DNA of 64,000 nucleotides from a virus (taxonomy: Duplodnaviria; Caudoviricetes), in the IMG/VR virus record IMGVR_UViG_3300045580_000473, positions 59,274 to 123,273 of that record, one strand, 5' to 3'. A model generated the notes under the pieces. The model ran no database searches, was not told where the DNA came from, and saw only the letters and a program-made list of their open reading frames with translations. The translations under genes were made by a program, and so were the position numbers. Positions 1 through 64,000 of the stretch are shown here, piece by piece (positions within the stretch are counted from its first letter, which is position 1; every line of letters begins with the position of its first letter).

Positions 1-2912
1 ATCTGCAGCCCGATCTTGTAGTCGATATCGGGGTGCTCTTCGCGGTACTTGTAGAAGTTGTACAGGGCGATAGACACGGCATCTGCCACGCCACCTTGAA
101 TCGGGAAGTTCTGAGCCTGTCGCTCCTGTTCGCCGCGGATCGCCCTGTCGTTAGACGGGACGAACCGACGGAAGCGGCCATAAGGCCCGACAATAAAGCC
201 GGGGTCCTGCGACCGTTCACGGCACTCGGCTAAGAATGATTTGGTGCGAGGATACGAAGCGAAGTAAGCCTCGATCATCGCCTGACATTCTTCGGCCGAG
301 ACCTCTACACCTTCTTCTTTGCATTGCCGAGCCAGAGCTTCAGCACCGCGGCCGTACGGGATACCGAAGTTCACGTTTTTGGCCGCGATTCGTAAGCCCT
401 TCTTGCCGGCTTTCTCCAGCCCCTTCTTGGTGGGCTCGACGTCCGTGATATTAAACGTCTTAATCGCCTGCTGGCTGTGGATGTCGTAATGATCCGGGTG
501 ACTCTCTGGTAAGAGGTTTCGCCGGATGTGTTCGATCATCGCCTTGTCTTGGCTCAACCACGCGAGGACCGCCAGTTCCGCACCAGTGAGGTCTGTTTCG
601 ATACCGACATGCCCCTCCGGTACACGTAAGATAGATCGGACGGGGTGCGTGTACTGATCTTGGAGGATTCTGGCGTAATCGTTTTCTCGTCTGGACGAGA
701 GGTTCTGCAAAGGCGGGCGTGACGAAGAAGCCCGCCCTGTTTCCTTCGTTTGGAAAAAGTGCGTACGTACTCGACCGTCGGCGTGAACACAACCGACAAT
801 GCCCTTTTCATAAACGAAATTGTCGTTTTCATCCGTGGCAAAATCTCCCTCTTCCGTGACGTTGGGCTTGCGGAGCACGGACTGCAAAACCTGACTGATG
901 AACTTGTAGTCTCTGATTTTTGCCGCAGTGCTATTAATATGCCCGAGAATGCCAAGACTTTCTTTGTCGGTGCTCGGGACGGCTGTGTCGGGGTTCACGC
1001 CCCGCCAGCTTAACTCATTCCAGAGTACCGGCCGCTTACCCGTAGTCTTCACAGGCCGCAGGTTGAGCAGCATCGCCCCTTCTGGCACAGTTGGCGAGTT
1101 GGTGTACCGGCCCGAGAAGCGTGTCCCGAACAGAGCCACCGACAACTGCGGCTGGCTTTTGGGATTAAAATCCGGCCAGTTCAGTTCTTCACGAATCTCC
1201 GCCAGCAGACGGTCCTGCGTGTTCATGAACAGCGTCGTCAGTTCATCGGCCCGGGTGCGGTCAACCACGAGCCCGGTCAGTTCCATTTCCAGAAATGCCA
1301 GCGACGCATTGTGGGCTGTCCAGTACGGCAGCCAGCAATCAAGGCCACGCTGATCTTTAGCCAGCAGGCCGTCACGCCCATTGGTGCCGTAGAACCGCAT
1401 CATGATCCGCCGGGTGACGTCAACGTCGTAATTGCCGTACGGGTGCAGGATGTAGGCAGGGCACTCCCCGTAGCCGCCCACCTCGCCGGCCTTGAGCTTG
1501 TTGTCAGCCCGGTGCCGCTTAATCCACGCGTTCAGTTCGTCCCAATACGTGGGAGCGGCCGTGAACCGGAGTGAACAGGCGTCGAGACCGAAACGGGCAC
1601 ACTCGTTAACGGCGTGATACATGAGACTTGTATCCCAACCGCCGCGGGTACGATCGTCGGGGTCGGCGGACGGAGCGTACTCCGGGCGTACATCCACCCC
1701 AAAATCAATAAGCCATGGCAAGTCAGCACGGAAAAAGTGGCCGCCCACACGGACGTGCCGTTCGGGCGTGCTTTTAAGAAGCCGCGTGAGGTGCTTCTTT
1801 GCGGCTTCAAGATTCGGCTTGAACGCCTCTGCCCCTCCTTGGTGACGTAAAACAACGGTACGAGCCCACCTGTCTTTGTTGGAGATTTGGATCGTCCGTA
1901 AATACGCCTCGGGCTCGGTCGGGTAGTCCCCGTGCCACTCGCAGTCGATAGCGATTATGTTGGCATTAGGGTCCGGGTCCGCCAGCATTTCATCGACAAC
2001 AGCCGCAAGAGCGTCTTCGGTGTAGATGTCGGCGTGATCGACTTCTTCCTCAGCCTGCTCGCGGTTATTGATGAGGTCCTTGAAGCGGGCCATCTGGCCG
2101 CTGAAGTCCTCGTACATCTCGGGCTTACGGGCTACGTAGGCCGGATGCATGATGGACATGACCTTGACGTCACGCTCGTTGCCCTCGGCGTCATACACCT
2201 TGAGCGTCGTGGAGCGGCCGGCCAAATCAGACACGCTCTTGGTAGTGTTGAGCACGGCCTTGGTGGCCTCGTTGCCCAGACACAGGATGTAGTCGGGCTG
2301 CACGAGCCTGATTTCCTGCTGCAAGAGCACGGCACAGTTTTTAATCCACGCCGCGGGGACAGCAGGAGTATCAGGCGTCGGCGTGCCGAACTTGCACGCA
2401 AACGTGACGTACCACTCCATGTACTCTTCGCGGTCGATGTCGTTGTCCCGCAGGGCCCGGAAGAACGGAATCATGCCCTGCCCCACAACGGCACTCTGCT
2501 CGCTGATTTCCTTGGGGCCGGGAATCTTGCCGACAACCATGATGCGAGCCCGCTTAGGCCCAAAGACAGGGTTATCGCCCTCGCCGTACTTCATCACGTG
2601 CCCGGGCAAGAAATACACGATCTCCGGGCCATGCTTGAGCAAAATCGGCATGCTGAACGTCGGGTCATACAACGCCCGCCGATACAGATGCTCAAGCTTC
2701 TCACCAACCGGTATAGTCTTTTTCTTCACAGCAGTCGCTAACTCGGCGTCGTCGCCAAGGTCGATTGCGTGAGCAATAAAGTCGGCTCCCGCGGGGGGCA
2801 TGCCGACAGCATCTAGCGGAACCATCGGGTAGAGGTCCGCGGTTAACTCTGCACCAGAGTTGTCATAGATTACTTGGGCATGCCTGTGCAGCAGGGATAC
2901 CGAAGACGACAT
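1..2912 (-). CDS. polA: DNA polymerase family A with N-terminal uracil-DNA-glycosylase-like domain and 3'-5' exonuclease (3' end beyond window)
   Basis: Hand translation of segments from ATG at 2912, all in one frame to base 1 (absent from the ORF track because it has no stop in the window). UDG-like IMVVGKIPGPKE...LQQEIRLVQPDYILCLG...HPAY; ExoI IAIDCEW; TGRASSSRPPLQNL; motif A DLTGAEL; motif B RIAAKNVNFGIPYG; NFPIQG; ends at GLQI, where motif C begins. Confidence 0.95.
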   Translation of the reverse strand, partial: MSSSVSLLHRHAQVIYDNSGAELTADLYPMVPLDAVGMPPAGADFIAHAIDLGDDAELATAVKKKTIPVGEKLEHLYRRALYDPTFSMPILLKHGPEIVYFLPGHVMKYGEGDNPVFGPKRARIMVVGKIPGPKEISEQSAVVGQGMIPFFRALRDNDIDREEYMEWYVTFACKFGTPTPDTPAVPAAWIKNCAVLLQQEIRLVQPDYILCLGNEATKAVLNTTKSVSDLAGRSTTLKVYDAEGNERDVKVMSIMHPAYVARKPEMYEDFSGQMARFKDLINNREQAEEEVDHADIYTEDALAAVVDEMLADPDPNANIIAIDCEWHGDYPTEPEAYLRTIQISNKDRWARTVVLRHQGGAEAFKPNLEAAKKHLTRLLKSTPERHVRVGGHFFRADLPWLIDFGVDVRPEYAPSADPDDRTRGGWDTSLMYHAVNECARFGLDACSLRFTAAPTYWDELNAWIKRHRADNKLKAGEVGGYGECPAYILHPYGNYDVDVTRRIMMRFYGTNGRDGLLAKDQRGLDCWLPYWTAHNASLAFLEMELTGLVVDRTRADELTTLFMNTQDRLLAEIREELNWPDFNPKSQPQLSVALFGTRFSGRYTNSPTVPEGAMLLNLRPVKTTGKRPVLWNELSWRGVNPDTAVPSTDKESLGILGHINSTAAKIRDYKFISQVLQSVLRKPNVTEEGDFATDENDNFVYEKGIVGCVHADGRVRTHFFQTKETGRASSSRPPLQNLSSRRENDYARILQDQYTHPVRSILRVPEGHVGIETDLTGAELAVLAWLSQDKAMIEHIRRNLLPESHPDHYDIHSQQAIKTFNITDVEPTKKGLEKAGKKGLRIAAKNVNFGIPYGRGAEALARQCKEEGVEVSAEECQAMIEAYFASYPRTKSFLAECRERSQDPGFIVGPYGRFRRFVPSNDRAIRGEQERQAQNFPIQGGVADAVSIALYNFYKYREEHPDIDYKIGLQ

Positions 2913-2915
2913 GGT

Positions 2916-3989
2916 TCACCGTAAAAATGATAGATCAGCCGTCACGCCAACAGCGGCGGCGGCTTCCGACAAGATGTCGAACAGGTCGGCCCGAGAGTAG
3001 TCCGCGGGATCGCGGGCGTCGGGCAGAATCACAGGCACTACCTTGAGGTTATGCTGGCAGAGTTGCATAACGACCTGTTCCAACTCCTTTTGGGCGTCGC
3101 AGTCTAGCATGACGAACACAGGCTTTCCAGCCCACGTTGTCGCGATTGTGTTTTCCTGCCAATGCGACAACGTCTTGCCGAACAAGCACACCCCAGCTTT
3201 CCCAATTCGCCAGACACTCGGGGCACCTTCGACAAGCACAACCAGTTCTTCTTTCGCCGCGACGTCGTAGTTGTACAACGCACGGCTTTTATGGCCCTGC
3301 GTGTAGTACTTGATTTCGCCCTTATTCGCCTCCCGGGGAAGCCGACCCTGCCACGTCATCAATTTGTTGTTGAAATACGCCGGAATAAATATCCGACCAT
3401 TCATGATGCGATAACGGGGCACAGCGTCTACGCAGACGCCAACACGAAAAACTTCCGAAAGCTCCCGCACATCAAATCCACGACCAGTCAAATACTCAAT
3501 CGCGGGATGGTGATCGGGAAGTGTTTCCAGCGGCAAGATCGTACCGGGAAAGTCCAGCGTCTCATTCAAGTCTGGAAGCACGCCCTGTCGAATCACCACA
3601 TTGCGGCGAATCGGCGTTCCCGGGCCGAAAATCAGGTCCTCAAGCTGCGACGCCCGACCCTCAACTTCAAGGCAATGGTTGCGATAGCAGTGGGCGAGAT
3701 ACGTGTCGTTTCGCCTACCGGTTTTCGGATTACAGGTCGCCCCGTAAAGATGATTAATCCAGAGCTTGAAGTTTGTCTCTCGGCAGAACGGGCAACAAAC
3801 GCAGTAATATTCGCCCCAGCAGTGCGACCGTGTCACAATCTTGCCGGTGCGGGGGTCTTCAAAACGCTGAATGCGAGCAGACGTGCCGGCATTTGCAATT
3901 CTGACTTCCCCGAATTTGTGCTCCAGCAAAGCATAGAGCGTCGGGTTCAACGGATTGACACTCGGCCCCAATGGCTGAGTCATCGTCAT
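2916..3989 (-). CDS. DNA primase (Zn finger + TOPRIM)
   Basis: CPFC...HCYRNHC zinc-binding region, YLTGRGF, WQGR, TOPRIM LVEG and DCD, DPAD; lies next to the helicase and polymerase. Confidence 0.85.
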   Translation of the reverse strand: MTMTQPLGPSVNPLNPTLYALLEHKFGEVRIANAGTSARIQRFEDPRTGKIVTRSHCWGEYYCVCCPFCRETNFKLWINHLYGATCNPKTGRRNDTYLAHCYRNHCLEVEGRASQLEDLIFGPGTPIRRNVVIRQGVLPDLNETLDFPGTILPLETLPDHHPAIEYLTGRGFDVRELSEVFRVGVCVDAVPRYRIMNGRIFIPAYFNNKLMTWQGRLPREANKGEIKYYTQGHKSRALYNYDVAAKEELVVLVEGAPSVWRIGKAGVCLFGKTLSHWQENTIATTWAGKPVFVMLDCDAQKELEQVVMQLCQHNLKVVPVILPDARDPADYSRADLFDILSEAAAAVGVTADLSFLR

Positions 3990-3997
3990 AAATACTC

Positions 3998-5704
3998 CTA
4001 TGACAGCAGGTCCTGACCAAACGTATCAACCGCCGGCATGACGCGGCGGCGGGGACCAGCGGCGGACGGGGCAACCACAGCATTGTTATGCGACGTGGGC
4101 CCCATTTCGCCCTTGAGCATGATCTTCTTGGCCAACTCATTGATGTAGTACGTGTCGTCGACAGACTGCACGTCTACCACATGGTTATTAATCTGCACCA
4201 GCCCGAACGGCGAAGCCGGCCGGCCGAAGCGAATCTTGGACCAGTAGATTGTCGACACGAAACATTCTGGGTCGGGCTTGTTCAAGCACATGCAGGCGTG
4301 CAGGTTCTCGGCAAACGCCTTGGACCCTTGAGCATCAGCGTGACTCACATGTCGATAGGACGGAATACTCTTGATATCGCCCTGTGCCAACTGATGGGCG
4401 ATGATAATCGTGCATCCCAGCGGAATCGCCACCTTGGTTTTAAGCTCGTCAGGCAGATTCTGGAGTTGCCGCCAAATTTGCTCCTGATACTTCGCGGCGG
4501 CATTCTGAGCCATTTCACGGTTAACCATCGGGCCGGCGTAATCGAGGCACACCAGACCGATTTTCTTGCCCGTCTGCTCGGTCAGGTTGGTGAGCGTCAT
4601 AGCCACTTCGTCTACGCCGCCGTTTCCTCGCCCGCCCGTTTCAGGGTTAGCCGAAAAATCGAGAAACGCGAAGTTGTTGTTGTACCACGCCTGCACCGCC
4701 GCCCAGCGTTCACGCTCGCCCAGCATCACCTCCGCATTAGCATTGATAGCCAACTCCCGCTCATACGGTTTGAGGTTGTCAGACGTTGAAAGCTGCTCCC
4801 AAAACTGTTCTTTCGTTTTGTTGATAAAAGCTTCACGTTCAATGTGGGCTGCAGCCGAATAAAGGCTGTAGTTCACCTTTAGTGCACCGTCCTCATAGCT
4901 GATGTAGACGGCCAAGGTGTCAGGATTGTGAATCGCGTATTGTTGGGCCATACGGACGGCAATCACGCTGAGCATGGTCGTCTTGCCGCCGGAGTACGGG
5001 CCCAGAACACCGATCAGGTCACCCGGCCGGAATCCGCCGATATAGTTGTCAATCCACGCGATCCCTGTCGGCACCGGGCTTGGTGGCAGCAAAATGTCGT
5101 CGCCATGGTCGGGCATCAAAGCGGAGTTCACCGCCTCGTTACCCAAATGCCGAACGGCCTGAGCCCGTGTGTTGAACTGCTGCAGCAACGCAGAGAACTC
5201 CCGGGGTGAAGTGTTCTCGTCGCTGTAGCCCACCAGCCGCTGCAGTTCCTGTTTCACCATTCTGGCGTTTAAGAACCGCTTCAGGATGCTTTCCAGATAC
5301 TGTCGCTCTGCCCGCAGTTCCTCTTTGGTCAGCGGCTGAGCCGGTATGGCAAACGCATCGTCAATAAACCCCGTCGTCTCATCGCCGAACAGGAATGATG
5401 AATCAGCCTCGTTCATGCTGATCAGGTTTCGCTCGGCCATCGACATGATCTCGGTCAAGAACATGTCCTTCGTGACCACACCGTCGTGACGTTTATGAAG
5501 CATAATGTGAATGTCCATAAACGTCCGCAACGGCGATTCGTTCCGCCCGTAGAGATGCTCCGGGGATAGGCCCGTTCGCAGAGCGGATTTCAGCACGTTC
5601 GAAAACCGAACTAACCCCCGCACCATCGACTTGATCTCATTGAACGTCAGCGGGGCGTCGTCCAACGGGCGAGTGTCGTCGCCAAAGGTCTGTACACTAG
5701 CCAC
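3998..5704 (-). CDS. DnaB-like replicative helicase
   Basis: Walker A GPYSGGKTT, YISYED, LDYAG, IIAHQL; PTGIAWIDNYIGGFRPGDL precedes the P-loop. Confidence 0.85.
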   Translation of the reverse strand: MASVQTFGDDTRPLDDAPLTFNEIKSMVRGLVRFSNVLKSALRTGLSPEHLYGRNESPLRTFMDIHIMLHKRHDGVVTKDMFLTEIMSMAERNLISMNEADSSFLFGDETTGFIDDAFAIPAQPLTKEELRAERQYLESILKRFLNARMVKQELQRLVGYSDENTSPREFSALLQQFNTRAQAVRHLGNEAVNSALMPDHGDDILLPPSPVPTGIAWIDNYIGGFRPGDLIGVLGPYSGGKTTMLSVIAVRMAQQYAIHNPDTLAVYISYEDGALKVNYSLYSAAAHIEREAFINKTKEQFWEQLSTSDNLKPYERELAINANAEVMLGERERWAAVQAWYNNNFAFLDFSANPETGGRGNGGVDEVAMTLTNLTEQTGKKIGLVCLDYAGPMVNREMAQNAAAKYQEQIWRQLQNLPDELKTKVAIPLGCTIIIAHQLAQGDIKSIPSYRHVSHADAQGSKAFAENLHACMCLNKPDPECFVSTIYWSKIRFGRPASPFGLVQINNHVVDVQSVDDTYYINELAKKIMLKGEMGPTSHNNAVVAPSAAGPRRRVMPAVDTFGQDLLS

Positions 5705-6404
5705 GATATTCCCTCCAATGCTGCCGCAGCCAAATCACAACTCTTTTAAGCTCGTCGGTAAGCAGCCACTCGAAGTTTTCGTGACTCGCTATAAATCCAT
5801 CGTACATCGGCTGCTCGATCTCGTAATCAACGGCAGCTTGTACAGCAAACCGTTTCACGGCTCGCCGGCACCTCATTTCAGACGAGAACGCGTGCCGCAA
5901 AAACGGCGTGGCGTTTACGTGGGTCGTATCACAGGCGACTAAAAGAAATCGGTCGTCAGCGTCTATTCCCAACGGAGCCAAAATCTTGAACCGGGTGTCG
6001 AGCGACGATTCTGCCGACAGAAACCTCGCCATAAACCGGTCGTCGAAGTTTGCCGCGTAATCGTTGTATATTTCAATTGAGTGATTGTTGTTTAAAAGTT
6101 CGGGGCGGGTGGCAATAAGCCCCTTGCCCTGAGCGATCCGAGAGGCGGTGATCGACGGAGAGAAATGAGCCGCCACCCACATGCCGGGATTTGCGTTGCA
6201 AAAACGGATGCGGTCAGCAATGAGCTTCCAGATGCTTTTATGCCGGACGCCCTTGTTGTCTTTCCCGCCGTCCCAATGGATTCGTGGCCGCGTCTGAGCG
6301 TCAGCCTCCCAGTCCTTCACCCCCTCCCGCATGTAAATAAACAGGTAGCGGATGTAGGCTTCTAACTGAGCCGGCTCTAGGTGCTGATACCAATCATGGC
6401 TCAA
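5697..6404 (-). CDS. hypothetical replication-module protein
   Basis: ORF between the two helicases; probable TTG start at 6404 with GGAGGA Shine-Dalgarno. Confidence 0.65.
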   Translation of the reverse strand: MSHDWYQHLEPAQLEAYIRYLFIYMREGVKDWEADAQTRPRIHWDGGKDNKGVRHKSIWKLIADRIRFCNANPGMWVAAHFSPSITASRIAQGKGLIATRPELLNNNHSIEIYNDYAANFDDRFMARFLSAESSLDTRFKILAPLGIDADDRFLLVACDTTHVNATPFLRHAFSSEMRCRRAVKRFAVQAAVDYEIEQPMYDGFIASHENFEWLLTDELKRVVIWLRQHWREYRG

Positions 6405-8964
6405 TAATTCCTCCGCGGCCCGCTTGCGTCCGCCAACTCCTTGCAGCTTCATTCCAGTTTTGCTCCCAGCCCAACAGTTTGTAGCTATCGCGGCGGCCTG
6501 AGCTTTTGCGATAGAACGTTGGGTCAAAGGTGTCCATGCAGTCAATAACTTCGCCGTATTCTTTCACTTTGCCTTCCGGTGACGTGTACATACGGCTGAC
6601 ACGGCCCGGGCCCTGCACGTCGACAATATCGCTGTCCCGATCGTCGGCACGAACGAGTACGTTTAACTGCTCAAAGTCAACGCCGGTAGACCAAACGTCC
6701 GTGGCAATCACTCTCCGCAGCGTGCCCTGCTCGAACGCCGACCGCATGTCGTGCTTCTGTACGTCCGTCAGCGGCTTGTAATCAGCCGGCAGCAAGCGTT
6801 GCCGCTTGTACGCCGTGCAGTCATACGGAGCCATCTGCGAATACATTAGCGTGAACTCGGGTAAGAGTGAGCCGAGGTGCACAGCGTGCTCGATCGTCTC
6901 GACCAGAATCAGAATCTGGTAGTCGTCAGGGTATTCGCGAACGGCTTCGGCAATGATGCTGTTGCGAGCATGATTGGTCCAAATGCCGTATCGCTTCTTG
7001 GCGACGCGGTGCTTGTACCTCTCCGCAGGGTTGTGTGTCAAGCGGATTGGCAGCCACTTCACCTGCACCGGCACCACGAGGCCCAGTTCAACCGCCTGCT
7101 GATACGGGAGGTCGAAGATCATGGGGCCGAACAACGGCTCCAGAATCGCGTGAGCGTTGTCCATGCGGGCATACGGCGTAGCCGACATCCCGAAATTCCG
7201 AGAATTGCGATACCGTGCCGCGAGAGCCGTAGAAAAGTTAACAGTGGCAAGCTGGTGAACCTCGTCGGCAAACATGAAGTCAGCGTCGCCGTCAGCGTGC
7301 TGAAGACTGCCGGCGGTGATCACCGTCACGCGTTCACGCTGTTTCCAGCCATCGCCGATCATGCCAACCTTGGGCACGAACCGCCGCAGGCTTCGCACAA
7401 TACGCTCAGCCACATCGACGCTCTTGGTAATGACGTCAATACGGGCGTCAGGGAAGAGTTGCGATGCGGCACCAATCAGGGTTGTATTATGCGTGACCGT
7501 ATAATCTTTCGTCACGTATAACCCGTCATCAGCAGACACTGAAATACATACGCATGGTTCTTGTCCAACCGGGCGAACGGCTGTAATCGCTTTTGTTTTG
7601 CCCTGTTTAGTTTTGCCTCGCCACAGGTTGGCTTTTCTGGGCAGCCAAAAAGGATTCACCGGCAAATTAACGGCAACGCGATAATACGTCTTGCCGGGCT
7701 GCGACGTATACGTCTGCTCTTTAACGCGAGTTACGCCGCCTAAAGAACGGACAAGCTCGCAGACGTCTTCGGCTAATTGCTTGGACGCCACGGCACCAAA
7801 TTCAACATGGTACTGATTTTTACGCACAGTGCCGTCTGTGTCCATCAAACCGCGTAATAACTCTAACCGCTGTTCGTAACTGGCGTATTTGTAGCAGGCT
7901 GGGATTTTCTTGTCTTTCGACAGCACGCATACACCAAGTGCATTCAATGCCGTTTTAAGAGAGTTTTCGTTCTTTTTCATGCCGTGCGTTATTCGCCAGT
8001 CATACTGAGCGATATACCGCACGGCAAGCCCTAACGGCTGAACAAGGCTGTCAACCCGGTCAATTATTTCGCGATCGGCTGAACTAAATCGAATGCTAGT
8101 TTGAGTTAACCCGCCGTCGCCAAGCAATACGCCCAGCAAATACGGATCAACCGGCAATACTCGTTGCTGAAAGTGAACAGGTTCAACAACAGGCACAAAC
8201 CACTTTGCATTGCCTTGATTGTCGTAAAGATCGTCCGCAATATCGGCAATCTGCACAGTGCAATACGGTTTATCGCGATGCTTTTGTGCCTTTGTGCGTA
8301 CGTTCCATAAATGCTCTCGGCAGCATCGGACTGTTGTGCGATCAGAAAATTCAACTTCAACGACGTCTTTAACGCCTTGCGGATATACGCCAGTTACCTC
8401 GGTTGGATAACCGTTTGACCCGATAACGTAATCGCCGACTTGAATGCCGCCGATTGGTATCGGGCCAATATCTGTATAAACCGTTTCAGTGATCGGCTGG
8501 GCTTTTCCAAACCCCGTCACGGCTTTAATAATCCCGCACGGAACACGGGCAATAAGTTGCAGGCACTCTTCCTGCCGGGCACGAAATTGAATCTTGTCCG
8601 CCAAATTTTCCCACCGCGGCTCAAAACAAGCTGGCCGCTTTCGCTGCGGGGTGGTGTCGACCAGCGTCAAGTTGCAACCCAGCTTCTTGAGCCGGTTGAC
8701 CATGCGGGCCATGTAGCCCGAGAGCAGCACGACATGGCCGTTCTCAATGCGGTACAGCTTGTACTCGCGGGTCTGGAAGTACAACCGCTGGCCGGTAATC
8801 GGGTTTTTACGCGACTGCCCGTGCAGTTGCTCGACGTGGTCGTACCGAAGGTCACGGGTCAGATACGCGGCAAGGTCTGGATTCAGGGCCGTGCCGCCAG
8901 CACCCGTGATCTTGAGCACGTTGCCAGTCTTATTGATAACGACAGGGTAGCCGGCGAAATTCAT
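6394..8964 (-). CDS. superfamily 2 helicase (UvsW/DEAD-like) containing an intein
   Basis: Q-motif FRARQEE, Walker A VTGFGK|T split by the intein, DEVH, SAT, TDVWSTGVD, QGPGRVSR; probable start MNFAGYP at 8964. Confidence 0.92.
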   Translation of the reverse strand: MNFAGYPVVINKTGNVLKITGAGGTALNPDLAAYLTRDLRYDHVEQLHGQSRKNPITGQRLYFQTREYKLYRIENGHVVLLSGYMARMVNRLKKLGCNLTLVDTTPQRKRPACFEPRWENLADKIQFRARQEECLQLIARVPCGIIKAVTGFGKAQPITETVYTDIGPIPIGGIQVGDYVIGSNGYPTEVTGVYPQGVKDVVEVEFSDRTTVRCCREHLWNVRTKAQKHRDKPYCTVQIADIADDLYDNQGNAKWFVPVVEPVHFQQRVLPVDPYLLGVLLGDGGLTQTSIRFSSADREIIDRVDSLVQPLGLAVRYIAQYDWRITHGMKKNENSLKTALNALGVCVLSKDKKIPACYKYASYEQRLELLRGLMDTDGTVRKNQYHVEFGAVASKQLAEDVCELVRSLGGVTRVKEQTYTSQPGKTYYRVAVNLPVNPFWLPRKANLWRGKTKQGKTKAITAVRPVGQEPCVCISVSADDGLYVTKDYTVTHNTTLIGAASQLFPDARIDVITKSVDVAERIVRSLRRFVPKVGMIGDGWKQRERVTVITAGSLQHADGDADFMFADEVHQLATVNFSTALAARYRNSRNFGMSATPYARMDNAHAILEPLFGPMIFDLPYQQAVELGLVVPVQVKWLPIRLTHNPAERYKHRVAKKRYGIWTNHARNSIIAEAVREYPDDYQILILVETIEHAVHLGSLLPEFTLMYSQMAPYDCTAYKRQRLLPADYKPLTDVQKHDMRSAFEQGTLRRVIATDVWSTGVDFEQLNVLVRADDRDSDIVDVQGPGRVSRMYTSPEGKVKEYGEVIDCMDTFDPTFYRKSSGRRDSYKLLGWEQNWNEAARSWRTQAGRGGIIEP
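7486..8502 (-). mobile_element. class 3 intein (339 aa) with LAGLIDADG homing endonuclease
   Basis: Starts with Ala (GK|AQPITE) and ends THN|T. WCT signature: HLW in block B, PCVCISV in block F, VTHN in block G. LAGLIDADG motifs LLGVLLGDGG and LLRGLMDTDG. Visibly more AT-rich than the flanks. Confidence 0.93.
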
Positions 8965-8965
8965 G

Positions 8966-9457
8966 TTAGTCGAATCCCGGGCCGGCGACCGGTTCGATTG
9001 AAATGACCTCAAACGTTCCATACTTTTCCTGATTATTGTTAAATGGCGAGAACCCCCTGTATTTGCCGACAAGAGTCAGGAGGTGGTTGAAGTCTGCCAA
9101 TGGTATCTCATCCGGGAGCACCGCGGAAACGACAATCGTGTCGCCCGGGCGAAACGCCTCGTGAATGGCGTAGTGGGTCTTCATCCCGTCACCGCTGGGG
9201 GTCAGAATGTTCCGCCGCCAGTCGATGCAGGGCTCGCCAAGAATCACCGGACACCAGTCAATCTTTTTTACGGTTGAATGATGCCGGTTGGCGATTTTAG
9301 ACGCGTATCGCATGCAGGCCAGCCACGCGGCCGACATAAACATGACGCGGCCGCTGGGGTCGCGTTCAAAACAGAACACGGTCTGGCTGTGCCGCCGTTT
9401 TTTCGCCGCCCCTAGGCAGACGCGATTGAACCGCAGATTGATCGTAACTTCTTGCAT
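8966..9457 (-). CDS. putative RAMP/Cas7-like (RRM-fold) protein
   Basis: N-terminal strand VTINLRFNRVCLG, FERDPSGRVMF..AAWLACMR helix, HEAFRPGDTI, and C-terminal G-rich loop GKYRGFSP...YGTFEV. Confidence 0.5.
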   Translation of the reverse strand: MQEVTINLRFNRVCLGAAKKRRHSQTVFCFERDPSGRVMFMSAAWLACMRYASKIANRHHSTVKKIDWCPVILGEPCIDWRRNILTPSGDGMKTHYAIHEAFRPGDTIVVSAVLPDEIPLADFNHLLTLVGKYRGFSPFNNNQEKYGTFEVISIEPVAGPGFD

Positions 9458-9458
9458 G

Positions 9459-19010: not shown

Positions 19011-20348
19011 TACCAAAAGCCACGCCCCGCTCGGCAACCGCATCACCGGGTGGCGGCAACAAGTGCCTCGCAACGTCCATACGGTCAATTTCGTCGTCAC
19101 TTATTGCTCGGTCTTTAATAGGCTCAAGCATCTTGTCTCTTTCTTTTTTATCCCGCACAGGCTTTGGGTCGTACCAATTTTGCCAAAAGTTCGGGTCTCG
19201 CATCTGTTCTTCGACCGTCAACCCACGCAGCCCGTCGTCGTCACCTGCGTGGACGACCAAAAATCCAAATAACGTCAACACAATAACCGGCGGTACTAAG
19301 TCTTTAACAGTCATTACCCCCTCCAAGCCGCTCTAGCAAGCCGCGAATAACGACTGCTTGTTTCATTCGTTTTGCGGCTTCAGTATGGCGAACCTGCTCA
19401 TAACACAGGGCGGCACTGTCTTCGTAATCTTTCACGCATTGAGCCAGCACCTCTCGCTCTTCTGGCGTGAGCGTGCCATCCATATCCACTGTCACGTTGC
19501 CGTTGCACATCGAGACGGTTGCATCCTGATCTGCAATACGCCGAATGGCTTCTTTGAGCCGTTCGTTCTCGGCCTGTAACTGCTCCAACTTTTCGCCATT
19601 GTCGGCTTTTATCGCCGCCATAAGCCGCTGGTGTTCGCGTTCAACTTCTTTTTCGTATCCGAACGCCATCAGTTAGTTTCCTTTGAGTTTTTCAGCCGGG
19701 CGTTTTCCGCCTGCAACTCATCGCACTGAACGCCTACCCTGTGACAACATTCCAGCATTGTCTCGACTACCGGCGAAGCTCGGTAAAGCGGAATAATTTT
19801 GGCCTGATCGCGGCTGTCGGTTAATTTGGCAATATAGTCTTCGGCGTCTTTTCGTTTATGAAACAACGGCGTGACACTGCCGATAGGGGCTTCAATGCCG
19901 TAAGCAAAAGGTTCTGTGTATTTCGGAGTCATCCAATTCGCTCCAGAATTCCTCGCACCATGTCGATATGCTCGTCCCACACACGCCGCTCGACGGGCGA
20001 CGAACACAAATCTCGATATTCAATCATCACCCGTTTTGCCTTCTCGATTGTCGCTGCTTCCTGTGGCGTCAGCAGTGTCGCGGAAAGCAACTTCTTGTCG
20101 ATAAGCACCCGCGAGTCGTCGCCGCCAGCACGGTGATGCACACCCAGCACAATAGCCTTGGGCTGGTGCATGGTGATCAAAGCACAGGCGTCTGCCGCGG
20201 ACATCGCCACGACTTTGACGCCATAATGCTGATACGTCAAATATTCCTTTTCCGGGTCTTCGCTGTGCTTGTACTTCCGAATAACCGGAACCTTGTACCG
20301 CACGTCCCACATTTCGGCGGGCTTGTCTGCCACTATTAATTGCATGCG

Positions 20349-20693
20349 TCAGTCCTTTTTGCTCGGGTCGAAAGTTTTGTGGGCCTCCAGCAGCCGGTCT
20401 GCTGACAGCCCCCAACCGCACGGACAGTCAGGATGGTGCACCGGGGTGCCAAGGCGGCTGTCCCGCAAAATAATGTACCAATGCTTGTCGTGTTCAACGG
20501 TCTTGGCGTGCGGCGAAACAGAAATCACTGATTCATTCGTCGGGCCAAACTTCCAGCTCACCCAAAAAATCAAACACGGAATAGCTGTCCATATAAAAAT
20601 TGTTAACGCTATAAACAACATTTCGCTCGGGGACCTTCCCCACGTTTCAATACACGAGTTGTGCCACCGCCGGTAGTTCTCGCTAAAACTCAT
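20349..20693 (-). CDS. single-TM hypothetical protein
   Basis: GGAGG Shine-Dalgarno before MSFSEN; hydrophobic helix; HDKH and HHPDCPC motifs. Confidence 0.65.
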   Translation of the reverse strand: MSFSENYRRWHNSCIETWGRSPSEMLFIALTIFIWTAIPCLIFWVSWKFGPTNESVISVSPHAKTVEHDKHWYIILRDSRLGTPVHHPDCPCGWGLSADRLLEAHKTFDPSKKD

Positions 20694-20754
20694 ATCGCAC
20701 CTCCAAATTGATCGGACGGGAATTGCACCCGCTATGTGCCTCACCGCCATGCTG

Positions 20755-20782
20755 TCTATATCGCCGCGTCCGGCTAGTTCAA
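20755..20782 (-). promoter_or_regulatory. sigma70-like promoter TTGAAC-N16-TATAGA
   Basis: Intergenic, upstream of the accessory gene array. Confidence 0.4.
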
Positions 20783-20852
20783 GCACGTGGCTGTTGGGCA
20801 CCGGCACACTAAAGTGCCGCCTTAGTCGCTGTCACTAGGAGCCGATCAAAAA

Positions 20853-20923
20853 TTCGGGGACTACGATTCGAACGTAGAATAACCCGTCCAAAGCGGGTTG
20901 TGATACCGTTTCACCATCCCCGA
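20853..20923 (-). tRNA. tRNA-Gln(UUG)
   Basis: Cloverleaf: TCGGGGA/TCCCCGA acceptor, ACCCG-CTTTGGA-CGGGT anticodon arm, TTCGAAT T loop; CCA not encoded. Confidence 0.93.
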
Positions 20924-21098
20924 GCACGCTTTGCATCCTTGCATTTACGATTTCCGACACACGCGTAATAGGAGTCATCTTAGTTTGAACGTTGTCGGCT
21001 TCGGTGTTACAAACCCACTACCGACTTGGGTGCTGGGCCGCCGTCAATGAGCAGCGGCTTTTGGAGACCATACAAGGAAGCCAGCCCTCCCATCAATT

Positions 21099-21674
21099 TT
21101 AGACCGGAAGTAAGCTAGTAAACTTTCTTGCCAGTTCAATGGTCACCAGATTGTCGTTCTCGGCGTTGTGCATGCTCTGCGATTTCATGTGCGGCAGAAA
21201 TCTATCCCGCAGAGCCGTCAGCGAATAACCGCCGCTGTACATATTGCCGGCAGTAAAAAACCGAGCAATGCCCGCCGTATCCAAAAACGGATACGTGAAA
21301 AACTCGTTCCACTCTGCGTCAGAGAGCAAGTACGCCCGGATAAACTGCACGTCGAAATTGACGTTGTGCCCCGCGGGGATCAACCGCTTCTTGTTCGTCG
21401 CCGCGATCGCCCGCTGGATGTAGTCCTTGAGGTGCTGCTGGGCCAGCGGCAAATCAAACGCGGTCCGGTTGTGTTCAACAATGTCGATTTTATTCACCGA
21501 CAACGCCCCGGCCGTGAGTGCGTACTCCTCGTGCCGAACGCGAAGGTGAATTCCCGGACTGTGATTGCCTATTGGAACGATGTTGAAAGCAGCGTCCGTT
21601 GCAATGCACGAGACTGTCAGCAGGCTGTGCTTGGGCGTCAACCCGCCGGTCTCGGTGTCCATAAACAGGTACAT
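21099..21674 (-). CDS. DEDDh 3'-5' exonuclease (DnaQ/RNase T-like)
   Basis: DTETGG, GHNVNFD, LDTA, HNAEND. Confidence 0.9.
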   Translation of the reverse strand: MYLFMDTETGGLTPKHSLLTVSCIATDAAFNIVPIGNHSPGIHLRVRHEEYALTAGALSVNKIDIVEHNRTAFDLPLAQQHLKDYIQRAIAATNKKRLIPAGHNVNFDVQFIRAYLLSDAEWNEFFTYPFLDTAGIARFFTAGNMYSGGYSLTALRDRFLPHMKSQSMHNAENDNLVTIELARKFTSLLPV

Positions 21675-23141
21675 CAGAATCCTTCTTCTTCTACCGCGTC
21701 CTGCTCAAACCCGACGAACTCTCCGCCGTCCTCGTTGAACAGAATTCCCGGCTGGGTGGGAGTCGCGTGGATGTTGTCGGCAGTCTGTTGAGCCGTCCGC
21801 TTGAGCAATTCGTAAATCTCGTCTCCGTGTTCCGTACCAAAGTGGGTGCATAGCAATCCGCGTACGGTTAGATACTGGTCGTACTCGAACGAATTGCTGC
21901 TGCCTTCAAACTCCAACTCGTTGTCGTCGTTAAAGTCAGCAAAATGAGAGGGTGTCATAGTGTTAGAAAATAATAGTTAATGAAACGAGGCGATCCTGCA
22001 AAGGAAACAGATATACGCCTCGCAGAGAGTAGTGGCGTGGGGCTTCATGCCGCATGACTACCACGTCCTTGTAATCAGGATAATTCGGGTTTGGCCGCTG
22101 AGCCAACCACGACCGGCTGTATGGCCCGTACGTGTCTTGGCTGGCTTCAAGAACGACCAGCATGTCGCTGGCCGGCACACGAATGCGGATAGACGCCCCT
22201 ACAGGGCCCGTCGCTCCCGTAACGCCCATCCTAGCGGCCTCGCGACCCGTGTCAAATACGTGCTCCAGCGGCTGCAGGTCCGACGCATCCGTCCGGCCAC
22301 GAAGATGCATGCCTTTAATCTTGCCCAAACTACCGGCTTTGATTTTGTCGCCTTGGGTGGCGTCAAGAATGCCCCAGCCAACCAGATCATCGCAGGCGGC
22401 TACGTACATCAGCATGACCGCCGGACTGAGGTTCTTAAAGTCTTCCGGTGCTGTCGAGACCGAGAGGTTGGAGTCGTCGTGGGCGACCTGTAAGAACTCT
22501 CCGGTTTCGAGCAGCACGTCGAACCGCTTGTCCGGGTGCCACGAGGCTAAGCCGCGAACTTCCGGGCCGCGTTGCCCGTCCGGCGTGCTCGAACGGTACT
22601 TCACCACGGTCATACGAAGCTCTGCCGCAAGCTCGGGCGTGAACTTGACCGGCTCGAATACCCGCCGCACCAACCCGGGATTGAATATCTCGGGAGCTAC
22701 GACGGGCAACTTAGGGTTTACCGCAGGCTTAGGCGGAAAACTGGTTTCCGCCACAAGCTTGATGTTTGCCCAAAGATTGTCGAACGAAACTTCTGCCGTC
22801 GGGTCCGCCTGATACTCGTCGAGAAACAAGAGCAGGCCGGAGCGGATAACAGACGGCACGTGCTCAACCGGGACGCCCAGCTTTTGCACGTCGTCGTGGC
22901 AGCCTTTTGACAGAAGGTTTTTCGTGACCGAGAACGGAATCCGTCGCCAGTCGCCGTATGCCATATTGGTCGACGCCAGAAGCTCGGCTATCGAGAACAC
23001 GTCCGTGGCACTCTTGGTGTGCCGCAAAAGCTCTACCAAGCCAGCCAGCATAAATAGCTTTTCCCCCTCGTCGTGTTTGTCGAGGCTGGCGAGAAAAGCA
23101 TCAAAAGGAGCTAAAAAGTTTTCTTCGCTATCTGTGCTCAT
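21674..23141 (-). CDS. two hypothetical proteins (21674-21958, 21963-23141)
   Basis: 94-aa and 392-aa packed ORFs. Confidence 0.7.
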
Positions 23142-23144
23142 GTG

Positions 23145-24299
23145 TTAAATCTTTCCGGCGTACGCGTCGGTGCATGTTTGAAACAACTGCATTACAGCAG
23201 CCATTGTTGGATGGTCTAAAAAGATGACGCGACCGCCTTGATGTTGAATAAGTAATTTAAGTTCAATGTCAACTGGTGCGAATACAACAAACGTAAAGCC
23301 TGCCGGTTGCGGCACAGCAATCCGCAGGCTTTCTATTCGTTGCAGCACCAATCGTATGCCGCGAATGTGCTCACCGGCAAAAACAAACACGCCGCCGGGA
23401 GAGCCAAAAAACGTTTTTAACTGCTCGGTAAGAACGAGCAGGTCAACGTACGCCGCGGCTCCAATAGCCGTGCCAGTCTCCGCCACGCCAAAACCGGGAG
23501 CCGTGTGAGCCGCAAGCTCGCCAATCTCTGCCAGCACGGTAACCGGCAAGCCAAGATCGTAAACAGACAGCATCACGCTCGTATCACGTGTGCACGAAAC
23601 CGACGCAGCGTTCAAACCAATCGCCTCGCCGTAGCCGACGCCGCGGTTAGCCGCAAATTTTGCCAACGCGTTTAAATCAATCGTGCCGTACGTACACGCT
23701 GAGCCGAGATCAAAACAAGCGGCTGACAAAGTGATGCACAATATGTCAGCAAACCCGGCTGAATAAAACGGAAGCACCTGCTGAGCGGCGTCAGAGTCAA
23801 ACGAATTGCGACCTAAAAAAAAGCCCAGCAATTTGTTGTGAGCCCGAGCCTGATACATCGCCATACCTGCGTGTAGGTACGGTTCAGTATCGGCCACGTG
23901 TGGTGAAGAAATAATTGTGTTTTTTATTGGCAGGGGCAGCAAAGATTGAGCCCCGGAGTCCGCGGTATTGAACGTGCAAAAAGAACTGTGCAATTCTGCG
24001 GCTGGATTAAAGCCGCCGGCAGCATAATCCGTGCGGCACATAGGGCCGACGCCGCAGAACAACCACTCCGGGCAAACATTCAGCTTGACCGAAATGTGAT
24101 TTAACAGCCGCAGCGTCGCTCGATTGACGCCGGAGAAAACATCCTGCAAATCACGCGAGCAGATATACGCCTCGCGGGCCATGCGGCGAATGTCGCCACC
24201 AAACAGCAGGTTGCAAATGTACTGCAATCGCAACCGCACCGGCTCGTAATCATGCTCCAGTAAACGGCGGCGGTATTTAAGCGATTTTTTGGTTGCCAT
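23145..24299 (-). CDS. HTH (CI/Xre-like) fused to a degenerate deoxyhypusine-synthase-like domain
   Basis: N-terminal helices ending VCPEWLFCGVGPM; C-terminal GYGEAIG..SVMLSVYDLGLPVTVLAEIG..H..GAAAYVD..GGVFVFAG. Confidence 0.5.
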   Translation of the reverse strand: MATKKSLKYRRRLLEHDYEPVRLRLQYICNLLFGGDIRRMAREAYICSRDLQDVFSGVNRATLRLLNHISVKLNVCPEWLFCGVGPMCRTDYAAGGFNPAAELHSSFCTFNTADSGAQSLLPLPIKNTIISSPHVADTEPYLHAGMAMYQARAHNKLLGFFLGRNSFDSDAAQQVLPFYSAGFADILCITLSAACFDLGSACTYGTIDLNALAKFAANRGVGYGEAIGLNAASVSCTRDTSVMLSVYDLGLPVTVLAEIGELAAHTAPGFGVAETGTAIGAAAYVDLLVLTEQLKTFFGSPGGVFVFAGEHIRGIRLVLQRIESLRIAVPQPAGFTFVVFAPVDIELKLLIQHQGGRVIFLDHPTMAAVMQLFQTCTDAYAGKI

Positions 24300-25302
24300 C
24301 GTTTTGACGCTGCTTGGCCGCTACACGAGCCCGAGCAATAAGTTCTTTACCCGCGGCTCTGAATTTGCCACCGCCGCCGAGCATGTGCTGGCTGGCCATA
24401 GCATTCAAACTGGCCGCTGTCAGGTCGAGGTCTTCTTTCAAGTGTTCTTCAGGATAGGCTGAAAAAGCCGTAAACGAAATAACCGCGTCGCTGTTCACGG
24501 AGTCTGTAAGTAAGACCGTTTTATTTTGCACGGTGCGGGCCAAGCGGATCACAGACGTTGGCGGTTCAATTCCGGGCATGGTCAGGAAAAGCTGCCGTAA
24601 CTGCACTCGCCAGCCGTTCTCTGCGGCTACCGGTACAAGCCGCCACAACGACGCCGCTGTTTTTCTGTTCGTCTGTTTCCAGCGGCGGGTAATGTGTTTT
24701 TTGTACCGCGTAATTTCTGCGGCAATACGCTCCACGGCCCGATTGAACGTGTCGATGTTTGCAAAATGCAAAGGGTCGATTTCGACAAACGGGACAAACT
24801 GCTCCGTAATATGCGTCGTGGTGTAAATACGCGATAACGCGTTTGCCTGCGTGAGCTTAGAAATAAACTGCTCATACTGGCGGAACTGATACTCGACCAC
24901 GCGGGCCCAACAGGCCGGGCAATAGTTGTAGTACCCGCACGAGCGAATCTTTTTCGTCTGCGTTTTAGGCGGATAGATCACGCCGGGTGGCCGGCAGTAG
25001 CAGCACAGTTCAAACGCGGCCTTGAGTTTATCTTGGTCGCAGTAGTGCTCGTCGGCCACAACGGTCGAAATAGGGAGCCGTTTTTCGTGGCTGGCCATGG
25101 CGAAGATGCGGTCGATGAGCAACGCCCGCATGCTGTTCAGCCGGGCTCGCACAACGGGCAGTTCGTCTTCTGGCTTAATCCCGTAGACCGCCGCCAAAGA
25201 AACCAGATGCGGCGTTTTAGACCGGCGATTTACGACATACAAGTCGTAATTCAAAGCAGCCTGATACGCGGCTTCAAGCGAGTCTTGAATAAACGACATC
25301 AC
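24277..25302 (-). CDS. hypothetical Cys-cluster protein, possibly an inactivated HUH Rep fold
   Basis: CRPP..CGYYNYCPAC; NGWRVQLRQLFL at the expected HUH position. Confidence 0.55.
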   Translation of the reverse strand: MMSFIQDSLEAAYQAALNYDLYVVNRRSKTPHLVSLAAVYGIKPEDELPVVRARLNSMRALLIDRIFAMASHEKRLPISTVVADEHYCDQDKLKAAFELCCYCRPPGVIYPPKTQTKKIRSCGYYNYCPACWARVVEYQFRQYEQFISKLTQANALSRIYTTTHITEQFVPFVEIDPLHFANIDTFNRAVERIAAEITRYKKHITRRWKQTNRKTAASLWRLVPVAAENGWRVQLRQLFLTMPGIEPPTSVIRLARTVQNKTVLLTDSVNSDAVISFTAFSAYPEEHLKEDLDLTAASLNAMASQHMLGGGGKFRAAGKELIARARVAAKQRQNDGNQKIA

Positions 25303-25781
25303 CCATTCTCCGGTTCCGCCGGAGGGATGGCGTCCTCATTGGTGTCGGGTTCGGCAAGCTGGGCCTTGACGAAGTCCATTCGTTCGCGGACAAGGTTCAC
25401 GGCCTCTTCGGCATTGGCGACCTCGACGAACGGGAGCGTCTTCTGCAAGTGCTCCCACTTAGTCTGGCCGACGCCGGCGACGTTGATCTCGCCCGGCTCG
25501 ACGGTGGTGAACTCGTCAAGCGTGGCCACGGCGATCGCGTCAGGCCGGCTGGAGAACACGAGGATGCGACCGGTTTTGTCGACAAAAAAGCTGGTGCCCT
25601 TGCCGTCGCAGATCACGTACCGGACAGCCGACTCGCCAGTGTCGATGTAGTGGGTCTTCTTTTTCGTTGCCTCTGGCTGCGTCAGAGCCTGTGGATGGCA
25701 GCAATATTTGTATTTCTTCCCGCTGCCACAAATGCAGCGGTCGTTCCTATGCGTGCCAATGGCACGCTTCATGGGGTTCAT
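25299..25781 (-). CDS. SEC-C motif protein
   Basis: RNDRCICGSGKKYKYCC. Confidence 0.85.
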   Translation of the reverse strand: MNPMKRAIGTHRNDRCICGSGKKYKYCCHPQALTQPEATKKKTHYIDTGESAVRYVICDGKGTSFFVDKTGRILVFSSRPDAIAVATLDEFTTVEPGEINVAGVGQTKWEHLQKTLPFVEVANAEEAVNLVRERMDFVKAQLAEPDTNEDAIPPAEPENG

Positions 25782-25805
25782 GTGAGCCTCCGTGCTTGTG
25801 CGGTT

Positions 25806-25833
25806 AGCGTACCGAAAACGGGGAGTCCGTCAA
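25806..25833 (-). promoter_or_regulatory. sigma70-like promoter TTGACG-N16-TACGCT
   Basis: Intergenic, upstream of the SEC-C gene and its GGAGG Shine-Dalgarno. Confidence 0.55.
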
Positions 25834-26108
25834 CCGAAAATCAGACCCCTGTTTTCCCCGAGAAAAACGAGGTTTTCTGCTATCTTGTGCAGTTTACCAA
25901 GGCCTACTTAAGTCATGTGCTGACAAGGCTTTGCGACGAGCAAAAAGGGCAAAATGTCTGTTTTAGCCGATCTACTTCGTAGAAGACCTCTCTCTCTTTG
26001 AGAGGAGACAGAGGGTTGGAAGGCAGTCCATACTGCCTTTCCAACACCCACTCTGGTCTGCATGGTGCTTCTAGATACCATCCCCGACCTCGTAGCTTGC
26101 GTTCTCTG

Positions 26109-27785
26109 TCACTTTGTCTTGACGAGGGTGCCCGACTTCCGGCTGGTCCCCGAAAGGGGCAGGAGGCTGTTCTTACGGGCCCTGAGAAGGACCTGCCAGA
26201 CATGCCATCCTCCGAGACAGACCCCGAACTTGGCGTTGATCGTATTGATCAGCCGTTCGAACTTCGGGGTGTAGGGTAGGTTGTCCGTCGAGATGCCGAA
26301 ATCGGCATAAGTCTTGGCGGCAAAGATAGCAATATCCCGCAGCATCTTGCTGGTCGTGACGCGAACTTCGGGCAGGGTGTTTACCTCCAGCTTGTCCGCT
26401 TCGCGATTCAGCACGTTAAACAGGTGGGTGAAATCGAAGCCCTTACTCGTCGGCCGCGACTTCGTCTTGGTTTTTGTCTTCATTTCTTCCTCCATAAAGT
26501 CAAAGGTTAAATTCGGATCGGTCATACAGCGGTTTCCTCAACGGGGTCTGGCGTCGGATCGCGGTCGGGCAGTTCGGCCTCCGGCAGGAGGTCATACATG
26601 CCGGACTCCATGTCCAGAATCACCTGCTCGATGCCGCCGTTGAACGGCACTGCGATCATGCAGCGAACGTGCGGTTCACAGGCGACGCCGGCCCGATGCT
26701 CGTGCATCATTGTGAACGTGATCGGAAAGAACTTGTCGTCAGGCAGGGCGTCGATCAGGCTCTCGGGAAGCGTCCGATTGTACTTGAGTACCTTGTCGGA
26801 CATATGGTTGATTATTTGCAGGTAGTGCTTGTCAAGGTATTTGACTTTACGTGGCACGTTTCTTTTTCTTCTGGGGTTTCTTGGCCGCTTTCTTTTTCGG
26901 CGGCAACTTGAGTTCAAATGCAATGTACGAATTATCAGGCAGGTCGCTCAGGTCGCACTCGTCTTCCAGTACCAGCGGCGACAGCTTGTCTAGGCTGTTG
27001 CGGTACACCGTCGCCATCTCTTTAAACTGAGCCGCGTCTTCGCAATAGGCGTAGAGCCGCCCCTCGCTTTTTTCAATGATCAGGTGCATCACCGGCCCTG
27101 AGCTTTTTGGGCTTCGTGAAATTTGAGCACAGCCCGAGCGGCCGTGTCCGCATCGGAGCTACTGAAGCCCTCCTGCCGAAACCGCTCTTTGGCGTACCGA
27201 TATTCCACGCTTCCGGTGTTGGTCGGCGTGGAGGTCGTGCTCGTGCTGCTGCTCTGGTTTCCGCCGGCGATCATTTGCACGACTACGCCAATCACGGCGG
27301 CGGCGATAATCAGCGGCCAAATGCTTGTATTACTGCTGTTGTTGCTCATCTGTGTCCTTTGGATGAATAGGTGGTGGGCGGTGGTCTTTGTCGTCTGTCT
27401 CGGGTCCGCCGGCGTCATCAGGCGTGTACGTGGGGTCGCCGCCAAAGTTGATGGTGATGCCGAAGAACCCGGCGTACTTCATCGCCTTGCCGAGCAGCGT
27501 GTACTCTTCTTCCGAGTACATAGCCCCGAAGGCGTTTTGATGGATAAACACGTTTTGCGATCCGGCTCGCGATGCGTCTCGGCACACCGCTGCAAAACTC
27601 GGCAGCTTGTGCTCAATTTCTTTCTTGAGTGCGATTCGGCGGGCGGACCACTCTTGCTTGGAAACCGGCTCTTCATTGCCGCCGTTTTCTTCGAGCACGG
27701 TTTCGAGGTCGACACCAGCGGCCTTAAGCCGCTTTTTTAGGCGTTTGTGCAGTTCTTGCTGATATTTTTTGCTGTTTCGACTCAT
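26109..27785 (-). CDS. run of five small hypothetical genes (26109-26525, 26522-~26856, 26847-27092, 27089-~27349 membrane protein, 27330-27785)
   Basis: Packed ORFs with overlapping stop/start codons. Confidence 0.65.
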
Positions 27786-29341
27786 ACAGCCTCCTTGATA
27801 GTTCCGATATTAACGAAGTCCTGAAAGTACGTCGCGAAGAAGGCGTCACAAAGCTGTTGCAACACCGCCACGCGTGCTTCTCGTCCTTCGATTTTGACGC
27901 CGCCCTTTTTCAGTTCTCGCCCTGAGTTTTCCACGTGATCTGTGACGCGTTCGGCAAGGCCGGGCAGACCTCGCTCGATAAGCTCGTGCAGGATGACAGC
28001 GTTGAAGTCGTTGAGCACGTGTCCGGTGCCCGTCTGCTCGCTCGCCAAGGCCACGGTCCTGCCAGTGAGAATGTTGGTCGCCAGCATGTGCCGATTAAAC
28101 TGATTATTCAGCGTCAGCTTGTCGCTCGTCCGCAGGGTTTTGCCTGTGGTCACAGACTGAGCCTCGACCTCGAAGATGCCCATGCAGGCCCCGACGTCGA
28201 GGGCACTGACGACCTCTGCAGGCGTTATGGAGCCCCAATCCTTGGCGGCCAGCACTTCTGACAGCTTCATGCCTTTCGCGGCTATAAGGGCCGCCAGAGC
28301 CTCGTAGACGGGGCCTTGGGCTGTTGCCGTGACAACGCCTAAATTGACCGGAAACGGGAACTTGATGGCGGGGTTGGACAGCCGGAAATAGAAGCCGTCC
28401 GCTTTTTGTAGCCGCTCTTCCAGCGACGGCATTGGCTGCGGGTCTTTGCAATATAGGTCCCAGCGGAACGCCGTGTTGGCACAGAAGTCCTTGTGCGTTT
28501 CGATGACGTACCGGTCGGTCGTGGTGTTGAACAGTTCTTTGAATTCAGGCCGGACGCACAAGTCCCAGAAGTTCTCGTGCGGCGGCATGCTCCCGATGAA
28601 CTCCAGCCCGGCTCGTTTGAAATCGTTAGCCACCTCGTAGAAATAGAACGTGGCCCAGTGCTCGTTTAGATACTCGTGGGCGAGGTAGCGTGGGTTTTGC
28701 TTTACGAACACCTCGACTTTTTCAGCCACCGTCGGGTTGTCTTCGAAGTACTGGGCTTTGTTGTCGCGTATGTACTTCAGGTACTTGAGAGCTTCGGTGA
28801 TTCGCTCGATGCTATCTCCGGTCCGGCGAAGAGCGTATTGCTGCAGAATTGCCCGAATCGGCTGAAGGGCCGCCCAGCCGGGCATGGCGTTGTAGCTAAC
28901 CAGCAGCACGCCGCCTTTGGCCAGCCGCTTTTTGGCGATCTGGACAATGTCGTTACGGACTTCTGCGGAGACCCAACTGTAAACTCCGTGCAGGGTGATG
29001 AAGTCGAACTCGCCGATGTCGTCTGGCAGGGCTTCGAATCCGGCGGTGATGACGCGGGCGTTTGTCAGGCCAGCGGCTTCGATGTCTTTTTCGATCAGAG
29101 CCGTATGGCTGCGGTTAAAGTCAACGCCGGTAAATTGCCCGTGCGGGTTGGCAGCAGCAAGGGTGGTGAGGCAGCGGCCGAGACCTGACCCGAGTTCGAG
29201 ATAGCGGAATCCGGGTTTGTCTGGTGGCGGCACGACGCGATTCAAGGCGGCAATGTACCGCAGGCAAATCGGGGCCATATTGCCGTAAAAACCCGGTACG
29301 TAGTCCACGTCCGAGATATATCCTTTGCCGTCAGCGTCCAT
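27782..29341 (-). CDS. class I SAM-dependent methyltransferase with methyltransferase regulatory domain
   Basis: GYISDVDY, LELGSGLG, GVDFN, FDFITLHGVYSWVS, SYNAMPGW, YLAHEYLN. Confidence 0.9.
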   Translation of the reverse strand: MDADGKGYISDVDYVPGFYGNMAPICLRYIAALNRVVPPPDKPGFRYLELGSGLGRCLTTLAAANPHGQFTGVDFNRSHTALIEKDIEAAGLTNARVITAGFEALPDDIGEFDFITLHGVYSWVSAEVRNDIVQIAKKRLAKGGVLLVSYNAMPGWAALQPIRAILQQYALRRTGDSIERITEALKYLKYIRDNKAQYFEDNPTVAEKVEVFVKQNPRYLAHEYLNEHWATFYFYEVANDFKRAGLEFIGSMPPHENFWDLCVRPEFKELFNTTTDRYVIETHKDFCANTAFRWDLYCKDPQPMPSLEERLQKADGFYFRLSNPAIKFPFPVNLGVVTATAQGPVYEALAALIAAKGMKLSEVLAAKDWGSITPAEVVSALDVGACMGIFEVEAQSVTTGKTLRTSDKLTLNNQFNRHMLATNILTGRTVALASEQTGTGHVLNDFNAVILHELIERGLPGLAERVTDHVENSGRELKKGGVKIEGREARVAVLQQLCDAFFATYFQDFVNIGTIKEAV

Positions 29342-29350
29342 GCCAGCCTC

Positions 29351-29815
29351 CTAGGCGTCCTGTGCCATTTCAGAAAAACAGAATGAGCGGCTATCAAAAG
29401 AATAGCTGCGAAGTTCAACTCGTTTGTGCCGGCAACCGCCATTGCGGGCGTATTCGTTGTCGGTCCAACGGGCTCGGCACTCTGCGGCCCGAGCGACAAT
29501 TTCCTCTGGCGTGGGGTCAACTTCAGCAACACCGTTTTTTCTCGGTTGCCGGTTGACATGCTCTCGTTTGGGCAGGTTGTGCCGTCTGGCGAACGCTTGC
29601 AAATACGGGAGGCTGACTTTTAATAGGATAGCGATTTCTTCTGTCGCCCGTTGTGTGGTCCATAACTGTCTGAGCTTTTTGAGCGGGATGTCGGGTATGT
29701 CGCCCTTGGCGGGCCGATCCTTGGCGATTTTTGGCATAAATTCAATTTTCGTAGCGATATCGGTTGCGGGACTCGATGACTTTCTTTTTGATATCAGCAG
29801 CCATGTTTTTGTCAA
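29351..29815 (-). CDS. HTH (GcrA-like) putative regulator
   Basis: LRQLW..TEEIAILLKVS..FARRHNLPKR, DPTPEEI. Confidence 0.5.
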   Translation of the reverse strand: MTKTWLLISKRKSSSPATDIATKIEFMPKIAKDRPAKGDIPDIPLKKLRQLWTTQRATEEIAILLKVSLPYLQAFARRHNLPKREHVNRQPRKNGVAEVDPTPEEIVARAAECRARWTDNEYARNGGCRHKRVELRSYSFDSRSFCFSEMAQDA

Positions 29816-30200
29816 TGACTGCGGCCAGAATCATGAGGGCGTTGTAGGCCGTCATGTTGATGCCGTACTTATCTTCCAGCAAAGAGTTGGCTAGAAGCTT
29901 GAAGAGCACGACGGCCGGGCTGGGTACGCCGTCAAACTTAGCCGGTTTTGGCGTCATTGGCTTCGTCTTCCGTGACTACGTCCCAGCCAATGTACGAGAA
30001 TACATGGCGGGTGGCGTGGAAATCATCGCCGTCATCATCGCCGGCTGTCAAGACAAGTTGTTTCTTTTTGTGGTCAATACGGAAAATAGTCTGGGAGCGG
30101 GGGATTCCCCACACTCCGCCGTCGTTAATCGTGGCGACTAATTGCCGGCACCATGCGAGAACATGGTCTGGCGGCACGTCGTCGGAGTTGAGGGCTACCA

Positions 30201-31260
30201 TTAGACAGGTTGAATTTGCCGGCGAACCGGAGCGGGGGTTGGTTCTTGAGCAGACGTTGACAGAATTTGGGCGATTATGTCGGGATCACAGGCCCGGGCC
30301 GCGTATTCGATAAACGCGTTTAACCAGTCGCCGTCGGGTGTCTCAAAGCACTCGTCGCGGCTGCCGGTAGAGCCACTGCGGTAGCAGTATTGCATTCGAC
30401 CACTATCTAACGACTCGTGGCACCACCACCGCGGGCCGCTATTTCCGTGCAGGTCCCGAAGGCTTACGTCCTTCATGTTTGGATTGTTAGCCGGATTTTG
30501 ATGCGACCAGCCAAGAGACTGGAAATCTGGGCAGTGGATTCTTTGCTGCACCTCTGGCCGCAGCGGCACGGACGCAAGCAGTCTGAAAACTGTGGGGAAA
30601 CCGGAGTTTTGAAATGCGGCAAGCTCGCGGCGATGTTTGGCTTGGGCCATTTCCTGTTGCCGCCGTTTTTCGTTTAGTTCGCGTTGCTGTAAGGCGTAGA
30701 TGCGGGCAATTGCGTCATTCATGTTTCTGCCAGTTGGAGGATTTTACGGGACCGTTTCACCACGCCGACCGGTTCTGGCTCGATGTCCATTTCAGCCAGC
30801 ATGTGCGGCGTGATGTACTTGGACAGCCATTTAACGAACGAGTCAGTGAATTTCTTTTTGGCGTCTTCCGCACCGTGCGGCAAACAGAAATTGGTTTTGG
30901 GCATCGCGACCATATAGTAAATTTTCGCGTGTTCGTCGTCCTCATTTGATTGATCTACGACAAGCCACGAAGATTCGCACCCGTTTTTGTCGTGTAGCCG
31001 CAGGCCGGTGCCGTTAATGACATCTGCGTCGGCAACAATGGCCAGAGCCGAAAGCGGGACTGTGAAACCTTCAATGATGTCCGGGCACGGGTTAGTGATA
31101 ATAATGTCTTTGACGTCGTCCCACATTTCTGAGAGACCGGTGTCTTTAAAATACGCTTTCTGCGTCGCTAACTTTCTTGCGTTTGTCAGCCGCGTCTTTT
31201 CCGCTTTTGCCCAGCGTTCGCGGTGGATGGCCGCTACGCGTTGCAGTACGTTACTCATCA
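30201..31260 (-). CDS. tandem pair of related hypothetical proteins (30201-30722, 30719-~31260)
   Basis: Similar N-terminal coiled coil followed by F..SG/TG, and basic C-termini. Confidence 0.6.
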
Positions 31261-32734
31261 TTCTCCTCGACTTTATGCAGTACGCCGCTATCCAGCATTT
31301 CTTTTGGGTAGGCCCAGACGACCGGATAGTTTTTTGCTTCGGCGTCGTCTTGAATCGAGTCGATAAGCGACACGAGGCCGTCAAGATTTTCGGCCGTAGC
31401 GTCGTCTATTATTTTGCTGTCAATGATTGTGAGCAGCGTCATTTTTTGCTTGGCTAATGCGAGCCAGTCTATACCGGCGTAGGCGTCTGATGTCGGCTCT
31501 ACGCACCGCCTGTGTTTGAACTGCACGTAGACTGTGTCGTCGTGAGTTTCCAGCAGTTTCATGTCGCAAGTACCCGATCGTTGTTTCCAAATAGTCGGCG
31601 GGCCCCATCTTCGCGTCGAACGAACATTTCAATCGTCTCCCGATTTTCTCGGCCGCCTAAACCAAAGCGGTCGTCAACCCAGCGGTCGAGACAGTAGCCC
31701 CGCCACTCGATGTCAACGGTCTTTTTGTTGACTTTTCTGATGACGTACCACGCATAGCCGTCGCCTTTGGGCACTCGGAACAGTTTGCCCGGATGCAAAC
31801 CTTCGGGCAGGCTGTCAGACCTCCCTTTGGCGATTTGAAATTGCTCTTCAACGTACTGCGTGTATTCGTCAGGCGGGTTGTAGGTCATAGGAATTGGCGT
31901 CAGGGCGTCAACGCTAATGACGAGCCGGACTGGTGTAATCGCGTCTTCGACGATGACTTGCTGGCCGTCTTCGTAATACTGCTTTGACGCCTCGCCCCAG
32001 CGGTCGACAATACCGTATCGCCAACATCCGGCGAACCATTTCACCTGATACAGATCAGGAATTGGTGTGTTCAGGCTCATTTTTCCGTTTCTCCATTTCG
32101 GCCCGGATTTGCTCCATCACGACAAGGTGGTGAGCGACTTCTTTGCGAGCCAGTTGTTTGAGTAGGTCGGCGTCCCAGCTTGCCCGAAGCGGGAGCGTAT
32201 CGGGCCACGAGGCTGACTCTTCGGCGTACCCCTCGTCACAGCCGGCTTGCATATACATCTGTTTCTGGCACTCTACGTACCACTTCTCGGCCTCGGCTTT
32301 GTCGAGCGTCGGAACAGCCTCGTCGTCCTGATTGTCGTAATCCAGCAGTTGATACCGGGCGTCGACAAGGGCCGCGATGAGGTCGGCCTCGAAGCCGTAC
32401 TCGAAGTCGAAACTGGCGACGAAAACCTTGTTGATCAGGGTTTCCAGATCATCGGCAGACAACTCGTCGTCGCCGCTCATCCGGTCCATCATGTAACCGA
32501 TTTTGTCGAGCGTTACTTCGCGGTGCATGGTTGGTCCTTTTTAATCTTGAACGGCCAGAAAACGCGGGCCAGTAGGCACAGCGTCAGAATCGGCCAGATC
32601 ACGCAGAAGATGATGACGTTTACGGCGTTGTAGCTCAGCCCGGTAAGCCAACCGACAAATAGCAGCAGGTTTACGCAAGCGTCAAAAACAAAGTCGATAA
32701 GGGAATTACCGGATCGAATAGGTGTGTTGTTCAT
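31251..32734 (-). CDS. four hypothetical proteins, including a 2-TM membrane protein (32513-32734)
   Basis: Packed ORFs 31251-31562, 31559-32080, 32055-32528, 32513-32734. Confidence 0.65.
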
Positions 32735-32737
32735 TTG

Positions 32738-33349
32738 TTACTCGTTGTCGTTAAATTCTTTTTCCGCCTCTTCGCACTGGGCGGCGTACTCGTACAGATT
32801 GAATACTTGGCAGAGTTTTTCTGGCACGTTCTCTGCCAGCCAGTCTTGCGTCATTTCGCGGATGTTAATTGTGTTCTCTTCACCGCCGCGACTGGTCCCG
32901 ATGAAGCCCATGTCGGGCTCGAAATAGTACGCTCTGATGCGAAAGCCAAAACCATCGCGGAGGCGGGCGTAAAAGCCGAGCGGCGGAGCCCATGCTGTGC
33001 TGAAACTTAACTCAACGTACTTTTTGCCGTCTTTTTCTTTGATCTCGGCTTTGGGGTCACCTTCGGACTTGCTGCGGCCGAAGTCCCATTTGACGCCCCA
33101 GTTTTCACAGCACCAGTCGTACCAATGGGCAGACCCGTATTTTTCGATATTGGCCTGCTGCTTTTTTTCAAGCTCCGCCTGTTCCGGTGTATCTGCTCCT
33201 AACGAGCCGGCAACCGTATCTCTCAATTCTTGGGGGCATGGCCAGAATGCGGTCATAGTGGCTCCGCTATTGAATGCGTCGACGAGGCGGCGGAGCATCG
33301 TTTCGTCGTCGTTTTCAAACGTAACTACGTTCATGCACCAATTAGGCAT
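32738..33349 (-). CDS. DUF1281/YubB ferredoxin-like protein
   Basis: MPNWC.N, WYDWCCENWGVKWD, FSTAWAPP, YYFEPDMGFIG. Confidence 0.85.
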   Translation of the reverse strand: MPNWCMNVVTFENDDETMLRRLVDAFNSGATMTAFWPCPQELRDTVAGSLGADTPEQAELEKKQQANIEKYGSAHWYDWCCENWGVKWDFGRSKSEGDPKAEIKEKDGKKYVELSFSTAWAPPLGFYARLRDGFGFRIRAYYFEPDMGFIGTSRGGEENTINIREMTQDWLAENVPEKLCQVFNLYEYAAQCEEAEKEFNDNE

Positions 33350-34292
33350 GTGTTTTCTTTCTGTTGTATTTTTCGGATGCGGGTGAGCGTGCGGCTTGTT
33401 TTAGCTTCGAGTTCGGCCTGTTCCGCGATCCGCAGGTCTTCGAGCCGATCTTCTTCGATCCGCCATTGATGTTCGGCTACGATTTCCGCAATTGAGTGCG
33501 TTCGGATTGTCGGCGACACGGCCGCCGCGAGCGGCTGCATGATGTGGCTTGGGCACGGGATTGCCATGCGACGAATTTCGCTCGTCATCCAGCTTGAAAC
33601 AAGGTGGGCGTGCCGTGATGTCGTATTGCTGTACCGGGTTGTATTGACAAAATAAAAATCCGGCACCCGATTTGACATGCCTTGCCGGATGGCGTCGTTA
33701 AACACGGCGATACTTAGCGGGTGGTGGTCGCCGTATGAGTAGGTGATATATGCGTGCCCGAAGTTACGAGCAAAAAACCGCCAACCGTGAACGCCGCGGC
33801 CGCCGTATCGTTTACCGCACCGCACCTCGTAATACTGCAAAAGATAAGGACCGACGTCGTCGTATTTTCGACACGTAATCATTCTTTAGCGAGGGCCTGC
33901 AGCGGCCCCAGTTTCTCTTCCCATTGGCTTGCGGCCATGCGAAGAAATTGTGTGTGCTCAGCTTCGTCGCGAAACTGCCGAGTGCGAATGCTCCAAAGGT
34001 TTTTACCTTCCAGTTCGAGGCTAAAAAACCCGCAGGCTCGAATTTTGAGGGCGAGTCTGAGCGGAGCCGCGAACAGCACGTAAAACCCGTTTGGGTGCCC
34101 TTCGCAACTGTAGTGCGTTTGTGCCCCAAGCTGCTCCAGCAGCAGCACGAAATAGTTGACGCCGCGTTCGAGATTTTCGTTGTAAATCCCGCACGGCGAC
34201 GATCTGAGGAGTACGAGGTCTTTCGCTCGGTCCCACGGAAAAGCCCGGCTTAAACGGACCGCACGATTCTTTTTGGTTTTACAAACTTCCAA
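33331..34292 (-). CDS. two hypothetical proteins (33331-33882; 33879-34292 with T..SCEGH motif)
   Basis: Packed ORFs. Confidence 0.6.
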
Positions 34293-34657
34293 CTGATTTC
34301 ACTCCCGCTTACGGTAACTTCTAGTTCGTCGTAACGCCCGAGCTTGGCCAGCCATTCGCGATTGACAGGTACAACTTCTGCAAAGTCGTCACCGCCGACC
34401 AGTTCACGGGAATTGTCCCACCAGTCGTCGTCAATCTTTGGATTGCAATGCTCGGCAAACGCGACGTACGCGGTTTGTTCGCTGGCCATGTCGGTTGGCA
34501 CGCCATTGGACATTACGTACACGCCTTGGTCGTGCACGAAGAACAGCCCCGGCACTGGGTTTAGTTCTTCCATCCAACCCATTGACCATTGGGTCGAGTT
34601 CAGGGCGTGTTCGACGCACCTGTAAACTTCGTCAGATTTGAACACACATGTCGGCAT
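34250..34657 (-). CDS. DUF3085-like protein
   Basis: LFFVHDQGVYVMSNG..AFAEHCNP..GGDDFAE. Confidence 0.8.
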   Translation of the reverse strand: MPTCVFKSDEVYRCVEHALNSTQWSMGWMEELNPVPGLFFVHDQGVYVMSNGVPTDMASEQTAYVAFAEHCNPKIDDDWWDNSRELVGGDDFAEVVPVNREWLAKLGRYDELEVTVSGSEISWKFVKPKRIVRSV

Positions 34658-35009
34658 CTTGTTCCTCCAGTTCCTTTTCTAAGCTCTTTCCACGACCCAG
34701 CATCCATCGCTCGGGTTTGATGTTTCCGTACCAGTCGGCGATCGTCGGAATCTTGCCCAAGTCTTCTTTGACGTGCTGCTCGCCGATATAGCGGACGGGC
34801 ACCACGCGGCCGTCAGAATTTGTGATTGTGGTGCCGAACACGCGTTCGCACTCAAATATGCCCTCGCTGTGATGGCGGAGGGCTCGGTGACGGAAGTCGG
34901 CCATATGCCGCTTCGATTCGTCAAAAAAATTGTGAATAGCGATGTAATCTTCGACGCAGCCGCCCCATTTCTGCACAGACGACAGGGCGTGATGGTATGG
35001 GTGTGCCAT
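34632..35009 (-). CDS. DUF6915-like HD-type protein
   Basis: HPYHHALSS..WGG..DY..IHNFFDESK..RHRALRHH..GEQHVKEDLG.IP. Confidence 0.8.
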   Translation of the reverse strand: MAHPYHHALSSVQKWGGCVEDYIAIHNFFDESKRHMADFRHRALRHHSEGIFECERVFGTTITNSDGRVVPVRYIGEQHVKEDLGKIPTIADWYGNIKPERWMLGRGKSLEKELEEQDADMCVQI

Positions 35010-38000
35010 TAATCCTCCTGTGGCGGTTTGTGGGCCACTTTGCCGGCTAACGCGTCAATCGGTGCCACGTCTTGTTTTTGAGCCGTGGCAAACATTTTTG
35101 AGCGAGCCGGGTTGTTGACGTCTTCTTTTTTTGGCTCGCGTCGTAACAGAGCAAGCATTTCTTCTGTTTCGCCCAGCGATAAAAACCCGACGTGCAAAAT
35201 TGCAGTTATGGCGGCCGGGTCGTCGTCATTTGCTTTCGGCTTTGAAACGGGCAACAAACGGTAATGATTTAACCACGTTTTTAACCAAACGAGCGGTCCG
35301 GCCGCGGTAATGAGCAATCCTTTGGCGTTGTCACTCCGCACACGATTCCTGCTTTTTTTCGCGTATACCCGGCTAAGTTTGACTGCGTGTTCGGACACGA
35401 GGTCGCAGTCGAACCATTCTTTGGCTATTTGTTGCATGCCTTCCGGCGTGCACATTTGCTCGTGTACGGTCATGGGTTAATCGGTTTCTGTGATTTCGCC
35501 GAGCGAATCTAAAATAGAGGCAAGACAGTCTTTTCGATCGTTGTTGCCGCTGTCGCCCGGAAACAACCGCTCGATCGCCGACGCGATGTGCGTGCCGACG
35601 CACCAGCCAATGTCGGCTTCGCCGCTTTCTTTACCGTCCCAGTACATCTTTTCTTGCACTGTGTCTTCCCGCCATTCGTCGTAATGTTTTAACGACAAGG
35701 AAACCGTAAACAGTTTATTGCACTCAATGTCTTCACTCATTTGCGGCTATTACTCGCTTGTGTAAAGGTCGAGGGTCATAGACAGGTCGTCGTGTGTGCC
35801 GGACCAGTCATGCTTTCGTTCGACGACGTCTGCGGCATGTTCCCACGTTTCGTCGTCTGCTCGTCCAAACTGATCGGCGTTCCACCACGCGATAATGACG
35901 CTTTTAGTGCCGCGTCGTTTTTCTGCTTTCAGGTTTTCGATTGCTTCGTCAATTGTCATTTGTTACGGCTGCACCCGACAGGTGCTTGTGAAGTTCTTCT
36001 TGCCACACTCGGGCCTGTGAGCCGCGGCCAAACTTTGTCTGCGACACAATGCCAAAATCGCGGATCATGCTTTCAAGGGCGTCGAGACCGTAGATACCGG
36101 CCATCTGGTTGACGGGCTTTCCGTCCGGGCCAGAAATGGTGTACTTGGGGTCGCTAAAATTGCTCTCGTACACGTTGGTGCAGCGGTCTACCAGTTCTTG
36201 CGGGACGCCGACCTCCAGAAATGCTTCTGGTTTGAAGATCGTGTGTCCGTCACAGACATCGGCAGCCGCCAACACAACATCAGCGGGAATATCAGTCCAC
36301 TTCAAGGTCTTTCTCCTCTCGCATTTCTTCTGCTTCGGCGTCGAATGCGTACGTACTCGCCAAAGATTCGCAGTCTTCATATCCGCGGGCGTAGATATCC
36401 ACGACGACGCCCTCGTCGGTCTTCACGATATAGACAGAAAAATCTTTGACGCCGATCCATGTGCTTTCGGCGTCTGAGGCCATTTCGGCGTCAGTCTCTT
36501 CGTGGAGTCGTATTCGTTTACGTGTAGTCACTGTCTTCGTCCTCGTTGGGCCCCAGCAAGAATTCTGGGATGTCTTCTGTGGTCGCCGTTGTGTCTTCTA
36601 CGACGTCAATGTTTTCCGCCACCTCGTCGTATTTCACGGCGTTCATAACGTCTTCGTAGACGCACTGCCGGGCCTCGTCGACCATGTTTTCGTTTTCAAG
36701 GTCGACGACGTAACTAATTTTGAACTCTATGCGGCCTAGACGTGCCATACGCTGCCTGTGTCGTTAATAATTTCTCGGGTGTCTCGTTTCTCCTGCCAGC
36801 ATCGCCAAAGATGCCGCTCAGGTATAAGGCCCTCGTGGCTGTACCAGACTCGCCAGCGTTTAAACGCTCTGAGAGCCGCTTCTCTGGAAAAATGTCTGGT
36901 GATTCTTTCCCGTCGGCGGGGGTCACCAAAATCGCAGTATGTCGCGTATTCCCAAGCTCGTCGCATCAGTAGTTATACGTCTCCGTGCGAACTTCGGTGT
37001 ATCGCTCGTTGTGCTCGACCTCGATGGTTTCTTTTGCGGTGTCGATGACTACCGTGCCGAAACTGCCGTCATTGATTTCCCAGCCGCCCGGCAGCAGCGA
37101 GAACGCCTCGTCGAGAATCTGGTCGCACATCTCGGGCGTTACCAGCGGGTTTTTCTCTTTTTTCCGGTCGGCTGTAAATTCGTCAAAACGAATTGTCTTG
37201 GGCTGCGTGGCGGAAGTGACTTCATTGCTCGGGCGAGAACCAGACTTAAAGCAATCGTCGACCTGCTCTTGTGTGGGCACAATCGTGACGCCGGCATAGC
37301 TCATGTCGCCGGAGTCTCCGCTGCCGTCATACTCGAATGTAATTTGGCTAACGCCGTAGCTTAGTAGCAGCTTGCAGCACTGCTTGATGAAATCAACGCC
37401 GCTTTCTTGCCGGGCCATTCTTTGCTCCAAAATGTGGCGAAACGCCGCACCGATAAGCAGATGCGGATCGTCGTTGTTGTCAGTAGGAGGCATAAATTGT
37501 GCAGGGCTTTCCTGTCTCAGTTTCTTTCTGCTCCGCAAGAGCCACAAACGCTCGAAAAGATTCGACTACCGCCTCGGCGTGTTCTGGTCCGTCGTCTGGG
37601 TACAGCCGCCGGCAGCGTTCTCGAACGGCTTCTTCGACAGTCATTGGGCACGTTATGTCGCTTAAAACCTGTTGTTCGATTGCCGCTCCGCCCAGTTTCA
37701 TAATCTCGGCAAACATGGCTGCGGCAATGTGCCCGCCGTTCGCACCAATTACAGGCTCTGTGACGTGCGTCAGCCGTTCTCGCAGGACCGCGGCTGGAAT
37801 CTCTGCCTCGCAGTTTTCCGCTTCGAACGCTTCGCGGCAGAGAATCTTCGTGGCGTACGGCCCGCCGTGATAAGCTTCGCGGAGATAGCCGAATTCGCCG
37901 GCGGTGGTAGACATGCCGGTGATCTGCTTTTGCTTGTCGTCTTCCTCCATGCCTTCCCACTTAAGGTAGATGTCGATTCCCATTTACTTTGCCTTTGCTT

Positions 38001-38211
38001 TCTTGAGGGTGTCGAGCCACGCGGTTTTGTCTGTTTCTGAGACAGAAATTGCAGAACTGCGGTTAGCCGCAAGCTTGACGATTTTTTTGTTGTCGCATTT
38101 TCCTGTCGCGGCCGCGGTCATAGCGATCATTTCGGCTGCTTTTCTATCTGCGGCATTGACGACAAATTGCGTGTTTTCGCTGTCGGTGATGTCAATGTGA
38201 AAGTAGGGCAT
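35009..38211 (-). CDS. run of about nine small hypothetical genes, including a DUF6878-like gene (36966-~37493)
   Basis: Packed ORFs; YDGSGDSG..GWEINDGSFG in the 36966 ORF; MGIDIYL..GYLREAYHG in 37480-37983. Confidence 0.6.
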
Positions 38212-38225
38212 GTTTGCTCCGTGTA

Positions 38226-38263
38226 AAAAAGGAGGGCACCGGATACGTATCCGATGCCCTCCG
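38226..38263 (-). terminator. Rho-independent terminator
   Basis: GGAGGGCATCGGATA-CG-TATCCGGTGCCCTCC followed by a T-run on the minus strand. Confidence 0.75.
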
Positions 38264-38294
38264 TGGCAACTTTAATTTTGTCTAGCTACCGGTA

Positions 38295-38630
38295 TTACCG
38301 GCGAGCGGGACGATAGACCGTGCGAGCGGTGTTCTTCTTGACGTACCCGCCAAGCACTCGCGGACGGCACGACTCAGTGACCGACTCCTCGACGTTGTAC
38401 AGCCGGCAGTTGGGGCCGGTGCAGCAACGACCGTTCCGGCACCGCGAGGAGCCTTCAACGATCACGGCAGCCGGGGCAGGAGCCGGGTCAGCCGCCACAA
38501 CAGGGGCCGCGGCGGGAGTCGGCTCGTTCTTGAGAACGCTCTTGGTCTGCTCGGCATCCTGTCCGAAGGCCAGACCGCACACGCTGAAAATCAAAGCAGT
38601 AAAAACAAAACGCATCGTAACCTCTTCCAT
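38295..38630 (-). CDS. secreted Cys-rich small protein
   Basis: Signal peptide MRFVFTALIFSVCGLAFG, Pro/Ala linker, CRNGRCCTGPNC. Confidence 0.7.
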   Translation of the reverse strand: MEEVTMRFVFTALIFSVCGLAFGQDAEQTKSVLKNEPTPAAAPVVAADPAPAPAAVIVEGSSRCRNGRCCTGPNCRLYNVEESVTESCRPRVLGGYVKKNTARTVYRPARR

Positions 38631-38648
38631 GGTTATGTGACCTTGCGG

Positions 38649-39026
38649 TCACTGGTCAATCATCCAATCAACATCGTCCGATCCGACGTACATTTGGTCG
38701 AGACCGCACGCTTCAATTTGCCGCTTGAGTTTTCTGTCGTTGTCAAGCAACGTCATAAACCAAGCGGAAATTGTTTCGTCTTCTTCACGCGAGGGGCTTT
38801 GCATTTCGGTATGCAGGCCGTCTAGCTTGAAGCTTGTACACTGTGCCCCGGTAATCGAGGTCTGTGGTGGGTATCCGGGCGATCCGTCGCCGTCTGGCGT
38901 ATAGGGTATAGTCGGTTCGCCCGGATCGTAGTCGAATTCAATGTTGAACTCAAACTCGCCCGGAACGCCAAACGGATTGTCTCCGTCAGCGTCTTCGATT
39001 TCCCATTGAATCCAGTTTGTGGTCAT
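38649..39026 (-). CDS. hypothetical acidic protein
   Basis: Probable start MTTNW overlapping the upstream stop. Confidence 0.6.
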   Translation of the reverse strand: MTTNWIQWEIEDADGDNPFGVPGEFEFNIEFDYDPGEPTIPYTPDGDGSPGYPPQTSITGAQCTSFKLDGLHTEMQSPSREEDETISAWFMTLLDNDRKLKRQIEACGLDQMYVGSDDVDWMIDQ

Positions 39027-39286
39027 TCGTGGGCCTGCACATTCGTGGTTCGCATCTTTGCGTTGAGCCACTCTTCTTCGGCCCGCAGGGCGTCAGCCCG
39101 AGACGGGAAACCGGTCATAACCGGGCCATCAACGGGAGACAAGTCTGCGTACCATTGTCCGGGGTTTTGCGGGTCTGGTTCCACGTGGCTGGCCCGCCTG
39201 ATGTCGAGCCGTCCGAGTGTCGCCAGCGTGATCTGTTCGCCATACAGGCATTGTGCTGAGCCGTCTGGGCGGAAGTATAGGTTCAT
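39023..39286 (-). CDS. conserved small protein of the Ycf46/DUF1257 module
   Basis: PDGSAQCLYGE.I.L..LGRLDIRRASHVEPD..GQWYADLSPVDGP. Confidence 0.7.
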   Translation of the reverse strand: MNLYFRPDGSAQCLYGEQITLATLGRLDIRRASHVEPDPQNPGQWYADLSPVDGPVMTGFPSRADALRAEEEWLNAKMRTTNVQAHE

Positions 39287-40338
39287 ACGCCGGCCTCCTG
39301 CAAACGCTGAACTCGTCGCGGGCGAGAATTTGTTTCGAGGAAATTTACCTGTCTTGCCTGAATCGCCGGGACGGCTTGGATATTGTTGTTTAAGCCGTGC
39401 GACGTTGCTGTCCCCGGACGAACCTGATTGCGAATAGCATCTAGACGTTCCGCCAACTCGGTGTATGAGCCCGCTTGCAGGTTGTGCAGGATCATGCCGG
39501 TGATCAGCCGGAGTCGCGTAGGTTGATTCTCCGTCCCCATCGTCTGGGCGTAGTTTGAAAACCGACAGCGTACGACGACGCAGTGGTCACGGAACTCGAT
39601 GGGGTAATAAATTCGGCTCTCGTCGGCTACGATAGCGTTGCCCGTCAGCAGGATTTCTTGTCCGGTTCGAGTCCTGTTTGTCAGCAGGCTGTTGCCCAGT
39701 AGCTGAGCCATGCCCTCGACGACAACACTACCCTCAATTGTCGAATTAATCACGACGGCATTTGTGCGAACGTACACGCGGCCAGCGTTTTCTGTGCCCG
39801 TCATATGGCTGCGGATCACCAGTGCTGAGCCGCTAATTTCGACAAGGCCTGTAAGGGTGCAGGAGTTTACTTGTGCCGTGTCCGTGATCAGCGAGCCGCC
39901 GAACAGGCGAGTGCGGCCGGTCACGTGAGCCCGACCGGTTATCCGAGCGTTATCGTTCACCATGACCATGTCGCGGACGACGGCGTTTCCGTACACGTGG
40001 CCGTTCTGCTTGATAATAACTTCGCCTGATACAACGGCACTGCCAGAGACGCGAGCGTTGCCCTCCAGCCGCACACGGCCGGAAACATACGCAGAATTAT
40101 AGACGGCACATTTTGGGCCGACGTACACGCTGTCTTCGACAACGGCTGTCTTGGCCACCCAGCCTTTGCCGTTGACGTGTCGGTGGGCGGGGACACGACC
40201 GGCCCCGTCTTTGAAATCGTGTTTCTGTTCTCTGGGCTTTCTGGCTTTGAATTTTTGGGTCTCGATAGGCTTCATTTCCTCCAACTGCTCAATTGGAGGT
40301 ATTACGACTGGTGTATTGAACGTATCTGTCATTCTCAA
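39283..40338 (-). CDS. left-handed beta-helix (hexapeptide repeat) protein
   Basis: Repeats of the type A.VSG.A.V; N-terminal HRHVNGKGWVA. Confidence 0.8.
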   Translation of the reverse strand: MRMTDTFNTPVVIPPIEQLEEMKPIETQKFKARKPREQKHDFKDGAGRVPAHRHVNGKGWVAKTAVVEDSVYVGPKCAVYNSAYVSGRVRLEGNARVSGSAVVSGEVIIKQNGHVYGNAVVRDMVMVNDNARITGRAHVTGRTRLFGGSLITDTAQVNSCTLTGLVEISGSALVIRSHMTGTENAGRVYVRTNAVVINSTIEGSVVVEGMAQLLGNSLLTNRTRTGQEILLTGNAIVADESRIYYPIEFRDHCVVVRCRFSNYAQTMGTENQPTRLRLITGMILHNLQAGSYTELAERLDAIRNQVRPGTATSHGLNNNIQAVPAIQARQVNFLETNSRPRRVQRLQEAGV

Positions 40339-41282
40339 CCCATAGGCAGAACACGTCGCCGCGGGGCGTTCGTGATCAAGTTGTCCAGAGCCGTCTGCAC
40401 CGTGGCCATCTGCTGGCTCAGGTTGCGACGCACGTCATGATTGGTTCGCAGGTCTTTGAGTTCGACGCCGGAAACCAGATCGTTGGCCTGTCGGATCAGG
40501 TGCTCTAACTGGGCGTTCGACCGCACGTTCATGTGGCGGAAGTTCTCGTAGAACTCCTTGAAGTTTTCGACCGCCGAAGCATTGAACGTCTTTTTTGTAC
40601 CGTCTGGCTTGTCGGTCAACCGCTCAATCAGGTGGCCGACCAGTTCTTGCAGCCGCTCGGCAAACGCCTGCTCGGCCATAAGCACTGCATTCTCGAATCG
40701 ACCCTGAACGCGACGCTGCTCCTGCTCGTACAGTTCAGGATTGAAGTTCATCAAATAGTTTGGGGCCTCGACCGGCGGGTACTCCCATTTGATGTCAAAG
40801 ATGCCTTCAAGGGTGGGCGGGTAGTCGGCAGGATTAAACAGGTCGCCCAGTTTCTGCCGTGCCGCTTCCTTGACGGACTCGTACTCCAACTGAAGGTTGG
40901 CTGCGGCCGCGTCGAGTTGTTCTTTAAACTCCCGCATCTTTGTCTCAAACGCCTCGACGTCCGACTGTTTGATAAGCCGGATGCCTTCCTGCGGATACGG
41001 CAGAGTCATGCTCCGCCAATAACCTGACACCTGACTCTTAAGCGTCGTCAGAACGCGATACGTTGGGTTCTTGGTGTCGATCAGTTTCTTGGACGCCGTG
41101 ACGAGGTCAGTCTCTGCATGAAATGTATCGGCCGCCTGCTTGGTCTGAGCATCCGACAGCTTTCGCTGCGTCCCCAGCCACGAAAAGGACACGCGGACAG
41201 CACCCATCGTCTGGCGGAGTTCGTTGGCCGTTTCGGTCAGGTTTTCGATGGTCGGTTCTGTGATTTCTGTTTCTGTTGCCAT
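40335..41282 (-). CDS. DUF3150-like protein
   Basis: FSWLGT, ASKKLIDT, TLPYPQEGIRLI, LGDLFNPADYP; probable start MATETE. Confidence 0.65.
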   Translation of the reverse strand: MATETEITEPTIENLTETANELRQTMGAVRVSFSWLGTQRKLSDAQTKQAADTFHAETDLVTASKKLIDTKNPTYRVLTTLKSQVSGYWRSMTLPYPQEGIRLIKQSDVEAFETKMREFKEQLDAAAANLQLEYESVKEAARQKLGDLFNPADYPPTLEGIFDIKWEYPPVEAPNYLMNFNPELYEQEQRRVQGRFENAVLMAEQAFAERLQELVGHLIERLTDKPDGTKKTFNASAVENFKEFYENFRHMNVRSNAQLEHLIRQANDLVSGVELKDLRTNHDVRRNLSQQMATVQTALDNLITNAPRRRVLPMG

Positions 41283-41842
41283 GTTTTTTCTTTTTGTGGG
41301 ACTAAATCGCCTAATGTAACGCCGCGTCGTTGTAAACAATCAATAAGCCATTTAACCGTTGTTTCGCCAATTCCCGGCAGAGCACGAATTTCGTCTGGCG
41401 TGACGCGTCTGAAATCGTTTACACAACTAAAACCTACAGCCGCAAGTATGCGTTCCTGCCGGAACGAACAGCAACTAGGCCCATCACCTTGCGGCCTCAT
41501 TACCACGTTTAACAGATGCTCAAACATGCGTGTGTAATACAGGTGGCCGTATGCGTTGTAGAACACATACTTTTTTTCTGCTAAATCTTCTGTGTTGTTT
41601 TTTGGGCGTCTTTTTTCCATAATTTCGCCCAAAAATTCAGCAGCAAGAAGTTGTTCGTGCAGTTTGTTTTGATACGCGACGTGCTTTTTTTTTCTTTTTG
41701 CCGCGTTTTTGTTGCGGGCTGCGTAATATTTTTGTCGCTTTTTTTGCAAACGTGTTAGTCTCCGCAACAACGGAGAGTTCTCTTTGATTTGTTTGAACTC
41801 TTTTTCGTGTACGCGGATTAAATACGTTGTTTTCTTTTTCAT
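41237..41842 (-). CDS. basic protein with C-terminal HhH (RNAP alpha-CTD-like)
   Basis: ILAAVGFSCVNDF..TPDEIRALPGIGETTV; Lys-rich N-terminus; AT-rich DNA. Confidence 0.6.
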   Translation of the reverse strand: MKKKTTYLIRVHEKEFKQIKENSPLLRRLTRLQKKRQKYYAARNKNAAKRKKKHVAYQNKLHEQLLAAEFLGEIMEKRRPKNNTEDLAEKKYVFYNAYGHLYYTRMFEHLLNVVMRPQGDGPSCCSFRQERILAAVGFSCVNDFRRVTPDEIRALPGIGETTVKWLIDCLQRRGVTLGDLVPQKEKTWQQKQKSQNRPSKT

Positions 41843-41894
41843 GTCGCGTAACCTAAATTTCACTGCGTAGTGAAAACAGGCCTTTGAGTGAAAA

Positions 41895-43391
41895 TCAGTT
41901 ATCCGACGCCTGCGGAGCCGCGATCTTCCGGCGTCCGGCTGACGCCACCGCCTGCCGGGGCTTTCCCACGCGGGTATAGAGCCCCGCATTATCAGCCGAC
42001 AGGCAACGCCCCTCAGCCCACTTACGCAGGCTCTCGATCTGCTCGGCACTGGTCACAGCGACCGGCACGACGTTCTGGGCCGCCTCGACGAGCGGGATGT
42101 CCAGCAGGGCCGCCAGACGGCAGCACGCCTTGACCTCGGCACCGGTCCAGTTGGTGTCGTCCGGGCGGGCCTGAGCCTTGTCGAGCCCGAAGTGATTAAG
42201 ATAGATATCCCAGATACGCTGCCGCTGCTCGTCGCCCGGCAGGTCCACGAAGAACACGCCGTCGAAACGCTCGGCACGGGCAAACGGAGCCGGAAGCTGG
42301 CTGGCGTCGTTGCAGGTGCCGATAAAGAACACGTCCGACGTGTGGTCATTGAGCCACGTCAGGAGCGTGCCGAACAGGCGGGCAGAAACGCCGCTGTCGG
42401 TCTGGCCTGAGCCACCGACGCCGGCGAGACCCTTCTCGATCTCGTCGACGAACAGTACGCACGGGGCCATGGCATCAACCTGCCGGAGAGCACGTCGCAT
42501 GTTGCCCTCGGACTCGCCCACAAACTTGCCCATCAGGCTGCCGAAGTCGAGCATGACGGTCGGGCGACCGACCTCGTTGCCCAGAGCCTTGGCAAACTGA
42601 GACTTGCCACAGCCCGGAGGCGAGAGGAGCAGCACACCCTTGGGCCGCTTGTCGACGTTCTTTTCACCCTGCCGCTTCATGGCACGGATGCAGAACTGCT
42701 TGAGGTTTTCCAAACCGCCAAGGTTCTCGAAGTTGGCGTCGCCGCGGTAGAGCGTCATCGTGCCGCTCTTCTCTAGCGTCTGGGCCTTGATACCCCAGAT
42801 GGTGTCGGCTTCCAGCTTGTTATTACGGACCAGCGACAGGGCGTAGGCGTTCTCGGCCTCCTGCCGTGTCAGGCCGCGGGAAGCGTCCACGACGTTGCTG
42901 ACCTGCTCTTCAGTCGGCTTCTCAAACGCCGAACCCTCGGCGAACAGGTCGTTGCAGATCGTCTTAAGCTGCTCTTCGTCGGGAAGCTCGTGATGCACCA
43001 CCGTGAACAGCTTCTCGACCTCGGGCTGCAGCGAAACCGTCGGCGAGACAATAACAACATAACGGCCCTCGCCCTTGCCCTGCACGACTCGGTTGGCCAG
43101 AGCCTGCACGACCTCGGGATTGGGCAGATAGCGGTGGAAGTTCTTGAGGACGAGAATCTGGGTCTCGTTCGTCTTGGGCAGGTCCATAGACCGGATCGCC
43201 TGCAGCGGGCCGGGGGCGGCTACCGTGCCAGAATAAAGCTGGCGGTCGATGTCCCAGACGTCAAAGCCCCACTTCCGCTCCTCGGCTACCTTACGGATGG
43301 CGGCGACAGCGTCGTCGCACTCCATCGTCTCAACCCAAATACCAGAAAAACCGGCACAAACGAGTTCCTTGATCTCTTTTTCGAGCGACAT
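41895..43391 (-). CDS. Ycf46-like AAA+ ATPase
   Basis: LGGLENLK, PKGVLLLSPPGCGKS, LFVDEIEK, RAERFD; N-terminal inactive AAA domain. Confidence 0.9.
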   Translation of the reverse strand: MSLEKEIKELVCAGFSGIWVETMECDDAVAAIRKVAEERKWGFDVWDIDRQLYSGTVAAPGPLQAIRSMDLPKTNETQILVLKNFHRYLPNPEVVQALANRVVQGKGEGRYVVIVSPTVSLQPEVEKLFTVVHHELPDEEQLKTICNDLFAEGSAFEKPTEEQVSNVVDASRGLTRQEAENAYALSLVRNNKLEADTIWGIKAQTLEKSGTMTLYRGDANFENLGGLENLKQFCIRAMKRQGEKNVDKRPKGVLLLSPPGCGKSQFAKALGNEVGRPTVMLDFGSLMGKFVGESEGNMRRALRQVDAMAPCVLFVDEIEKGLAGVGGSGQTDSGVSARLFGTLLTWLNDHTSDVFFIGTCNDASQLPAPFARAERFDGVFFVDLPGDEQRQRIWDIYLNHFGLDKAQARPDDTNWTGAEVKACCRLAALLDIPLVEAAQNVVPVAVTSAEQIESLRKWAEGRCLSADNAGLYTRVGKPRQAVASAGRRKIAAPQASDN

Positions 43392-43407
43392 GTAGTCCCC
43401 TTGTTAG

Positions 43408-43599
43408 TTAGTTCTGAGCTTCGATCTGCTGTTCGTTCGACGCGGTGTAATATTCGCCGGTCAGCGTCTCGTCGACCTTGGCACCCAGAGCCTGTTCAAG
43501 GGCTCGGGTGGCGTCTTGGCATGAACTACCGGAAAAGCCGGTGGTCTCGATCTTGGTCTCGCCCTTGTTGTTTACGATTACCTGAATGATCTTGGACAT
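43408..43599 (-). CDS. DUF2997 protein
   Basis: GETKIETTGFSGSSCQDATRALEQALG. Confidence 0.8.
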   Translation of the reverse strand: MSKIIQVIVNNKGETKIETTGFSGSSCQDATRALEQALGAKVDETLTGEYYTASNEQQIEAQN

Positions 43600-43604
43600 G
43601 TGTA

Positions 43605-43970
43605 TTAAGCCTCCACAGTGATGTTGAGTTTGATCGAACCGTCCGGCAGCGTTTCCTCGTACACCGAGTAGCCGCCCTTCTGAGCCTCGTAGATCGCCTT
43701 CTCGACGGCGTACGCCTGCAGGAACTTGTCCAGTTCCTCTTGCTTGCCCCACGCTCCGTTGTAGTTGTCATAAGCCGCGGCACCGGTATCGACGTTGAAC
43801 ACGGCCACATACGACCAGCCGGGGAGCTTCACGGCCAAGCCGTCAGCGGACTGACCGGCGAACAGGACATGGTGGCCGGCAACGGGCTGTTCGAGGCCCA
43901 GCCGCTTGCAGGCGGCAGAAATAGCATTAGCGTCGCGAACTTCGGTTTTGATTTGAACGATGTGTGACAT
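43605..43970 (-). CDS. DUF1257 (Ycf35-like) protein
   Basis: MSHIVQIKTEVRD..ACKRLG..YDNYNGAWG..LQAYAVEKA..DGSIKL. Confidence 0.82.
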   Translation of the reverse strand: MSHIVQIKTEVRDANAISAACKRLGLEQPVAGHHVLFAGQSADGLAVKLPGWSYVAVFNVDTGAAAYDNYNGAWGKQEELDKFLQAYAVEKAIYEAQKGGYSVYEETLPDGSIKLNITVEA

Positions 43971-43991
43971 GATTTGTCTTGTAGGTAGTGG

Positions 43992-44288
43992 TTAGCAGGT
44001 AACGACAACTTCGCCCGTGGTTTCGACCCAGACATGGGCTCCGCAACTCAGCGGTTTATCCGGCGAGTAGATAGCCTCAGCCGGTCCTTTAATCTGCACT
44101 TTTTCGACAGGATAGGATTTATTTCGCCATTGGACGGTAATGACGTTATTGTGCTCGCCAGTTGACTTGTTCCGGCGGATCATATGCTGATTGACGTGAA
44201 TACGCTTAATCGTGCCCGATCGCATAACGATGACGTTGCCGGGCGTAAGTTCACTTCGCCGCACAAGGCGGCAGGCAGTTGTAGGCAC
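43992..44288 (-). CDS. conserved phage hypothetical protein
   Basis: KRIHVNQHMIRRN..YSPDKPLSCGAHVWVET. Confidence 0.7.
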   Translation of the reverse strand: MPTTACRLVRRSELTPGNVIVMRSGTIKRIHVNQHMIRRNKSTGEHNNVITVQWRNKSYPVEKVQIKGPAEAIYSPDKPLSCGAHVWVETTGEVVVTC

Positions 44289-44432
44289 CTGTGGGCCTCC
44301 TGAAACGTCGCGGCCAGAAGGGCCTGCGACAACGCCCGGATACAGCCGGGCGGTAAGTAGAGCTTCTAGACCCGCTCGGGGCCGGCCGATTGAACGACCG
44401 GCCCCTTTGTGGGCGGGAAGCTAGAGCAATTA

Positions 44433-45299
44433 TCAGTTGCCGAACGTCTGCGAAAGCTGAGCCGCAGCCGTCAGGATACGCTCGGCCGACTGGAACGAGC
44501 CGCCGCAGCACTCCACGAACGCCTCGGCAGCCTTAAGCTGCTCCATGGGCACCCGGAAGCCGTTGCCAGACGGACGAGCCTTGGCCGCTGCCTTGACGGG
44601 CTGCGGAGCCGGCTCGACGTTCTTCTTAGCACGCATGCCAGCCGCCCGGCTTTTTTCCGAACCGGCAGTGGCTGCCACGGGCGTAGCAGCCCGTTTGCCG
44701 CGGGGCTGGCCGCCAAGGCCGGCCTTCTTGAGCAACTGGCTGACCTGAGCCGGGCTGACCGTCAGCTTACGCTTAGCCAGCGTCTCAACGATATCCTTGC
44801 CGCGAATCGTGCTCTCACCGGCCTTCTGGCGGCGGGCGATTTCAGCACGAACATGATCAGACAGACTCATCTTCTCGGACATGGAACTGTTCCCTGTAGT
44901 AGCGGAGACTTCAACGTCCCCTTCTTCTTTGTTGTCAGCCACAGCGGTGACAACCTCATCAGCCTCGACGGCGTCTTCAGACTCAGCCGAAACGTCGTCG
45001 CCTTCTTCAGCGTCGTAATCCGGTTCGTCGTCGTCGGCTTCTTCCTCATCGGGTTCGCCATCTTCGACTTCGTCGGAAACATCGGCCTCAGTTGTTGCCT
45101 CGACAGCATGCAGTTCTTCGTCTTCTTCGACGTCTGCATTCGCTAACTCGGCATCGACATCAATCTCGTCTTCCGTGACGTCTTCGTCGTAGGTCATCTT
45201 CCCTGTAACCTTTTCTTCGGGGGCTTTTTGCGGAGCAACCGATTTGAGCGGCTTGCCCCACAACTGTGTCGGACTGATGAGCCCGAACTTCTTCGCCAT
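44433..45299 (-). CDS. acidic-N/basic-C putative DNA-binding protein
   Basis: Long D/E tract, then KDIVETLAKRKLTVSPAQVSQ HTH-like segment and QLKAAEAFVECCGG. Confidence 0.7.
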   Translation of the reverse strand: MAKKFGLISPTQLWGKPLKSVAPQKAPEEKVTGKMTYDEDVTEDEIDVDAELANADVEEDEELHAVEATTEADVSDEVEDGEPDEEEADDDEPDYDAEEGDDVSAESEDAVEADEVVTAVADNKEEGDVEVSATTGNSSMSEKMSLSDHVRAEIARRQKAGESTIRGKDIVETLAKRKLTVSPAQVSQLLKKAGLGGQPRGKRAATPVAATAGSEKSRAAGMRAKKNVEPAPQPVKAAAKARPSGNGFRVPMEQLKAAEAFVECCGGSFQSAERILTAAAQLSQTFGN

Positions 45300-45364
45300 A
45301 ACAACGCTCTCCTTTTGATTCCGCCGGTCCAACCGTTTTGGGCCTTTAAGCGGACGACTAATTC

Positions 45365-45392
45365 ACAATATGCTAGGGTAAATAAAAATCAA
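45365..45392 (-). promoter_or_regulatory. sigma70-like promoter TTGATT-N16-TATTGT
   Basis: AT-rich intergenic region upstream of the 45299 gene. Confidence 0.5.
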
Positions 45393-45437
45393 TACCCCGG
45401 CTGACAAAAATGTTTTTGGCCGCAAAAACGAGCTAGA

Positions 45438-45917
45438 TTACTCGCCTTTATTGAGAATAGCGGCTCGGAGTTTTTCCAGCTTTTCCGGGTCACTGATGGT
45501 GACGGCATACGTGTGCACGCCAATCGGCTCAATGTCGATCGCTGTTTCCGGGCTGCTATTGTTGACGACCGCGTTAGGCGGGCAGGTGCAACCCGCACCG
45601 CGGAGCGTGCCGTCGTTGAGGTGCGGCCACATTTCGCCCGAATGGATGGCTCCAAGCAAATTCCACGCGGCGTGAGCCAGATGGTCTTCACTGCGGTCGC
45701 CACGCAGGTACTTGAAGATGTGAGCGATCGCGTGGTTCAGCAGGTCCGTGATGGGCATGCCGTTTTCCCAATTGAACGCCCCGAACTTTTTAGCCCCCTC
45801 AGCGTATGTCTGAGCCAGCCGTTCCAGACCGATTGGCGATATCAGGTCGTATCTGGTCTCTTCGCAATCCCCACTGCGAACAGCCCCGGTGTCGTATTCA
45901 CGCCGTTCTTGCGTCAT
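45438..45917 (-). CDS. DUF5664 (dATP/dGTP diphosphohydrolase-like) protein
   Basis: YDTGAVRS..RYDLISP..AEGAKKFGAFNWENGMP..HAIAH..EDHLAHAAWN. Confidence 0.82.
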   Translation of the reverse strand: MTQERREYDTGAVRSGDCEETRYDLISPIGLERLAQTYAEGAKKFGAFNWENGMPITDLLNHAIAHIFKYLRGDRSEDHLAHAAWNLLGAIHSGEMWPHLNDGTLRGAGCTCPPNAVVNNSSPETAIDIEPIGVHTYAVTISDPEKLEKLRAAILNKGE

Positions 45918-47667
45918 TGTCTTCCTGAAATTCAAAGTAAAGCCGCGGGGAATCTACGAACGCGAGCGTGCCGCGTTTTCCGTCTGCTTTTCGGATTACG
46001 TGCACGTACGGCGGATCAAAGTGCGACAACTCGAACTGCTCTAAAAGCTCGTCGTTTGACAGCACGGGGTTGTGCAGGCGTTCAAGCGAGGCCCGGGCTT
46101 CACCCTGATCCATGTGCGAGAACTGAGCGGCAAGCAGGTTGACAATGTCTTGCTGCGTTGCGTTCACCTCGATATCGGCACTAGGCGTTGTTTTGGTTTG
46201 TGTCATTTGGGGTTTCGGGCTGCAGGCTGTTCATCTCCGCTGTGTATTCTTTGATCTTTTCTGCAAGCTGGGCGGCGTAGTTGTCGAACATCTTGATTTG
46301 GGCCATAAAGTCCCGGTGCAGTTCGACATTGAATGCCGCCAGCCGACCCATCAGCCGCAGAATGCCGGCCAGATACGGGGCTGACGGGTCACGCAGCCGG
46401 AGCAAACCCGGCGGCGAGCCTTCCGGCTGATTAGTCCAGATGGGCACGATCGCGACGCCGTGCAGTTCTGGTAGGTCTTCAAGCAGCTTTACGCAGAATT
46501 CTTCTGCTTGCTTGTACAGTTCAACGTCATACGGCAGACGTCCTTTACTTTCAATTGCCGGCTTCTCCGGCTGATTTAACGTCTGCTGGCCCAGCGACGG
46601 AACGTCCATGCTCTTCTCCAAAAAGAATTAGTGGCGGATCGTATTTCATTTTGTTGGGCAGTAAGCCGTCGATCAAGTTGCCGATCCGTGTGGCAGCAAG
46701 ACCGTAGACGACGACCCGGACAAGTGCGGCCATCGTACCGCCCGCCCAGTCGCCTGCCAAGAGGAGCAAAAACAGATAAATCGGTATGTGGTAGCTCTTG
46801 CAGAACGGGCACATAACCAGTTCCCAGAGCCGACCTTTGAATGTTTCTGGCGGTGTGGTGTCTTGCCACGACTGAACGTAGGCACGGGCGGTTTCGAATA
46901 TCGAACCCTTGTGCCAAACCTCAATGATAGCTCCGGCGGCAAAGACAACAGCGACAAAGTCGAGCGTGTTCATTTTCGTTTCTTAGAGTTTTCGCCGCGT
47001 TTGATTGCGTTTACGGCGACAAGCATAAAGTAGCACACAAAACTAGAAATGAATAAACCGGCTATGCCGCTGTTCAGGGACCAGATCAACCCACCAAGCA
47101 TGATGGGGCCGGCCATCAAAACAAACGATTTGTTGAGATCATGTTCTTTCACGAGCACGTAGTACAGTCTTTGTTCGTACCGCCGATTGCGTTTCCGCCA
47201 AAGTTGCCGCTCGGCCACGGTTTGGTCTTGCCGCCATCAACGTACTTTCGGTTGTAGAGGTAGTTTGCATGCGGGAGCGGTGACTCCAGCTTCAGATGAT
47301 TTACCGGATTATCCGGCAGGTAAAGTTGCGGTCCCGGCCCGCGTAACGTACTCTGGAACTGTGGCATCTTGCGTTCCATGTAGAGTTTGGCACTTCTTCC
47401 CATTTGCGGCATAGTCCTCTCCTTTCACCCAGCGGTATACTGCCCAGTATACTCGCCACGAGGTAGTCGGAACTATTTACTGCTTTTTCGCAGTTCGTCG
47501 CAAATCCGAACAATTCCGTCGAATAACGCCCGAAAGATCAGCCCGACACAGACAAACGATATGGAAACCAAGTAGTTTATGCTGTCTTCGAGCCACTGCA
47601 GTTCGGGTTCTTCTTCGGGTTCATTTTGTTCGGGTCGTAACCCCGACTCGGAATAGTAGTTACGCAT
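45898..47667 (-). CDS. run of small genes: 45898-46206, 46181-46621, DUF1360-like membrane protein 46551-46973, 46970-47218, 47149-47412, 47473-47667
   Basis: Packed ORFs; LWELVMCPFC between TM helices in 46551-46973. Confidence 0.6.
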
Positions 47668-49593
47668 ATGGCACCTAATAATACGCAGGTTGAACCTGCA
47701 AATAACGCAGCCACGATCGAAGTGCCGCACGGCGGCGTACGATCGTTGCTGGAAGAATTGATGTCGATTGACACCAAAGATTTTAAGTCGGTGCAGGCAC
47801 GGATGTCCGTGCTAGGTGCCCTGTCCCGACAGAATGTATTTCCTTCGCTTGAGCCGATGTTGCCGTTGGTTTTAAACCTCAACGGAAAACCGTATACCCT
47901 CCAGAATCACTACCCGTTTTCTCCTTTATTTCGTTGCCTAACCCCGAAGAATCAGGTGTGGTGTACTGGTCGGCAGGTTTCTAAATCGACAAGCCTTGCT
48001 GCTCACGGCGTGATAGTTGCGAACTCTATTCCGTTTTTCAAAACATTGTTTATCACGCCGTTGTTTGAACAGATTCGTCGGTTCTCAAACAATTACGTCA
48101 GACCGTTTATCGACCAGTCGCCGGTGAAGGCGTTGTGGTCGGGCACGTCGACGGAGAACTCGGTGTTGCAGCGTTCGTTTAAAAACAACTCAATGATGCT
48201 GTTCAGCTACGCGTTGCTCGACGCTGACCGTGTCCGCGGTGTGTCGGCGGATCGGGTGTGTATCGACGAGGTTCAGGACATGGACCCGGATCACGTACCC
48301 ATCATTCAAGAAACGATGTCGTATAGTAAATGGGCGACCATGTATTTCACGGGGACGCCGAAGACCTTCGACAATTTAATTTACGGATTGTATAAGCGGT
48401 CGTCGCAGGCGGAGTGGTTTATACCCTGTAAGTCATGTGGCAAGTGGAACATCCCGTCGCTGGAGCACGACCTCGACGCGATGATTGGTCCGTGGACGCC
48501 GCACATCAGCGAGAAGTATCCCGGCACCGTGTGTGCGAAATGCCAGAAGCCGATCAGCCCGCGGCACGGGCGGTGGGTGCATCGGTATCCAGAACGCCGC
48601 TGGCAGTTTTCTGGCTACCACGTACCGCAGATTATTCTGCCGCTGCACTTCTCCGATGCAGAAAAGTGGTCGACGCTGTTGTTGAAACGAGAGGGCTTCG
48701 GGAACATGACCCAAGCTCAGTTCTACAACGAAGTCATGGGCGAAAGCATCGACACCGGGCAGAAGCTCGTCAGCGAGACTGATTTGAAAGCCGCCTGCCT
48801 GCTTCCGTGGGAGAACAAGAAAGAACCTGATCCCGCGTCGTACGCCAAGCTGAGCAAATACAAAAACAGGATTCTGGCGATTGACTGGGGTGGCGGCGGC
48901 GATGAGGGTGTGAGCTTTACCGCTCTGGCCGTGATGGGTTTTATGGCCGACGGGAAGATCGACGTGCTGTGGGGCAAACGCCTGCTCATTGGCGGCGATC
49001 ACTTGCAGGAAGCCATCGAGTGCATGAAGTGGTGCAACAAGTTCAAGTGCGACCTTGTTGCTCACGACTATACCGGTGCCGGCACGGTCCGCGAGACGGT
49101 CATGGTGCAAGCTGGGTTTAATTTGGACCGCGTCATGGCTATGCGGCTGGTTCGCTCTGCGGCTCAGGACCTGATGGTGTTCAAGCCGCCGACCGAGATC
49201 AACCACCGACAGCATTACAGCCTCGACAAGACCCGATCGCTGCTCTACACCTGTCAAGCGATCAAGATGAAGCAGGTCCGGTTTTTCCAGTACGACTGGA
49301 CGTCGCAGGATTCGCCGGGATTGGTGTCGGACTTTCTCGCGTTGGTCGAGAACAAGGCGGAGTCACGCCTCGGCGGCGACATTTATACGATTACGCGGAA
49401 TACGCTGCTTAGCGACGACTTTGCCCAAGCGGTGAACTTGGGTGCGGCGGGCCTGTGGCACGTCAATCAGGCTTGGCCTAATTTTGCCCGGCTGGCCGGT
49501 ATCGCTCGGATTACCGAGAAGCAAGCGGCCGCGGAGCGAATGGGCGACTGGGCCGACGACGCGATTGGCGGGCAGTACTTCGCCGGCTACTGA
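47668..49593 (+). CDS. terL: terminase large subunit (GpA-like)
   Basis: GRQVSKST Walker A, RGVSAD, IDEVQD, TGTPKT, CxxC pairs, nuclease domain AIDWGGG, DDFAQA. Confidence 0.85.
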   Translation: MAPNNTQVEPANNAATIEVPHGGVRSLLEELMSIDTKDFKSVQARMSVLGALSRQNVFPSLEPMLPLVLNLNGKPYTLQNHYPFSPLFRCLTPKNQVWCTGRQVSKSTSLAAHGVIVANSIPFFKTLFITPLFEQIRRFSNNYVRPFIDQSPVKALWSGTSTENSVLQRSFKNNSMMLFSYALLDADRVRGVSADRVCIDEVQDMDPDHVPIIQETMSYSKWATMYFTGTPKTFDNLIYGLYKRSSQAEWFIPCKSCGKWNIPSLEHDLDAMIGPWTPHISEKYPGTVCAKCQKPISPRHGRWVHRYPERRWQFSGYHVPQIILPLHFSDAEKWSTLLLKREGFGNMTQAQFYNEVMGESIDTGQKLVSETDLKAACLLPWENKKEPDPASYAKLSKYKNRILAIDWGGGGDEGVSFTALAVMGFMADGKIDVLWGKRLLIGGDHLQEAIECMKWCNKFKCDLVAHDYTGAGTVRETVMVQAGFNLDRVMAMRLVRSAAQDLMVFKPPTEINHRQHYSLDKTRSLLYTCQAIKMKQVRFFQYDWTSQDSPGLVSDFLALVENKAESRLGGDIYTITRNTLLSDDFAQAVNLGAAGLWHVNQAWPNFARLAGIARITEKQAAAERMGDWADDAIGGQYFAGY

Positions 49594-49814
49594 GCGGTGG
49601 CGATGATTTCAAGATGGTCAGGCGGGCAGACGCAGCTAAGACTGCGGCCGTTGTCCCAGCTAATCGACACCTGCGAAAACTTGTCGTGGCCCCAGTCTAA
49701 ATGCTGCACGTCGATAACGGTTCCTTCCGTACCCTCGGGTATCGGGTCGGGGTCATTTGGCATAAACACCATTTTGACCCGGTCGCCTTTTTTGCCGTGG
49801 AATGCCATACGCAT
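49587..49814 (-). CDS. DUF4314 protein
   Basis: GDRVKMVFMPNDPDPIPEGTEGTV..WDNGRSL. Confidence 0.8.
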   Translation of the reverse strand: MRMAFHGKKGDRVKMVFMPNDPDPIPEGTEGTVIDVQHLDWGHDKFSQVSISWDNGRSLSCVCPPDHLEIIATAQ

Positions 49815-51142
49815 CAGTATAGCCTCCAGCAGTAGTCTTTAATACGCTGCCGGAGCAGGTCAAAATCCTTGATAGTACAGGCTTCGATTAGCCGCACGAC
49901 TTTGAGGGCCTGATCGTGCATTCTTTCGGCCGCAGGCTCGCAGTCCATGCAGTGTGTAAATAAGTCCCAGCCCTTACCTGAGCGGGGGATAGCCGGCTGC
50001 TCGCCGATAGACGCGGCGTTGACGAGTCGCTGGAATACACCGTCTGGTTCGCTGTCGCGGGCTCCGTAGTCTTTTAACTCAGAGCACAGGTCTTCAAACT
50101 TCTTTATCTCTTGGAATATCTGATCTATTAGATTCGTAGCGGGCTTTTCTGAGGTCTTCGACAACGTTTTTGCCTTTTTCGGTGACGCTGAACGTGAAGT
50201 CGTTTGTTTTGTCGTCATAACTGCAGTCCAGCAGGTCGCTTTTAACTCCGGCTGACAATACGTTTGACATGACGCGGTCCATGAGAGCCGCCATCAGTTC
50301 GTTTATGTTTTTGCGGGCTTCTTCTGGCGTGTCGCCGCCGACGGCGTACATGCCGTCATCGGAGACAACGCTGAATTCGCGAACGATGTTTTCCGTCTCT
50401 TGCAGCGAGAGATAGTTTGTGCATCCTTTCGCTTTTTCGTCGTCGGCCTCATTCCCATACATATGGGCGATGAAGCGGCCGTACATGATCAACGCCGCCG
50501 ACCGAATCGCTTCGACAGAGCTAAGCTCGTAGCGGCCGGCGGTGTCGTCAAAGTTCTCGTCAAACAAGCGGCAGGGCTCCAAGGCGGGCGGCGGCTACGG
50601 CTGCGTCGTAGTTGCCCTTGGCGATGATGCGGTCCCGGACGGCAAGGCGAAGGCGTTCAAGATACGCCTGATAGTCCTCGTCCGTGTTCACGATGGCCTC
50701 AGCCGACGAAAAAGAATGCGGCTTGCCGGTGAACGAATTATCGCCGCGGGCCATGATGCGGTCGATAGCGGCAAGCTTGGTGTTGATACGGTTATCTTCC
50801 AGAGACTGCTCGGCCATGACGGCGTCGGCAAGCGACTGGGCAGTGGTTTCGATGTCGTTAATCAGGGCGTCAGAGGTCTTCGCCATGAGCTTTAAAATCC
50901 TTCTGTGATTGGAGTTCTTGTCGGGTCGGAATACGCTTGGGAAACTTTTCTGGATGACATACTTGGCAGCGGGCACGTGTGCACCCGCCGCATCGCAATG
51001 CTTTTCGATATCGGCCGGCTCTCACATGGGCCGGTTGCCTGTCCGGCAGACTGGCTCGCCACGCGTCCATGCTGGCGTGGATTCGGCGGGACTGCCGGAT
51101 TCGGTTTTCGATGATGTGCTTTTCTTCGTGGTAACGTTTCAT
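49814..51142 (-). CDS. four hypothetical proteins (49814-~50134, 50094-50582, 50560-~50887, 50892-51142)
   Basis: Packed ORFs. Confidence 0.55.
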
Positions 51143-51145
51143 AAG

Positions 51146-51622
51146 TCACCTGCCTTCTGTTTCGCAGTAGATTACAACTTCGCAGCCGCATTGCCGGGCG
51201 AGGCTGACAACCTCGGGGGCGTAAACGGACACAAGCTTGGTCTTATCGACAGCACCGGCAGCGATTAACGCCAGCAGCCCGAGCTTGGCGATCCCGCGGC
51301 GGCGATACTTGGGATCGACGAAGCATTCAAGCGTTTGGGCTGTGACGGGCTCGCCCTTGAATTTTTCGGGCCACGGGCGAGAGCCAACCCAGCCTGCCAA
51401 CGTCTCGTCGACCCAGATTAAGGCCATGGCCATCTCTGGATACGGCTGCTCGTGATTAACGTGCAGATACCGCTTGGCAAGTTCTTTTTGGATGGAACTG
51501 TCGCTGCCGGAATCGGGCCACGAGAGCCGGGTCATAATCGCCGTGACGTCAACGAGCCCGAGCTTATTGATGTCTTTGATTTTGATGACAATTTCCATGT
51601 CTGAGCCCTCCGCGGCTGACAT
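51146..51622 (-). CDS. GNAT acetyltransferase
   Basis: Acetyl-CoA-binding motif A: FVDPKYRRRGIAK. Confidence 0.8.
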   Translation of the reverse strand: MSAAEGSDMEIVIKIKDINKLGLVDVTAIMTRLSWPDSGSDSSIQKELAKRYLHVNHEQPYPEMAMALIWVDETLAGWVGSRPWPEKFKGEPVTAQTLECFVDPKYRRRGIAKLGLLALIAAGAVDKTKLVSVYAPEVVSLARQCGCEVVIYCETEGR

Positions 51623-51636
51623 GAAGTATACAAAAA

Positions 51637-51708
51637 AGCCGGTGAAAGGAGTCGAACCTTCAACCTACTAATTACAAATTAGTTGCACTACCATTGTGCT
51701 ACACCGGC
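51637..51708 (-). tRNA. tRNA-Thr(UGU)
   Basis: GCCGGTG/CACCGGC acceptor, ACTAA-TTTGTAA-TTAGT anticodon arm, TTCGACT T loop; CCA not encoded. Confidence 0.94.
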
Positions 51709-51716
51709 TTTGGACG

Positions 51717-53192
51717 TTACGGGGTCCAAACGGTTTTCTTGATTGACTTCTCGCCACGCAAGACGCGACCGTATCCCATTTCTGCGTCGATATCTCCGAG
51801 CACGGGGAACTCCCGCTGCTTTTCAATACGCTCCAGATCGAGCTCCATCTGAGCAGCGTAATCCTGCAAGCTCTTGATATCCAGCGTCGCCTCGCCGCGA
51901 ACGCAGCTATTAATATAGTGCTTGAACCCCGTCAGCATATGTCCCACCTCAGTAAGGCCGAGCGAGACGCCGTCGATGTTCACCGCCTCAGACTCGTTGC
52001 GTGTCTCTAGATCGGCGATTGTGGTGCACAGAGCGTTGGTCACGGCACCGAGCAACACGGCGATCGTCTGGTAGGTGTTGAGCATCTTGGGCGGAGCAGC
52101 CACGGCCACGGCCGCCTGACTCTCTGCCGTGGACACCGGTGTGTCACTTGCCGCAGGTGCAATGCCGAACGCACGCTGAAACTCGATCACTTCCTGCACG
52201 GTCAGATTGTTGACGACCGAACCGTCCGCCAACCGCATAGTCAGACCGCCGCCTGCAGTGCCGGCAGTCGGGCCCTTCTTGCTGTTCTTGAGCATGTCTC
52301 CTGTCTTCTTTCTATGGGTGTACCGGGACCACCGCTGCTCGGGCGGAATGTGGTCTTCAAACCCGCCGGCCTCGGCGACCTGCCGGCCAAGCGGGGTAAG
52401 GTATATCCCCTTATGCCGCTCGTGCGTCCCGACGCCGGGAAGATTCACGTGCATAACCTGCTTCACGCCAATCAGGTTCAAGTGCTGCATTGCGTCGCGG
52501 CACGGTTTAATTGTGTGCGGGTCCCAGCCGATCTTTTCGGCCACGGTGGCAGATTCTGCGTCAAACGCCTGAACCTGCAGCAAGGCACCGAGCAGGCGGG
52601 CTGGAGACTTGTCTCGAACCACGACGCCAATGTTTCGCACCTCGGCGGCGATGCGGGCCGCGTTGTGATTCGCCGGGGCGGCGGTTGTAACTGGCTTTGT
52701 TTCCATTTGTGGAATGGGCTCCTGCTTGATTTCTTTGATGGCTTCCGCCAATACGGCGGGGGTTGTTTCCGCGGCTTCGGGTGCCCGTTCTTTTGGCAGC
52801 ACGCCGAACACGTCATGCCGCAGCATGGCGAGTAAGAACTTATCGCTGGTGGGAGCGAGGTCGTTCGAAAGCCGGGACTGAATGTACGCCACCGCCGGGT
52901 CTGTTAGGCCGAATAGTCGGCGAATCTCGACGGGTTGCAGCCGGTTGAGCTTTTCCGTGGCGATGTTGTCGACAAGCGTTTCGTACAAAATTCGGTTGCT
53001 GCTTAAATTGCCGAGTAGCGTACGGATTAGCGGCTTGTTTCGCTTAATCTCTTTTTCCTTGCGGATACGCAAATCCTTGCAAACTTGTGCAAGAATTTCG
53101 TGCTCGTAGAGAGTAACCGGGTTTCCCTTACTTGCCGCAGCGACGAATATACGCAATACGGCGAGCAGCTTTCTTAGTGTTTCGTTATTCAC
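51717..53192 (-). CDS. hypothetical protein with central winged-helix-like segment
   Basis: VAEKIGWD..MQHLNLI..IYLTPLGRQVAE. Confidence 0.65.
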   Translation of the reverse strand: MNNETLRKLLAVLRIFVAAASKGNPVTLYEHEILAQVCKDLRIRKEKEIKRNKPLIRTLLGNLSSNRILYETLVDNIATEKLNRLQPVEIRRLFGLTDPAVAYIQSRLSNDLAPTSDKFLLAMLRHDVFGVLPKERAPEAAETTPAVLAEAIKEIKQEPIPQMETKPVTTAAPANHNAARIAAEVRNIGVVVRDKSPARLLGALLQVQAFDAESATVAEKIGWDPHTIKPCRDAMQHLNLIGVKQVMHVNLPGVGTHERHKGIYLTPLGRQVAEAGGFEDHIPPEQRWSRYTHRKKTGDMLKNSKKGPTAGTAGGGLTMRLADGSVVNNLTVQEVIEFQRAFGIAPAASDTPVSTAESQAAVAVAAPPKMLNTYQTIAVLLGAVTNALCTTIADLETRNESEAVNIDGVSLGLTEVGHMLTGFKHYINSCVRGEATLDIKSLQDYAAQMELDLERIEKQREFPVLGDIDAEMGYGRVLRGEKSIKKTVWTP

Positions 53193-53460
53193 TGGGCGTC
53201 CTTTGCGTTTTCAGATCGTTGATGTGCTTTACCACGTCGTCAAAACAGGTTTCGCACAGGGTGGCGGAATAGCTTTCGCCGTCCTTGCGGCTAAAGTAAC
53301 CCCACGTGGCACTGACGGTGCCGTATTCAAAATCGCCGTCTTCGTGTAACTCTTGATCGTCGTCGTAATCACGAGCGTGTTCGTTTTTACAGCTTTTGCC
53401 GCACACGTCGCAGCAAATATCGACAAGCATTCTGGTCTGGCGGGTCTTGTATTTTTTCAT
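53185..53460 (-). CDS. small Zn-finger protein
   Basis: CDVC...CETC; WGYFSRKDGE. Confidence 0.7.
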   Translation of the reverse strand: MKKYKTRQTRMLVDICCDVCGKSCKNEHARDYDDDQELHEDGDFEYGTVSATWGYFSRKDGESYSATLCETCFDDVVKHINDLKTQRTPSE

Positions 53461-53924
53461 GCTGACTCCTGTGCTATTTGCACGGGCCAAATGTATGGAA
53501 GATCGGTCGGGTCCCGCCAACCAAGACGGGAGTAGTGCCAAAAATTCTTACGCAACAGATTGCTGCGGTGGCTGGCATGGAAATCAGGGTCGCCGAACCA
53601 CTCTGGATAGCGGTTGGCACTGATGGTTGGGCGGAGGCGGTTGTACGCCGTTACGAACTCGCTTCCCAGCCGGTCTTGGAACCCTCGCGACGTCCATTCG
53701 CGACAGACGACGATTCCGTATACCAACAGGGCGACCTCATGTCCAGCCCACATCAAAACAGCCGGGTGATGCTGCCATCCTTTTTTCCCGGGCTTGTGCT
53801 CGCCAATTTCTACGCCGCGGCACAGCAGAATCTGTTTGCATTCAAGACGCTGTTTTCCCAGCCTCTTGTCGTCAAGGCACCTCGCCGACCTCCTGAAACT
53901 TGGGAGGGGCAAAAATGTTTGCAT
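53457..53924 (-). CDS. pyrimidine-dimer DNA glycosylase/DenV-like (MSMEG_6728 family)
   Basis: MQTFLP..LDDKRLGKQRLE..HHPAVLMWAG..HASHRSNLLRK..LPYIWP. Confidence 0.85.
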   Translation of the reverse strand: MQTFLPLPSFRRSARCLDDKRLGKQRLECKQILLCRGVEIGEHKPGKKGWQHHPAVLMWAGHEVALLVYGIVVCREWTSRGFQDRLGSEFVTAYNRLRPTISANRYPEWFGDPDFHASHRSNLLRKNFWHYSRLGWRDPTDLPYIWPVQIAQESA

Positions 53925-53928
53925 TTAT

Positions 53929-54261
53929 TTAGTCTTCGTCCTCGTCGTCAAAGTCTTCTTCGTAACTCGGGTCATCGTCGTCTTCGTCGTCCCAATCGTC
54001 ATCGTCTTCGTCATCACTCCACTCGTCGTCGTCTTCCTCTTCGTCTTCGTCCCAGTTTTCATCGTCGTCTTCATCCTCGTCGTCGTCATCGTCTATGTAC
54101 CAGTTCGGGCTCGTGCTTGGTGCGAAGTCGGAGTCGTCATCGTCGTCTTCTGAGTCGTCGACAAACTGCCATTCTTCTTCAATGAAGTCATCGTCTAAAC
54201 CGTCATCACGGCGGTTTAGAACTCGATCAACGCGAAAAGACAACGCTTCGTTATAACGCAT
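53929..54261 (-). CDS. extremely acidic protein
   Basis: C-terminal ~90 aa mostly Asp/Glu with spaced Trp/Phe/Tyr. Confidence 0.75.
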   Translation of the reverse strand: MRYNEALSFRVDRVLNRRDDGLDDDFIEEEWQFVDDSEDDDDDSDFAPSTSPNWYIDDDDDEDEDDDENWDEDEEEDDDEWSDDEDDDDWDDEDDDDPSYEEDFDDEDED

Positions 54262-54263
54262 AG

Positions 54264-56876
54264 CTACCCGATCTCTTTGTGGAGGCTGTCTGGTGTTGTG
54301 TAAAACCTTTCAAACCAAGACGCATGAACAAGGACGCCCGGCATATTGTGGATGACTTCTTCGCCTATGTAAACGCCGTCTTTCTGCAGTAACCCGATGA
54401 CAGCAAGCCAGTTAGGGCTTACGCACCGAGAACTATAAAAATAACGATCTATAGCCCGTCGGTTCAACCACCAGCGATCTTTTTTGCAAAGCAGGTAGTC
54501 CCCCGACTGTTTGCCGGTTCGAGGCTGCGGCAAAACGGCTAATTTCCCGGCTAAAATGGCGTTGTTTATTTCTGTCATGAGGGCGGTGTGGGCGTCATTT
54601 TCGTACCGCATGAGCGATCGTACGTGCGGCAGGTTAAACGCGGTGCCGTAGGTTTCCGTCAGCCAGCCGTGCAGGTCTTCGAGAATTATGGCATTTAAAT
54701 TCCCGGCTACACCAAAAATGCTCATTCGCATTTGCAGAAGGCGTTGCACATAAGCCGGCACAATAGCCCGCAGATCGCCGACGTCTGGCGGCGTACCGAG
54801 CCGGGCGGCTGAGATGCTCTGCCAGCCGTAACCAAGTGCAACAGCACTGTTCTGTTTTGTTACGCACAGCAGCAGCGGGCGATTAAAGTATTTCGGGATA
54901 CTTGGCCCGAATACCTCGTCGTTAAACACGCCGGAGCAGATGACAGGCCACGCTGTGTTTTTCGTCGCAGTATCGAGAAACTTGCCTGCAACGTGCTTTT
55001 GGAACGCGGTTGTCTTCTCGTGCGTACAACCCATAGCCTCGGCGACCCGGGTGGCCGTCGAAAATTCATCCGCGACAAACGCGGTAGCCACGCAGTCTTT
55101 CCGAATAATCGGGGCAATCATGTTTGTGAGCACGGCTGCCGCCGTAGCCCATACAAAAGAGTTATCGTGGGCCGGCGTTAAGAGGTGTCGAATCGGGAGC
55201 GGTGCGATTGGCGTGGGTTCTTGAAATACCTTGTTTTTGAGGTGGTTGGGCCACGGTGGCGTTTTCCGAACCTCGCCGGAGTGCGTCAGTTCGTAATTTG
55301 CGAACCGGAAGACGTTGGCCTGCTCGTCCCACCCATAACCGGTTGACACATTTGTCATTTTCGGTTGGTGCATCGTCATTGCGATCTGCTGGGCTTTTTT
55401 ATTCCAGACAAGATCGAAGACGCCTACTTTCCCGTGCGTGGCCAACACGCTGTGGGCGTAGTTTAAAAGCCCGAGCCGTTCAATCTTCTTGGCGTCACTG
55501 CTGAACGGGTACGACGTGTTCTCGAAAATAATCCGGCCATTGTAGGTTTCGGTGCCGCTATCGGCGTGGATGATCTCGTCGATCACTACGCGAAAGTTAG
55601 ACACCTGCCGCCCGCATTGATTCCACCATCCGCTTTCGCGTTCGACGAGAAACCATCGCTGCTGCACCTTGAGCGGGGCGTCAGCCGGAGCATTCACAGA
55701 CAGCATGACGCGGTCTTTAAATCCACCAGAAAACTGGTTTTCAATTTTGTCGAGAAAGCCCTGCAGCCGGTCGGGTGGGATGGTGAGCCGTTTAGCAAAA
55801 GCCTCGGCCGTGGCTTCATTCACGTCGGTCAATGTTGTTTTTAACGCTTGTTGCCACGTCTGGGCTTTGGTGCGGATCGTCGCCAGTTTCGGAAACAAGC
55901 TGACGCGGCTGTTCTGGACGACGGAGACATAGCCGCGGGCGTTGCAGGCCCTACTGATCAATTCCGGCGTCGGGCTCGTGCCGTAAAAAATGCGGTCGGC
56001 CCGGCCGAGCGACTGCCAGCTTGTGCCGTAGCTTTCCGCTTCCGGGCCGGTATAGCTGGCCGTGATTGGCAACCACCCAAGTCCGCGAGAAAAAGCTTTG
56101 CACTGCGTTTTTAGCACCCATAGCACATCGTCAAAAACAAACTGGGTGTTTTTAAGTCTGGGCTGGTCGGCAAGCTGCGTGGTTTGCAGCATGAAATACC
56201 CGGCTTCGGGTCGCCGCTTTCGGCTGCCCGAGATCGGTATGTATGTTTGCTTGGCCTCGTAGGCGTCGTTGTACTGAAGCGTCAGGAACCCGGTGATTCG
56301 ACCGGGCAGGTCGTAAAAAGGAAATACAAGACCGGGGCCATCGTCTCGTAATCGAGGCGGTTTTGGTCGCCCCATTTCCGAACAAATTTTTGTAATCTGG
56401 TCATAGTGTGCGACTCCGATTAATCCGTAACAGTTGTCTAATTCATGGCGTACTCCCAAATCCCTGAGTCGGCACGCAATTACGTCATCACCGTGGTTCC
56501 ATACCTGCGACACAGCGTCGTACAGAAAGTTCTCCGCGGCTGTTTTTCTCGCTAAATACCGGGCATATTCGTCCGCGGCCTTATCCCCCTCTGTTTCGGA
56601 GATTAGGCCTATTTCGCTGAATTTTGCCAATGTATTTGGTAAACTTAGGTTCCATAATTCGGCCCCGAAGATTATGATATCTCCGTGGGCAGAACACCCG
56701 CGGCAATTAAGCCATATTCCGTCCGTAAACAAATCGTCAAACAGTTGAAGCGTGTATTGACCGCAACGAGGGCAGCGAAGCACCGCAGGGAACGCTGGTT
56801 TTTCGAGCGGCAAACCTAAAGCCGACAGTGCACGCAGGTGGTTATGTCGGCGAACTAAAGAGGTAGGAAGACCCAT
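54264..56876 (-). CDS. large primase-like protein (Zn ribbon + degenerate primase/helicase domains)
   Basis: CPRC..CRGC, AHGDII, VFPFYDLPGRITGF, GYGWD; no intact TOPRIM or Walker A seen; probable start MGLPTS at 56876. Confidence 0.6.
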   Translation of the reverse strand: MGLPTSLVRRHNHLRALSALGLPLEKPAFPAVLRCPRCGQYTLQLFDDLFTDGIWLNCRGCSAHGDIIIFGAELWNLSLPNTLAKFSEIGLISETEGDKAADEYARYLARKTAAENFLYDAVSQVWNHGDDVIACRLRDLGVRHELDNCYGLIGVAHYDQITKICSEMGRPKPPRLRDDGPGLVFPFYDLPGRITGFLTLQYNDAYEAKQTYIPISGSRKRRPEAGYFMLQTTQLADQPRLKNTQFVFDDVLWVLKTQCKAFSRGLGWLPITASYTGPEAESYGTSWQSLGRADRIFYGTSPTPELISRACNARGYVSVVQNSRVSLFPKLATIRTKAQTWQQALKTTLTDVNEATAEAFAKRLTIPPDRLQGFLDKIENQFSGGFKDRVMLSVNAPADAPLKVQQRWFLVERESGWWNQCGRQVSNFRVVIDEIIHADSGTETYNGRIIFENTSYPFSSDAKKIERLGLLNYAHSVLATHGKVGVFDLVWNKKAQQIAMTMHQPKMTNVSTGYGWDEQANVFRFANYELTHSGEVRKTPPWPNHLKNKVFQEPTPIAPLPIRHLLTPAHDNSFVWATAAAVLTNMIAPIIRKDCVATAFVADEFSTATRVAEAMGCTHEKTTAFQKHVAGKFLDTATKNTAWPVICSGVFNDEVFGPSIPKYFNRPLLLCVTKQNSAVALGYGWQSISAARLGTPPDVGDLRAIVPAYVQRLLQMRMSIFGVAGNLNAIILEDLHGWLTETYGTAFNLPHVRSLMRYENDAHTALMTEINNAILAGKLAVLPQPRTGKQSGDYLLCKKDRWWLNRRAIDRYFYSSRCVSPNWLAVIGLLQKDGVYIGEEVIHNMPGVLVHASWFERFYTTPDSLHKEIG

Positions 56877-58053
56877 GACAACTCCGCTCGACCAAACGCA
56901 AGACATCAGCGGCCGCGAAACACATCGTCTGACGTCGCTTTTTGACAGCCCTGATTTTGTAAAGTCTGCCTCGCACGAGCGGACACACGGCGACGAAACG
57001 CTTCAACGCCACATGTACGCGGACCAATACAATAAACTCTATCCGTGCCACTCTGCCCCTGCAACATGGCTGTCGTCTTTATTCTTCGCCGACAAGCGGG
57101 CGGAGTTCGACGAAAAGCGGGCCAGCGAGATTCAAAGCCGCCTGCATGCCGCCGCCAAGTTCTTCGGCATTCTGGGTGCAGTCCAAGAGATGGAAGAGAA
57201 GGTCGCGGCTACCGTGGCCGACAATGTTAACAATCTTGGTGACGACCAGTTTGCCATCGTTTGGGTTGGCGACGCCGGCACGAAAGAGCGTCACTGGCCG
57301 CTGCGAAACGCCACAGAAGTGAAGTACGCGGCTCACGGGTTCGCCAAGTGGCGTGACGAGTTCGTCTTCGAAGACCGGCACACGATTGCCGAGAAGATTC
57401 TCGTCAAGGCCGCCGAGCACGCAGCCGACATCTCTGAGCACGAGCACATGCTGGCTCTGACGGCGGGTCACGGAGCCTGTGCGGCCAAGGTGGCCACCGA
57501 GATGCTGCGGGACCGGGCTCGTCTGGTGCAACGCAGCAATCAGCCCGCCGCGGCTGAAATGGCGAAGCTGGCAAGCGTGCTGGAGCAGAACCCAGAGAAC
57601 GCCCGGGCTCACGAAACTCGTGTCAAGCTGGCGGCGGCAATCGACGAGTTCGATCGTGTGAACCACCTGTACCGGCTGTACGACGACGGCGGGCTGCCTC
57701 GGGCCGAAGAGGTGCTGTTTGCGGTCACCGAGAAAGCTGCCCGCGAGTTCATGTCTGAGAACGTCGAGACGACCACGGGCAATGTGTACGCCTTGTCAGA
57801 CCTTGAAAAGCTGGCATTGGACGACGTGCGGAACTGGCTCGGCGACGAGTTTGCAGACGCTGTCAGTGCTGGCGGCGTTTACATCGACCGCGACAAGCTT
57901 GCGGCGATTGTGCCAACGCTTGACCGCGGAATGGCAGCGTCTCTTGATCGCCTGATGCAGGACAACAAGATGGCTGCCGTGGTTCGGACAAAAGCTGCTG
58001 AAAGCCTGCTTCCGCTCGATCGACTGTTCGAGTTGGCGGCTCAGGCAGAATAG
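56875..58053 (+). CDS. hypothetical protein (392 aa, possibly late/virion)
   Basis: AGGA Shine-Dalgarno, long ORF, followed by a terminator. Confidence 0.75.
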   Translation: MTTPLDQTQDISGRETHRLTSLFDSPDFVKSASHERTHGDETLQRHMYADQYNKLYPCHSAPATWLSSLFFADKRAEFDEKRASEIQSRLHAAAKFFGILGAVQEMEEKVAATVADNVNNLGDDQFAIVWVGDAGTKERHWPLRNATEVKYAAHGFAKWRDEFVFEDRHTIAEKILVKAAEHAADISEHEHMLALTAGHGACAAKVATEMLRDRARLVQRSNQPAAAEMAKLASVLEQNPENARAHETRVKLAAAIDEFDRVNHLYRLYDDGGLPRAEEVLFAVTEKAAREFMSENVETTTGNVYALSDLEKLALDDVRNWLGDEFADAVSAGGVYIDRDKLAAIVPTLDRGMAASLDRLMQDNKMAAVVRTKAAESLLPLDRLFELAAQAE

Positions 58054-58090
58054 TCAATCTTTTCTGGCGTCCCGTTAGGGTCGTCCCTTG

Positions 58091-58124
58091 CACCCGGCCG
58101 AGAAATCAGCCGGGTGTTTTTTTT
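58091..58124 (+). terminator. Rho-independent terminator
   Basis: CACCCGGC-N10-GCCGGGTG followed by T8. Confidence 0.75.
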
Positions 58125-58128
58125 GGTA

Positions 58129-58156
58129 TTGACGCTTTTGGGGGGATCGTTATGCT
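58129..58156 (+). promoter_or_regulatory. sigma70-like promoter TTGACG-N16-TATGCT
   Basis: Immediately after the terminator, pointing into an ORF-free stretch. Confidence 0.65.
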
Positions 58157-58161
58157 CTGCC

Positions 58162-58285
58162 CTCGCGGCAAGGAACGGCGGCGACGGCACATGGTCGGGT
58201 CGCTAGCCCATTATTTGCAAGGACAGCATTTAGCAATCCAAGGACTGGACTGCGAAGCACCCGGCAGGACGCCGGGTGCTTTTTT
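58162..58285 (+). ncRNA. putative CsrB/RsmZ-like sRNA
   Basis: Bounded by a promoter and a terminator; four AGGA motifs, at least three in hairpin loops; csrA 440 bp away. Confidence 0.6.
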
Positions 58286-58773
58286 ATTTACACCGCTCAA
58301 AATCGCGTTTTAACGGCACGCCAACGTGAATTGCTAAACCACCCCAAATTCTGAATAGCGTTTCAGTTGATAATTTCTCAGCGTCGCTCGACGTGAGTTC
58401 AGCATGTAACTCGTCTAACTGGTCGTAAATTGCGTTAAAAAGGATATTCCGTTTCTGATCCTCCGGCAGTTTTAGAAACCAGTCCCTCGGGACTCTCTTT
58501 TTCTTCGTTGCCGGTGTCTTCTTTTTCTTGGTTTTGGCCAAATAAAGCCGCCCAAAGCCGTGGAATAAGACCACGGGTTTTCTGGCTCTCCTGTGGTGTG
58601 CCCTGCTCGCTGAGTGCGGCGGGGTCTAAATTCTGTGACGTCAGGCCGGCTTCTTCTTCTTCGGCCAGCCGCATATCAACGTACTCTAGCCACGCCTCGT
58701 ATTCGTCGCGGGCTTGATAGTATTCACGAGGCGGAGTGTAAGGGTCCTCCGGTAGCCGGTCGTTCCAGCCCAT
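58284..58773 (-). CDS. two small hypothetical genes (58284-~58549, 58435-58773)
   Basis: Overlapping ORFs downstream of csrA. Confidence 0.5.
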
Positions 58774-58948
58774 CTTTAGCCTCTTTGGAAATGACGAGTT
58801 CGCTTCGCATGATCGACACGCAGTCGTCTGCCGTGAACCCGAGTTTGACTTTGTCTCCTATAACCTCCACAACACGAATCGTAATGACGCGGCCCTCGGG
58901 AGTTTTAACGAGGACGTCTTCGTCTTTCTTACGAGATAGAACTAACAC
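58724..58948 (-). CDS. csrA: carbon storage regulator CsrA/RsmA homologue
   Basis: MLVLSRK..E.V....ITIRVVEVIGDKVKLGFTA...VSIMRSEL. Confidence 0.9.
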   Translation of the reverse strand: MLVLSRKKDEDVLVKTPEGRVITIRVVEVIGDKVKLGFTADDCVSIMRSELVISKEAKDGLERPATGGPLHSAS

Positions 58949-58959
58949 GACACTGCCTT

Positions 58960-59631
58960 TCAGCCCGCGGCGGCTTCGAGCATTTGTGCCACTTGTTCCG
59001 CGGAGCCATTTTTGAGGTTAAGGGCTCGTAACTGAGCCACGAGAAGTTTTGTTCTGAATCGAATTGACTGCTCGATGTCTTGGCGTTTGCCTTCCTCTAA
59101 ATCATATACGGCGTTGAACATCGCCGGGTCGTCAGAAAAATCGCCGATCGACGGCGAGACACGGGCCTGTCGGAGGGCGATCCGCAGGATGTCCGGCGGG
59201 TTCACCAACCCCTCCGAGTCTAGCACGGCTCCGATGTAGGCTCGAATTTCGTCCGTAAATGGTTCTGGGTCATCATCTTCCGGCGGGTAGATGAGCAGGG
59301 CTTCGGTGACGCCCCACGCCACTTCCTCGGCGTCGGCCGGGTCCCACATGTCCGGGCGGTACGGGTCGCCGGAGAGCACGTTGCAGAACGAGATGAAGTC
59401 GGGCAGGCTCTTGTAGAACCTGTCCGTGGTGAGGATTTGGATCGCTACCATCAGCTTGTCGAGGGCCAGTTGCGGCAGGTCGACGTCAAAGTCTTCTTCA
59501 ACTTCCAGCGAGATTGTCGAGGGGTCCCACGTCAGAGCCTCCAAGCCGAAGCGGTCGATGTACATCGTCAGCAAGACTGATGCAAACGTCTCCCGACTCT
59601 TCCACGCTTCCTGCATTATGTTTTTTGACAT
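58960..59631 (-). CDS. hypothetical protein
   Basis: 223-aa ORF with AAGGA Shine-Dalgarno. Confidence 0.75.
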   Translation of the reverse strand: MSKNIMQEAWKSRETFASVLLTMYIDRFGLEALTWDPSTISLEVEEDFDVDLPQLALDKLMVAIQILTTDRFYKSLPDFISFCNVLSGDPYRPDMWDPADAEEVAWGVTEALLIYPPEDDDPEPFTDEIRAYIGAVLDSEGLVNPPDILRIALRQARVSPSIGDFSDDPAMFNAVYDLEEGKRQDIEQSIRFRTKLLVAQLRALNLKNGSAEQVAQMLEAAAG

Positions 59632-60085
59632 GGAACCCGTTCCTTTTCTCGATGCGTAGTTTTTCCCGCCTGTATAGCTCGTTTAAATTGTACCCGATTG
59701 TCTCCAGAGCCGGATGCGGTAGTTCGGTGACCCATTCTCCGGTTTGCAGGTCAAGAAACCCCTTTTCGCCGGTCCACGTGGTGAACTGATTGTCGATGAA
59801 AACAATCTGGTTAAACTGCGTGTTGAACGCCTCAGACCGAAACAAGCCTGTCCATATTTCGGTCATAATTGTCGACCGCTGTTCTGGCAGTAAAAATGCT
59901 ACCCGCTCAAGGAGGTCGGCAAAAACGAGGGCCATCAAACAGGTGTCTCGGATGGGGTCATCTTCGGTCGATACGGGCTCCCGCAATATTGTTAAAAAGA
60001 GCGTGCGGATTTGCAGCTTGCTCAATTTCAACGCCCGGGTTACCATACCGAACGTCAGTTTCTTTTTCTCAGTGGAGGTGTCCAT
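59498..60085 (-). CDS. hypothetical protein
   Basis: Probable start MDTSTE at 60085 with AAGGA Shine-Dalgarno. Confidence 0.65.
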   Translation of the reverse strand: MDTSTEKKKLTFGMVTRALKLSKLQIRTLFLTILREPVSTEDDPIRDTCLMALVFADLLERVAFLLPEQRSTIMTEIWTGLFRSEAFNTQFNQIVFIDNQFTTWTGEKGFLDLQTGEWVTELPHPALETIGYNLNELYRREKLRIEKRNGFHVKKHNAGSVEESGDVCISLADDVHRPLRLGGSDVGPLDNLAGS

Positions 60086-60359
60086 GGTTTCTATCCTTGA
60101 CGAGCTTTCGAAGGTCACGACCGGCCGGGCAGACTTTGTTGTTGCTGGTAGCAATATAGAGGAACTGCTCGACGCGTCTACCGCTCACGTTGTCGTGAAG
60201 CGTGCGGCCGAGCTTGGTTTCAACAAGCCGGGCGTGTCTAACATGGGCGGTCCGTACCCGGTCGACGCCGACGGCAAGACCGACGACGAACTGCTGATGG
60301 GCAAGCGTGGTCCGGTTGCCGGCTACCGCCGCGACTTTACCGTGCTGGCGTCGCTCTAG
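60084..60359 (+). CDS. hypothetical protein (91 aa)
   Basis: GGAGG Shine-Dalgarno before MVSILDEL; fills the gap between minus-strand genes. Confidence 0.7.
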   Translation: MVSILDELSKVTTGRADFVVAGSNIEELLDASTAHVVVKRAAELGFNKPGVSNMGGPYPVDADGKTDDELLMGKRGPVAGYRRDFTVLASL

Positions 60360-61707
60360 TCTTCTTCCGGCCCGTACGTCATCAAGTGAGCCAGTCTGGC
60401 GGCATAGAAATCTGCCACCAGCCCGGAGACTTTCTTGAATCGTGCGAGTATTTCCGGCAGGACAACGTCTTTGAACTCCGCCATGATGACGCGGCGGAGA
60501 TTTGCCCGAGACTCTTCGCTGTATTTTGCCGCGGCACACTTTTCAGCCGCGGCTCGTACTTTCTCGCTGTTGTCGAGCATAATCTGCACGAACTTGGCGT
60601 TGACGAAGTGAATGTCAAAGCCGTACATGTCGCGGAGTTCGTTTTCCTCTTCAACGCCGAAGACCGGCCGGCCCGGCCAGACGTCGCCCTTCTTTGAATC
60701 TGGGGCGGGGTATCGCAGCTTGTCGAGCGACCAGCCGAATGCTCCGGCGTCGTCGTTCGGTTCCGCCATCATAAACGGCGGCAGCTTGTCTGGTTTTTTG
60801 ATGTCGAGTGTTCGTTTGAGTTTGGCCATTGATTTTTCTAATAGCTAAGGAAAAGTCCGATAGCAAAGCCGGCGGCTATTCAGCCAGAAACAAATACCCT
60901 GTATAGGGGTAAATGTTTCGGCTGAATAGCCGCATCCTCACTCGCTTATGCGAGTGAGGCCGTACACGCCATGTAGGCGTCGTGCCGAGCACGGGGTTCG
61001 CCCCCGTAAGCCGGCATGTCGTCGAAGCCGTACGGGTCATCCCCGATTTCGGCCTCGTCTCCGCGGAGCAGGCTCGCGATGTACTCGTGGTAGTACACCG
61101 TCACGATGCCCCGAAGTTTCGGAAGAACGCGAGACAGAATCTCTTCCTTCCAAAACTCGATCTGCCCCCACTTGTCGTCGGGGTGGGCCGCGATGGCCTC
61201 AGCAGACGTCTGTTCGATCACGCGATCGAACATTTTGATCGCGTGCTCGGGTACGACCGAGAAACTCGGACGGCGAGCGGACCGGAGCAGAATCGCCTTC
61301 TTAGTTGCAGACTGCATCTGACACCTCGTGGTTAAAGTGCACCTCCGAATAACAAACGGGGGCGTACTTAATATGCCGCGATTTTGGTCAGAATTTAGCT
61401 GTTGTCAGAACGTCATCTGGACGGTCTTACCGCCGTGGTTGGCGAACACCACGCGGACCTGCTCGGCGTTTAAATACTTTTTTAGTTCCGCCTTTTTCTC
61501 GGGGCTCATGGCCGCCAGACACGATTTGATCTTGGCGTATTCTTCCCGGACCTTCTGCTGGCGTTTCCGGGCACACGAGCCACAGCCGTTGCTGACGTTG
61601 CCCAGCAGACCCTTCTTGTTCGTCAGGCACGGAATCGACTCAGCGAGCTTTTGGTTCATGATCATCGAGGCGACAGTGCTGTCCTCGATTACAACGATAC
61701 TGGCCAT
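60356..61707 (-). CDS. three hypothetical proteins (60356-60829, 60946-61317, 61405-61707)
   Basis: ORFs with Shine-Dalgarno sequences; the 61405 gene carries GCGSC. Confidence 0.65.
60872..60933. other. long intergenic stem-loop
   Basis: Perfect 14-bp GCGGCTATTCAGCC/GGCTGAATAGCCGC plus inner GAAACA/TGTTTC and TACCC/GGGTA stems. Confidence 0.8.
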
Positions 61708-61722
61708 AATTGCCTCCTTGCG

Positions 61723-62559
61723 TCACGTCTCTTCTGGCGGCGAGCCGATCCATACGTCACCGCCCGGCAACAGGTCGTCTGCCACGTCGAGCGTGTTCTT
61801 GAGCAGTTGCACATCTTCAATAACGCTATTGATGAATTCTCGGGCTTCTTCCCGTGAGCGGACCATGACGTCGACATAGTTCAGTCGAAACCATGCCGGC
61901 CGGCTATTAGGTATGGCCTGATCTTCTGGGTATTCTTCGAGATCGACCGACGAGCAGACGTGGTCGAAGGTTGCTACCTGCTGCGTGCCGCCCGGCTTTA
62001 CGGGCAGCATTTGGTAGGCAAATATCTTGGTCGGCATACCGGTTGATTCGGTCGCGGTGATTCTGATGCGGATGCCGTCAATATCGTTAATGTCGTACCG
62101 GCTGACGGCCCACTCCAGATGTACGTTCCGGCCGGTTTCCTGAATCGGCAGGATTGGCTCGATATCGCGTGAGAAAAACGTGACGGTAAGCGGCTCTGCA
62201 AACCATGCAGCCCCGGCCGACGAGTTTGCCAGTTTTTGCAACGCCTCGGGTGACGAGAGATCACGCTCGTCAACCATTGTGCCCATATTGGACACAAGCG
62301 TACGGGCTCGAATATTAATTACGCCCGGCGTCGTGGCCGTGATGTAGCCGACCGTCGTGCCGTCTGGTTGTGTCAGGGCCGGCTGTGAGACGATTACGTT
62401 TTGACCGTCTGCGACCAGTTCGACCTGCCGCCACGCAATCGGATTGTTGTCGGCATCACGCAGACGAATTTTAATAGCTGCGGCGTCTTTGCCGTTCGAC
62501 AGCACGAACGGACGATTGCCGTGAAGCAGTTTTGAGTTAGTCGGGCTGAATGTTTGCAT
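61723..62559 (-). CDS. Ig-like (Big_1) domain protein
   Basis: SNGKDAAAIKIRLRDADNNPI...V...TQPDGTT.G.ITATTPG. Confidence 0.7.
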   Translation of the reverse strand: MQTFSPTNSKLLHGNRPFVLSNGKDAAAIKIRLRDADNNPIAWRQVELVADGQNVIVSQPALTQPDGTTVGYITATTPGVINIRARTLVSNMGTMVDERDLSSPEALQKLANSSAGAAWFAEPLTVTFFSRDIEPILPIQETGRNVHLEWAVSRYDINDIDGIRIRITATESTGMPTKIFAYQMLPVKPGGTQQVATFDHVCSSVDLEEYPEDQAIPNSRPAWFRLNYVDVMVRSREEAREFINSVIEDVQLLKNTLDVADDLLPGGDVWIGSPPEET

Positions 62560-62560
62560 A

Positions 62561-62944
62561 TTACGTTGTTTCTGGTGCGGGTTCGTTGTCTACAAAGATG
62601 TCATAATTTTTGTCGTACATCATGATGCTGACGCCGACGTGATCGACCTCGGCACCGTCGCTATATTTTCCGATAAAACGAATGAAGTCGCGAATGAAAT
62701 TGTGATCAGTTTTTTTCGCCGCTTCAACGCGTTCGAGCATTTGAAACAGGCACTCCTTTGCCCACTCTGAACTGACGCGACAGGAGCAACCCTTTTTTTC
62801 GACCTCTGTTTTGTAGTTTTCGCGGCACTTGGCGAAGTTGTCTTTAAGGTCCGCAAGGGCTGGTACTTTGTCGAAAAAGTTGTCTTCGAATACAAGCCGA
62901 ATTAGCGTATCTCGGCTGATAGAAAATCGACTTGTTGTCGCCAT
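62561..62944 (-). CDS. hypothetical protein (GCSC motif)
   Basis: 127-aa ORF; resembles 61405-61707. Confidence 0.65.
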   Translation of the reverse strand: MATTSRFSISRDTLIRLVFEDNFFDKVPALADLKDNFAKCRENYKTEVEKKGCSCRVSSEWAKECLFQMLERVEAAKKTDHNFIRDFIRFIGKYSDGAEVDHVGVSIMMYDKNYDIFVDNEPAPETT

Positions 62945-62970
62945 TTCTTTTGCCTTTATGCCGAGTTGTT

Positions 62971-64000
<1,030 letters not shown>

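Follow-up and report, generated by a model that had tools for sequence, protein, structure and literature searches.

The question raised by this locus is whether a phage that encodes a homologue of CsrA also encodes a small RNA that serves as a decoy for it. The window, that is, the whole stretch of 64,000 nucleotides that was analyzed, is the terminal 64 kb of an IMG/VR virus record of 123 kb with a G+C content of 56%, estimated to be 60% complete and thus derived from an uncultured phage of approximately 200 kb. Nearly all genes of this contig are located on the minus strand, and they include those for a large terminase, helicases and SbcC-like proteins. The contig is far from isolated phages, with a TerL identity of at most 30% to any of them, and a nucleotide-level search against isolated phages returned no match. 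The public DNA runs in which the stretch is present are freshwater and lake metagenomes. These matching runs include no RNA run, and no contig of a metatranscriptome run from the same study covers the stretch; both results are uninformative on expression.

The initial annotation described a terminator, the promoter-like arrangement TTGACG-N16-TATGCT, a unit of about 120 nt and a second terminator, followed by a convergent csrA homologue, and all of these elements could be read at their places (Table 1). Together, the promoter, an RNA of about 125 nt and its terminator occupy 58129-58288 (+), between the terminator of the upstream gene p392 and the csrA operon, with 434 bp separating the end of the RNA from the csrA stop codon. 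A promoter scan of the region 57500-59500 returned a single promoter-like site, which is the one in front of the RNA. Since no gene follows on its strand, the RNA is not a leader. The stem arms CACCCGGC/GCCGGGUG are identical in terminators 1 and 2. The only other TTGACG-N16-TAnnnT site of the contig, at 25806-25833 (-), immediately precedes the gene that begins at 25781 (Shine-Dalgarno sequence GCACGGAGG), and is possibly a second host-type promoter.

Table 1. Coordinates of the features discussed, in positions of the window.
Feature	Position	Strand	Remarks
tRNA genes Gln-TTG, Thr-TGT	20853-20923, 51636-51709	-	two phage tRNAs
p392	56875..58053	+	ORF of 392 aa, upstream of the RNA unit
Hairpin in the p392 3' UTR	58066..58085	+	GGCGUCCC-GUUA-GGGUCGUC, constant U.U mismatch; outside the small RNA
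Terminator 1	58091..58124	+	ends p392; read from the sequence; same position in all relatives that bear the small RNA
Sigma-70-like promoter	58129..58156	+	TTGACG (58129-58134), 16-nt spacer, TATGCT (58151-58156)
Small RNA	58163..58288	+	~125 nt; ends deduced from the -10 box (5') and from the terminator U-run (3')
SL1, long stem-loop	58167..58208	+	RNAalifold; two pairs covary, GC<->CG and CG<->UA
GGA site 1	58172-58174	+	5' internal loop of SL1; GGA kept in 12/12
GGA site 2	58218..58226	+	CAAGGACA; single-stranded linker, unpaired in the consensus; kept in 12/12 and in the L005 mini version
SL3	58233..58253	+	GCAAUCC / GGACUGC with 7-nt loop AAGGACU; present in all homologues
GGA site 3a	58242-58244	+	7-nt SL3 loop; kept in 12/12
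Second SL3 GGA	58247-58249	+	3' side of the SL3 stem
Terminator 2	58254..58288 (hairpin 58254-58282)	+	12 pairs, 8 of them G-C; 5-nt loop AGGAC; U-run
Terminator-loop GGA	58267-58269	+	AGGAY in 7/12 homologues, AUGAY in 5/12
Second small frame	58284-58574	-	shares 140 nt with orf112; ends at the small-RNA terminator
orf112	58435-58773	-	shares 50 nt with the 3' end of csrA; N-terminal part conserved in relatives
csrA	58724-58948	-	74 aa; Pfam PF02599, 50.8 bits (cut-off 27), E 1.6e-13
orf223	58960..59631	-	highly conserved; just upstream of csrA, with 12 nt between its stop and the start of csrA
Big_1 Ig-like domain protein	61723-62559		adjoins the collagen-repeat gene
Collagen triple-helix repeat protein	62971-63957	-	Pfam Collagen, 132.9 bits

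The gene p392 matched no Pfam family and no PHROG family; about 20 related phage contigs carry it, with identities of 60-86%. Its start overlaps by 32 nt the start of a divergent 880-aa gene (56906, -), which has a zinc-ribbon at its N-terminus; the leader of p392 therefore falls within the coding sequence of that gene. Directly after the p392 stop codon stands a hairpin of the pattern NNNG-UCCC-N4-GGGU-CNNN, of which nine distinct variants were collected, with compensatory changes in both the outer and the inner half of the stem. This hairpin is found family-wide (in the window and in L002-L004, L008, L009, L015, L029-L040), including relatives that have no copy of the small RNA, and is an undescribed structured 3'-UTR element.

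To recover homologues of the RNA, contigs were fetched through close homologues of the phage CsrA and a pattern scan was run, which together yielded 12 distinct sequences of the unit. Across these 12 sequences no base of the -35 hexamer changes, and the -10 element retains its T, its A and its last T, with a freely variable 16-nt spacer between the two boxes; terminator 2 is kept in all of them. Such conserved hexamers around a variable spacer, together with the terminator, bear the mark of a working promoter and terminator and not of drifting DNA. The unit had been called ORF-free, which holds only loosely: mechanical ORFs of 30-53 aa overlap it, and insertions and deletions of 1, 2 and 4 nt among the homologues break every reading frame, so that a conserved peptide is excluded.

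An RNAalifold consensus and the covariance model built for the family (R1) contain four helices. The model scores 115-140 bits in the 12 homologues, with one copy per record, and 99.1% of the cells that the consensus pairs can indeed pair, versus 30-40% when the partners are slid. Compensatory change is seen at three pairs, of which SL1 has two, at its base, and SL3 the third, and only 21 of the 55 unpaired internal columns are invariant. The apex of SL1, GGCAYAUGGUCG, is near-invariant and is the most conserved GGA-free part of the RNA. Of the hairpins proposed from the single sequence, TCCA-AGGAC-TGGA falls within the conserved SL3 and CCGGC-AGGAC-GCCGG corresponds to the terminator loop, while TGC-AAGGACA-GCA has a stem of only 3 bp that is not kept in relatives. 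A search of Rfam gave no family match to the RNA, and its Csr/Rsm families (CsrB, CsrC, RsmX, RsmY, RsmZ/PrrB) gave none, either in this region of the window, at E<=10, or in four loci homologous to it, at E<=1; the sub-threshold matches (rteR at 26 bits, P15, anti-hemB) were set aside as terminator-driven chance hits. Likewise, no homologue was found in cellular genomes: a 21-nt conserved-core pattern occurs in 5 bacterial contigs, all of which score below 17 bits with R1 and are chance occurrences. Judged by these comparative sequence data, the unit is a bona fide phage small-RNA gene, and the RNA is an undescribed structured family with a well-defined promoter and terminator, whatever its function.

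The GGA trinucleotides reported at 58172, 58221, 58242 and 58267 were confirmed, and two more are present, at 58247 in a stem and at 58145 in the promoter spacer. The cores of the three unpaired sites (1, 2 and 3a) are unchanged in 12/12 homologues despite variable flanks: the bases preceding the cores vary among aa, ga and ca, and those following them among ac/at/tc/tg, ca/ac/cg/tg and ct/tc/tt/ta/ca/ac. The GGA of the SL3 loop has a predicted unpaired probability of 0.79-1.00 in every homologue, the terminator loop is in the same range, and sites 1 and 2 reach moderate values of 0.33-0.94 in single-sequence folds. The terminator-loop GGA is dispensable, as UGA replaces it in 5/12 homologues. 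The plain count of five GGAs lies within the expectation from composition, being reached by 11% of shuffles. When the sequence context is considered, four CA(N)GGA motifs are seen in 0.025% of shuffles, three of the nine CAAGGA and 3/31 AAGGA occurrences on the plus strand of the contig fall inside the RNA unit, and the unit is the AGGA density peak of that strand (4 in 125 nt versus a mean of 0.19), all of these being post hoc statistics. The top GGA density of the window is due to the collagen-repeat and Big_1 genes, whose products are likely fibre or decoration proteins; the GGA-dense region at 63104-63316 (-) was rejected as an RNA decoy, its GGAs being glycine codons of the collagen-repeat gene.

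The csrA gene also scores 45.4 bits in a six-frame search of the genome and is assigned to PHROG 9500, 'CsrA-like regulator'. The nearest solved structures are the CsrA proteins of B. subtilis (1t3o) and Geobacillus (5dmb). The beta1 segment MLVLSRK is identical to that of B. subtilis CsrA, the arginine of IMRSEL aligns with that of IHRKEI in beta5, and L2, L4, R6, K7 and R48 are invariant across 20 homologues of the phage clade. These correspond to the beta1 motif M-L-x-L-x-R-R/K and the beta5 arginine (R44 in E. coli), which we take, from mutagenesis in E. coli, to be the RNA-binding positions. To judge from its sequence, this is a genuine CsrA-family gene that keeps the RNA-binding positions; members of this family are homodimers that bind GGA-containing RNA. 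The protein differs by an insertion of 4 residues and by its C-terminal tail, G-LERP, which is conserved. A tblastn search with it matched a single GenBank phage record, and it forms a lineage separate from the reported phage and plasmid CsrAs.

Around csrA, the small genes downstream (58284..58773) matched no known family, and their gene calls vary among relatives. In the overlap of csrA and orf112 both frames look conserved, the CsrA tail as G-LERP..GP and the orf112 N-terminus as MGWNDRLPEDPY. On the other side, the Atlas gave for orf223 no more than a weak lead, to clusters resembling phage helicase loaders. The leaders of p392 and orf223 were considered as CsrA targets and rejected, since their conserved GGAs are overlapping coding sequence or ordinary Shine-Dalgarno sites. 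The initial argument from ribosome-binding sites of ANGGA form at 25790, 61715 and 15722 is uninformative: these are real minus-strand Shine-Dalgarno sites, but any GGAGG contains GGA.

The module in which p392 (+) is followed by convergent orf112, csrA and orf223 (-) was found in about 25 related contigs. In a tree of orf223, the 14 bearers of the full-length RNA form one clade (support 94/89), whose nearest neighbors are L005 and the group of L003, L004 and L007; all deeper branches that carry csrA have only the p392 3'-UTR hairpin and a single terminator at the junction. All RNA bearers have csrA, at about 0.45-0.7 kb from the RNA in every contig, a co-occurrence biased in this direction as most homologues were obtained through their CsrA; conversely, many csrA-bearing relatives have no RNA. 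Among the latter is a complete genome of 198 kb (G001, which holds L004), in which neither a homologue of the RNA nor an analogous GGA-rich non-coding unit was found: the sole match, at 16 bits, lies inside a 302-aa ORF, and an apparently ORF-free GGA-rich spot from a motif-density scan is the gene of a small Cys-rich protein. CsrA thus functions without the RNA in these relatives, and the 'complete circuit' that had been proposed is not a general trait, as csrA is family-wide and the RNA is confined to one subclade. What stands of that proposal is a real csrA with a conserved, independently promoted and terminated small RNA adjacent to it that has invariant single-stranded GGA cores. In this phage lineage csrA is much older than the RNA, which is a later, lineage-specific addition.

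Two other arrangements are present at the same junction. In L005 a mini version of about 75 nt keeps site 2, SL3 with its loop GGA and the GGA terminator loop, three GGAs in total; it has no SL1 and stands directly after the p392 stop codon with no terminator between. Its SL3 shows a compensatory change from A-U to G-C. A promoter picked by eye in L005 (TTGCGG-17-TATAGT) fails the promoter scan. In L003/L004, the place of the small RNA (at 5590-5670) is taken by an ORF of 125 aa and, after it, a tRNA-like sequence that ends in CCA; the junction between p392 and csrA is a hot spot for insertions. Because the stem arms of the two terminators are identical and the L005 form exists, we suggest that the RNA arose from the p392 3' UTR and later became autonomous by terminator duplication and promoter gain.

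From the gene and its conservation we infer the transcription of the RNA, its binding to CsrA, the CsrA that it meets and its physiological effect. Under this proposal, a host sigma-70-type RNA polymerase would transcribe the RNA from its own promoter, constitutively or early, and the intrinsic terminator would end it. The RNA displays three invariant GGA cores that are accessible and stand in a CA(N)GGA setting, in the SL1 internal loop, the linker and the SL3 loop, to which about half of the family adds a fourth in the terminator loop, and it would bind CsrA-family dimers with a capacity of about two. As a small decoy it would buffer the phage CsrA and/or titrate that of the host, relieving CsrA-mediated control of translation during infection. 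The timing proposed initially, with an early RNA and a late CsrA, found no support. Kulkarni et al. 2006 (PMC1488887) described five sequence criteria for sRNAs that regulate CsrA, among them AGGA/ARGGA density and the upstream site TGTAAG-N6-CTTACA, and the candidate shows four of the five, being intergenic, dense in the motif, provided with a terminator, and having GGA in loops or free regions. The fifth, a GacA/UvrY box, was absent at <=3 mismatches around 58000-58160, as expected for a phage promoter. With only 3-4 usable GGA sites, the RNA is far below CsrB and comparable with those Rsm RNAs that have the fewest. Altogether, we consider the chances about evenly balanced that the RNA is a small CsrA-binding decoy for phage and/or host CsrA. 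More tentatively, and with a probability somewhat short of even, these large freshwater phages may carry a self-contained Csr module, in which a GGA-decoy RNA, recruited after csrA and possibly from the p392 3' UTR through an L005-like form, joined their own CsrA.

A pure decoy leaves the SL1 apex unexplained, as this apex is the most conserved segment and contains no GGA. The RNA could instead be a trans-acting sRNA of the Hfq/ProQ type that acts by base-pairing, with the SL1 apex or the A/U-rich linker as its seed and the GGAs incidental or a secondary CsrA contact. A U-tailed terminator and an A/U-rich linker are typical of Hfq-dependent sRNAs, and both are present here; in addition, the apical sequence of SL1 is conserved as strongly as the GGAs, and an AUG lies within its complement. 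However, complements of the seed in the 123-kb contig, which covers about 60% of the phage genome, occur only with 2 mismatches and none at a plausible gene start, and a duplex scan of the contig for RNA targets was dominated by GC-rich noise. The mini version of L005, which dispenses with SL1 but retains GGA elements, also argues against this role. We regard base-pairing as unlikely, while giving it an appreciable share of the probability. A lower probability, in the range of the improbable, attaches to a cis-acting or 3'-UTR-derived element with no trans function, in which a duplicated terminator module insulates p392 from the csrA operon or produces antisense interference. The identical stem arms suggest such a duplication, the L005 form directly follows p392, with no terminator between and no promoter recognized by the scan, and the hot spot accepts other inserts in relatives (the ORF with the tRNA-like sequence, and other ORFs). 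But an insulator needs neither an invariant -35/-10, nor a conserved structured body of 90 nt, nor invariant GGA cores, and relatives cope with one terminator.

The RNA might also be a structured partner of another protein, or have a function unrelated to CsrA, and stand beside csrA by chance. The different evolutionary ages of csrA and the RNA, and the lack of a match among known RNA families, agree with this reading, while the enrichment of CA(N)GGA and the invariance of the GGAs specifically fit the CsrA recognition motif; we rate it as slightly less probable still than the cis-acting element. That promoter, terminator and GGAs came together by chance, with no functional feature at all, is extremely improbable. 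Such a reading can draw on the frequency of TTGACG-N15-18-TANNNT, for which the contig shows no enrichment (2 sites versus 2.6 expected), and on a GGA count that is unremarkable by itself, but it is contradicted by 12 distinct homologues with selective conservation, compensatory changes and one copy per genome.

If the decoy reading is true, the locus would provide a virus-encoded protein-sponge RNA for CsrA, with which the phage could tune translation in the cell that it infects. An antagonist RNA carried by a phage would show that mobile elements bring in a global post-transcriptional regulator along with the means to adjust it. The 74-aa protein and the 125-nt RNA would constitute a compact, testable system for the rewiring of host translation by phages and also for the origin of decoy RNAs, for which a 3' UTR is a possible source.

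Several known systems allow this proposal to be placed in context. McaS of E. coli is a short, dual-function, low-capacity CsrA-binding sRNA with few GGA sites and other conserved single-stranded sequence. Our candidate likewise combines few GGA sites with a conserved single-stranded stretch, so that CsrA binding and base-pairing are both conceivable, but it has no homology to McaS. In the FliW-CsrA partner-switch of Bacillus and Geobacillus (PDB 5dmb), the CsrA is the closest in sequence to that of the phage, which has a conserved C-terminal extension; unlike in those systems, no FliW (PF02623) was found in the contig or in the complete relative, and the proposed antagonist is an RNA. CsrA homologues have been reported in 30/2517 phages, and csrA-carrying phages can infect hosts that have no chromosomal csrA (PMC7366521); gp47 of the Bcep22-like phage JC1 is a CsrA homologue (PMC9144972), and so is RsmQ of plasmid pQBR103, which interacts with host Rsm RNAs (PMC9928087). 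As in these reports, a mobile element here carries its own CsrA-family regulator; in the literature searched, including these three papers, no phage-encoded decoy RNA of the Csr/Rsm type was found.

The closest comparison is with the CsrA-titrating RNAs RsmX, RsmY and RsmZ of Pseudomonas and Legionella and CsrB and CsrC of Enterobacteria. Like them, the candidate is a stand-alone intergenic sRNA with an intrinsic terminator, its A(N)GGA motifs occupy the loop of a hairpin, a linker and, in many homologues, the loop of the terminator, and its genome also encodes a CsrA protein; its size is close to that of RsmY and RsmZ (about 110-130 nt). In contrast to these RNAs, it is encoded by a phage, has a plain sigma-70-like promoter with no GacA/UvrY box, offers 3-4 usable GGA sites only, contains the large, conserved, GGA-free SL1, and shows no sequence or structure homology to them in Rfam. 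Although a member of no known RNA family, it would, if our inference holds, work in the manner of an Rsm/Csr decoy.
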